Notes under the pieces: generated by a model
Database searches by the model: none
Seen by the model: only the letters and a program-made list of their open reading frames with translations
What the model was told of the DNA's origin: nothing
Program-made: the position numbers and the translations under genes
Source of the DNA: Carcharhinus amblyrhynchos
Taxonomy: Eukaryota
Reading direction: 5' to 3'
Assembly (NCBI GenBank): GCA_965287045.1
Contig: OZ336875.1
Location: 86,800,001 to 86,864,000, forward strand
DNA length: 64,000 nucleotides
Shown here: positions 1-64,000 of the stretch, one piece after another
Layout of the letters: the number at the start of each line of letters is the position of its first letter
Numbering within the stretch: the first letter of the stretch is position 1

Positions 1-440
1 TGTTTTAATTTATTCATGGGAATGAGAGAGCCACTAGATGACCAACATTTATTGCCCATCCCAAACTGCCCTTGATAACGAGCCATCTTCCTCAACCTCT
101 GCAGTCCATGTAATGTAAGTTAAGGCACAGTGTTTTTAGGAAGGGAGGTCCAGGATTTTAACCCAACAAAAATGAAGGAACAGTGATTTGGTTCCAAGTC
201 AGAATGGTATGTTACTTGCAGGTGGTGGTGTTCCCTTTCACTTTCTGCCTTTGTTCTTTTGGTGGTGAGCTCACAAGGTTTTAAAGTGCTGTCAAAGGGC
301 TTTTTAATTCCAGATTTTTAATGAAGTCAAATTTCTACATTTGCCATAATTCAAGCCCAGGTCCCCAGGGTATTATCATACGTCTCTGGATTACTGACAA
401 TGGCTGGTCTTGTTAGGATGCCATCTAGCCACTGCCTCCT
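1..440 (-). mobile_element. 3' fragment of an old CR1/L2-group LINE
   Basis: Reverse complement of the tail seen at 1200-1262 (TTTATTGCCCATCCC vs GGGCAATAAA). Similar sequence recurs at 4090-4440 (TTCCAAGTCAGAATGGT...GTGGTGTT). Confidence 0.55.
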
Positions 441-519
441 ATCATTATATATATATGTTCATGCAATTATATCAAATAAATGCATCTTTTACAAGTAAAC
501 ACAAAGATCCCAGAATTCT

Positions 520-775
520 ATGGGACCATTTACCATAAAACATGCGCTTAAGCCATGCACATTCCCAGCGCTGTTAAATAAACACAACGCCTCTGTGACA
601 GAGCAGCACTAATAATTGGAAGGGAGGACAGGGGCCTCCATTAAATGGTATGAATTAGCTGAAGACTGCAGCAGCAGATAAGTAATTAACGTTTCGCAAG
701 ACTTTGATTTGAAAGTCACTGTAATAGGTGATTCATTTAACATTTAGCGCCACATTTAAAGAATGTCCTCATCTG
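520..775. promoter_or_regulatory. Candidate conserved non-coding element or enhancer
   Basis: Unique non-repeat island between transposons with retained CpGs, clustered TAAT/ATTA homeodomain cores, GATAAG and a TCF/LEF-like CTTTGAT. Conservation not tested. Confidence 0.25.
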
Positions 776-1074
776 GAGTAGGTAAAAACACCAGATTGGA
801 AGAAGGTACAGAAGAGGAACCAAAATTATAATGAAGGTAATCTTCAGACATTTCTTGAAATGTTGCAAATGAGAGAAAAACCCTGAATGGCTGATTGTAA
901 ATGCAATAAAATCAGGAAAAGTGCTTTGGATGTTACGTGGATAGAGGTGGCAATGACACCTTCATACTGCAGACTAGTGACAGCAAAAATTCATCAGTGA
1001 AGGTGGGCAAGTAACATCCATCCACCATTCGTTTTCCTTCTTGGATGGAATGGATACCAAAATACTATTCACTC

Positions 1075-1262
1075 TCTCAAATTAATGGGTGTCCTTCCGG
1101 GAAGAAAATCAGCCATCGTTACCTGATCTGATCTACATGTGACGTCAGATCCACAGCAATATGGTTGACTCTTCCATACACTCTGAAATAGCCTAGCAAT
1201 TAGGCATGGGCAATAAATGTTGGCCCAGCTAGTGATGCCCACATTCAGTGATTTTTTAAAAA
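1075..1262 (+). mobile_element. 3' part of a chondrichthyan SINE sharing the LINE tail at 1-440
   Basis: CTACATGTGACGTCAGATCCACAGCAATATGGTTGACTCT...GGGCAATAAATGTTGGCCCAGCTAGTGATGCCCACATT matches a recalled shark SINE 3' region. Confidence 0.5.
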
Positions 1263-1697
1263 TCCTCAGGTAATGTATTACATGACCTCCCATTAGCATT
1301 GACCCCTGTATGAATGAAACTCCCAGGCCTCAGTGTCAGCAAAGCCATGTCATGAAAAGATCTCCCTAAACAGGAAGAAATGGGAATATAGAAAAATTGA
1401 ATTAGGGTTCAAATTCCATTCATTAGTCAATTCTTTTGATTCTCATTTCACTCCCAACCAACCATCTTTTTTAACTCACAAGATTGTTCTTTTCCCAGGT
1501 CCACCTTTTCTCCTGCAGCTCCAGTAGATCTGCAATTTTTAAAATCTCACTTGAATAATTAAAAATTAATTTTAGAGCCAGCAATTTTTTCTGCCCTCTT
1601 ATTACTGGCATAAACACCCTGATGCTTAACACAAGTTTAAGTATGATTTGTTGCTATTTTTGGCTTTTGTTATTTCTTTCTATCCAGTTTATGCAGT

Positions 1698-1832
1698 GGG
1701 TGGGATTCTCCAGCTGTTCATACCAACGGGATTCTCTGGTCTCACTGCAGTGAACGGAGCTGTGGCCGAGTGCCAAATTCGCCGTCCTTGCTGGCAGCAG
1801 CGGCAGGCATGAACAGCTGAAGAATTTCAGCC
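1698..1832. mobile_element. Small MITE with ~30-bp terminal inverted repeats
   Basis: GGGTGGGATTCTCCAGCTGTTCATACC at the left end pairs with GGCATGAACAGCTGAAGAATTTCAGCC at the right end. Second copy at 3152-3260. Confidence 0.7.
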
Positions 1833-2754
1833 AGTATCTCCCTATTCTAGACTCCATTTCCAATGTTTTAAAACAGGCAATTGCTTACTCTTCAAATACT
1901 TATTCCATTTATCTCAGCTCTCACTTATTGGTCAATTTTTTCTCATAGTGGGGTACACTATCTCAGGCAGCCCTCCTTCTGAAATTAGTAACCAGCACTG
2001 GCACTGAAAAATGTCACAATTCACATATGAAAATTAGTAAAATTACAAAGTAACAATTGGTGATAACATGCAAGGCTCCCTTGAAACAATGAAGGCTTGC
2101 TACACCCAATGTATTGAAATGTTACCTTCATTGGGTACTTTAAGAACATTCTGTGAATTTGGACTATTTTTATTGAATAGTTCTACTCAACTTCTGTCTT
2201 GAATTAGCTTTTATCCAGTTTTTTAAAGTGAACAGATTATACTGGGATTAGCAAGGTCAGAGGCAAAAGCACTCCAGCGGTTCCACAGATTACACCTTTT
2301 CAGAATTAGTTGTCTTAGAATGTTTTGCAACATGCAGTCTAAAACTGGTGCCATGGAGTGTAAGCATTCTTGCGTCTTCAAATGTTAATTCAATGGTGCT
2401 CTTGTTGAAAAATGCTATAACAGGGAAACATCCAAAGGGTTAATTTCTCCAGATTTTGCTTGCAAACCAGTAATAGATTGGCATAGATGGAGGCCAGATA
2501 TCTGTTTTTTCAGTTGGGAAAAAGTTCTGACATGGGATGCAATAGCCAACACAATTTTTTCTTGAGATGAAAAAAAACTGGGTGATACTCTAGTTTCAAC
2601 CAATCAGTTGGTAAGAATTAATAAGGAAATACGCAGCAGTTTCACATTCTGAACTTTTCTTATTTAGTTAAACAAAGGAAAGGTTAGGGTCAATTAGATA
2701 TGAAAAAGAAATTTTGACAGATATTGAAGGAATACCAGAAATTCAAAATGAGTT

Positions 2755-2892
2755 AAAAGCAAAATTAAAAGCAAAATACTACAGATGCTGAAATCTGAAA
2801 CAAAAACAGAAAATTCTGGAAAATCCCAGCAGGTCTGACAGCATCTGTGGGGAGAGAATACAGCCAACTTTTCCAGTCTGGATGACCTTCAT
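2755..2892. mobile_element. Half copy of short Penelope-like repeat (family B)
   Basis: AAAGCAAAATACTACAGATGCTGAAATCTGAAACAAAAACAGAAAATTCTGGAAAATCCCAGCAGGTCTGACAGCATC is shared with copies at 7608, 15852 and 49362. Confidence 0.7.
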
Positions 2893-3151
2893 AAAATGAG
2901 TTATTTGTTTTGTTTTAATTTAAAAGTTGAATGAATACATGCAAAGCAAGGAAGTCATTACATTTATGTTGACTTCTGCTAAAGGTGGTGGCAGTGCATC
3001 ATTTAAGCAGGTTGTTTTCATAAAGTTACATAGGTTATGTAATTCTTTTGAAATTAATTTTTTAAGGTGTCGAACCTAAAACAAATTGAAATGAGTTTTG
3101 TTTTGAGAAGTCATGTCACATATTATACTGACAGCTTTCATCCTCGTCCTT

Positions 3152-3260
3152 GGCTGGGATTCTCCGGTGCTACTGCACTGAATGGATTTTTGGCTGAACG
3201 CCAAATACTCCATTCTCGCTGGCTGTGGGCAGGGATGGATGAGACTGAAGAATGCCACCC
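3152..3260. mobile_element. Small MITE, same family as 1698-1832
   Basis: Starts GGCTGGGATTCTCC, ends GAAGAATGCCACCC, and shares the internal CTGCA.TGAA.GGA...GCCAAAT segment. Confidence 0.65.
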
Positions 3261-3554
3261 TTTGTCTGTTAATATTAGATGCCAACAGATTCAATGCCAC
3301 AAAGCAGGATCCAATGAAGAAAACTATGTGATTAGATCAATAGTATGAATACTATTCACTGATGTGGTATAATTCTGTATCTTTTACTGCAGTATAGCAA
3401 ACTTGGTTTGTGAAGGAAAAGAGCCACGATAACATAGATGAATGAAGTCATGGCAAGTTCTAATGTAGCATATATCCTTAGACAGATTAATGAATTAGAG
3501 AAATTAAAAAACAGTTTAGGATTTTTTTTTCTGTGTGAAGGTAACGACAGCACC

Positions 3555-3825
3555 TAGAGCACCTCAAACGTAGTAAAATAATCACAACAGCGTTATCAGA
3601 CAAAATTTAACATCGGGCCACATAAGGAGATATGAGGAAAAGTAACCAAAGGTTTGGTCAAAAGGGTAGACATTATGGAACATCTTTAAAGGGAGAAAGT
3701 GAATTTAAAGGCTGAGAGGCTCAAAGAAGGAATTCCAGAGCATAGAGCTTAACAATGAAATGAATGGCAAAATATAGAGGAGACAAGGAAATCAGGAGTG
3801 TAAAAGAAGCTAAAATTTGGAATAC
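3555..3825 (-). mobile_element. L2-like LINE 3' fragment
   Basis: Purine-rich degenerate segment (ACCAAAGGTTTGGTCAAAAGGGTAG...GGAATTCCAGAGC) resembles 49570-50110 and recalled L2 3' ends. Confidence 0.45.
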
Positions 3826-4074
3826 AGCTACACTGACTCTGATCTCACCCTATAATGACGCAGTTACTTTGTAGTAGAGGTCTTTGATAACTATCAGAAT
3901 CAGGAATCCAGACTTATTTTCCACAGCATAAGAAACAAATCCATTTGACAAATAAAACTTTGTTGTTTAATGACCTTTTCAACAATCAACTAAGATCTCA
4001 GAATTCTTTTTTGCTAGTAATAAAAATAGCCTGCAATATTTCAACCCCAACAGCAACCAGTATTCGATTGTTTC

Positions 4075-5585
4075 TTTCAATGAATGTGAGTATCGCATTT
4101 GTTGCCCTAATTTGCTGTCGAGAAGATGGTAGTGAGCTGCCTTCCTGAATCATTCCAGTCCATCTGGTGTAAATACACTCATAGTACTGATACAAGTTTT
4201 TGATCCGGAGACAGTGAGCAAATGGCGATATGCTTCCAAGTCAGAATGGTGTATGGTTTGAAGGGGAACTTGTAGGTAGTGGTGTTATGCTTATGTTCTT
4301 ATGTGTTCCTATGCATTCCTTGCTCTTATCCTTCTAGCTTCTAGGTCATGGGTTTGGAAGCTGCTATTGAAGGAAGCTTGGTAAGTGGCTGCAGTGTGTC
4401 TTGTATATGGTACAGACTGCTTTGAAATTGCACTGGTGATGGATGACAATGTTATAAATGTAGGTCCCTTTAAGAATAAAGCAGGTCTTGCTTTAGAGTG
4501 AATTGAGAGCAGGTGATGATCATTGAAGCTAATACTTAAGAGTTGGTTTTTCTCCTGTTGGTGCTGTTTCTTGACAGGGAGAGGATGCAGAAGGGAAGAG
4601 TGGAAACCCAATGCTTGCACTGAACAATTGCATCACAACAAAATAGTTGTGCATAATCAGAATGCCTTCTGCTGCCTAATTCAGTAAATGGATATTCACC
4701 TCTAAAACAGTGGAGAGAATGATGAGTATGGTGTCAATCATGCAGGTTGCTTTGTCCTGGATGGTACAAGCTTCTTTAGCGCTGCATTCAACTGTGCACG
4801 TAGCCAGTATTCCACCACACTCCTGATTTGTGCCTTGCTAACAGGCTTTAGGGAGACAGGAGGCAATTTATTCACCACAAAATTCCCAGCATTAACATGC
4901 TCTTGTAGCCAAGTATTTGTATAGCTGGTCCGTGATGATCCTCAAGATCTTGATGGTAATTTTATTGAATGTCAAGAAGAGATGGCTTGATTCTTTCTTG
5001 TTGGAGATGGTCATTGTCTGTCACTTGAATGTGGTGTGAATGTTACTTGCCACTTATCCGCCAGGCCTGAATGTTGTCCAGGTCTTCCTGCATGTGGGCA
5101 TGAACAGTATCTAAGGAGTCACAAATGGTGTTGAACATCTGTGCAGTCATCAGCAAACATCTCCACTTCTGATCTCATGATGGAGGGAAGATCATTGCTG
5201 AAGTAGTTGAGTTTGGATGGACCAAAGAAACTACCCTGAGGAACTCCCGTATTGATGTCCTAGGGTTGAGATACTTAGTCTCCAACAAGCACAACCATCC
5301 TCTTTTGGGTTAATTATGACTCCGACCAGTGGAGTGTTTTCCTCTAATTCCTGCAGACTGCAATTTTGCCAGGGCTCCTTGATGCCAAACTTGCCTATTG
5401 CCTCGATGTCAAGAGCAGTCACTCTCAGCTCATCTCTTGAACTAGCGAGCAGGTTATTGCTGTCTAAGCGTCACTTGACAACACCACCAACAACACCTTT
5501 CATTATTTTGTTGATAGTCAAAAGTGTTCTAATGGAGTGTGAATGGCCAGATTGGATTAGTCCTGATTTATGTGGTCAGGATACC
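4075..5585 (-). mobile_element. Old CR1/L2-group LINE RT region, decayed
   Basis: Minus-strand remnants include 'TALDIEA' (LDIxxAFD motif) and GGAGTTCCTCAGGGTAGT (GVPQGS). The element resumes after the younger CR1 at about 6334. Confidence 0.7.
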
Positions 5586-6333
5586 AAAGAACAAAGAAAA
5601 TCACAGCACAAGAACAGGCCCTTTGCCCCCCACCCCACCCCCTCAAGCCTGCACCAACCATGCTGCCCGACTTAACTAAAACCCCCTAACCTTCCGGGGA
5701 CCATATCTCTTTATTCCCATCCTATTCATGTATTTGTCAAGATGCCCCTTAAAATTCACTACCATATCTGCTTCCACTACCTCCCCTGGCGAGTTCCAGG
5801 CACCCATTACTCTCTGTGTAAAAAATCTGCCTCGTACATCTCCTTTAAAGCTTGCTCCTCGCACTTGAAACCTGTGCCCCAGTAATTGACTCTTCTACCT
5901 GGGAAAAAGCTTCTGACTATCCACTCTGTCAATGCCTCTCATAATCTTGTAGACTTCTATTAGGTCGCCTCTCAACCTCCGTCGTTCCAATGAGAACAAA
6001 CCAAGTTTCTCCAATCTCTCCTCATTCTTGATGCCCTCCATACCAGGCAGCATCCTGGTAAATCTTTTCTGTACCCTCTCCAAAGTCTCCACATCCTTCT
6101 GGTAGTGTGGCGATCAGAATTGAACACTACATTCCAAGTGTGGCCTAACTAAGGTTCAAAAAAGCTGTAACATGACTTGCCAATTTTTAAACTCAGTGCC
6201 CTGGCTGATGAAGGCAAGCATGCCGTATGCCTTCTTGACTACCTTCTCTACCTACATTGACAGTTTGTGACCTGTGTACCTGTACAACCAGATCCCTTTG
6301 CCTATCAAAACTCATAAGCGTTCTGCAATTTAC
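5586..6333 (-). mobile_element. Younger 5'-truncated CR1 LINE (ORF2 C-terminus and 3' UTR)
   Basis: ORFs give LERVQKRFTRMLPG...LERRRLRGDLIEVYKIMRG and FFTQRV.GAWN, typical CR1 ORF2 C-terminal motifs. TTCTTTG tail repeat at 5586-5600. Confidence 0.92.
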
Positions 6334-6797
6334 TGAGCAATTTTCTACATGTTAAGTACTGCGATGACATTTAACTGCACCTTACTTCCTGATAAATTCA
6401 GATTCATTTATCTCCTTAATGCAAATGTTGCCATGTATCAGCTCCATTGATTGTATTACCAGTATGGCTATTAGTTAGAGAAACTTTTGATCCTTAATTA
6501 TGAATATTAAGAGCTGGAGATAAAAAAAATTTATAAAGTGAACTGTATTTATAATATATATGTTTATGATACTTTCTCAAAGTTCAGTCGCCAGTAGTAA
6601 TCGATCTGACTGTGATATATGACTTTTAAAACCCTCGCTCTATAATCCATCGTAGGTAGCTATTACAAAATGGACAAATGATTTCCTAATAATTAACTAC
6701 AGATTATCTTTGTTGTTGTGAAAGCTCCTAGATCCCTTTCACTAAACATCACACTTTGCTTTACTGAACCTAGCTCTCATCATCATATGATAATTCA

Positions 6798-7170
6798 TTG
6801 GAGTTTAGAAGAGTGAAAGAGGAGAACCACAGAAACTTATAAAATTCTAATAGGATTAGATTCAGTACAAATGGTGGGGGAGTCCAGATCTAGGGGCGAT
6901 GGTTTGAGGACTGAGCTGAAGAGAAATTTCTTCACCCAGAAAGTGGTGAATTTGTGGAATTCACTACTACAAAAAGTAGTTGAGGGCAAAACCTTGTGAT
7001 TTCAAGAAGAAATTAGATACAGCTCTGGGGCTAAAGCAGTCAAGGAACATGGGGCAAAGACAGGATCAGGGTATTGAATTTAATGATCAGCCATGATCAA
7101 AATGAACGTTGGAGCAGGCTCAAAGGGCCAAATGGCCTACGCCTCTTCTATTTTCTATGTATGTTTCTAT
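6798..7170 (+). mobile_element. CR1 3' fragment
   Basis: AGAAATTTCTTCACCCAGAAAGTGGTGAATTTGTGGAATTCACT...GGGCCAAATGGCCTAC with a TTCTATG tail. Homologous to 62230-62606. Confidence 0.85.
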
Positions 7171-7269
7171 GCAACTCCCAGAGGGCAACAAGAAAAGGCT
7201 AAAAACTATCATAATCACCAGAAATGTTTGTTAAAGAGGTAATGATGTCACCAGAAAGTGGCTGAAAAT

Positions 7270-7840
7270 AATTTCACAACCTCTGGTTGTGAAACACAAT
7301 GGGACATCCTATGACAAACTTTTGAAGTCTAGTCACTATTATGATATAGGAAAATCATGGCAGCCAAATTGCATACAGCAAGGTCCCACTAACAGCTTTC
7401 AGATAAACAATGAATAAACTATCTCAGTGACATTGGTTGAAGATAAATGTTGGCCTAATCACCAGATGAACTTCCCAGCTCTTCTATTCAGAGCTGATGT
7501 TTAGTCACATCAAAATTATAACTATTCTGCCTCAGTACTGCATGGGAGTGTCAGTTAGGATTGGGGCTTTAACCATTAATTTTGGAATCAAAGGCAAGGA
7601 TGCTAACAAAAAAGAAAATACAAAAGCAAAATACTGTGGATGCGCGAGAACTAAAAACAGAAAGTTCTGAAAGTACTCAGCATATCTGGCAGTGTCTCTC
7701 AGAAATGGACAAGACAGTTCTGACAGAAGGTCAATGACTCGAAACATTAACTCAGTTTTTCTTATCACAGCTGCTGCCAGATCTGCTCAGTATTTCGAGC
7801 ATTTGCTTTTTTACTACTACCAGTGAGCCAGAGGTCACAC
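7270..7840 (-). mobile_element. DeuSINE (SacSINE1-like), interrupted by the 7608-7812 element
   Basis: GGCAGCCAAATTGCATACAGCAAGGTCCCAC and CTCAGTACTGCATGGGAGTGTCAG are reverse complements of recalled Deu-domain motifs. Confidence 0.65.
7608..7812. mobile_element. Palindromic short Penelope-like repeat (family B) with decayed hammerhead motif
   Basis: Arms TACTCAGCATATCTGGCAG and CTGCCAGATCTGCTCAGTA are inverted. Centre reads AGTT-CTGACAGA-AGGTCAATGACTC-GAAA-CATT-AACT. Confidence 0.65.
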
Positions 7841-9429
7841 CTTGTTATTAGAACAATATCCATGGTTTATTTATCTCATATGTATAAGGTACATAACCAC
7901 ATCCAGAATCAGCAACATGGCCAAACTTGAAACTTTTAAAAATTCCAGCTTACTTTATAAACACTAGATAGAAAAGTAATTTAAAGATTGTATTGCACCT
8001 GAAGAATCAGATGATTCTTGTGCATGACTTGAGCCTTGCCCTCAGAATTCAGGGATCGCAAACACTTGATTACACTGCTGACCTTATCAATCGTTCCAAC
8101 TGACCTGGAATCCTAGTTAGCACCTCAAAGGGACATATTATTCAGATTTTGTAAAACTGTAACAGGTGATTTGATTACAAGGATAACCAAAGTTCTTTCC
8201 ATTAATGATTAGGGAAAACAACATGACTCAAGCTAACAAGCTGTGACAAATCCCATATATTTCTGCATTTATCATACATAGCAGTTTCTTGCCCCAATAT
8301 TACAATCTGGCTTACTAAGTTAAGGAGTCAGAAAAGCAATGCTTCCAGAATAGATTTGTACGATAACAAAGCATTTTCTCTATTAATGATTAAATAAGCA
8401 AGGTCGTTAAACCACAGGTATCCTAAGTATACATGTATTATTGTTTCTGTAAACAGTTAGGACCTTCTGGTAAAATCCGAGTGCTATTATCTTCAGAAAG
8501 ATATGTGAAACACCTACTGTGATATTGCAGGTCAGATTCCTCTACATGAGATGATTTATTTTTTAATTAAATATCCTAAAAATAGGCCTCAGTATGTATC
8601 CAAAAGTTAAAGTGATGATACTTTCTGTTTCAAATGTAATATTGTTGGTCTCACAATATTTAAAGTTAATATTTCTTCCGTAACAATTTCCTATTTTTAA
8701 ATTAGATTATTGTTTTGTTTTAAGCAGACAAACCTGCTAAGATACTGCCAAGTACAGTGGACTATGTGGTTAGCCTTTGTAAACTACATTACAGAATTTC
8801 TGTTCATCAAACAATTGATCCAATTAACTGTTGACTTTAGGATTTATTTTTAATTCTAAACAGTATAGAAAATTTTCAGTTAAAATAAAGGCCAAAATAC
8901 AAGTTCAGTTGTTACCACAATAATATTCACTCAACACAATGGACAAAACAGGGTCTGAACATCCATGTTACAAGTGTGCACTCTGGTCACTCTCGCTATA
9001 TTGGCAGCAAATCAATTGATCAATCATGAGGTATTTGATAACATTCAACCTTTATTCATGTTGCCATAACCCCAATGCTAGTTAAGAAGAAATTGATTGC
9101 ATTCATAAGCTCTCTACATTTTTCATATTCTGGCGATTGAGAGCAAAGCACTTAGGTTAGAAAAAGGAGAAGAAATCAAATTACAATCTTGATGCACAGC
9201 AAGCAGCACTTTGTGCTGATCATCAAACACCTGACAATTTGAACTTGTCTGCACTTTTTAATTTTATTACTATTTTTAGATGTGAAATGTTTATTCAATC
9301 ATTTCACAGAGCAAACTGTGCTGTTAATGCAAAACATCAAAAATAATTATCAGTAAATTTGATCACTTCTATTTAAAACCACTGTGAGATCCATGGCAAG
9401 AAAAACCATGGCAGTGTGCGCTCTTACAT

Positions 9430-11460
9430 AAGGTCTCATTTTGGTATAGTGCTTCCATTACCTGGGATGGAATTTGTCCTTCAGGTGTCCAGAATCATCC
9501 TTCAATGATCTGATCCTTAAGATCTTATGTACTTTGAACACTCATTTTTCTTTGACCTTAGAAAACAAAAATAAAGTTCTGAAATCTCACCAATGTACTG
9601 GCCTATAGAAGACATCATGAAACAACAAACAAAACATTAGCTATCTGTTCATTTGGTTAAAGGACGTATAAATTCAATTCCTCTCAATTTTGGCAGCCAC
9701 AGCTGAATACAGTATTAATGGTGCGGACTATAGCATTATATTATTTGATCATCAACTGCACCGACTTGTATTCTACTGATTTGACAACGTCATTCAACAT
9801 ACTACTGGTTTTGTTGATTATTACACTCCATTGTTGGGACATATTTGGAGTCAACTCTAAGTTGCTAAGTCTTTTTCAGCTTCTGCCTTAGCCATTTCAA
9901 CATTACTTGGAAATCAATGTATCATTCATTTTCTTCTATCTATAATACATGTCTGCATTAAACTTAATCAGTTATTACTCTATTCACATTCAAATCTTGT
10001 TAAACTGAAACTTTGTAGTTTGTTAGCTGCCTCCTTCAATTCCACTACTCCTACTAGTTGGGATAATCCTTAAATTTTGCCAAATTATATTATTTTCGAA
10101 ACTAGATCAATTATAGATATAGAAATTGTGGTGGTCATAACACTGAATCCTGTGATACACCACTCTCTATTTCTTCCCACTTTGACATAACTCCACTAAT
10201 GAGTATTTGCTGTTTCCTTCACTTCAGCTTTTTTTTTTATCAATTCTGAAGGTTTGCCCTAAATCTCCACAACCCTGAGTTTAATTAATAGATTTTTACA
10301 TATAGCATTATCAAAAGCCTTTTGACCAACAAGGTGCACCACATGATGGGACATTCCACAATTCACTTACGTTGTGATATTCTCAAAGCTGTTGAACAGG
10401 TTGATCTGACAGAATCTTCCCCTGCTGGTTGTATGGTCACCTCTGTTAACTAGGTTTCTGTTCCAAAGTTTGTTTTCAAATTTGATCCTGATCGTTGATT
10501 CTATACCTTTAGATGGAAAAGACTAAAGGGGCCATACTTTCCTGTACTTTCAACGTTTGTCACCCTTATGAACATGGGCACCAATTAGCCTGCTTCCAAT
10601 CCATTAATACTTGCCTTCCAGTGCCTATTGCATTCCCAATAACTGACAGTTCCTCACAGATCTACCTGTTTCTCTCATAATAATTACCATTTAGCACTGG
10701 GGATCTATTTCTTTTAAGCACCAGCTAGGACTACTGTACAATTAATTAATTGGGCAAAATCTTCAACTTTAATGGGGACATAAAATGAACAGTAGTGGAT
10801 CATCTGCTCATCTGCTACACCTCACTCGATTTACCTTTCTACTGACATCAATAGAAGGGAAAATTATAGGCTTGAATAATAGACAACCAGTTCACTAATT
10901 CCAGTTGTATATCTATGCCAACGCTGAACATTTTTACCACTGAATTTGCCGAAGTTATTTTGAGGATGTCATGTTGCTCAGGTTCCCTTGCTGAACATCA
11001 GAAGAAATTCATTCCATTATTTCATTGACTATTTTATGCTTTTCCTGACTTTTAAGTTTGTAAGCATCATTTCATCCTGTTTAGTTCGTTCAATCAGACC
11101 ACAGTACCGAGACAGCCTGAAAAATATCTTTACCTCTTGTGCTGCAGTTAAAAATGCTATTTCATATGTGCTTTTATATAACCGCTTTACCACTGAAATT
11201 ACCTGCTGCAGTCACAAACACACTAAACTAGAGCCGTGATAAAGCTGGAGTGAAGCAACAAAATGCTACCACTTCGAGGTACAAAAGCTCTATTTCCAGA
11301 AGATGCCCCTTTTCAAAGTTCAAATATACCAGATTTGTAACATCCAACTTATCTCAGCAATTCATGGTAACTCTCTCCCTCTCACTACCATGGAATCTTT
11401 CAGATTTGTCATACACAAACTCTACAATCTTGAAAGATACCAAAAAATTATTCAATCTAT
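9430..11460 (-). mobile_element. Very old, heavily decayed CR1-like LINE (RT plus upstream remnants)
   Basis: Minus strand at about 10140-10165 encodes SGVSQDSVL (SGVPQGSVL-like). TCAAAAGCCTTTTG at about 10311-10324 reads as KAFD on the minus strand. Many stops and frameshifts. Confidence 0.6.
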
Positions 11461-11902
11461 TTGTAAAAAAAATCTACTTAAATGGGAGCTCAGTTTTCCA
11501 TGGTGAGCAAAAGTTGATTTTAAAATAACATCAGCACATTTGTTGAATGTGTGAATCTATTTTCCTTCAGTAATTGCAAATTATGGGTATCTTGCTATAT
11601 GTTTGCATTATCATCCAGAAAATAGTTTAAAATATTAAGAATAGGAGAAATGCTGCATAAAGCATATCATTGCTCTCCTTCCTTTGTTCACTCCCACCAA
11701 ATATGAGTTTCAGTCTACTCAACAATGTACTATTAAACATTCTCAGTTTTTTTTTACACAAGTGGTCAGGTTATTTTGTTATTGCAAAGTCAACCCCATG
11801 ACTAATGGATAGCGTGAATGGAGAGCTCTGATGTTACCCAGTCACAGCAAGAAGCCTCACAACACCGGGTTAAAGTCCAACAGGTTTATTTGGTAGCACA
11901 AG

Positions 11903-11939
11903 CCATGAGCTTTCAGAGGACTGCCCCTTCATCAGGTGA
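11903..11939 (-). ncRNA. Minimal type I hammerhead ribozyme motif (core intact, stem I mismatch)
   Basis: Minus strand reads TCAC-CTGATGA-AGGGG CAGT CCTCT-GAAA-GC-TC^ATGG: CUGAnGA and GAAA core, 5-bp stem II, palindromic AGCT stem III. Confidence 0.6.
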
Positions 11940-12410
11940 GTAGGAGTTATGTTCACAAACAGGCCATATAAAGACACAAAATCAATTTACAAAATAATGG
12001 GTGGGATGTGAGTCTTGACAGGTAATCAAATCTTAAAAGTACAAACAACGTGAGTGGAGAGAGGGTTAAGCACAGGTTAAAGAGATGTGTATTGTCTCCA
12101 GCTAAGACAGTGAGATTTCATTCTGTTGATTATTTCATTGACTATTTTATGCTTTTCCTCACTTTTAAGCTTGTGAGCATCATTTTAACTATCATCCTGT
12201 TTAGTTTGTTCAATCAGACCGCAGTCTGATTGAACAAACACCCTGAAACATATCTTATAACACATCTCTTTAACCTGTGCTTAACGCTCTCTCTACTCAT
12301 ATTGTCTGTACCTTCAACACTTGATTACCTGTAAAGACTTGCATTCCAACCATTATTTTGTAAATTGAGTTTGTATCTTTATATGACCTATTTGTGAACA
12401 GAACTCCCAC

Positions 12411-12448
12411 TCACCTGATAAAGGGGGCAGCGCTCCGAAAGCTAGTGA
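12411..12448 (+). ncRNA. Minimal type I hammerhead ribozyme motif (G8-to-A mutated)
   Basis: TCAC-CTGATAA-AG-GGGGC AGC GCTCC-GAAA-GC-TA^GTGA. Stem I TCAC/GTGA and stem II pair, but the core has CUGAUAA instead of CUGAUGA. Confidence 0.6.
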
Positions 12449-13286
12449 CTTATGCTAACCAAATAAACCTGTTTTTATTTTAACTTAGTGTGTGAGACTT
12501 CTTACTGTGTTTACCCCAATCCAACGCTGGCATCTCCACATCATGGTTACCCAGTCACCCAAGATAATCTATTAGCCCTCGGGAAGTTAAGTACATCATT
12601 TGTTTAATAAGAAAATTTTTCAAAGAACACATTTCTAATTTTTTGCTCTTCTTGCTTCTCTAGGAAGTAACTACCATTATTTGTTCCATCTTAATTAAAC
12701 ATTAGCATAAAACGTGCTATTTGGTGAGAAACCCAGTCAGGTTTCATATAAAATATTGAGGACACCATCTATACTGGCAATGATGTTAAACCAGTCTTGC
12801 AGGAATGAATAGATGGCCTTTGAGTCATTCCATCACCAACCCTTTTACAACCCCCATCCTGTCATGTGATTATAGCATAATTCAAAGAGATTGGCCTGGT
12901 CCACTATAGTAGGACAAAACAAATGTTCATAACAACTTATATTTTTGAACTGCAGTTGTGAAAAATGCATGAAGTGTATATTATTTTCAAACAGCAATAA
13001 TTAAAGTTAAAAAAAATACATTTGCTGCCAAGAAAGGCACTTATAAGTTGATCTGATTGGTAGTTCTTGAAAAGGTAATTTTTGAGGCCGTACACTAACT
13101 ATTCAACTTGGTTGACACTGCTCTGTAAATCCTGGCTCTGAGGTTTTCAAATCTGAGGTAATGCCTTATGGAAAAAATATAAACATGGCTAAAAATGGCA
13201 AGTTGTAACACTCATATGGGGACAGCCAAATGATATCTGTATATTCTTTTTTCTCATTCCCATTTTCGTATGTACCTCTTTCTTTA

Positions 13287-13545
13287 TAGAATCACAGAAA
13301 AGTTACAGCACAGAAGGAGGCCATTTATCTTGTCAGCCTGACGACACCCAGGTGCCCTTTCTAATCCCACCTACCTACACCCCGCCCATAGCCCTGTAGT
13401 TTATAGCACTTAAGGTGCATATCCAGGTACTTGTTAAGAGTTCTGCCTCCACCACCAACTTAGGCAGTGAATTCTAGACAGCCACCATCCTCTGCATAAA
13501 AGACCTTCTTCCTCATATGCCCTCAACACCTTCTGCCACTTATGA
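13287..13545 (-). mobile_element. CR1 3' end fragment
   Basis: TAGAATCACAGAAAAGTTACAGCACAGAAGGAGGCCATT is a typical reverse-complement CR1 terminus, followed by TCTGCCTCCACCACC...GGCAGTGAATTC. Confidence 0.75.
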
Positions 13546-14702
13546 CCCCTGTGGTCATGGGAAGTGCAAGTGTTTAATACTTTCCCTCACTGGAGTATCA
13601 AAACATGAGACAAGTGTCAACCTGTTGCGACTGCAATATCCAAGGCAATAGTAATATCCCCATCTTAAAACAATAAACTTTTAACAAGAGAAGCTGAAAG
13701 AAGTGCTTCAAATATTATGCACACTCAGGTTTCTAAGCATAATTTTTAGGGAGAGAAATCTAATTCTCACAGATGAGGTTAGTACCTTGGTAGGAATGCT
13801 GACAGGCTGAGAATAACTCTAAGCCAGCATGTAATCAATCACAGCACAACAAGCAAAAACAGCATCTTACATTAAAATCACAATACCTAACAGGTGATCT
13901 AAACCTGCAAAATATCAAATGATTAAGAGTAAAGAACCAGTGCAACAACACAATTGAAGGATTCTGGTGGTAACATAAGCTGTCAGTCACTTGGGAGGTT
14001 TCTATTCGAGGTGCAACATTTCATCCATGTAACTGTCGCCATCAGAGTAGCCATGGCCTGAAATCATAATCTTACTTTGAAACAAGAAAAAAATCTTAAA
14101 AATTAAACTGCACCATAAAAGCTAGCAACAACAAGGGATAATATGAGTCCTGTTTACAGAGTCTAAGCGGTAATCGGTACCTCTTATGATTGGGAACAGA
14201 AGTGCAGCCAAAGTTCATGGAAATACACCCCAGTAAAAATTAATATCTTTAGAAGAGCAAGAGGAAAGTATTAAAAATACTAACAATATACTGCTTGAAG
14301 TCTATGTATAGATTGAGTTTACAATTACTTATATTATTCAATGTGATTATAAATATATTATGCACTCATTTACACAGTGCAAATACAATATATCATATGC
14401 TACGTAATAAATGCACTGTATAATGACAAAACAAGTCACACTGCTATATTCAATGCTATAACTCTACATAAAGTGTTTATAGTATTTACTATAGTACATA
14501 ATGTATAACAATGCATTCAAGTAATTGCACTTTATAATGTTAATGTTCTATGCTATAAATACACTATACCTTATGTAGTATAGACCACAAACCAGTCTAG
14601 GGCTTAGTTAGCATTATAACCTCATCATTCAAAATCTCCTGAGACTGTAAAAAGCTATGTATTTCCCTTTCAGATATTACTATTCCTTTTGTATTTTTCT
14701 AG

Positions 14703-14770
14703 GATGAGTATGGGTTTGCAGAAGGAGACCACAAGAGTTAAAATTACAATAGCAAAGTGAAAAATATTCG
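14703..14770 (+). other. Possible non-coding exon (68 nt)
   Basis: Acceptor TTCCTTTTGTATTTTTCTAG| and donor CG|GTAAGG. Stop codons in all three frames. Confidence 0.2.
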
Positions 14771-15317
14771 GTAAGGTTTTTCAGAATTCATTTCTTTTCA
14801 ATTTTAATTAAAATGAAAACACTTGCGCAAATTGAGATCTGAAATTACTCCTTTAAAAGAGAAATTTTCTGTGGAGAAATTCCTAAACCTTGAAACTATT
14901 TTATTTGAATATAACATGATGTAGAGTTGATGCAAAACACAGAATGCTATTCATTCAAAAACACATTAACTTTGGACAAAAATACTAAGATGGAAACAAA
15001 ACAAATAATATTTCATTGATAGATATAATTACATTTTTTTAAGAGTGCTTTATTTACACAGATTCACTTACTGTTAATTCAAATAGTATAAAGTTAGTGA
15101 TTTCACATAAACCCCAGGCGACAAGGCAGCAACACACTAATTTCTAAATAAATGCTATTTCTAGAAGTATTGAATGAGCAACAATAACCTGCATTTATTT
15201 CATGTCTATATGTCTAAAGAAACATAAGCAAAACGAAAATGCATGCCATGGCAGGGAGGGAGACCGAAAGCTAGATCAAAGTAATGGGTTAAAAGGAATA
15301 CAGACACACATGCATTG

Positions 15318-15473
15318 AGGATAATTTTAACGTACATTGACTAGTGGGGAACTGATGAGATAAAATCAGCCACACTCTTTACACCAACATAGAGTAAAAT
15401 TGGGTGGAGTACAAGGAGAAAGCCAATCTGATCTTGTCAGTTTCCTACCAGATAGGTTAAATGAAAATTACCC
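15318..15473. mobile_element. Old imperfect palindromic element (MITE-like)
   Basis: Ends GGATAATTTT and AAAATTACCC. Inner arms GGAACTGATGAGAT and ATCTTGTCAGTTTCC are inverted. Confidence 0.5.
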
Positions 15474-15851
15474 ATACAATTTTATTTCGGCTATTCATTG
15501 AATGAACCAAAATATTAAAATTGAATTTGAATCTTATAGCAACACATAGTGATCTGCATTAAATGCTGAACTTTAAAAAATGTTAAGTATTACTGGCTCC
15601 TGCATTGCCGAGGAATAAGCTAGAGAGAAGATTGTTTGTGCATGTGCAGAAAGTTACAGTATGTTGTTTAAAATGGCAAATTTATAATCCTGGAAGTTTT
15701 GCAGGGGTTCTCCTGATCTCCTGCCATAACTTAATTTCAGATATGGAAATACTGAAGAAAGTGTTATTTTCCTGGATTTTTCACTGAAGCCGTGGTGGAA
15801 AATCAGCAGAATTTCTATCACATACTGCTAATAGCTTGAATTTAAGTACTA

Positions 15852-15985
15852 AAATAAGCCAAATACTTCGGATGCTGGAATCTGAAACAAGAACAGAGGA
15901 CGCTGGAAAAACCCAGCGGGTCTGCCACTATCAACTAAGAGAGAAACAGAGTTAACATCTCAAGTCCATAAACTCTTCGTATAGT
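15852..15985. mobile_element. Half copy of short Penelope-like repeat (family B)
   Basis: AAATACTTCGGATGCTGGAATCTGAAACAAGAACAGAGGACGCTGGAAAAACCCAGCGGGTCTG matches the copies at 2755 and 49362. Confidence 0.7.
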
Positions 15986-16994
15986 TTGAATCTGTTCTTT
16001 AACTGAGAAACCATCCACTCAGCATAGTTACAGTACGTTCCTCAATATTTTAGAGACAGATTGCAAAATGTGTGCTAAGATTAGTTAATGGCTGTCAGGT
16101 AAATTTTCAAATGCTGTAAATTAGTTAACAGCATCAAAACAAAAGCCCTTGAAATTTGCCTATAGGTACTTTGAATCCAAGATTTTTCGGTTGATCCTTA
16201 AAATAAAATATTTGCGGGGAACCAAAACAACAAAACTTTGGTCTGAAAAATAAAAACTGAATTTAACCACTAGTCAGTCTTCCTCTCTCAACCCCCCCAC
16301 TTACCTAAAGTAATGTAAGGTGCATATATTTATTGGAAAATGGTTCACAAATAAACTGTGACATCTGTCAATAATATGCTTAAAAACACTGCCATCATTT
16401 CACAAAGGTATTATTATACTTTTACAGTGTGACATACCAATGTTTCAGCCTCTCCAAGGCAAGGCAAGTAATTCCTAAATACTTCAAGCAAATAGGGATA
16501 AATTTAAACTTTTGTCAACTGGCCTGCAATGGATTGGCCTTCGATTATATATTCTGCTGAATTTGCCTTTATATTAAAGTCAATGTTAAAAAAAACCAAC
16601 AGAGCGCATAACAACTGGCCAATCCACCATTGCCCGTTTCCATCCAGTGATATCCCATAGTTACATATTTAACTATATTGAATTTGCCTTGAAAACAATA
16701 AAAATAAGAACTATTTTCTTGTGTCCTTTTAAAGTTGTATTTGTCCAAAAAAATTCAAAATGTCCAGTAATGTGAATTAACCTACTGTTCGAAATTATAC
16801 AGGAGATCTAATAGCTAGATTCAAATTTCACAATTTGAAAATGGCAACTTTGAATTAACAAGATATTTACATACTTAATTAGTGAAATGACATAACCATA
16901 CAGAAAAATAGATATATTCTTAAAAACTCTCACTTTTTCTTTGTATATGTTTATCAGTTTAGTTCTGTTGTAGCATTATTAATTCTGTGTCGGC

Positions 16995-17240
16995 AACTTG
17001 TAGGTTCAAGTCCCACTCCAGGACTTGAGCACATAATCTCGGCTAACAGCCCTGCTGTGTGGTCAAACATTCCATCTTTCAGGTGAAAGGTGAAAATTAG
17101 GCCCTGCCCTTTCTACCTGATCAGGTGAGCACTAATGCCACGAATCAAAGAACAGCAGGGAATCCTGCTGCTGTCTTGGACAACAATGATTTCTCAACCA
17201 ACATACTAAAAACATATTAAGTGACATATTAAGTCCATTC
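16995..17240 (+). mobile_element. DeuSINE (SacSINE1-like)
   Basis: tRNA B-box-like GGTTCAAGTCCC followed by ACTCCAGGACTTGAGCACATAATC and Deu-domain-like GAACAGCAGGGAATCCT...TGTCTTGGACAAC...CTCAACCAACAT. Confidence 0.75.
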
Positions 17241-19459
17241 CTCTGAATGGACAAATCCAGAAAAAATTAAATAGCCGTACATTTCAGCCTCAAATTCAAC
17301 GATTGAATTTATTTGAAATAACACATTTTAAAAGATTTTTTGAAAAACATAAGTTACAGTAATTGGTATATCCAGGAATACATACATAAATACACAAAAA
17401 AGTTATTCATATAAAAAAAAATTCTGTTTCCAGCACAATTTAACAAAGTAACTGGAAACTAAATCTACATTTTCCCTCACTTTCTTACCGTGCATCCTGG
17501 TTCTAGGTTCAAATGTTGGTTTAATGGCTCCCAGCAAAATTTGAGGTTATTTTTGGATTAATAAAACTAATAAAATGGGGTTTCACAATGTCTGATTTAA
17601 TTTCCTTCATACAAAAATTAGTTACTGCTGAACAAGTACAGTAGCAATTATGCAGCAGGCACTGGCAAGGAAAACGCAAGCATCTGTCTTACCTATCTCC
17701 CCTGCCCCTGTTTCATGGATTTGGGTGTCTAACTAACTATGAATTGTATATTTAACAAAAACAAATTATCCAGTCAACTCCTCCCCCTTACAACCCACCC
17801 CAAAAACAAATGGCATCTTTGTGGCGCATTCAGTCCCAAATTTTGGTAATAAAGTGGCTGTTTGATTGCTTGAATATCACGTGTTTGTCTGACAGATTAC
17901 ACAGTTTGTGTTCTCTTTCCTCCATCCTGTCTCTAAGCGTGTGCATGACATAATCTTTCTCGGTCAGTACAACATGATGGGCCATTTTGTTCAGATCACT
18001 ACATGCCGTCACATTGTCATTTGGTAACCCCTGGTCAGGATTAAACTGATAATAAATATTTTAATTTTAAAAATTAGAGAAAATATTTGGAGAGTTTTGT
18101 TAATTTACGTTAGTTTATTATCTACTTTTAAAGGTTTATTGAATTAGTTTTAATCACCTCACTTCCATTTTGTTTCAACATTTGCAGAATGCAGCGTCAA
18201 TCTGGTAATGGCTGGTTTCACTCCTGCTCTTCACTAAAATGTTGCATATTTTAATGTTACAAAATGATTGCTGGCATCAATTGAAAATTACTCAATCACA
18301 TACCCCCATCCCTATCACTGTAACAATTACAATTGGCGTCTTAAACCAAACTTCCCAACTGCAACCCCTCCACCAAATAGATTCCCTGCTAACAATCTGC
18401 TTCTCTCTGAGTATTAATCTACAAACACACAGTGCACCATCATTATTGATCTCCACTGCTGGAACAAGGTGATGCCTGCATTGCAACTCTAGTTATTAAC
18501 AAGTTATAAAATAGAAAATTGAAGTGTTTTAATTAGATTTACTTCAGATGGCAACTACTAATTCTACTCAAATCTTCTTTGTTCTGATTTTCAATATCCA
18601 TTCTTTTTTGGAATAATGCATTTCTCCTAGTTAAATAAGATGGTGCTAACCTACCAGGGTTTAGGAAAAAAATCTCTTAAATCATGTTGCCATAGAAGAC
18701 ACCTTGCATGCTACTGCAAAATATTTTCTCTGCCTCCCATTCCAATTTAAGACAATGGATCAAAATGGGAGATCTGACTGTATTGGAATAGCTTAGCAAC
18801 AAGAACCATGGTATTCTTATTCCTCCATTTAAGAATGAATTGTCTTAACTACACACTCTGAGGTCTAAAATCATCTTTTGAGGAGGAGAAAAATCAACTC
18901 ACATTATTCTTTAACAACTGCTCCTTGAAATATAAATAATTTTGTTGTTTCTTTTCTTTTTTGAGTCAATGATTTGATTGGGTATGATCAGTGATGGCCT
19001 GTTACAGTAGACATTGCTGTTTGAAACAAAATATCAGAAATAGGTTTCACTGTGAAGTTTCTTTGCATTCAGGTTTGCCAGATCGATCTCTTCATTTCTA
19101 CACTAAAGCATAAAGAACTCATGCTCTGTGTACAATATTAATACCATTTTGCATTTTTTAATTAATGCAAATCAGCAAAAAATGCCACCAAAAGTTAGTT
19201 AAAAAATAGTAAATTGAATCATGCAAAATTGGAAACAGAAGTTTCAGAACAAGCAGACTACGAAGATATAAATGCAACATTTAAATGGTCAGGGAAGACA
19301 ATTGTTAAAGGAATCAATATTTTATATTCAAATAAGATAATGTTAACCACTGCGCAGTTAAATAATTATTTGCCAAAAAGCGATTACAAAAAAATATATA
19401 TTTTGGAATTAAAAAGCTATAACATCGGAGTATTTGAGTTTCTTAAACCAGCACAACAT

Positions 19460-19780
19460 GGCTTTCTGTGACATGTCACATATTTGTGTAATAACAGACT
19501 ATTTTGAGTGGATTAGTTTAATTTGCTGACCATCAGGAGTTTTCTATTAGCTGTAATGAATATCTGCTCATAATAAACCTGACATCAACATGCAAAGTAA
19601 TTTTTAATGAAAATATATAATGGTTTAATGCAGTGTAATTAAATAAACGAAAGTAAAACAATACAAGTACATTTGTCACAGAGAGCTGAACAGGCAAACA
19701 CACACGCACGCAGACACATAGAAAGAATGTTCTTTCAGCCTAGCTGCCATCAATGCAATTACATTGAACTTTTAAAGGTA
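19460..19780. promoter_or_regulatory. Candidate conserved non-coding element or enhancer
   Basis: Repeat-free, dense in TAAT/ATTA sites, and begins with the 14-bp palindrome TGTGACATGTCACA (19467-19480). Confidence 0.3.
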
Positions 19781-21744
19781 TACGCAGAAAATAATCTTTT
19801 ATGTATTGATTTAAAAAATCAACAACAAATAATTTTTTTAAAATTTTACTCATTTCGTTGTGCTATTTTTCATTCTTGTAGGGTTTGGTATAAAAAGGTA
19901 CAGCTGCCATTTTTACTGCTGCACTCGACAGAATACAGACATCTCTGAAAGACAATATCTGTCTCAAAAACTGATGTGGCAATGGTTAAATAAAACCTAC
20001 TACCCAAGTTTTACTCCATCTTTCTTAAATGCCAATCATTAAGGATCAAACTCCACACAGGAATAATCACTTAGCTGAGAACAGTTTTCATTCTGACCTG
20101 AATCATTTGGATCCTCAACTGGATTAAAGCATAAAAAGAATGCTTAAACCATATGAAGTCATTTGAAAATACCCATAAACAAGGCCACGCACCAGTATAA
20201 CAAGTGCCCAATACATGGAAACAATGGAAGACTGCAGGGAAATAACTATGAAGGAACAAAATATCACAAGATATGGCTGATCCGACTAACTCAAAGCAAC
20301 TCCCACTTGAGACGATTTAGATTATTATTTTTGCTTGAGAAGAAGGAATGGTCAGTATCAGATTTTAAAACATTAAAGATTTAAACTAAATATTATGTAA
20401 TTAACTAACTGGCATACACTATGACATAGGTAATACTTAAAAGGTATCTCAATCATCTTTTTAATGCATCAAGAACATTTTTAAAAATCAGTATGCTGTG
20501 TTCTAAAACAAATGTAAGCAACTGAAAAAATGTAAGTGTTTAATATATATTTTTAAAAATCCAATAGCTACAGGAAAAAAGTTAAATGTAAGCAGCACAT
20601 GCTGGAGCCGTACCACAAGCTTTACCATCAGGAGAATCGACTAGTACAGGGTTAATTAAAAAAAGCAGAAGAAACCCAAATGATTCAAACACAAGGTTAT
20701 TTCACTACTCTGGCATATTCGAGTAACGTTTTACTTTTTTCTGAAATAACTATTCAACAGCAGAAAAGCAAAAAAAAGACAAAATAAAAATGTTAATAAG
20801 TTGCTTGCAGATCCCCCCCCCACCCCCGCGCAAACCCCCACCATATAATGCAAACAGCAGAATTCCTTTATAGTGTGATGCCAAAATTGGATGACACAAC
20901 ATCAGGCTTTCTCTAAAAGCTCATTCAAGACAATCCATATAAACAAAGCACAGAGATAGACCAAATTTACTACTAAAACTAAACAAAAAAAAACTACAAG
21001 AAAAGGTCAAATGAAGAGGGATAGACAATAATCTACTAAGAATTATTGGCATATGGTGATCATAAATTTGTAGAAACATTACAGCACAAGGAGACTTACT
21101 ATAGAATACTTATGGCGAAATAAACAAAGAACCTGATCGCGATTCCCTTTTAACCCTTGATATTTAATACTCACCCCCATGCCAAACAAAAACGTTTGAG
21201 TCCTTATTATTTATTGGAAGTTGAGACAATCTCCAACGCAAACACAAAAAGCAATGTGAATCTCTTATTATCTCTGCCCTTTCAAGCTGTCCCAAATTCA
21301 TGAACCAGTAAAAGGTGGGAACCAACAGAGACATTGCATTATAACACAGGAAGAAAGACTGGCACCTGTCCTAGAACATGTGCACTCTGAAATAAGAGTG
21401 TCGGGAAACAAACCCTCTCTCGCCAACAAACTGAAACTTCACAGCATTAAACAACTGTTTTAAAAAGCAAAACAAGGAAAACAAAGTCAACTTGGAAAAT
21501 GTTGGTTAAAAAAAAACAGAGAACCAAACATAACAAAGCGCAGAGAAAGATGGAAATTACGGCATCCGCTGCCATCGTCAGAAAGTGAGACAACAGTCAT
21601 TTTCAAATTAAAACTTCGTTGGCTCTAAGTATTTGTATTAGTCCAAGAAGCTGAAAATATAGTTGATCATTACAGTACGTCATTCAAAGAGCAATGGACG
21701 ACACATGCAAAAACAGAGACAGCGAGAAACAGAGACACACTTAC

Positions 21745-21811
21745 CCTCAAAAAAGTGTCACAAATCGGCAGGGGTAGACATAAAAAAGCATTCACCTTGT
21801 ATCTTGCCTTC
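21745..21811 (-). other. Candidate 5'-UTR exon (67 nt) of an unidentified gene
   Basis: Strong acceptor CTGTTTTCTTGTCTGCTTTACAG| and consensus donor GG|GTAAGT. An internal alternative donor AAG|GTGAAT would give a 16-nt exon. Confidence 0.5.
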
Positions 21812-21889
21812 CTGTAAAGCAGACAAGAAAACAGTCAACTCCATTTTCACAAGTACTCACAGGCCTGAGTAATGGAAGGCGGTCCCTAC

Positions 21890-22201
21890 CTAGCAACCAC
21901 TTCCAGTTTTCATCTGCAAGCTTTCTCTGCCATCCGTACCAACCACCACCCCCTCCCTACCACCACCCCAGTCAGTTGCCAATGCTAGTGACAATGGGAG
22001 GCCGAAGGGTAGCTGAAAACCAGCGTGTTGAACTCGTCTGGTAGTTAACAAGTCTTTGAATGAAGAATGTTAGCAAACAGACAAACAGCATGTCTGATGC
22101 ATGCTAATAACATTGCTGGTCCAGCCTCACGACCAAGCCTATGAATTATTCAACGGGCAGAAGCGACCCCCCCCGCCCCAAACCCTTCGCAACCCAAATG
22201 C
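21890..22201 (-). other. Candidate non-coding exon
   Basis: Acceptor CTTTCTCCTCACTGCAG| with the exon starting at 22201. Donor TAG|GTAGGG gives a 78-nt intron to the next exon; CCT|GTGAGT gives 49 nt, probably too short. Confidence 0.3.
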
Positions 22202-22749
22202 CTGCAGTGAGGAGAAAGTATTTTTTTAAATCAGCTCTTTTTTTGCTTTCTTACTTCTAAATTGAAAGTGAAACTAACGTGGCTTAACTCAAATTATTTA
22301 TTACTTTCATTCCACAATATCATCAATAATCCTTTTTGTACTGAACTGAACATTTTCTTTCAGTCTATTTTATGTCTTTTGTCTGGAGTTGGCACCTGTC
22401 CCAGACAGCTCTCTGCTGCACACCCTGTTCCCTCCCAATCAGTATATGAAAAAAATGAGGACCCAGAAGTGCAGCCACTTCCACACAGCCTTTAGCACAT
22501 TCATATCTAACGCTGTCCTTTCACACGCAGATGCACAGTACAATCTCAATACCGAGCGTTTTCTTTGCGTGACAGATACATTCATATTTTGAAGCGAGCA
22601 CCACTCTAACCCATGCAGGATTAGGTAGGCACACCAAGAAAAAGAATCACTACTCAAATCAGGAAAAATTTATTCATTTAGAAAAAGCATTACAGCTGCA
22701 CTAACCATCACATTACTTCACAGGAAGCCAAATAGGAAAAAAAATCATT

Positions 22750-23160
22750 CAAATAAAAATGTGAACCTCATCTCGTGCCAGCCAGTCACAATACAGAAAC
22801 AAAAAACAAAAATCCAGTTTGTCGTGTGAAGAAATCTTCTGGTCTGGCAAAGGCTGTCTGAGGGGGAGGCCCTTGCAACAGGAACAGAAGCAGCATAAGC
22901 ATAGTCGCCCTCTCACGAGTGACTGCAACTGTCTATCAAGGAAGACAGAGCAGTACCGAGAGGCCTGAGCTGATGATGAAATAGAGGCATGCTCTTCCAC
23001 CCCCCTCCGCCCCGTGTGTGAGAGCTAGCTACTTTCATCACACGGCCATGAATTGTGCAGCGACTGACACCACCGATCCTCTGGTTGAGCTGGACCGCAC
23101 TGCGCCAGCGCACTCTCTGCTTCCTTGCAGCCCCCCCTCCCCCAAACACACACACTATTT
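22750..23160 (-). promoter_or_regulatory. CpG-retaining promoter or first-exon-like region
   Basis: Local GC and CpG enrichment outside any repeat, a GC box (CTCCGCCCC) and C-tracts. Lies upstream of minus-strand splice sites. Confidence 0.45.
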
Positions 23161-24383
23161 TGAGCCAGGTAATGAATTAAGACATGCAGCATGAGACTGA
23201 TTTCCCTACTGTTTAAAACACATACCGTTCTTAGTACAGTGTTGCTAATTAACCTTTTTACCTTCTATAGCTTTATCGTCAGCTATGGCAAGAGACAGTA
23301 TTACTTATAAAACACAATTTGGAGAAATAATGTCTTCTCAGATTATACATCAAAGGACATCAAATCATTACTTAGCTTTGAGAATGAATATTGAAAAATA
23401 AATCCAAGCTGAATTGAATAATTTTGTTCTCATGTCCCCGCTCTTAAACCAGCTGCTCAACCAAGTTAAAACTGTTCGACCCTTACAACTATCTTGGCAT
23501 GGAGTCAAAGGCTGATAAGCATTTGGGCGAGACAGCAACTGCTGTGCTGGAAGAAAAACAGCTGCCATGATTGCTGTTAGATTGAAAACGTACAGAAAAC
23601 AAACCTGGCTCTAAATACTGCACACAAAATGCCCCTAGACTAACTGAACAATGCATATTGAAACCCATTTTCCAAAAGATTTCACGAAAGCTCCTTTTTT
23701 TGCTGTATGCTTTTAAACTTTGCTTGTGCAGCATGCTTGCCTCCCCGCCCATCCCCTCCCCCTCAACAGTATCCTCAAGCAAACTTGAGGAATCGTGCCA
23801 AAAGTCACGTTGCAGTTTTAAGTGCATTTGTTGGGAGCTTGAGCTGAGCTTCATAAGCAAACTTAAATAATACCTTCAACTGGGCATCACAACTGAAAGT
23901 GTTCTTTTTCTTTTAAATAATATTTTTATGATCAACATATGGGAGATTACTGTAACTCTATTGTAAAACAACTTCCTGCCCCTTTTGGCTCAAGTTCCAG
24001 AAGCTGCTAGCATAGGTTCACAGTACATATTCCCCCCCACCACCCTTCCCCTGCTGCTGCTGAAAGACCAAGGCAAACTTTAAAAAATTCCTCTCTCGCT
24101 CTCTCTCTCTCCCCCTGCTTTGACGGATTTAGAAAAAGAACAGTTTATGTGGATAGCTCTATTGTTGAGTATGTTGCAACGAAAGGAAGTCAAAAGTTCA
24201 ACTTGTCGACTTGTGAATCTAAAAAAAGGTGGGGTTTATTTTTGAACACTACCTCTGATAGCGCAATTACGTTTGCTGGCTTTCTCTCCTGCATACCCAT
24301 ACAGGAGACTGTGGCACCTACCCATGGCCTCCTAAATAATGAAAAAAAACCACGTCTTGCTGAATTTGTTTTTTTTGACTAAC

Positions 24384-24670
24384 CTGCCTTTTTATTCTGA
24401 CCATTGTGTGTTCCCTTGAAGATGGACCACCAAAGCCCCACTCTAAAATGGAAATTGCTTGTGTTCTCACTAGTTTATGCCAATAACAAAACACAAAAAA
24501 AGGCCTCCACAAGCTCTCTTAGCAACAACATTTCTTGATACGTCTGCTTTGGCACAGATCAACGTTTCTACTTGGCCAAGTATCCTTTGCGTCACATCTC
24601 GCCATTTCTTTTGACCAATAGAAAACTTCCTGACGTTAAATTTAAAAAAAAAATTTGCCCCTCCCGCTCT
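24384..24670 (-). promoter_or_regulatory. Core promoter motif cluster with candidate first exon
   Basis: GC box 24657-24667, ETS-CRE ACTTCCTGACGT 24625-24636, CCAAT 24615-24619, YY1-like CGCCATTT about 24600, TGCGTCA 24588-24594, RFX half-site TTAGCAAC about 24519-24526. Minus-strand donor CAG|GTTAGT at 24384/24383. Confidence 0.55.
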
Positions 24671-27600
24671 AATTGATAGTGATTAGTAAAATAATTCTAT
24701 GAACTTTAACTAGAAAGAAACTTTTGCAAAAACATAATTTTAAATTAGTTTCACTGAAGGAATTTTTGAGTGAATAACATAAAAAGAGTCAACAGCTTGC
24801 TGGCTCTGGAAGCAGTACCTGAAAGAGGGGCACATGTTTGTTCAAACTCTGTATTGAAAGGGATACATTCTTCTCCTGCTCTAGCTTGCAAGCTTACAGT
24901 AATGAAATCACAGATCAGAGCTTCAAAATAGTCTGAAAGCCTTTGAACAGACTATGCCAAAAATGCCAAGATCAGAATTATTCATGTCAAATCTCAAGGT
25001 GCTTGGAAATTCAAACTTCAAATGGGTTATTCTTCCATAGATTGAAGAGTGCTGTGTCTCAGCTCCGTAATTACATGCTACATCAGAACAACAGCTTCCG
25101 AAAAGCATCACTAAATTCAAAAGACACATTTTTTAAAAATACAGTCACCCGCCTTTGATTAAAAACGGAGTTGCATATTTAATTTCGGAAGATATAAAGT
25201 CATAGTTTTCTCCAGATTTTAAATTGCAGTTTATCCATTTTTTTAAAAAAAATTGTCATTTGCAATAACCATCCCAGGTCAGAGTACTTCTTGCACATAG
25301 TTGTGGGTTAGAACAAATATGTCGAATTTTTAAAAATTGATTTGTTTCCTGTCATTACGATGATTTTTAAAAATTTTTTTAAAGTAACACAGAATTTCTA
25401 TATTTGGCAATTGAAATTGTTTTTTAATATAAATAATTTATTCCTAGTGTATTAAAATATATAGGGAAGCTGATACATAAAACATAATTATTTTTAAAAA
25501 ATGGGATTCACATAAATTGATATCAGAAAGTTCTTTGGAAATGACTGATATGCCTTTCAAATCCATGGAAAATTAAGCAACTATTTCCTGTTTCAGACTT
25601 GAAAAACGTGGCCATTTGTGTGTTTGAAAATAGTTATATATCCAGGATCTGCGGATGTATTATTCTGTTGAAAAACAGTGTTTTCATGACAGTTTTATCC
25701 TACAGCCTTTTTTAGCTTTGTATTCTCATTCCTAATGACAGGATATCAATGGTAAGAAGGCGGAGATTTACTTCATTGAACACCATTTTAGGTATTAACT
25801 TTGTGTAACATCCTTTTCTTTGTTCCTGTATATCTTCAATAAGTTGTAAATACATTAATTTTATAATATTTACAATCTAAAATATTCACCCGTGTTATTT
25901 CACTGTCTACAATTCCTCTCAATCTGCTTGCTATTTCTGGAAAGGGGCACATTTCCTGAATTCTGATTTCAAGGGCCTGATGATTTGAAGGACAATGACG
26001 TTTTAATATTTACATATATATTTTCTTTCTGATGCATTTTGTCTTCCCAAGTTCGTTCAGAAAGAGGCCCTTCTTTATTATTTTACAGTAATGAGTTTTG
26101 AGAATTCATAATTTTCCTCTCCTTCGCCAACATGAAATTTGCCACTTCGGACAGACCAACTACTATGGTTTTTACAGGAAAAGAAAGCTAATAGACACTC
26201 CAGATGAAACCGCTTCTAAACACTTTCTCAAAATGAATTACACTAATTCCAATGATAATTAAAATTAATTATAAAAGCTCAATGCTGGATTGCAGAAAGC
26301 AGCCACGTGGAAAATTACCAATAGATTTAAAAATTCCCTTTACTCATCCATTAACGAACAGTAAAAAAAATCTTCTAAATATATGTATTACAGCATGTAT
26401 GCTTTCTGCTTTCCTTTAGAAAGCTTGAGAAATCATCAAAAATATATATTCAATAAAAGCTATAGCAATCAGATCAAATCTTGAAGTATATACAAGCTTC
26501 ACTCTCCAAGTATTGACATTAAGAAATCATTTGGTCCCGGCAATCAACACCATGCCAATTAGCAAATAAAAACAATTTGAGGAAATTATACATTCTTTCC
26601 ATCTCTTTGGGCATTTTCTACAGTCACAATATTTATAACCAAAGCTTAAACTGACGGGAATTCCTGTACTTGGCAGTTGATAAAATGTGATTTTGTATAA
26701 TGTACACATCTCCATGGACATTTTAAAAACAACTAGAAATATTTTAACCCTTGAAATTATATCAATTTTTTGACTGGGTAAAGAGTTGCTGCAAATACTT
26801 AATAGAAGTTCCCTGCTTCTTATGGAGTGTTTAAAACCAATTCAAAATATTCACAGAAGCTCCCTTCCCTTTTTTGAACATTAGAAAATACAATTTAGAT
26901 TTTGAAGTTAACTGGAACAATTTCAGTGCTCTCAAGGTTAACCAATCGCACGATTTTTCTCTAAGTGATATAAGAATTGCTCATATACCCCTGCTTTCTT
27001 AGAACCGACATTGTTACAATGAAAATTTCATAAATTTCTACTTTATGTGACAATATGATTTGAATAGAATATCAAGAAGGTCTCTAGATTCAGACAAGGG
27101 AATTACTCAGAAGTACATGCACTCCCAATAAACATGTAACCAGAGTGAATTCCGGATGCTTCCAACAGCAGTAAGAACAAGTTATTTTTAAAACGTTCCT
27201 CTATTTTTACATTATTTTTTATTAAAACAATGTTTTCAGCTATAAGTCTTTCAGTTAATATATTTTTTCTTAATTTTGCATTATCAGAAGTGATAATGTT
27301 GCACAAATCTTGTGCCATAAGCTGTCACCTTTAGCTGGTATAGTTAGCACTGATTGAAGGTATAGCAGCCAACTGAGGTTAGGTGCACCAATACTTCCTG
27401 CCTGCCAGCCTGTTTCAAAATAGCAAGAATGTTACAGGCTCGCATCTACTAAAAAAAAATTGGCGTAGTGTACTTACACAAATATCCTCAGTTCATAGGG
27501 CAACAAATTATGTCTATTTGCCTTTAAGTTGTGATTAAAGCTTCAGTACTATCTATAAACTAGTGCAAGCTTTAATAAAATGGAATGTCAATGAGGTATT

Positions 27601-30600
27601 CATTTCTGGATTGATCATAATAATACTTTTGACTAATTTATCCAAATGCATGCTCATTTTTCTCAGTTATAAGTGAATAAATCTTTTGGTGGAAGAGGGT
27701 AACCACTGAGCCATAAATGGGTTGTACAGTTCAGGACTTACACCCTGCTGGCTTTCCTCTCAAGAGTTTTTCGAAAGCAAGGACCAACATTTTAACGGCA
27801 GAGAAGGTATTCTGAATTGTTAAGTATAATTTGACACACTAAGTATTTATTCCCGTAACCATTATTTAAATAGGATCAGTAATCTTTTATTTTGATTTGG
27901 AATGGTATACGTCAGGTTTCTACTCCTGGATATTGTAGAAAATAACAAGTTGACATATGAATGCTTGTCTTTGGTGAAATATAACTCATGTTTGTATGGT
28001 AAAATTCATGCATTAAAATACCCTTTTAAAACATTTGTCTTTTGTTTTACTCCAGCAATTTTTTTTAATCATATAAGATGCTAGAAGTTGCTACAAATAG
28101 CCAAAATTCAGAAAGTTTACTCCTGAACTACACTTAAATCAGGCTGAAATCGAACTAAAGGCAAAGCTTCTTTAATTTGTTCATGATTTTAAAAAAAATC
28201 CTGCCAAAATGTCAGCAGCAACTCCAAATATTTAACAGTTTTGGAAATAAGATCTGGTTGCTCAACTCTTTTCACATTTATTTATGCAACACCTGTTCCA
28301 AATCTCCAAAACGTAGATGAAACATTTTCTCTTTCTTTCTAATCTTCATTATTTTTGGATCGCATGATTTGGCATTACAAAAGGTGCTTTTACTTTTCAA
28401 TTAGTTTGTGTTTGTTAATGGTCAGGTGCCACAATTACAAATTTAGGTATAAACTTAAAAGTAAACATGGCAATATACATTTCTCTGTAATATATATAGA
28501 TTGCTTGTTACCCTTATGCGTATTCAAAGACCATTTAATTTTCAAATAATTTTTTTCCTTTTTTTGTTTCACCAAATTTACAAAACTATTTTTGTTAATA
28601 TTTTCCCTTATTTAATCACAAACAATAAACTGCAAGTCTGATGTAAACTAAATAATAATAATTCAGAAACATAATGGACACTGCCTTCACAACACACATT
28701 TTTTAGTTATGGGTCATTTTTCTCACATGAATTTATAAGCCAGAGAAGTAATGACCTTTTCCAACAAGACAATGGTGGCATAAGCAAGATGATAAAAAAT
28801 AAAAGACTGGCTAGAACATTCCTTTAAAATTAAAATCTTTGAAACTAATTAGAATTGAAAAGAACACGTGTCCCTTTCATTCAGAATATTGCTGACTCAA
28901 AAAGAATGCAAATTTGATTGCTACAAGTAATATTTGGGTCCAGAAATCCTACTGCAAATTTATAAGAGGTAGTAATTTCATAAAGAATAAATTCCAACTC
29001 AGGATTGTACTGAATAAGCTACCAAATGAGCAGCTGAAGTGCAATGCAAAAGAATTAATGTGTGGTGAGATGTAAGAATAAAAAACATAGGATGTCTTGT
29101 TATATTTCTCAACAAAATGCTTCCAAATGCTTTATATTTAAGGAATTGAGCTGCAGTAACTGTTGTGTATGGAATTAGGGCAGGCATTTTGCACATTGAA
29201 AAACTGCATAAACTGCAAGGTGGCAATCAATCAATTAATTTGTTTTTGGTGATCCTCATTGAGATAAACAGAAGTAATATATGTATGGTTTGATGTTAGG
29301 AATTACAGAAGCGTACAAGTTTCATTAAGGGAGGGGCCATTGCCATAGAAGGTATGGATTTCCGTTTCTCTCCCCTTTCAGTTATGAATCTTTCCAACTT
29401 AGCTAAATTAATAGAGAAGAGGTGCATATTTGGGGGAAAATCTTTTTTTCAGTTTATTTGCAGACGTATGGAGAAATAAACCATATTGAAACACATTGCC
29501 ATTTCATTACAAAATGGCATTGTGACAAAAATTATACACAACAATCTGGCTTAACTCCTCCAAGCAACTCAAATTTTCAAAATACCGTTTCCTTGCGAAT
29601 TTAACAACATATTTACATATAGCAACTTGTTAACTTTTCCATTATACAAAAAGCTGAAACAAAAATGTATCACCACATAGTATCAATGAGTAAATGGGCA
29701 TCAAACATGAACATACATGTAACTGATTTAGCTGATAAAGTAATTACCACCCCCCCCCCCCACCCCAGCAACAGATCAAAATTAGGAAAATATCTCAGAG
29801 TGTGGAAATTTGTTAAGTCTAATTTGAATATGCTGTGATAATCACCTATAACATGCAGCAAAATAAATTCGTGACGTCACTATTATCATTCAAACTGGAT
29901 GATTTTATTCAGAGAACGCTGACTCTCTGCTGTCTAAAGAAATGTAAGCAAAAAAATTGCAAATGATGGCAACAAGTCATTAACTTTGTTTCTATTATAC
30001 AAACAGCACTAACACTGGAATGTGTTTGCCGGCAGTATATGTCCCCAGGAATTAGCATCAGCCGAATAACTTGCTTAAGTTTTTCCTCTCTTTATATCAT
30101 TTTAGTTTCAAGAGTTGTGCTTGTTGCCCTAAATGTGTGATTTCCATATCTCAAAAATTAACAGTGACAAATACCACATTAAGAGTTTACATTATGAAAA
30201 CCTAATCATTTTTAGGAAAATTAAAAAGTAAATAACAAGCAATAATTGGGTTAATGATTAACAAGACACTGCTGCCATGGGATTTGTTTCATTTAAAAAA
30301 AAATCAAGCCTGAGGTACTAGTTTCTATTTTGTGATCAGTTGGATTAAAACTCTTGATGCACTCTTTGGCCTACTTCTACATTGTTACGGAATATATTTA
30401 CAAAACATTATAATGCTGTTACTATTGTGTCTTAAACAGCTATCCTTCATTTGGTACTCTTAATGTGCTCCTGAAAAACAATCTGCTAAACAAAATTCAC
30501 TTTTCCATAAGAAAACATGTAGCAAGAATGGGCTATGTTCCTAACCTGCAATTTTTGAAATAAAAACCTCTTTTTATGCATTAATCTAATGTATGGTATA

Positions 30601-30928
30601 CAAGTAACTTACACTTCAGCACAGCCTGATGCACAGTTCTCAATAAATTTTAAATAAAATGTTAAATTACACAACTGTAATGCACGATCTGGTACAGAAT
30701 GATGTTTCTAACTAGTATCTTTGTTGAATACAGTATGGGCAGTCTCCTGCGCAATCTTAAATAGAACCATTATTTGATAGTGCACCATTGATTATAGTTC
30801 AGGTAGTACTGGCACTCTACGTAACGCATGCAAGAATGCCTCTACTTGCCAAAACGGTTTCTGCAGCGTGCATAGTGCTTCACTGCAAACATGGGGGATG
30901 GGGGATGGGGGAGGGGGGGGGGGGCGGG

Positions 30929-32066
30929 CAGTGTGATCTCCCATCCCACTGCACTAATTTATTAGTGCACCAGGCTAGGAGATTTCAGCAGGTCCAGATC
31001 AGTGCAATCCACATTGGGCGTCCGGCCCCGAGATTTCTGGTGCCACCAGCTCTGCGCCGGAAATAGATGCAGGGCGGCATTACACATTTACAGGCTTATT
31101 TAAATATTATTTAAGTGTGATTAGCAGGCCCAGGACTGAAATCTCTAGGCCCGCTAACCTCTCCCAATCTGCTAGGTGTATTTCACTCCAGTGGAGTTTA
31201 CAGTAGCTCCTCGACCCTGCTGGAGTGAAGTTGGGGCAATTGGGCCCCGCCCCCCCAGAGGATCAGGCAACAGTGAGCGGTCCCCCTCGGCATTGGCACC
31301 TTGGCATTGCCAGTCTGGACTCCCTGGCACTACTCAAGGGGCAAAGTGCAAATGCCCAGGAGACACTTGGCACTGTCCATTGGGCATGGGGCAGTGCCAA
31401 AGGACTGGGCATATGGGGGTCAGGCCGAGGGGGCAGGGTCTGATAGAAGCAGGCCTGGGGGACGATCGGTGGGTGTGGGAGGTCCCGCTGCCACTCTGCC
31501 AAGTCAGGTTCAGTGGGGGAAGGAGGGAGACCAGCGATCAAGGTGGGCTGGGAAGCTTGGGGGGGGGGGGTAGGTTCAGGGGAGTAGTCAACATGCTGGC
31601 AGGAGGGATTGGCACTGGCGTTAACTGTCGGGAGGGGATGGGTGGGGGTGGGGAGTGGAGTGGAATGGAGATAAGGACAGGCCAGGGCTGAGCCCAGGGA
31701 TGGTTGGGGGTGGCCAGCGATTGGGCCGTGGGGGGTGTGGAAAGTCGGTGTTGCGGTGATCATGGAGCTGGCCAGCAATCAAACTGGTCAGCAATCGGGA
31801 GGCTGGCAGTGCAGGGTTACTGCACATGTGCCGATCTTGGCACTGATAGATCAGCACATGTGAAGTAGCCTATTCAATGCTCTCAATTCAACCTCTCCAA
31901 AAAGGCCCTGCCCCTTGAAATTTAATGATATTCATGCTATTGGCCTCTGCAGTGCACAGAATGGGGGAGATTTTTTTTCTGAACTCCTACTTAAAAAAAC
32001 CAGCATGAATTACTCAAGTTTTCATGCAAATTCGACACTTAGAATTTTTTGAGGCAAATTCTGGCC
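30929..32066. mobile_element. Non-autonomous DNA transposon (Harbinger-like termini) with G-rich interior
   Basis: Both ends match 55207-55954 in the opposite orientation (TCTCCCATCC..CTGC.CTAATTT and GAATTACTC.AGTTTTCA.G..AATTC.ACACTTA). The overlapping ORFs are low-complexity. Confidence 0.75.
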
Positions 32067-32999
32067 ATGGTTTCTGGCACATGCACAGCAAAGGCTCAAC
32101 AACAATGTTCACATGCACAGTTACCAAAATGTCCAGCAGGACTAATCAGATAAGCTCCCGACTTTCCAATTCACGCTAAAAGAAACACATTTTCATAATG
32201 TGTTCTAAAGGGGGATAGCTAGATAAAATAATCAAGTTTTCTAGCAAGCTAATGTAATTTTTAATTTAAAACTAAGAAGTACAATCTTTGTTTTCATGAA
32301 AACCAGAACTCTTTCAGTAGGATATCAGCTAAAACCCGAATTATCAGCTCAGAAGAGATTTGTAACTCCGAATCTCTGAAAGAGAAACTGATGCTCTTCT
32401 GTATTCTAATTTGTGAAAAAACTAAAATATTTTGTTGTGTTCAAAGGAAACACATGGAAGAACAACTATGGCCACTTTACAGTCTATGGTGAAGGCACAC
32501 ACCTGTAATGTAGTAGCACATTTTGATAGAATCTGCATCAACAACATGCAAATGTAAATAAAAGCAAAAACTTTCCAATGCAAATCCATATCCTGTTTAG
32601 TAAAGACACCACAGAGTAAAAATCATTTGAACATTTTATTCAGTTCTCTTTAATAAACTTTCCAATCTCCAAAGTTTCATTCTTTGACTCTGAAAAGTTA
32701 TTCTACTCCTTATTTAAAGATGGAAATCAGCGCATCCCTTTCTTGTTGTCTTTTTCAGGTCAATGTTAAATCTTTCAATGATCAATTTGAGAAGAAAGAT
32801 TAGCATGAAACAGATGAAACATGTGACTAAAGATACAAGAAAAGAATGTGCTTTAGGAGTGCATATGTAGGTGACGGGATAGTAAATTATACTGTTCCAG
32901 ACGTTATTAGAGTGAATATGTAAGTGTGTGGGCAGTGAATAATGCATTTAGAGATATTTTTAAAACAGTGGCTATGTAGATGCGAGGGCAGTGAATAAT

Positions 33000-33935
33000 A
33001 TAATTACAGATATCACTGCTGGTCCACGAGCAGAAACCAGGCTCCATGGCCACACCAGAAGAACCAGTGGCCATTGGAGCCCCCAGGAGATCAGGAGGAT
33101 GGCAAGGCAATGCCCACCTAGCATCCTGACAATTCAGAGTTGAGCACCATAAATGTGCCGGGGCGTGTGACCTGAGTGGACTGGGGCCATGACTGAGAGG
33201 AGGGGGAATGTACAATGAAGCAGGGCTCATGCAAAGGGAAAGATCTGCAAATGGGGGGGATACACGGGGAGGGGGGAGGGGGGGGGGCAGGAAGACTATG
33301 CAAAGGAGGGATTAGAGGGATTTGCCAGGGGATCATCGGGAGGGTTCTGATGCCTTGATGCTGGCAACCTTTGTTAGTGTGGGGGGAGAACATGTCTGGG
33401 GGGTGGGGGTGGGGTGGGGTGGGAGGAGATCTCCCAGTTCAGTGGGACATTGGGGTGCCTGAGTGCAGACAGCTTCCTCAGCATGCTTAGATTATGCTTC
33501 CCTCAATGGTGCAAATCTTCCAGCTGTCAGAAAAAGAGTGTTGAATTTGCCCAGAATACTGGTTTTCTTATGACCTTGTCCCACCAGTCATTCAGTGAGG
33601 TGAGGTAGTAAGATGTTTAGCATGTCATTGGTAGTCCCAGAAGCTATTGCAGGAGATCACTATTGCACCAATTTCTCAGTCACTGGGAGACCAATGCAAT
33701 GGCAATGGTACCCCACGTGCTATCCAGCCACTCCATAGGTTAGCTTAGGTTCTGCCCCCTCCCCTACTGGCGAGAATTGCATCCAAGCTCCTTTTTTGCA
33801 CTAAGTGCCATAAGATTGCAGCTTGTGGCTTGCCAAAAAAGCTAGTGCAATTCTCTCTCATTTTCTCATTCGTTTAGCACATAGAATCTTTTTGTAAGAT
33901 CACATACACCCTTAGAATTTTTCTGGGAAAATTCC
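33000..33935. mobile_element. Older related non-autonomous DNA transposon remnant(s)
   Basis: GC-rich, G-run-rich block ending TAGCACATAGAATCTTTTTGTAAGATC and TTAGAATTTTTCTGGGAAAATTCC, similar to the end at 32040-32066. Confidence 0.45.
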
Positions 33936-34043
33936 ATCCAATACGTGGGAGCAAGAGCAGTGAATAATATATTTACAGATATTTATAAAGAGGAGCTATG
34001 TGGGCCCAGGCCAATGAAAAATACAATTGCAGAAATCTTTAAG

Positions 34044-34130
34044 TGTGGAACAAAGCACTTTTTCTTGTGTTACAGCTTTCAATTTGGTGTGGAACAAAGC
34101 ACTTTTTTTGTGTTACAACTTTCAATTTGG
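34044..34130. repeat. Two-copy tandem duplication, 44/43 bp
   Basis: TGTGGAACAAAGCACTTTTT(C)TTGTGTTACA(G/A)CTTTCAATTTGG occurs twice in tandem. Confidence 0.9.
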
Positions 34131-34869
34131 ATTACTGAATGCATTAGCAGGCAGATCTGTTTGTTTTTGTACTGTAGTGCTGTCGCTAAGATTTCAGTAA
34201 AGTTTCATGGTAGATGTGCAAAAGTTCCATAAACTGCCCACCTGAACTGTGGATAGCAACCACAACGCAGTTACTAAATTTGTTGTTTCAGACAGGGGTT
34301 GGTTTTGGATGTAGAATTTTGAGATATTTAACATTGGGAAAAAAAAGTGTTAGAATAGAAAGTGCAACTGCCTGATATTCAACCAGAGTAGTTTAGACAA
34401 AAATCTGGAAGGATCCCATTAATACCAACATCTGAGGAGTTCGGGAACATTGCTACTATATTAGAAGATATACTGGTCTCAATTACACTACACATCTGCT
34501 TTAAGACTAGACAATTTGTCTAATTTACACTTGAGTGATTCACATGACTTACCAGGCAACATACTGCAGTAGCCTGTTGCAGATTTCAATGTCAATTTAG
34601 TTATTTTTAACTATCAATATCTTCAGCATTATCTTAAGTTTATTAAGACAATAGTAAATTTTACAAAAAAAATTGGAGAAATGGAAGAACACATATAACC
34701 TAAAATCATGAACTTCAAGACTAAATTATAGCCTCTCAATTGGCAATTGTCTACTGTTTTGTGATTACCTTTACCATTGTTTCATCACTACTGTACTGAC
34801 TGTCTTATTACTGAATCTGTATACTTTAGGGAAAGCCACATGTGCTTGGGAACACATAGTTCACATGAT

Positions 34870-36420
34870 AAACTACACACAGTAAGAGGCACAAATGTTC
34901 CATTTTATAATCTAAATATCGTAAGAGACACACATTCCACACTGTAATCTATGTACCTCAAGAAATAGATGTTCTATATTTTAATCTATAAACTATAAGG
35001 ATTACAAAACATGGGAGGTATATCTTAAATTATAATCTTATCTCAATTCTGTAAGAGGCATGCATTTTACATTATAATCTATTGACTGTAAGGGACAAAG
35101 GTAATTATATAATAATCCAAATACTGCACAGAACACAATTTTATAACAATCTATTTGCTGCCATCAGCACTAACAACTTGCATTATCATCCACATACAGT
35201 CATATAAGCAGCACATTTTACATTATGATCTACACTCTGTGAGAAGAAACATTTTATTTTATAAGCTATGTATTTAAGGGAGCACACATTTTATAGAAGG
35301 GCTACTATTTTTATTACAAGCTATGACACACTTGTATTGCACCCTATTTACTGTCAGAAACACATTTATTACAATTTTACTTTAAGTTCTGGAATATCAG
35401 ACTTTAGGAGCAGAAGTCGGCCATTCAGTCCTTCGAGTCTACTCCACCAGACAATAAATTCATGGTTGATCTGGTTATGGTGTCAACTCCATTTTGTTGC
35501 CTCACCCCCTCCATCCCCCCATATAACCTTTGACTCCTTTGTCCATCAAAAAATCTGTCTAACTGTGCCTTGAATAAATTCAATGACACTGCTCTCTGGG
35601 AAAGAGAATTCCACAGACTAATGACCCTCTGAGAGAAAATAATTATTCTCATCCCTATCTTAAAAGAGAGCTCACATTCTTAAACTGTGTCCCCTAAGTT
35701 CTCGCCTTGCATACAAGAAGAATCATCCTCTCAATGTCTGCTTTATAAAATTCCCTCAACATTTTATGTTTCATACGGAAAGAACATAGTCCATATTATA
35801 ATGTATATACTGCAAATGACAAGTATTTATGCCATAATGCATATATGTATATTGCAATGGACATTTGTAATATAATCAATTTTACTATAAGGAACATTCA
35901 TGCTTTGTATTATATATTGCAAAGAACATATACATTTTATAATATTGTATAAGAAATGCTCACATTTTACTGAATGGTACATATTAATAATCAATTTAAT
36001 AATCCTTCTTTTGTAAGGGAAATATCTTATGTAATCTGTCAGGATCACATCTAATATTGAATATTCAGATTTATCTTCTCTGGTGACACATTTTCTGATA
36101 TAATCTATATTCTGCACAAGCAACATTTCTATCACTGAATTAAAATTTATTATACCATAAGGTATACTTACATTTTACAATATAATCTATATATCATAAA
36201 GAACATAAACAATTACTGTAAGGAAGAACACATTTCACATTATAATCTAAATACCTTATCGAACACATTCTTATGTGTAATCCACCTTCTGCAAGGGATA
36301 TTCTATGATATGTACAAGGCACCAAAATGTTTTAATAATCTATGTACTTTAAGGGGTATGGAGTCTATAAATAAAAATCCAAGGGACACAGATTTTAGAT
36401 TATAATTTTTAGAGAAGCAT
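34870..36420. repeat. Degenerate ~35-bp minisatellite
   Basis: Recurring unit close to ACACATTTTACATTATAATCTATATACTGTAAGRG on both sides of the CR1 insertion. Confidence 0.7.
35395..35760 (-). mobile_element. CR1 3' fragment inserted into the minisatellite
   Basis: TAGGAGCAGAAGTCGGCCATTCAG terminus; ORF FSQRVISLWNSLSQRAV. Confidence 0.85.
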
Positions 36421-37327
36421 TTCTATAGTTTATATATCCTATGATACACACAACTTGTGCACATGTACTTTTGCAATCCCACTGTACGGAGTATGCACAT
36501 TGTACATTTCTATTGCATTGTAATGATTCATATGATAGTACCAATTTGCATGATAGATATCACATGTTCTATGCACAATTATGCCTAATGTAATATAGGC
36601 TGAGCATAAACAATGTATATATATATATGTATTAGATTTACAGCACAAAATAGGAATATTTATTCAAGTGTAGATAAAATCCAGAACAATTTTAAGTGAC
36701 ATTTTTAACATATTTTGCATCCATATATAGGATCTGCTAAGCAATGTATACAGTTTACAGTATCATCAGGCTTCTCAGGGATACAGAATGATGTGTTAAA
36801 ATATTATTGGCGACAACGAGCCTCCTATTGGAACTTGCAGAAGTCTGGACATTCTCTGACAGCACGTGTCTACATTGCTGCTCCATTTTGTGTTAGTGTT
36901 GTGAGGGCACTTCCCATTATACTGGGAACAAAGGCCATGGCCCAGAGGTCATAGTGTTATACTGGGAGTGCAGCTTTTCCATTGTTAGAAGCAGCACTGT
37001 TTGCTTTGTTTAGGTAAAGATTTGCTGATACATTAACTAAGAAGGATTAAGCATTATCCGTCTCAGGTTGCCACTCCCCATGCATCACAGTACTGGTGAC
37101 TGCAGACTGTCACAAGTCATCTGCGCATTATTCAATGCTTGCTCAATATGCCCAGGGAAGAGGAATCTTTTTTGTTCTAATGACATTAAAAGATACAGAT
37201 TTATTTAACTTAATAAAATGAAAATAGAAAGTTATTTGGTTAAATCAGATAAATTTGCATTTCAAAATTAAACTATATTTCCTCAAATTATCAATATTCT
37301 CTTTACATTTCACTTTTTTAATAAACA

Positions 37328-37790
37328 ATGGGGCCAGATTTTGATTTGATTCATTGCCCAAATGCAATATGGGCACTGGGCAATTTGTTTATTGTTGAAG
37401 CAAGTTGCATTTTAAGTTCAGCTAATATGCATGCTATGGGTAAATGCCAGATGTGCTGGATATTTCCTTTTCAATGCTTACCAATTAATAGTCTCAATTC
37501 TTCTGAAAGGCCTGAGCAGCCAAAAAGGAAATTTGGTTGATAATATCCTTCTAGCGGCTCTGGGAAGATTTTGTGAACAGGTTGATGATCTTGTTGCAGG
37601 AAGTAGAGCAAAGAGGAGATGATCTATTTCCCAAATTCTTCCCTGATCCACAATTCCCATGACTATTGAGTTAACCAAAGCATGGGTCAGAGAACTTGGT
37701 AGGATGTTGCTGGTCATGTCAATGCACCAACTACTACTGAAATGTACCCCCACTAGTTGTACAGTTTTACAACATTGCCCAGCTTAGTGT
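37328..37790 (+). mobile_element. Decayed Harbinger-like element with Myb/SANT ORF remnant
   Basis: GGGGCCAGATTTT terminus. With frameshifts, 37566-37780 gives RFCEQVD/ILLQEVEQRGDDLFPK...RTW*DVAGHVNA, resembling the Myb/SANT domain of Harbinger ORF2. Confidence 0.5.
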
Positions 37791-38463
37791 GATTGCCTAT
37801 TGGATTGCACTGTACATTTCATTTCCTCCCTTTCCTGGCTCCACCTCCATCAGAGGGAACTTCAATGGAGAATTTGCTACCATAATCCCTTCCATATACA
37901 CAAGTACATGATATCCAACCTCAAGCATTCTTACTTTATGTGATGCCACCAATGACAATTAATGTTTGTCATTGCTTTTGTCAAGGAGAATACACAACAA
38001 AAGGGAAAGGGGAGAACAAGAGAACAGGCATAGCTGAATCCCTTCTCCAACTTTTAAGGAACAGATCTTTAAAAGCACAGGGATGGGAATTTGCAGATGA
38101 ACCAGGAAATGGGCAAAAAAGTACGCTCAGTAAAATGGAGATAAAATGAAGTATAAATGTGGTGCAGATTCTTGTCTCAGGAGTCAGTCCTTAAATGAAG
38201 ACAATAGAAAGCTTCCTCAGATCAGGATTTGCATCTCACTTATACTTCCTTTAGTCACCATTCTATCACGTTACACACTCACTGACAACAAAGCAAATAA
38301 TTGACGACAGGTCCATGCCAATTTAAGATGGATGTTGAATACTCATGGCACTTACTGGACAACAGCACAGCGCTTGCCTTTGTTCCTTAATGAACATTGC
38401 TGTGTTCAAAGAGGCTATCACATTTGCCAGCATAACAACAATGGTACTTCAAAGCAACTCACT

Positions 38464-39367
38464 GGGCAGAATTCTCCCAAAGAATTTCAAAGTGTCATAA
38501 CAGCAAAAACAATGGAGTGATCTGCGCTGGTCTCTCAGGCATGCGCCACACTGCAAACTTCCCACATTCAGTCACTTTTTTGGAGAGTTGGGAAATTCTG
38601 TGCCGGTACTGGGAGGGTGGGGCCTAAACATGCTGGTGAGCCCAGCTTCAGAGCACTTGGGCACCATCATTCAAGGGTGCCCCGATTTCTCAGTGCACTG
38701 GGAGACTCCTCTCCCTCACTCTTCAGCAGCATTTTCCCCAACCCCCCTTCCCAAAATGGGTCACCAACATTGGGGCCCTCCCAATGTGTCTCCTTGCTCG
38801 ACCCCAGAATGCCCATCCCCCATCAGGACCTCCAACATGATCCATCCCTGCATGACCCTATCATCATGTCTCCCAATCAGGCTCCAACTGGCAATGATGG
38901 GGTGCCCAACTGGCACCATCAGGATGCCTTGTGGCTACAGCCAGGGTACCTGGTGGGCCAGTACCAGTTGGACCCCACCATGGGCATTGTCTGGCCATGC
39001 TCCCAACTCCTCCAGAGTTTTTAGTGGCCTCTAAGCAGCCCCCTTCCAGTGTGACCAATATACCAGGTCTCCACTCGTGGAAACCAGTAGTGATTCAAGC
39101 TGTTATCATGCCGGGCCTGAAGGCTAATGAGTTCCGTGCACTAGGATTTGAATGGGCTATGCATATTTAAATAGTACTTTAAATCTTATGTTCTTATGTT
39201 AAATTTGCTAATCAGACTCGCACCCAGATCTGCTTTGCACCATTAGGAAGGGGTCAGGAGACACGCAATCTGTTTGGTGACAGGTGTGAAACAGATTTTA
39301 GGTCTGCATGCTATTCTCTGGGATTAGAGTGATCTACTAATGGCGCGGCAAATTCAGAGAATCGCCC
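38464..39367. mobile_element. Non-autonomous DNA transposon (Harbinger-like termini) inserted in a DeuSINE/L2 tail
   Basis: Terminal inverted repeats GGGCAGAATTCTC and GAGAATCGCCC. The flanks join to ACTTCAAAGCAACTCA..TTG...TATAAATTCAAGTCATTCTTT. Confidence 0.75.
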
Positions 39368-39829
39368 TCATTGTGTGTGAAGTTCTTTGGGTTATTTTTG
39401 AAAGACATGCAAGGTACTGTATAAATTCAAGTCATTCTTTCTTCAGCAAAGGAAAAAAATCTATTTACAATCTCCTGAATCCCAGTTACAATGTCCTATA
39501 CTGCTGATTAATAACATGTGCAGTGTATCAAGATTTGAGTCAAAAATTATTGAAAAATCCACATTGATGATCAATTCTCCTGACTGATATACACCTAACC
39601 ATGAAACCTCTGTTGGAAGTAAAAAGAGCTGGTCTACAGCAAAATAATCCATACACACTGGAAAAGTTAATGGAGTGTGTTAAAAGGAGAGCCCTTTCTC
39701 TTCTCAAAAATTGGACTTTAATTAAGTGTAAAAGAGATTTTTGGTATTTGAAATCAAATTCAAAATCTATCCATGTCACAATATCAAGCAAATTTTAAAA
39801 ATAGTTTCAGCATTAAATCAAAATATTTC

Positions 39830-40350
39830 AGAAAGCAAACAGATCCTTTGGCCCTTTAAGTCCCCGCTACTACTTTTCTCTACATGAGCCACATTATCTA
39901 ATCAGACTTCAGTTCATTCCTCATGGCATTTGATATCTTTCAAATAACTTTTCAAAGAACGTATGGGTTCTGCTCCAAAAACGATTTGTGCTATAGAATT
40001 CTATTTACCTTCCTTTTTTCTGATATCACTTTTAATTTTTTTTTGCAATGTTTAATACACTTGACAATCTTCAATCAGTAATCCCTCAGTTTTCTCAGCT
40101 CTAGTGAAGAAGCCCACCAAACATTTCTGCATCCATCTGCCCACATTCACATTAATGCCATGTGCTTTTATCTTTGCCACGTTTTCTACAGGCCTTGTTG
40201 ACCAAGGTTTCTTAGTTACACAAGTAGAGCCCCTGCCCTTCAAGGATCTGTTAAGGCATTCTACAGATATGTCCTTAAATACCTACCACTATTTGTCTGT
40301 TGTTTTATTCATTAACAGTTCCACCCAGTCTATTGTGGCCAATTTCTGAA
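39830..40350 (-). mobile_element. Decayed CR1 fragments
   Basis: ORF KIKAHGINVNVGRWMQKCL resembles CR1 RT KIKAHGI.G....WI..WL. CCAGTCTATTGTGGCCAATTTC resembles the linker region. Confidence 0.55.
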
Positions 40351-40982
40351 TTCCAATTCTAGATCAGCTATGATCAAATTGACTATTGGTGCAGCCCCAA
40401 GCAACTGAACATTTCCTAATGTTACAATGGTATTGTGATACCTTGTTAGTTATTTCTTTTTAAAAGGTATTTCTGTTATTAATTACTTCTTCAAAGCCTT
40501 ATATAATGCTGGGAAAGGATGAGCTGTCTTTAATTAATCCTTACTGAATGCATTTGATCAACTCATATTTCTCCAAGTGTTGAATAACTGCATCCTGCCC
40601 TTTAAAATTTAATAATTTATCAATAAATGAAGTAAAACTACCTGAGCTATAATTTCATCATGTAGTAGCACCTTGTTTCTCTTCCTATTTAGTGATTAAT
40701 TATCTATCCAAAATCTGAATAGCCAAAATAAGTTGCATTAGCTTAACAATTCATATTGTATACACTTCAATGCATCTCTAATACAATATCTTATTCGGAT
40801 GTTTGATCATTTGAATCATCATAAAAATTTTGTCCAACACCAGATAAAGCTTTGTTTTCAGAATTATTCTGATAACTGTGGATGCACCTGACAATCTGTT
40901 TTTAACTTTGAAATGCAAGATTATATGAATCCTATTAAACAATTTGTGAAAATTGTTAGAAAGATTTCAAGGCCCCTCAATC

Positions 40983-41146
40983 AGATTATGATTGCACATA
41001 TTCTGTAAGTCATTTCATTTGGTTGCAGCCTGTTACTCACTCAGAGGTACCATTATTCTATACATACATAGAATAATGGTACCTCTGAGTGAGTAACAGG
41101 CTGCAACCAAATGAAGTGATTTACAGAATATGTGCAATTATAATCT
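40983..41146. repeat. Near-perfect inverted repeat: 79-bp arms, 6-nt loop
   Basis: 40983-41061 pairs with 41068-41146 with 3 non-Watson-Crick positions. Loop ACATAC. Confidence 0.95.
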
Positions 41147-44100
41147 AATGGAGAGGTTGTTTGACACCACAAAGACCAATGATAGAGTTCAATGTGTTAA
41201 CGATCATCACGAAATCACTGGACAAAATTACAGCTCTGAAATCATTTCACATTTTGTGCAAATTTTGTTCCGTTTGGAATTGCTAATATAGTGTTGTATC
41301 ATCCTGCTCACATCAAGGATTTACTGATTTATGATATTAAATTAATTGAATTGATTGCAATAAGGTTCTTGGGCCACCATGACAACGTTTATACCTTAGA
41401 TAGGTATAATAAAGTACAGCACCTGGATCAACAAATCTTGAAAAATGCAGCAGGTATAATTTGCATTGTCACCACAGCAACATGTTCCATTGCAGCTGAG
41501 CAGGCAATTCAGTCAAAAGTTACCAGGATACAATTCAAGTTGCTTTACCAACAGCAATGAAAGCACTATGTAATAGAGAGAAAAATTAACTTCTACTTCT
41601 CTATATTCGCAATTCAACCAAACTATCATCTTCAAAAGGTATCAGTTAGGATGTGGGCTCTTTCAGTAGGCAGATTCACTGACAAATAATTTTTTTTATG
41701 TCTGGAGATTTGTTGAGCATTGTAAATTAGAAAAACTTTACTGCTGAATAATTTTCACTTTATTCATACGTTTAAATTTACCACAAATAACATTTACCTA
41801 AATGTTTCTCAAGGTATTTCATTTTGTATGAAGCGGGTAGCAGCCTTGGGCTGCACAAAATACCTCTGTGCCAATATCTTCTGAATTACAGTATTTAAAC
41901 TGGTAACACCCGAATACTGTAAAAACAAAGATGTTCTATGAAGGTCAAAAATTGTTCAGGGCTATAGGCTGATCAACCCACTAGAATGGTACGCTGATTG
42001 TACTTAATGATGGATATTATTTTGGTGAGTATATTTAACAACACCTTTTGATAGGCTGTAACTAGAAGGAATGACATGCAACCAATAATTTGAGTGTTCT
42101 TGCACAAAGACTACGTTGTCCTTCTGTGAGCCTGGGCAAGTGCATCCTTCAGACACTTTGAACAAGCCATTTTTGTGTATGCACATCACAATGATTCAGC
42201 TGCTTTGTCAAGATTTGGATGATTGTCATTGATTACAAAGCATTAAATACTGTGCATTTTGTACACAATACAATTTAATATGAGGTTCCCATAGTATTAA
42301 ATTAGTTAACTGTATTTCAAGACCTACACAGCCTGCCCAAAATAAATCATAAATTTTGTCAATTCCATGACCATCACTTAATTGTTCACTGTATTTTTCT
42401 TACATAAGTTTTAATAAATGTATATTGTTGGTCGCTAACACTGTTGCCCCGACAGGACTCCAGACAGTTAGGCTATGCAGGAAAATTGTTGGTACATTCA
42501 AATAACCTGGATATTTTATAAGTTGCCATGTACAAAAAAAGATTGATCACCTTGCTTGTTTGCACATAGAATTTATAAAGCTGCAGTAAATTTTTTTTTC
42601 TGGTAATCCATTAATAACTATGCCAAATGGTGTGTCATTAATTCAAGTTATTTAAAAACTTCTTCAGTCTTTAAATGGGGTCCAACCCACTGGCGTAGAA
42701 GTTATATCTTTGTCTGCAAATTGCAGTGGGATGCAATTTTTCCATGTGTTATCATTCCTTTGGTACAGATAGGGGCTGAATTATAGTTATTCACTTTCTC
42801 ACAAGAAATTGAAAAAGACAGTTTTTTAAAAAGTAGATTTACAGAAATATACGTAAGCAAGCAATGGCCTAATACTTAGCTTATGTAAAATAAATGTGCG
42901 TACAAAACAAAATCTTGATCCTATTTTGATTTAGGAACTGAATTCTCCTGTGGTGTTCCAGAGGTTATCCAGCTTGATCTCCCTGCACAGTTTGACAAAG
43001 TTATCAGCTAAATACCAAAACAAACCACAATTCAAACAACACAGAACACGGTAACACAGTGAAACAAAAAGAAAAATCTGTATAAAGCTAGCAATAAACA
43101 ATACTTCAAACTCTCTCCACAATACCACCTAGTAAGGTTTAATTTAGTTCCTTATATATGACCTTCCCTACCAATGTTCATCTGCCCATTCTCAATAATG
43201 AATTGCACTGCAGATTTGAATACCAACTTAAAGAAGTGTGTTCAAGAAAATTGAAAAACATTAATAAAATATCAGCTAAAACTGCTTTAGAAACAGAAAA
43301 ATGCAACTGTTTAAAATATGGAGGAAAATGTTGACTCGGTAATGTCTCAATATTTATTGCTTAAAATAGAATTTTAATAAAATAAAATTGCTTTTGATAA
43401 TTTAACAGAATCTATTTGTCTCTAATTGTGAAGCAGTTTTGGAGGGAGTAATAATTATTTTACAGTGATAACATAAATAGTGCAACAATGATAAGAAGGT
43501 GCCCTTTTAAATATTTTTATTATCCTTGCATGAATTACATGAGCCACATTTTTAAATTGATAAACATAATAGTTTTTGACATTTTAAATAATATTTAATC
43601 TTGGAAATCATGTGGAAAACAAATATTATTCATTTAAAATGCACTTTCAACATTAATAAATATTACAGTCAGTATTAGGAAAATATACTGCAATTTTTTC
43701 CTAAGTCTCCAAGTAAAAGAAATTTGAGGGAAATTATATATTATTTTTATTTAAAATGTCCAAATATTGTAAATTTCCACTTTAAACAAAATTCCAATTT
43801 TACTGCGTTGGCTTTACAATTACTATTTTGGAGCAAAATTCTTCGTACCAAAGTTAATTTTTTAATTAACTTTTCAATGATGTCAGGCACTCTGGAAACA
43901 ATAATTCCTAGACATAACCTGGCAACTGTTTTCCAGAATTCAGGGTAATCAAAAGGCAAAGGGGTGGGGGAAATTTTCCCTAAGAATAGGCAGTGCACAT
44001 ATCGCCTGTTTCCCAATTTGCTGTTTCACACAGGATAAATTAAATCTGTTCAACTCTGATACGTTACAAACACTCTCAAATTTGACAATGACTAAACAAA

Positions 44101-45989
44101 AGGTTTGAAATTCAACCTGTACCCAGCATAGAAGGAGTTGCAGTCACATGCTGCAGAATTTATAGGAGGAACTTCTAGTCAAAAGAAACCACAATAAACA
44201 TCAACACTTTGGCAAAGGAATATGATGAGGATTACAAATTCACAAATGTCTATTTGAATATTTACACCAGGAAGTGCTTGAATTATGAATCAACAAATTT
44301 ATTAGATGCATAAAACAAATTTCTCCCCCATTAGTGGAGAATGTTACAATGCTTTTCCAGAAGCATGATCTAACTAATATCTAAATTATTTGTGATCTAA
44401 TTAATCCAGATCAAGTTATGCTGGGTCAGTTCCTCAAATTTGCTCCAGTTAGATTCCACAAATCGTTTCTCATTATATACTCTTGACAGTTTTTACCAAG
44501 AAATCTTTCAATTGCTCAACATGAAGAAGAGATTTTAATTGATGCATGAGGGAGAGGGAAAGTTACAAAATAAACCTGCCTCCATGGTCCCTTTTTTCTT
44601 TGAGTAGCTGAGTGGCTCACTTTGCAATCCAGAATCCTTGTATGTGACATCTCCAAATGTGAAATTCTGAAGGATTCATTCGCTGTAGCTCAAGTTCAGG
44701 CCAGACTAATGAGGTATACAAAAAGGGACAATGTTTGATTCAAAGAGATTCATTTCATTTTTTAAATTTACTTCATTCTTGAAGTTACAAAGTCAAATGC
44801 AGAGAGTGGACTGGGCACCCTCTTAATCCGTCTTCGTGTTTGCTCCAAAAAACAATTCAAATTCAAATTGAATCCAATTCATGGTCCCCATAAAGAGAGA
44901 TAGACAAGATCCAAGCTGACAAGAAAAGGCATTGCACCTCATCTTGGGCCTGATCTGATGCTTAATGATTCAGAAGGATTAATGTTTTACCACTATAAAA
45001 CTGCAGCAATTTCATGACAGCAGTGCTATACATGTGCCTTGTCTCCCATTCCAGCTTACGCTTCTATCTACACTATTCTCCATCAGACAGAAGTGGACTA
45101 TGACTGATGATTAACTGCAACAGACAGCAAGACACCTGTGCATTTGCTATTGGCAGTAATTTGTAAATGTAAGAGTGCCTATAGGCAAGTGCTTGCTAAC
45201 TTTGGGTGCATCGTGCACCCGAATGTTGTTAATCTTATTCAAATATTTAACTGAGTTCCAAGCACCCAGTGATTCTTCTTTAAGACTACTGATCATAATG
45301 GAATAAGGAATATTTTAACATTACCTCTTTTTTTCTGTTTCTCTTGGAGTTTGGGATAAATTTGAGAAGGCAGGGTTGGTATCAGCAAAAATATTCAGAA
45401 GAGAATCACACTTTTCCCCATTTTATTCTCCCTCTACTAATAAGGGTCACAGTAAAGAGTTAAAAGCATTTTACCAGCATGAAAAATGCACAGGTTTCCA
45501 GAACTATGAAAACCAACAATGTGCACAGTTAGCATGAGATGAGTCCTAAGTTTGTTCTAGAAGATTTCAAAACATAATACCTGAAAGCAGAGGTCTATTT
45601 AAAAAAATAAATGTGACAATCATCCAACAGGCAGTAAATCTCACCTCACACGTGCATCAATTTCTAATTATATATCTGAAAGCTATTTTCATCCAGCCTT
45701 TGTACTGCAATCTGCTTTTACAGTTCTCCATGTTTCAGGCTTATTACACATCCGTACCAACTCTGATAGCCTTACTGGACCTTTTCCTGGCACTTTAAAA
45801 TAGAAAGGAATGCAAATTCCTGTAATAATGTTAAACATAATCATACTACACCACGTCCTATAGATGTAGTCTAGAGCACAAAATCTAAAGATTTTTTTTC
45901 ATCGAAATGTGATTTATATATCTACCTAAATGCAGGTTATAAAATGTTAGAAGTGGTACAATGTACTTATCAAAGGAATGAAAGCTTCT

Positions 45990-46400
45990 TACAATGGAGA
46001 CCTTACAGGCATTAATCATTAGTGCCGCGTATCTGCTGCATGCCACTGAGGATTGTGACACTTTATTTCATGCTAGTCACAGCTGCCAGTGCTTCGCTGG
46101 CATGAAAGCAAAAGCACTCAGAATTCTGCGATAGTTTGAGTATTCTCAGGAGGAAGTGGTGTGTTTTTTTTCCCTCCCACTCTCTCTTTTCTTGTGGAGG
46201 AGACAGCTGAGGATAGCAATTCACAGACCTTTCTCCAACTGTCATTCGCCACGCCCTGTCTGGTCCCTCCTACTATCTTTGTCTCATTAAAAACAGCGCC
46301 AAACTGGCAGTGTGCCACATGCAAAACGAACAGTCCCTTTCTCCAGAAAAAAAAATCATTTAAAAACCTGTTTATCATCACTTGCATCTTAATTCCATGA
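45990..46400. promoter_or_regulatory. Candidate enhancer
   Basis: Repeat-free with CpG retention; ETS (GAGGAAGTG), E-boxes (CAGCTG), KLF-like (CCACGCCC) and NFI-like sites. Confidence 0.25.
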
Positions 46401-49361
46401 GGGTACTCTAAATTGCCTTTATTATATTGTTTTTATAACCTCTGCCTACTGCAGCAGGCATTTAGTTTAATAAAAAAAATGCAAGACTTGGGAGGTTTGC
46501 TCCTTCTCTACCCTCCATCTAATTCTTATCGAGTGAGAAACTGGCAGCTCTCCAAACCCACTGTCGCAAAGCCAGAGTCAGTCAAGGTCACAAATATCTA
46601 TCTTATGCTCTCATCAGGCACTAATCTTACAGTAAATAAGCCTACAGACTAAGGTTGTCTTAGTTCACGGAGGACCTTTCTTCTCAAACTAGTTTGTAAA
46701 CATTATTGTGATATCTGCTGTAAGAAGTTATATAACAGCCATGTGAGTACAGCCTGAACCAAACCTTGTTTTCCCTTCTCTCCCCCTTTCTCATTCTGTT
46801 CACATTTAGATATGCAGTGTCTTTTGTGTGTATAATTTCACACTTATCAGCAAAGAAAGATGGCATACTGCTTTCTGTTGGCTGATCCAGCTCCTCTTAA
46901 ATGCCATAAGACTGCCCAGAGGCTCATTAATAATTACAGATGGCTTTCCATTCCCAAACTTAAATTCTCAAGCACCACATGATTAAGAGCAGTTGTGAAA
47001 GCTGTTTGTTTCCTTGCCTTCTCCATGTTGCAGCAATTTAAGACATTCACTGTCTAATTCAATAACTGCCATACAAACAGGTTAAAGAATAAAATATCGA
47101 AACTGCTTTCCTTTTTTCAAACAAACTTTTCTGGGACTTGCTTTAAAATTTGGGTAAATTGTACTCAAGTCCAAAAAAGAAAATTTAAGTACATTTCCAA
47201 GCCTGAGTACGAAGGAAGAGTTTATTTTTAATGATCCGTGGATTCAGATATAAATAGATAGCCAGAAATTGTCTGTTCATCGATTGTACTTTCAGAGTAA
47301 GAGGTCCGAGCTGTCACTGTCCATATAGACACAGATTATTTATTTTTGTGAAAGCATTCAGTTTAAAAATGCAGCCAATTAGCACTGCAAAACAACAACA
47401 TTAATTTGGAAAAGAAACTGGCTTGCAAGATGCTTAAGAGATCTGAGGGTAAGTGGATTGGAATGATTTTGACAATAATCCAAAAATTAAGTTACTTTTT
47501 TCCCCAAAACTAAACAGGAAAAGAACAAAGTTGTGAGAGCAAGCTTAATTCGGTTACCTGCAAGAACCAGCATGTTGGGAGTTTTAATTCCACAGATATT
47601 ACTGGAAAAATCCTCACAAACCTTATAACCTTACCTTGCCATGGGGACCAAACATCCACGTTCCAAGAACTATAACAGCATTCTATAATGACTCCATTTG
47701 ATTTTGCTTCCTTGTGACCTGAACAAACTGGTTTTCCATGAAGACATGATTGAACCGAGAAACTCTTGTGAACACGAATAGAGAGTATAAGGTATGTTCA
47801 GCTTTGCTTAGGAATGCCAACACACAGTGCCACTCTCATGCTCTTTTTTAGGTACAGAAAAATAGAACAAGCTCTCAAACATAAATTAAAATCATTAGAG
47901 TCAAACTCACAAACTGAAAGTCAGTCCTTTGCGATTTATTGAATTACTCACAAAATCATAAGTACAGGTCAAGAAGGCTCATCTTCAGTCGTTCGTCTAA
48001 AATAACCAACAATCTCATCACAATCTCTGTTTAAATGACTACAAGGTGTTAGCCTCAGATGAGAGTTCATCACAATATCTATTTGTGGATCAGCAAAAAG
48101 ATGTACAAAGCACTCCGAAATATAAAATAATAAAAAATGAATAATTAAACATCAGAAAATTAAGCTGCTTTTAAATACTGTCATCTGTGATAAAATTCGA
48201 GTGAGCAGACATTCCATTTAAAGAACTTCGTGCTCTGTTGTCCTTGGATACGGCATTTGCTCAGATAGTAAAATGCTATTTCAAGCCAATCTCTATAACA
48301 CTGCTACTGTAAGATTCGGCAGTGTGAAAAATCATTCTGGCATGATGCTACATCCTCCATCTTAGCCACAGCTGGCACTCAGCTACATGAATAAAGCAAC
48401 TGCGGTCATATATTCATTGCTGTGAGAAAACCTGAATGTTTAGGCTCCTAACAACCACATAAAAAGTTCATTGGCACTTTTTTTAGTCAGCCTCCTCTGA
48501 CCTATAAACCTTTGTGACTGGAACAAATGCAAATAAAGCTGACTTGCTTAGACAAAACACTGAAGGGTATTCAAATCAGCCGTTTCTGGCCTGCTAACAC
48601 TAATTCACTGCATCACACTGCACAGACCTTTTAAAAAATAACAGTCAGCATTTTAGGCCCATAAAACCAGAACAAGGAAGGTGAAGTTAAGAACAGAGCA
48701 AAATTGTTGTTCAGTTACCTGCATCACATGCTGGAGAGCTGTCAGGAAGTGAAACAGCACTTTCTGCAAATGTTTCAACTCATAGGCGGACGACTTAGCA
48801 ATGGAATATTAAATTACAAACACTGATATTTTTGAATAAATATTTGAATAATTACAAGGAAATATTCAAAACAATAAAGAAATTTTTTTTGTGTACATTG
48901 TGCATGGGAACAGCAGAGGACTGGAAGAATGGCATTCACAGGCCCAACAGAAACACGTAAGGTGAAAAACCAGAAAGAAAACTCAGATTGTAGATCAGGC
49001 ATAGTATACATAGTACAAACCAACTCAGATTATTTAAATTGTCAGAGTCTTTCCCTCTCCTCAAGTTTATTGCCAACACTGATCCAAGTTAGTTTGGTAA
49101 ATTAGAAATAAAATGATTATTCTCTGTCCTCTACTTCTATGTTAAGCTTTTGCAGAAGATGAGCATTGGCCCTGTCCATGTTAGCTTGATGCACATACTC
49201 CTGTATATAAGTGTTGACTTCGTTTCCCAAAGCCATGGTAGGAATCAGAGTCTGAACTGAACAATATCAATCTAATTTAAATTTCAGCAACTGTGTGCAC
49301 TTATATCATGCCTTTAATTTAGAATACCACTCCTCAACTTCACAGAAGCTTGAAGAAAATG

Positions 49362-49550
49362 GAACAAAAACAGAAAATGCTGCAAAATCCCAGCAGGTAT
49401 GACAGCATTTGTGGAGAGAGAATAGAGTCAATGTTTTGAGTCTGGAGGAGCAACCCTGACGAAGGGTCATCCAGCCTTGAAATGCTGGCACTATTTTCTC
49501 GATACAGATGCTGTCAGACCTGCTGAGATTTTTCAGCATTTTCTGTTTTG
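49362..49550. mobile_element. Palindromic short Penelope-like repeat (family B) with hammerhead motif
   Basis: AAAACAGAAAATGCTG...CAGCATTTTCTGTTTT inverted arms. 49456-49482 reads CTGACGA-AGGGT CATCCA GCCTT-GAAA. Confidence 0.8.
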
Positions 49551-49569
49551 GTGTGTGATGAAAATTGGA

Positions 49570-50110
49570 ATGCTGACCAAAAGCTTTGTTGAAGCATCAA
49601 GTGCAAAATATGGGAGCTAGACAACTAAAGACAAATTTGTTTCCAAATTTAGAGCAAAAGCTGGGAGATGAATAACAGGATTAAAGAGGAGGTTGCAGGA
49701 CTAGAGTAGATTAGACAGTTAGGGAGGGATAAGGCTATTAAGGGATTGAAGTACAAGGATAATAATTTAAAATTTCACAAGTAGGCTGAACACAGTTAGT
49801 GTAGATCAATGAGCATTGTGCTAAAGGTGTGAGCAGAATTTTCTGCAGAGAAAATAATGGACAAAATGCTTTTAAGTTAAATGAAATTGCTTACAGGTGA
49901 AGAAAAGGAGATTGTTAAGGAAAGGATTGGTGTACTCAAATCTGGTGGTGACAAAAACAAGGGTGAAGGTTTCAAAGGCAAGTAGACTGAGGTAAGCAAT
50001 ATTATAAAAGCATAAGTGATCTTTGCAATGGAAAGAATGTGAAGTAGGAAATTCAGTGTCATACAGCCTGTCTCAGGCTGAAAAGTGTTCTGAAAACGGG
50101 ATGAAGACAC
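49570..50110 (-). mobile_element. Decayed L2-like LINE
   Basis: GACCAAAAGCTTTGTT...GGAGGTTGCAG...AGGGAGGGATAAGGCTATTAAGGGATTG...GTAGATCAATGAGCA is a recalled L2 antisense pattern. Confidence 0.5.
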
Positions 50111-50751
50111 ATTCAATGGTACAGAATAATTGTGATAGCGACTACAGGTTTCACCTTACAAAAGGAAAAAAGGAAATGGGGAATGAGAAAAATGGGGATT
50201 AGGGAAGGGGAGGGTCATAGAAGGAAAGGTCGTGAAAAGTCAGTCTGTACACTGAGTTCCATTTCATCCCATCCCAAATCTTGTCACCCACTTAGGCTTG
50301 ATTCTCCCATTGACTATTGCCTGTATTTTCCAATTAACAACACCTACAATTCAGACCAACATAATGAGACAGAGAGAATCACAAATTCTCTACAGTGCAG
50401 AAGTATATTAAATACATTAATTGGTCCTATCTGTTCGTATTCCTTCCCCACAAAAACTTAAATCCTTCCATTTCTTAAGATATCCCACCTCCGTTACTCC
50501 ACTACCCCGCTACCAATATATTGTGAACAATACATTGGGGGGCAGTTAATGTAACTGTACATGGCAAAGGGGTTCTGGATATCATAACAAAGGATTTTAA
50601 TGGTTTAGCTCATTAAAGCAGAATCAGGCAAAACTACATTACCTCCATCCATGTTCTGTGAAGGTGGACGTATGTAAGATTTTTGTCCCTGTTTATTAGT
50701 CTGTAAAGAATTTATCTCAAAAATTAAATGAACAAATTTCAACAAAATCAT

Positions 50752-51267
50752 GGGGCAGCATGATGGCACAGTGATTAGCACTTCTGCCTCACAGCGTCAG
50801 GGTCCCAGATTCAATTCTGGCCTTGGGTAACAGTCTATGTGAAGTTTGTACGTTCTCTCGTGACTATGTGAGTTTCCTCCATGTGCTCTGGTTTCTTCCC
50901 ACAGTTCAAAAGATGTTTTCTTTGTTCTTTAAATACGATAGTGACTTTCAAGTGGCATCTTGACAACATATGAATAAGATGGGATGAGAGGCATGTGGTC
51001 CCTGGAAGAGTAGGGGGTGTTAATTCAGTCGGGCACCATGGTCAGTGCAGGCTTGGAGGGCCAAAGGGCCTGTTCCCGTGCTGTAATTTTCTTTGTTCTT
51101 ATGTGTGGATTAGGTTGATTGGCCATGCTAAATTGCTCCTTAGTGTCAGGGGGATTAGCAGGATAAATACGGGCAGTTACAAGTATAGGGCTTGGGTGGC
51201 GTTGTTGTCGGTGCAGGCTTGATGGGTGGAATGTTTCCTTTTGTATTGTAGGAATTCTTTGATTCTA
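50752..51267 (+). mobile_element. HE1-like tRNA-derived V-SINE with a CR1 3' end inserted at about 50917-51100
   Basis: A-box TGGCACAGTGATTAGC, B-box GATTCAATTC, V-domain GTTTCCTCCATGTGCTCTGGTTTCTTCCCACAG, TTGGCCATGCTAAATTG. The insert matches the tail at 5586-5770. Confidence 0.85.
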
Positions 51268-51619
51268 AGTTTTTATCTCATTGAAAAATGAATGTTGTTA
51301 GGATGGATGAAGAGTTTAAAAGAGCTGAAGGATGACCAGAGTTGAATATCATTAGCACACTGGTAGAAGCCGACTTTATGTATGTTGATAATGTTGGTAA
51401 AGCATGTAAATGGCGTAAGCAAACCAGCACAAGGATTAATACTTAAGGCATTCTGAAAGTTTGTTTGTGGTGGGAGTGGTGGTGGTGGTGGTGATGGTTA
51501 CAATAGTGGGAAGAGAAGCCATTGCTAGAAATGCTCTAACAAATATTGGTAAAATACGACTGGAAGCAAGTTGGGGCAGTCCAAGAGAGCTGAACAAAGA
51601 AGGAAAAGCTAAGGTTCCA

Positions 51620-52545
51620 CAGCTCAGAAAGCGGCCCTTCAGCCCATTTTGCAAGAATGTTGGTCCCATTCCAGTTCAAGTGCAATCATCTTCCCCAGAA
51701 ATGGACCCAATGGTCCAAGAAACTAAAGCCCTCTGTCCTACACCATCTCTTCAGCCACATAATCATTTGCTCTATCCTCCTATTCCTATATTCAGTGGCA
51801 CATGGCCCTGGTAGTAATCCAGACATTATAACCTTCAAGGTCCTGCTTTTCAATCTGCTACCTGGCTACCTAAATTCTTGCTCCAAGACTTCATCTTGTC
51901 TTATTTTTCTACCGATGTCATGGTACCAATATGAACCACAACCTCTGACTGTTTACCCTCCCCTTCCAGAATGCCTGGCAACCAGTGACATCCATGACCC
52001 TGGCACCAGGGAGACAATATACCATCCTGGAATTACATTTGCGGCTGCAGGAATGCCAATCTGCACCCCTGACTACCACTATTACTCTTCTACTCTTAAT
52101 CCTCCCACCATGTGCAACTGAGCCACCCACAGTACCATGAACTTGGCTCTGGCTGCACTCCCCAGAGGGACCATCATTTTCACCATTTTCCAACACAGAA
52201 AAACAGTAATTGAGTGAGATGAACTCTGTGTTTTCCTGACTACCTGTTCACCACCATCATCCCCCGCCACTGGTTTTCACACATTCCCTCTCTAACTGAG
52301 CTTCCTTAAGCTGTGAGATGACCTTGTTTAAAAATATGCTATCTATGAACCTCTCAACCTCATGGATGCACTGCTGTGCCTCTGGCCAATGCTCAGGCTC
52401 CAAAGTTCGGCTCTCAAGCTAGTCAAACTGGTAACACTTCCTGCAAATGTGATCATCCAGACTGCAAGAAGCGTTTACAAATTCCCACATGGTGCAAGCT
52501 GTGTAAAATACAGGTCTGAGTTCCATTGTCATACCTTTAGTTAAA
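51620..52545 (-). mobile_element. Internally deleted CR1 (3' end joined to ORF1 esterase region)
   Basis: ORF SRRVIVV.RGADWHSC..K.NSRMVYCLPGARVMDV is the CR1 ORF1 SGNH/esterase region. CR1 terminus ACAGCTCAGAAAGCGGCCCTTCAGCCC at about 51619. Confidence 0.75.
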
Positions 52546-52837
52546 AGGCTCCCATGTTAAATTTATGCCAATTAGAAAATTAAGATATTTTGGTGGGTGA
52601 GAACGGTGTACCTGAATCTTTTGGAGATTGCAGAGAGATTAGGAGAAAGGTGAAACAACATGCAAAGCCTCAAAATCAATGCATACAACACAAGTCTTAA
52701 AAATAAAACAATGCACTTGATACAAAGAATCTCAAATTCTGGACACTTGAATACATTTTGAAAATTTGTGGATCACAATTTCAAAGCAGCAATGTTTGGT
52801 CCAAATCAAAGCAGTGAAAAATCCTACTTCACAGTCA

Positions 52838-54660
52838 ACATAACTAGGAGCAGAAGTAGGCAATTCAGCCCCTCAAGCGTCCTTCGCCATTTAACACTAT
52901 TATGGCTTATCTCATCTCAGCCTCATTGCCAACATCCTGCCCATCCTCCACAACCCTTCATTCTGCTACTGATTAAAAACCTCTCTATCTCCTCCTTGAA
53001 TTTATTCAGTCTTCCAGCATCCACTGCACTCTGGGGTAGAGGGTTCCACAGGTCCATAACCATTTGAAAGAAATAATTCCTCATTTTGTTTTAAATCTGC
53101 TATCCCTGAGCCTAAAGCTATGGTCCCTCATTCTAGATTGTCCACAAGGGGAAACATCCGCTCTATGTCTACCCTGTCAGTCCCCTTAAGCATCAAATAT
53201 ACCTTAAGTGATCTCCTTTCATTCTTCTAAACTTCTACAAGTATAGACCAAAGCTGAAAAGTCTCTCTTCATAAGATTAGTCCCTCTTCTATGGGACCAA
53301 TGCTGACTTTAGCTACTCCCTTCATTTTTATGTACCAGATCAGTTCTAGATTGAACTGATCAATCAATCTATCAATTCACTAGAATCAATCTAGTGAACC
53401 TTCTCTGAACTGTCTCTAATGCATTTACATTCTTGTTCAAGTAAGGGGGCCAAAACTGTGTGCAGTACTCCAGATACAGTCTTCCCAATGCCCTACATGG
53501 TTACAATAACACTTCGCTACTTTTGTACTCTCCCCCATTAGCAATGAATATCAAAATTCCATGTGAGATTCATGCACAAAGATGCCAAGATCACTCTGCA
53601 CCAAAACATTTTGAACTTGCCTTTTTGTTCCCCTGACCAAAATGGATAACCTCACACTTATCTATGTTAAATTCCATCTGTCAAACTTTGACTCACTTAC
53701 CTAACCTGTCCATATCCTTTTGTAAATTTCTTATTTCCTCATTGCAACTTGCTTTTCCACCTATTTGAGTGTTATTTGCAAATTTGGTTATAGTACCTTC
53801 TATCTTTGCATCTAAGTCACTAATATAGATTGTAAATAGTTGGGGCCCCGAGGACCAAACCCTGTGGTACACCACTAGTTACAACTTGCCGACCAGAAAA
53901 AGATTTATTTATTGCCATTCTTTGCTTTCTCTTGGTTAGCCAATCCTCTATCCAAACTAATAGATTATACCCAACCCTGTGGAATCTTACCTTATTTATT
54001 AATCTTTTGTGTGGCACCATATCAAATATTTTCTGGAGTCCAGATAAACTACATGTACAGGATCCCCATTATCCACTTTATTAGATCTTCAAAGAACTCT
54101 AGTAAATTAGTCAAACATGATTTACCCTTTGTAAAACCACACCGACTCTGATGGATTACAAACTGACTTCCCAAATGTCCTGTTACAACTTCCTTAATAA
54201 TGGATTCAAACAATTTTCTAATGACAGATATTAAACTAATTGGTTTACAGTTTCCTACTTTCTACCTTCTTTTTTGAACAGGGACGTTACATTAGACATT
54301 TTCTAATCCACTGGAATTTTGAAATATTATAAACAATGTTTTCACTATCTCTGCTGCCATTTCCTTTAAGACTTTAGGATGTAGGTCATTACGCCTTGGA
54401 GACTTGCCTGGTTTTAATCCCAATAGCTTGCTCAATACTTTTCACCTACTGGTGGTAATTGTTTTAAGTTCCTTCTTTTCAAAAACATTTGCATTACCTT
54501 TTACTATTGGGATGGTTCTAGTGTCCTTTATTATGAAAACCAAGGCAAAATATTGATTTGGTGTCTCTGCCACTTCAGTGTTCACCGTTATTAATTCACC
54601 AGTCTTATTCTCTGAGGGACCAATACTGGCTCTAGCTACTCTCTTACTATTTACATACTT
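52838..54660 (-). mobile_element. CR1 LINE ORF2 RT and 3' UTR, decayed
   Basis: ORFs VPHKRLINKV...WIEDWL..RKQR...TSGVPQG and PQLFTIYISDLD...TKFANNT (FADD mutated). Confidence 0.92.
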
Positions 54661-54844
54661 TTTATATTCAAGGTAAGTTGTGAGCTGGAAGTTTTATTTT
54701 GTGCAATTGGTATATCAAAATTCTCCTTGTAGTTTTAAACAGAAAACCTGTTACTCTGCCCAGTCTTATTTATCCTGAAATCAACTTTCCTCCTAATTTT
54801 CTTCCCTTCTCTTCTGAAGATGATGATTCGTAAGTTTTTGTGGC

Positions 54845-57210
54845 TGTTGTGCTATGTTGTATTTTCAGTAGTTCTCATGAAGAGATTCTCAGTCTTGTAT
54901 GGTTAAACACTAAGAGTTTATTTGTAACACATAATTACATATGAGGTATAGTCCAAGCTGGGAGTTAACTCCATGCTGGCTTCTGCGTAGGTCTCTGTCC
55001 AATTCACAGCTCTCTCTTAACCTTTACCTTGCACTGTGGTTGACCCCTACTATGCCAGATATACTTCTACTAAATCTCCTCCATGATTTTAACCAACATG
55101 TTTATAGCAGAGCTGTATTTACGCAGTGTATTTTTATTTCCATTATGCTAACACTTCTCCAAACCTCAAATCTCTGTTTTTACAGGGTCAGACAATCTGG
55201 AGGCTTGGGAAGAATTCTCCCCCAAAAAAATTATAAGTGTTGAATTCACGTGAAAACTGGAGTAATTCACTCTGTTTTTTTCAGTGGGAGTTCACACGAG
55301 AATCTCCTACACTCTGTGCAATGCAGAAGCCACCAACGTGAATACCATTAGATTTCAGAGGGCGGGGTCCATTCCCATCCAGTAGTCTGAAACCAGCAGG
55401 CCTCTTCCCATGCACAATGGCCCTGAACTGTCAGCTGCCCATTTGCTGGCCAGCTTGTTTGCTGGCCAGCCCAGGATAGCTCAGTGTTGCACCCCCCCCC
55501 AACCAGCCCACAGGCCAATTGTGGCCCCCCACACCATTCCTGGGCCAGCCTCGATTTCCCCTCCAATCCCAGACTACCCCAATCCTCCAGCCACCCCCTC
55601 ACAGTGCCAATCTCCTGCAGGCAGACCCCCCTCCCTCTCCTCCCCAGCCTGCCCTGATCACTGGCCTCTCTCCTGTCCTCATCAATCACAATGGCGGAGT
55701 GGCAGTGGGACCTCCACCCCTATCGATCACCCCCTGGGCCCGCCCCCATATGCCCCACCCTTGGCACTGATGGGGTTGGAGAGGCTAGCGGGCCTGGAAA
55801 ATTCAGTCCTGGGCCCGCTAATAGCATTTAAGAGATACTTAAAATATCCCTGCCTTCCCATAGAAATCCAGCACTGGCGATATTAGCAGGACGTGAACGT
55901 GCCTTCCACGCAATTCTCCTAGCTAAAATTAGCGCAGCAGGATGGGAGAATCACCATTCCCATTGTTCTGGTTATATTAGAAGAACAGGTAGGCTCTGTT
56001 GATTTGGAGGTTGCTTTGTTGGTCGTCTTGCTGGCATTTGTTTGTCTACTAATTCTTTTCTAGCATATAGCAGGAGTTTCACCTTGGGGGACGAGGTGGA
56101 GGCTCCTCTTGTATCTCCTGATCATGCTTTCCAGAGTATGGATGAGGTATGGTCTTAGCTGGTCATTGCCTCTCCAGACAATAATGCACTCTCTCTCAAA
56201 AGTCTTTGATCCACATCCTCTCCTATTTGTGTATTTGCGGAAGATGACTAGTGCAGTACCTTCTGTTGTAGGCAGAATCCTGCTTCTACCTGTAAGACTG
56301 TCCTCTGCCAACGCTGGTATTAGTTTCTTTGGCAGGGTTAGGAGTTGAGTGCAGAGCTTCCTGCCCCTCAAGAACTCTAATGGGGCTAATACAAATTGCA
56401 GCAGGATGGATCTGTGAATTAACAGAGCTGTTGGAAAGTCGTCATTTTTTTCTCAGGAGAGCATTAATGATGCAGAGATCCCTTTCTGCCTCACTGTTGA
56501 TTATGGATATCTTGAGCAGTTGTAAAGTATTGCAGGCCATAAGTGGTAGCAAATTGAAGTATGTTTTTTTTTGTGAATTGTGGACTATTATCAGACATTA
56601 CCTGGTCTGGGTTACCATGGCTTGCAAACATTTCTTCAAGGATCTCGTAACAGCCTCTGTGGTCATCATGTGGTCACCTCACTCCAACAGGAAAAGTAGT
56701 CCACCATGATGAGCAAGGATCTTCCATTAAAAATGAACCATCACCATGGGTTGATAGGGAACTATAGAGAATAAGGGGTTCTCTCTGGTCAAGCTTGAGC
56801 AGCAGCACACCCCTGGCAGTTGTGATCATTTCTTCAACTGAATATATGTAATGTCCACGTGACCCTGATAAATTGTTTGGAGAATCTCTATCCAAAGGGA
56901 GACTGGAATGACCAACTGCTTGTAAGCTAGCAGGTCATCTAGGATGGTAATATACTTCTGCTGCTCAAATTAAATTTTCACAACACTGCCTCTTGGACTC
57001 TGCTGTGGCTACTTTTGTTGACAGTAATGGCAGGGGCAGGGATGCTCCTACCTCACATATGCTCTTAGTGGATTTATTGAAGTTTCCTCAGACAGCAAGT
57101 AGTTGTCTCTTCACCAATTGGGAGTACAACTTGAGCTTCTCAATCAGATTGAAGTCATGTTTCACAGGAAAGACAACTGTGGGTATGGATAGTATCCCTG
57201 CAGCCATTTG
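54845..57210 (-). mobile_element. Decayed Gypsy LTR retrotransposon: integrase, polypurine tract and 3' LTR (about 54845-55074)
   Basis: Minus-strand remnants MVDYFSCWSEV, EMFASHGNPDQVMSDNSPQF, NSEAER, GRKLCTQL and C-terminal TR.....KPPDCLTL*. Purine tract at 55075-55082, then an LTR-like segment with AATAAA ending ACAACA. Confidence 0.8.
55207..55954. mobile_element. Non-autonomous DNA transposon, same family as 30929-32066, inserted in the Gypsy integrase tail
   Basis: Termini GGGAAGAATTCTCC and GGAGAATCACC; shared subterminal blocks with the 30929 copy. Confidence 0.8.
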
Positions 57211-59695
57211 CGCATGAGCAGTCGGAGGGAGCACATCAAGAGTGAGACACAGCCGGAGTGAGTGAGGGTATCAGGAATTTGGAGCACAGTGAGAATTGGT
57301 GCAAAGAAAAAAAAGGTGCGTTTTGTTTTTTCTTTTGCTTTCTAACTTTTTAAATCTTCAGTGTGCAGTTTTGTCCTCTTGCAGCAGTAGAGGCTACAAG
57401 GGAGAGACAGACTGGGAAGCAGTAGATAAGATCGGGTTAAGTATTTTCTACTTTTATTGCTTATAGTTTGTGAGGTCGTCTTGTGGTTTATAGCTCTATT
57501 GCAATGAGGATCAGGAAAGAAGAGTCCTTGAATAATTTGGATATTATTTCACATGAAGCATCTTCCAAAGGTTTAATTTAAAGAGTTAAGACATAGCAGG
57601 AGAGCTCAAAGCTGTGATGTGCTCCTCGTGCTCCATGAGAGAACCTGAGAACACTTTCAGTCCCCAGGGCCAGCACTTGTGCAGGAAGCGTTTTCAGGTT
57701 AAACTCCTAGAAAACCAGGTTTCAGAGCTGGAAAGGCAGCTGGGGACACCCTGGAGCATCCACGAGACAGAGCACTGCCTGATACCTTCATTCACTCTGG
57801 CTGTGTCTCACTCATGATGTGCTCTCTCCGACTGCTCACGCGCAAATGGCTGCAGGGACATATCACAAACTCCGACTCCATAGGCAGAAAGAGAATGGGT
57901 GACCACTGGACAGAGCAGAAAAAGGCCCAGGCAGACAGTGCAGAAATCTCCTGTACATTATTCCTCTGCAAAATAGCATTTTGGATAATGCTGAGGGAAT
58001 GGTCTCCCAGGAGAAAGCAGCAATAGCCAAATTCGTTGCATTACAGTTGATTTTGTTGCACAGCTGAGGAGTAAAAAAATGTGGGAATACAATAGTTATA
58101 GGAGATTCAACTGTAAGGGGAATAGATAAACATTTCTGTGGTTGCAAATGAGACTCCAGAATTGTATGTTGCCTCCTGGTGCTAGGGTCAAGAATGTCTT
58201 GGAATGGTTATAGGACATTCTGGAGAAGGAGGGTGAACAGCCAGTTGTTATGGCACATATCTGTACAAACAACACTGGTAAAATGAGGGATAAAGTTCCA
58301 AAAGCAGAATAAAAGGAGTTAGGAAATAAGTTTAAAACTAGGACCTCAAAGATAGTGATATCAGGATTACTACCTGTGCCATGTGCTAATCAGGGCAGAA
58401 ATAGCAGAATATATCAGATGAATACATGGCTGAAGATATGGTGTGAGGAAAAGGGTTTCAGATTTGTGGGACAATGGTACCAGTTCTGGGGGAGGTGGGG
58501 CCAGTACAACTGAACAGCTTGCATTTGGGCAGGACTGAGACTTATGTCTTAGGGGGGTATTAGCTAGAGTGGTTGGGGAGCATTTAATCTAAAATAGCAG
58601 CGGAATGGAAACCTATGTAAGGACTCAGAGGAAGGGGAAAAAAGGACAAGTGCAAATGATAGAAAAGGGAATAAGAAAAGTGACAAGCAGAGAAATCAAG
58701 GGCCTGAATCAAAAAGGGCCACAGTAAAAAATAGTGGGAATGGGACAGTAATGTTAAAAAGACAAGCTTCAAGGCTTTGTGCCTTAATGCATGGTGCATT
58801 CGTAATAAAGTGGATGAATTAATCATGCAAACGGGTATGTATTTGTGAGACATGGCTGCAGGGTGACCGAGGGTATTCATTTAGGAAGGACAGTCAAAAA
58901 TGGAAAGGCAGTTGAGTTGCATTGCTGGTTAAAGAGGAACGCAACATTGAGGGAAGATATTAGGTCTGACAATGTGGAATCTGTATGGGTAGAACTGAGA
59001 AATATTAAGGGGCAAAAAACATTAGAGGGGGTTGTATATGGACCTCCAAACTGTAATGGTGACATAGGGAATGGCATTAAACAAGAAATTAGAGATGCAT
59101 GCAGTAAGGGAACATCTGTAATTATGAGTGACTTTAATCTGCATATAGACGGGGCAAATCAAATTCGTCACCGTAGAGAAGGAAATCCTGAAGTGTATAC
59201 AGGATGGCTTTTGGACCAATACGTTGAGGAACCAACTAAAGAAGAGACCATCCTAAAATGGGTAATGTGCAATGAGAAAGGAATAATTGGCAATCAAGTT
59301 GTGTGAGACCCCTTGGAGATGAGCAATCATAATATGATAGAATTCTTCATCAAGGTGGAGGGTGACGTGTTTGATACTGACATAAAGGTTCTGAATCTTA
59401 ATAAAGGAGACTATGATGGTATGAGGCATGAGTTGGCTAGGATTGATTGAGAAATGTTACTTAAAGGGATGGTGCTGCATAGGCAATAGCAAATAATGAA
59501 AGAACATATGGGTGAACTACAACAATTGTTTATACCTGTCTGGCACAAAAGTAAAATAGGAAAGGTGGACAAACCATGGCCTCCAAGGGAAATTAGATAT
59601 TGCATTTGATCCAAGGAAGAGGCATACAAATTGGCCAGAAAAAAACAGTAGACCTGAGGATTGGGAGTAGCTTAGAATTCAGCAAAGGAGCACCA
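57211..59695 (+). mobile_element. CR1 5' half: 5' UTR, ORF1 and endonuclease, decayed
   Basis: ORF1 CSSCSM...HLCRK....LLENQVSELERQL and IVIGDS.VRGID. Endonuclease motifs VESVWVELRN, GVVYGPPN, IMSDFNLH. Confidence 0.92.
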
Positions 59696-60034
59696 ATGTT
59701 GTTTGGAACATAAAAACAGGACGGGTGATGGCACATTTCCTCTGAATGAAACTTTACTGTATAACTATACTTTCCACCACTTGCATTGCTCAAAACATGT
59801 GGTGGTAGTGCTGTCCTACTCTCCAAATCACACACTGGTAACTTCCTTACTTCTCTGGCAAATCCGGCTTCTTTCAGGATCCCATTTTATTCCATCCTTC
59901 TCAGTATCGTTTAAATACTACTTCTATATCTTCCACCCAAATATCGCTGCAAATTTCTCGCTCAAATACCTTCAGTGCTTGCTATCCTTTGCAAGTTGGT
60001 GGAGTTTCATTGTTAATCAATGATGATATTGATA

Positions 60035-62606
60035 TGATATTGAGGAAAGGTATTAGCATAGATGATGTGAATCTATATGGGTCGAGTTAAGAAACAACAA
60101 GGGGCAAAAAACATTGGTGGGGGCGGTACACAGACCACCAAACTATGGTGATAATGTTGGAAAAAACATTAGACAGGAAATCAGAGGAACATTTGTGATT
60201 ATGGGTGACTTTAATCTGCATATAGATTGGAAGAGTCAAATTAGTCACAACACAATAGAGGAGGAATTTCTGGAATGCATATGGGATGATTTTCTGGAAC
60301 AATACGTTGCGGAACCAACAAGGGAGCAGGCCACGTTGGACTGGGTGTTGCGCAATGCGAAAGGATTAGTTACCAGTCTGGTTGTGAGAGAACTCTCACA
60401 ATTATAGTGACCATAATTCTTTGTCAAGGTGGATAATGATGAAGTTGATTCTGAGACCAGGGTCCTGAATCTCAATAAAGGTAGCTAAGATGGTATGAGG
60501 CATGAATTGGCCATGACAAACTGGGAGACATTACTGAAAGGAAAGGCAGTGGACAGGCAATGACGGGCATTTAAAGAATGAACAGATGAACTCCACACAT
60601 TTGTTTGGCGTAAAAGTGATAAGGGAATTTGGCCAAACCATGGCTTATAAGAGAAATTAGAGATAGTATCAGATTTAAGGAAGAAACGTACAAATGGACA
60701 AGAAAAAGCAAGGGCCTGAGGATTGGGAGCAGCTTAAAATTCAGCAAAGGAGGACCAAGGGATTGATTAAGAAGAGAAAAATGGAGCATGAAAGTAAACT
60801 CGCAGGGAACATAAAAACTGACTGCAAAAGTTTCTATAGATATGTAATAAGAAAAAGATTGACAAAAACAAATGTAGGCCCTTTACTGTCAGAAACAGGA
60901 GAATTCATAAAGAATAAAGAAATGGCTTCAGAAGTAAATTTGTACTTCAATCTCCACAAAAGGAAGACATAAATAATGTGCCAGGCATGCTAAGAGAAGC
61001 ATGTTTTAACATGGAACTGAAGGAAAATAGCATTATTAGAGAAATGGTTTTGGGGAAATTGATGGGTTTGAAGGTGGATAAATCTTCAGGTCCTGATAAT
61101 CTTCATCGCAGAGTGGCCCTGGAAATAGTAGATCCATTGGCGATTATTTTCCAAAATTCTTTGGATTCTGGAACAGTTTCTACTGATTGGAGGGTAGCTA
61201 ATGTAAGTCCACTATTCAAAAAGGGATGCAGAGAGAAAACAGCGAACTATGGAGCAGTGAACCTAACGTTGGTAGCGGAGAAGTTGCGAGACTCTATTCT
61301 CAAGGATTTCATAACTTGGCATTTGGAAGACAGCAGTATAATCAGACAAAGTCAGCATGGATTTACAAAAGAGAAATCATGCTTGACGAACCAATTGGAA
61401 TTTTTTGCGGATGTAACTAGTAGAGTTGACTGAGGAGAACAAGTGAATGTGATTTATTTAGATTTTCAAAAGGCTTTTGACAAGATCTGACACAACAGAC
61501 TCTATGTAAAGTTAAAGCACATGGGATTGCAGGTAAAGTCTTGAGATGGCTAGAAAGCTGGTTAGCGGATAGGAAACAAAGCGTTGGCATAAATGGGTCT
61601 TTTTCTGATTGGTAGTCGATGACTAGTGAAGTTCCACAGGGATCTGTGCTTGTACCCCACCTGTTCATGTTACATATTAATGATTTGGAGGAGGGAACTG
61701 AACGTATGATTTCCAGATTTGCAGATGATACAATGTTGGGTGGGAGGCTGAGCTGTGAGGAAGATGCTGAGATGCTTCAGCATGATTTGAATAGGCTGAG
61801 TGTATGGGCATCTGCATGGCAGTATAACGTGGATAAATGTGAGATTATCCACTTTGGTAGCAATAATAGGAAGACAGATCATTACTTGAATTGGATTGAG
61901 AGAGAAATTGAGAGAAGTGGATATTCAACGAGACCCTGGCATCCTCATGCATCATGGAAGTAAGCATACATGTACAGCAGGTAGTAAAGAAGGCAAATGG
62001 ATTGTTGACCTTCACAGCGAGAAAATTTAAGTATAGGGATAGAGATGTTTTGCTGCAATTGTATAGGGTGTATAGGGTGAGGCCACACCTGGAGTATTGT
62101 GTGCAGTTTTGGTATCCTTATCTGAGGAAGGATGTCCTTGCTGTACAGAGACTACAGCGAAGATTTACCAAGCTGATTCCTGGGATGGCAGATCTGTTGT
62201 ATGAGGAGAGACTATATCAGTTTGGATTATATTCACGGGAGTTTAGAAGAGTGAGCAGGGATTTCACAGAAAATTCTAACAGGGTTAGACAGGATAGATT
62301 CAGAAAGAAAGTTCCCAATGGTGGGGGAGTCCAGAAATATGGGTAATAGTTTGAGAAGGTGTAAACCTTTTAGAACTGAGATGAGGAGAAATTTCTTCAT
62401 CCAGAGGGTGGTGAATGTGTAGAAATCACTACCACAGGATGCAGTTGAGGTCAAAATGTTGTCTGATTCAAGAAGAAATTAGATACAGCTTTTGGAGCTG
62501 AAGGGATCAAGGGATATGGGAGGAAAGGGGGATCAGGATATTGAATTTGATGATCAGCCATAATCAAAATGAAGGGCCGAATGGCCTACTCCTGCTTCTA
62601 GTTTCT
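60035..62606 (+). mobile_element. CR1 ORF2 (endonuclease end, RT) and 3' UTR, decayed
   Basis: IMGDFNLHIDW, SGPDNLH, DWRVANVSPLFKKG, QHGF...KSCLTN, VPQGSVL, RFADDT, VRPHLEYCVQFW. Tail GGGCCGAATGGCCTACTCCTGCT. Split by stops and frameshifts. Confidence 0.95.
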
Positions 62607-62689
62607 AGAAACAACAACTCACTGTCAAAGATCACAACTTTCATCTCAAACACTTCTTCATCTCTCTTCACTGTGAGGATACAGGAAAG

Positions 62690-63225
62690 GGAAATAGCAA
62701 GCAGGAGAGGCAGAGAGTGGGAGGTTCAGTATGTAGTGGATCAATGAGAGGGAAGTTCAGCAAGAGGAAGGTCAGAAAGTGGAAGTTCAGCAAATGGAGG
62801 ATTGATGAGAGGAAGGGTCAAGAAGTAGAATATGTGGCAAGTAGCAGATTTGGCAACCGCAATCAATGGTGACTGGGAGGGTTAGGGAACAGGAGAGCCT
62901 GCTGGCTGGAGGGTTGATGAATGGAAGGGGCCACAACCTGGAGAGTCAATAACAGGAGGGGCAGTGAATAATAAGGTCAGTGAGCAAGAGAGGCAGTAAA
63001 TCTCAGCAAATGGGAGAGGCTGCATGTCGGAAGGTCAACAACAGGAGGTGCAGTGAACCATAGGGTTGGCGGGCGGGGAGGCAGTGAGCCTAGCACTGAG
63101 TGAGTGGGAGAGATTGTGAGCCAGAGGGTCAACAAGGGCAGAGGTGGTGAGTCAGAGAGTCAGCAAGCAGGAGTGGCAGTGAGCCTGGCATTTGATGAGT
63201 GGAAGGGGTAGCGAATAACAGGTAG
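62690..63225. repeat. Degenerate purine-rich tandem repeat, ~16-17-bp units
   Basis: Recurring GGGTCAG/GGCAG-TGAGC/CAAGC-AGGAG units. Confidence 0.55.
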
Positions 63226-63529
63226 ATAGCAAAAGATAGCATATTTTTCTTAAATGTTAAAATGTACTTTATTTTAAAAGATATTCCAGTTACAAATTTA
63301 GTTACATACAGTATTTCAACATACAGGATATAATGGCTTAATGATTTTTTTCTGATGAGAAAGGTTCTACAGATGCAAACTGCTGCTTTACATGAACTGT
63401 AATAGGAAAATCTGATTCGCTTAATATTGTTTCACTTAAAGTTGCACTTTTCAAGAATGCAACGACAATGTTAAGCAAGCAATTACTGTAAATTGATAGT
63501 GTTCACTTAAACATTCCCTGTGACAACAA

Positions 63530-64000
63530 ATTTCACATTCCTACTACACTTTGGGTAAGGAAGTTTCTTCTAAATTCCCTGTTGGATCTCTGAATTATTA
63601 TTTTATATTGACAGTCTCTTGTTTTGCCTTTTCCCCACAAGAGGAAACATTCTCTCTGTTTAGGGCGGCACAGGGGCACAGTTGTTAGCACTGCTGCCTC
63701 ACAGCGCCAGGGACCCAAGTTTGATTCCGGGTCTACGTGGAGTTCTGTTCCCCTGTGTCTGCACGGGTTTCCTCTGGGTGCTCCAGTTTCATCCTGCAAT
63801 CTGAAAGGTGTGCTGGTTAGGTGCATTGGCCATACTAAATTCTCCCTTAGTGTACTCAAATAGGTGCTGGTGTGTGGCGACTGGGGATTTTCACAGTAAC
63901 TTTGTTGCAGTGTTAATGTAAGCCTACTTGTGACACTAGTAAAATAAACTTCACTCTATCAAAATCTAACAAAATTTTCAAGATGTCTGGTAGGCCACTT
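63530..64000 (-). mobile_element. CR1 3' fragment interrupted by the SINE at 63662-63951
   Basis: Minus ORF end RSNREFRRNFLTQSVVGM; the element appears to resume at about 63952. Confidence 0.6.
63662..63951 (+). mobile_element. tRNA-derived V-SINE (HE1-like head, different tail)
   Basis: GGGCGGCACAGGGGCACAGTTGTTAGCACTGCTGCCTCACAGCGCCAGGGACCC head and V-domain, then tail GTTAATGTAAGCCTACTTGTGACACTAGTAAAATAAAC. Confidence 0.85.

Follow-up and report, generated by a model that had tools for sequence, protein, structure and literature searches.

Two decayed minimal hammerhead motifs in an inverted, probably Penelope-like and two-strand-primed insertion of Carcharhinus amblyrhynchos

A 64-kb stretch of the Carcharhinus amblyrhynchos genome (contig OZ336875.1, positions 86,800,001 to 86,864,000; hereafter the window) carries two hammerhead ribozyme motifs in the arms of an inverted repeat. 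This arrangement raises the question of what kind of element brought them there, how its two copies came to be joined, and whether either motif has a function at this locus. The preliminary description had proposed a minimal type I hammerhead motif in each arm, and both motifs are present with the layout confirmed. The right motif (12411–12448, plus strand) has all its stems paired: stem I is formed by 12411–12414 with 12445–12448 (Watson-Crick, 4/4), and stem II, preceded by two unpaired bases, comprises five pairs, one of them G.U. Its core occupies 12415–12421, with A at position 8 (12420) in place of G, followed by GAAA at 12437–12440, the palindromic AGCT at 12440–12443 and H17, which is A12444. 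The left motif (11903–11939, minus strand) has an undamaged core (11935–11929), but in its stem I the innermost pair is mismatched (C x A) and the outer pair is T.G. Its stem II is reduced to four pairs. Two of these are G.U, one being the closing pair, ordinarily G-C, and in fifth place stands C x C. The AGCT palindrome corresponding to stem/loop III is present in both copies. The two copies are damaged in different ways, as had been proposed, the left one in stem I and the right one at G8; the lesion in stem II of the left copy is a second one, absent from the preliminary description. A strict descriptor requiring an intact core and no mismatch in stem I matched no site in the 64 kb, so both copies are damaged. 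Over both copies 16 of 18 cells are paired, against 17–56% in slid controls, for a structure derived from these same sequences.

A relaxed descriptor, composed after the motifs had been seen, matched exactly two sites in the 64 kb, namely the two motifs. In 200 dinucleotide shuffles it averaged 0.28 matches per window, falling to 0.01 with the palindromic loop 3 as a requirement, and no shuffle (0/200) contained two matches with a palindromic loop 3, which rejects a chance origin of the motif; because the two matches are homologous copies, they count as about one observation. The Rfam search returned no hammerhead at gathering score, nor any among the 12 matches at E <= 10, which were dismissed as chance or as an echo of the inverted repeat. 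Folding of each 44–45-nt motif piece was not better than that of shuffles (z −0.32 and +0.84). An exact 21-base pattern outside the ribozyme was found at no locus in viral contigs or in prokaryote genomes, and two metagenome loci were rejected as chance matches of 21–25 bases.

Both motifs lie within an insertion unit spanning positions 11846–12545 and flanked by a perfect 13-bp direct repeat. The two copies of this target site duplication, 11833–11845 on the left and 12546–12558 on the right (both on the plus strand), are identical at 13/13 positions, and no third copy of the 13-mer is present in the window. The last three bases of the left copy also match the element, representing a 3-base microhomology. 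The unit contains two 5'-truncated element ends arranged head-to-head, with the 3' ends of both copies pointing outward. The left arm (11846–12118, minus strand) is inverted, with its 3' end toward the left duplication; its inner boundary is approximate, being set by the start of the match to a central patch. The right arm (12260–12545, plus strand) is 84% identical to it over 251 columns, the two differing at 36 of 247 sites (~15%). Only the right arm carries a tail (12507–12545, plus strand), 36–39 nt long with ATG as its last three bases (12543–12545), and the left arm falls short of the right arm's end by the same 36–39 nt. No coding capacity was found in either arm.

The repeat family to which the arms belong was analyzed in public sequencing runs, with contigs from 4 of the 24 listed runs placed at 80% likeness on 12262–13000, a region comprising the right arm and the right flank. 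The family is clearly very abundant: in all four runs the summed depth at 12519 is 2–4 x 10^5 times the flank depth, a ratio that is not a copy number. Loose ends of contigs cluster behind 12542–12545 in all four runs (302–805 contigs per place; agreement 0.33–0.36). Since hundreds of contigs per run diverge into unrelated DNA at this place, the right arm ends at the common 3' boundary of the family. The clustering of family ends at one 3' boundary, together with the unequal ends of the arms, led us to reject a DNA transposon with terminal inverted repeats. An assembly artefact was likewise rejected, as one contig of the run designated X1 matches 12522–13000 with no differences, a check that covers the right boundary and flank. 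In each of the three other runs a contig starting at 12522 covers the right flank and differs at 7, 7, and 16 of ~479 letters, so that the insertion is apparently old and common to the runs. Four of the 23 distinct joints listed start at 12509–12510, which corresponds to the tail-less end (two of them may be one event), which hints weakly at a recurrence of the second end in the family. Four of 12 joints listed re-enter the element at 12387–12405, a short way upstream of stem I of the hammerhead (12411). The target bases 12546–12550 resemble the letters most often found past the 3' end of the element in each of the four runs, at low agreement; this likeness may reflect microhomology priming or a target preference.

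The same contigs were used to evaluate the core of the ribozyme. The G at 12420, core position 8, accounts for 86, 85, 87, and 84% of the depth in the four runs. With G8 in the majority of the family depth, the A of the right copy represents private decay, and at this position the majority core is undamaged, which supports that part of the preliminary interpretation. At nine further listed sites that differ from the majority in the right copy, the majority letter reaches 90–98% (run X1); the share of G8 being lower than this, there is no sign of core selection among genomic copies. Of the 15 listed majority sites at which the right arm has another letter, 13 show the family-majority letter in the left arm, and at positions 12386 and 12452 both arms differ from the family majority. 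No two-sided compensatory changes occur between the two copies. The stem variants listed in the runs (12412, 12426, and 12448) are one-sided with pairing preserved, and no compensatory change is among those listed in the four runs; the depth at 12426 is ~2% of that at 12420, and coverage of stem II in the family is thin, so the comparison is a weak one.

The assignment of the element to the Penelope-like elements (PLEs), put forward in the preliminary description, stands on its anatomical side. The unit combines 5'-truncated copies, an adjacent inverted pLTR, a tail at one end and a target site duplication, and its anatomy indicates an endonuclease-positive PLE insertion unit. The coding side of the assignment found no counterpart, since none of the 126 stop-to-stop frames of the window (>=75 aa, searched with Pfam) represents an RT plus GIY-YIG ORF or another PLE frame. 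As no such ORF was found in the window, the PLE identity rests on anatomy. Pfam matches were obtained in 3 of the 126 frames, two to RVT_1 and one to exo/endo/phosphatase, all 41–49 kb from the element and none to GIY-YIG. These matches belong to decayed LINE remnants at 58818–62346 (plus strand) and 53823–54068 (minus strand), which we take to resemble CR1-type LINEs; regions 58946–59696 and 60039–60758 are direct copies, 70% alike. Another inverted repeat of the window, 81 bp long and 93% identical, comprises 57195–57275 and 57778–57858, ~500 bp apart, and is located inside a region where 51687–52073 and 58113–58497 are inverted copies (69%); the relaxed descriptor found no hammerhead at 57195–57858.

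The anatomy has close parallels among the endonuclease-positive PLE units described (PMC3846280, PMC8557442, PMC8969392), which likewise comprise head-to-head truncated pLTRs with a one-ended tail and a duplication, and may contain a palindrome near the inverted junction or unrelated sequence captured between solo pLTRs. The tail of 36–39 nt falls in the range of 30–40 bp given for PLEs (PMC8557442, PMC3846280). Unlike the rotifer examples presented in these papers, with their 8–10 bp duplications (PMC3846280, PMC8557442), the unit studied here has a 13-bp duplication and lacks an ORF. The motifs themselves resemble the minimal hammerheads that metazoan PLEs carry in their pLTRs (Cervera & De la Pena 2014, PMC4209133) in having a type I layout, a stem I of 4 bp, an unpaired base ahead of stem II, and palindromic positions 15–16 and loop 3. 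Most copies described there are single or form opposite-strand pairs 100–700 bp apart, and the distance here is 480 bp. They differ from the Schistosoma families of the same study, with stem II of 7–8 bp (PMC4209133), by a stem II of 5 bp and by the damage to both copies.

The missing coding capacity of the arms and the absence of a linked ORF would also fit a non-autonomous hammerhead retroposon, either a non-LTR retrozyme or a SINE-like element, without an ORF of its own and mobilised in trans by a PLE protein. Non-LTR retrozymes are likewise non-coding and PLE-related and carry a type I hammerhead, and those of animals are reported to be PLE derivatives, found in one chondrichthyan genome among others (Li et al., bioRxiv 10.64898/2026.07.22.740005). 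They are described as head-to-tail tandem units (bioRxiv 10.64898/2026.07.22.740005), and the locus is an inverted pair with no tandem unit, so a retrozyme array was rejected for this site. The element terminates in an ATG, and from this ATG (12543) a single contig of run X1 reads on for 11 codons in an open frame (a weak observation, made by eye); both features fit a PLE tail running into the start of an ORF, as described in PMC3846280. We therefore regard a non-autonomous origin as improbable.

The centre of the insertion, on which the preliminary description was silent, is of a different origin from the arms. About 140 bp are traceable to the target's own upstream flank: the central patch (12120–12256, plus strand) is a copy, in the same orientation, of host DNA at 11007–11130 (plus strand), 0.7–0.83 kb upstream of the left duplication. 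Over 110 aligned bases patch and donor differ at 8, apart from a 7-base gap, and they constitute the only non-self match of such length within the window. The patch also contains a fold-back palindrome (12204–12239) with 16/16 complementary bases and a 4-base loop, which is absent from the donor. Origin of the patch from a spliced transcript was rejected, there being no GT after the donor. Unlike the captured sequences in the PLE units described (PMC3846280, PMC8557442), this one can be traced to the flank of the target. In the literature covered, which excludes most subscription journals, no title or abstract treats target-flank patches between inverted pLTRs. Extra bases copied from target-flanking sequence have been described for the 5' junctions of LINEs (Yamaguchi et al. 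2014, PMC4245944); those junctions join element to target, unlike the patch described here, which is ~140 bp long, comes from a distance of 0.7–0.8 kb and joins two element ends.

The locally copied centre favours assembly at the target, with both strands primed and the ends joined by repair. In our best explanation, which we consider probable, the locus represents one old insertion, dead on arrival, of a highly abundant Penelope-like retrotransposon; it would have been primed on two strands and joined by repair, and would carry decayed hammerheads as passengers. The endonuclease of the element would have cut both target strands, 13 bases apart, and each 3' end would have primed reverse transcription close to the RNA's 3' end, one cDNA beginning at the end of the tail and the other at a tail-less start 36–39 nt further in. 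Both cDNAs would have stopped after ~270–290 nt, and host repair synthesis would then have joined them head-to-head through a patch taken from 0.7–0.8 kb upstream, with one fold-back. This reading accounts for two arms bounded by the 13-bp duplication, with outward 3' ends and a tail on only one of them; against it stand the lack of a linked PLE ORF in the window and of an empty target site in the four runs. A biochemical parallel is provided by the element Poseidon PAc of Anolis carolinensis (Frangieh et al. 2024, PMC11167929), whose purified protein cleaves and extends both target strands in vitro, as is proposed here, and uses two reverse-transcription start sites that bracket the tail, matching the one tailed and one tail-less end of the locus.

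The head-to-head pair could alternatively have formed by fold-back self-priming on an antisense template before or during insertion, as in the model published by Arkhipova et al. 2013 (PMC3846280), with a later central break repaired from nearby DNA. The divergence values bear on this choice, since differences are more frequent between the arms (36/247) than in the patch plus duplication (8/123; Fisher p 0.026), an excess not expected of one event with one RNA template. It could mean that two different RNA templates were used, or that the patch is younger than the insertion. The patch has about half the divergence from its donor (8/110) that separates the arms, which fits self-priming followed by later repair, and the two positions at which both arms depart from the family majority, 12386 and 12452, hint at one shared source. 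The gap in divergence is borderline once CpG-type changes (p 0.054) or a clustered block (p 0.07–0.10) are left out. Moreover, each arm stops precisely at one copy of the duplication, and the 3' ends of the arms differ; two primed strands explain this directly. Self-priming with later repair is on this evidence an unlikely alternative.

Regarding the activity of the ribozymes, the preliminary description had suggested cleavage as dimers, and this does not hold for the present locus. Since the motifs are located on opposite strands, no RNA bears both in sense, and the AGCU palindromes of this locus cannot make a cis dimer. The predicted fold of a read-through RNA is a single long hairpin (−361 kcal/mol, z −22), in which the probability of the hammerhead pairs is 0.000 on either strand; it is near zero for each arm alone. 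The stability of this hairpin, taken together with the apparent presence of the insertion in all four runs, might suggest that a host function, as a cleaving ribozyme or in the form of a long hairpin RNA, has preserved the locus. Such stability is expected of any inverted repeat, the arms have drifted apart by 15%, and each motif bears a disabling or weakening change; a G8C substitution is reported to abolish cleavage in a PLE hammerhead (PMC11167929). We consider a host function very improbable.

On the two-strand priming explanation, the hammerheads would be passengers of the pLTR that have decayed since insertion and have no function at the locus, which forms part of the reading considered probable above. 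In the source element, the motif probably enabled tandem transcripts to cleave themselves weakly, with the aid of the protein, via a dimer that the AGCU palindromes form, as judged by analogy with published PLE hammerheads. Minimal hammerheads of PLEs are reported not to cleave as monomers and to cleave at a low level as dimers (PMC4209133), and dimer cleavage of PLE hammerheads, reported by Lunse et al., is cited in a review (PMC6765202). The hammerhead of PAc cleaves only with the element's protein and is unneeded during insertion (PMC11167929); like the motifs described here, it lies ~100 nt upstream of the 3' end of the element. In PAc, according to the account of that element, the ORF starts inside the hammerhead (PMC11167929), unlike the present element, whose corresponding ATG reaches a stop within ~20 codons and whose end is formed by a later ATG. 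The frame opened by the ATG in the left hammerhead core runs from 11931 to 11871 on the minus strand and is closed by that stop; it has the same register as the ATG with which the element ends.

The hammerheads add little in themselves, as such motifs of PLEs, including opposite-strand pairs, were described in 2014 (PMC4209133). The centre of the unit touches on the route by which PLEs acquire their inverted terminal copy, a route still called open in the literature (PMC11167929, PMC8557442, PMC3846280). We put forward tentatively, and with rather less than even confidence, that the inverted pLTR is built at the target, with one cDNA per nicked strand, possibly from two RNAs held by a dimeric protein, and is joined by a repair that borrows local DNA. 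If this is true, the locus, which combines flank-derived DNA in its middle with arms that diverge more than the patch and duplication do, would be a genomic footprint favouring target assembly over the published self-priming model, although a single old locus gives only a hint as to which route was taken. Centres traceable to the target flank separate target assembly from a fold-back preceding integration, and the family offers very many such junctions. Its abundance would thus make the question of target assembly answerable from genome sequence alone.
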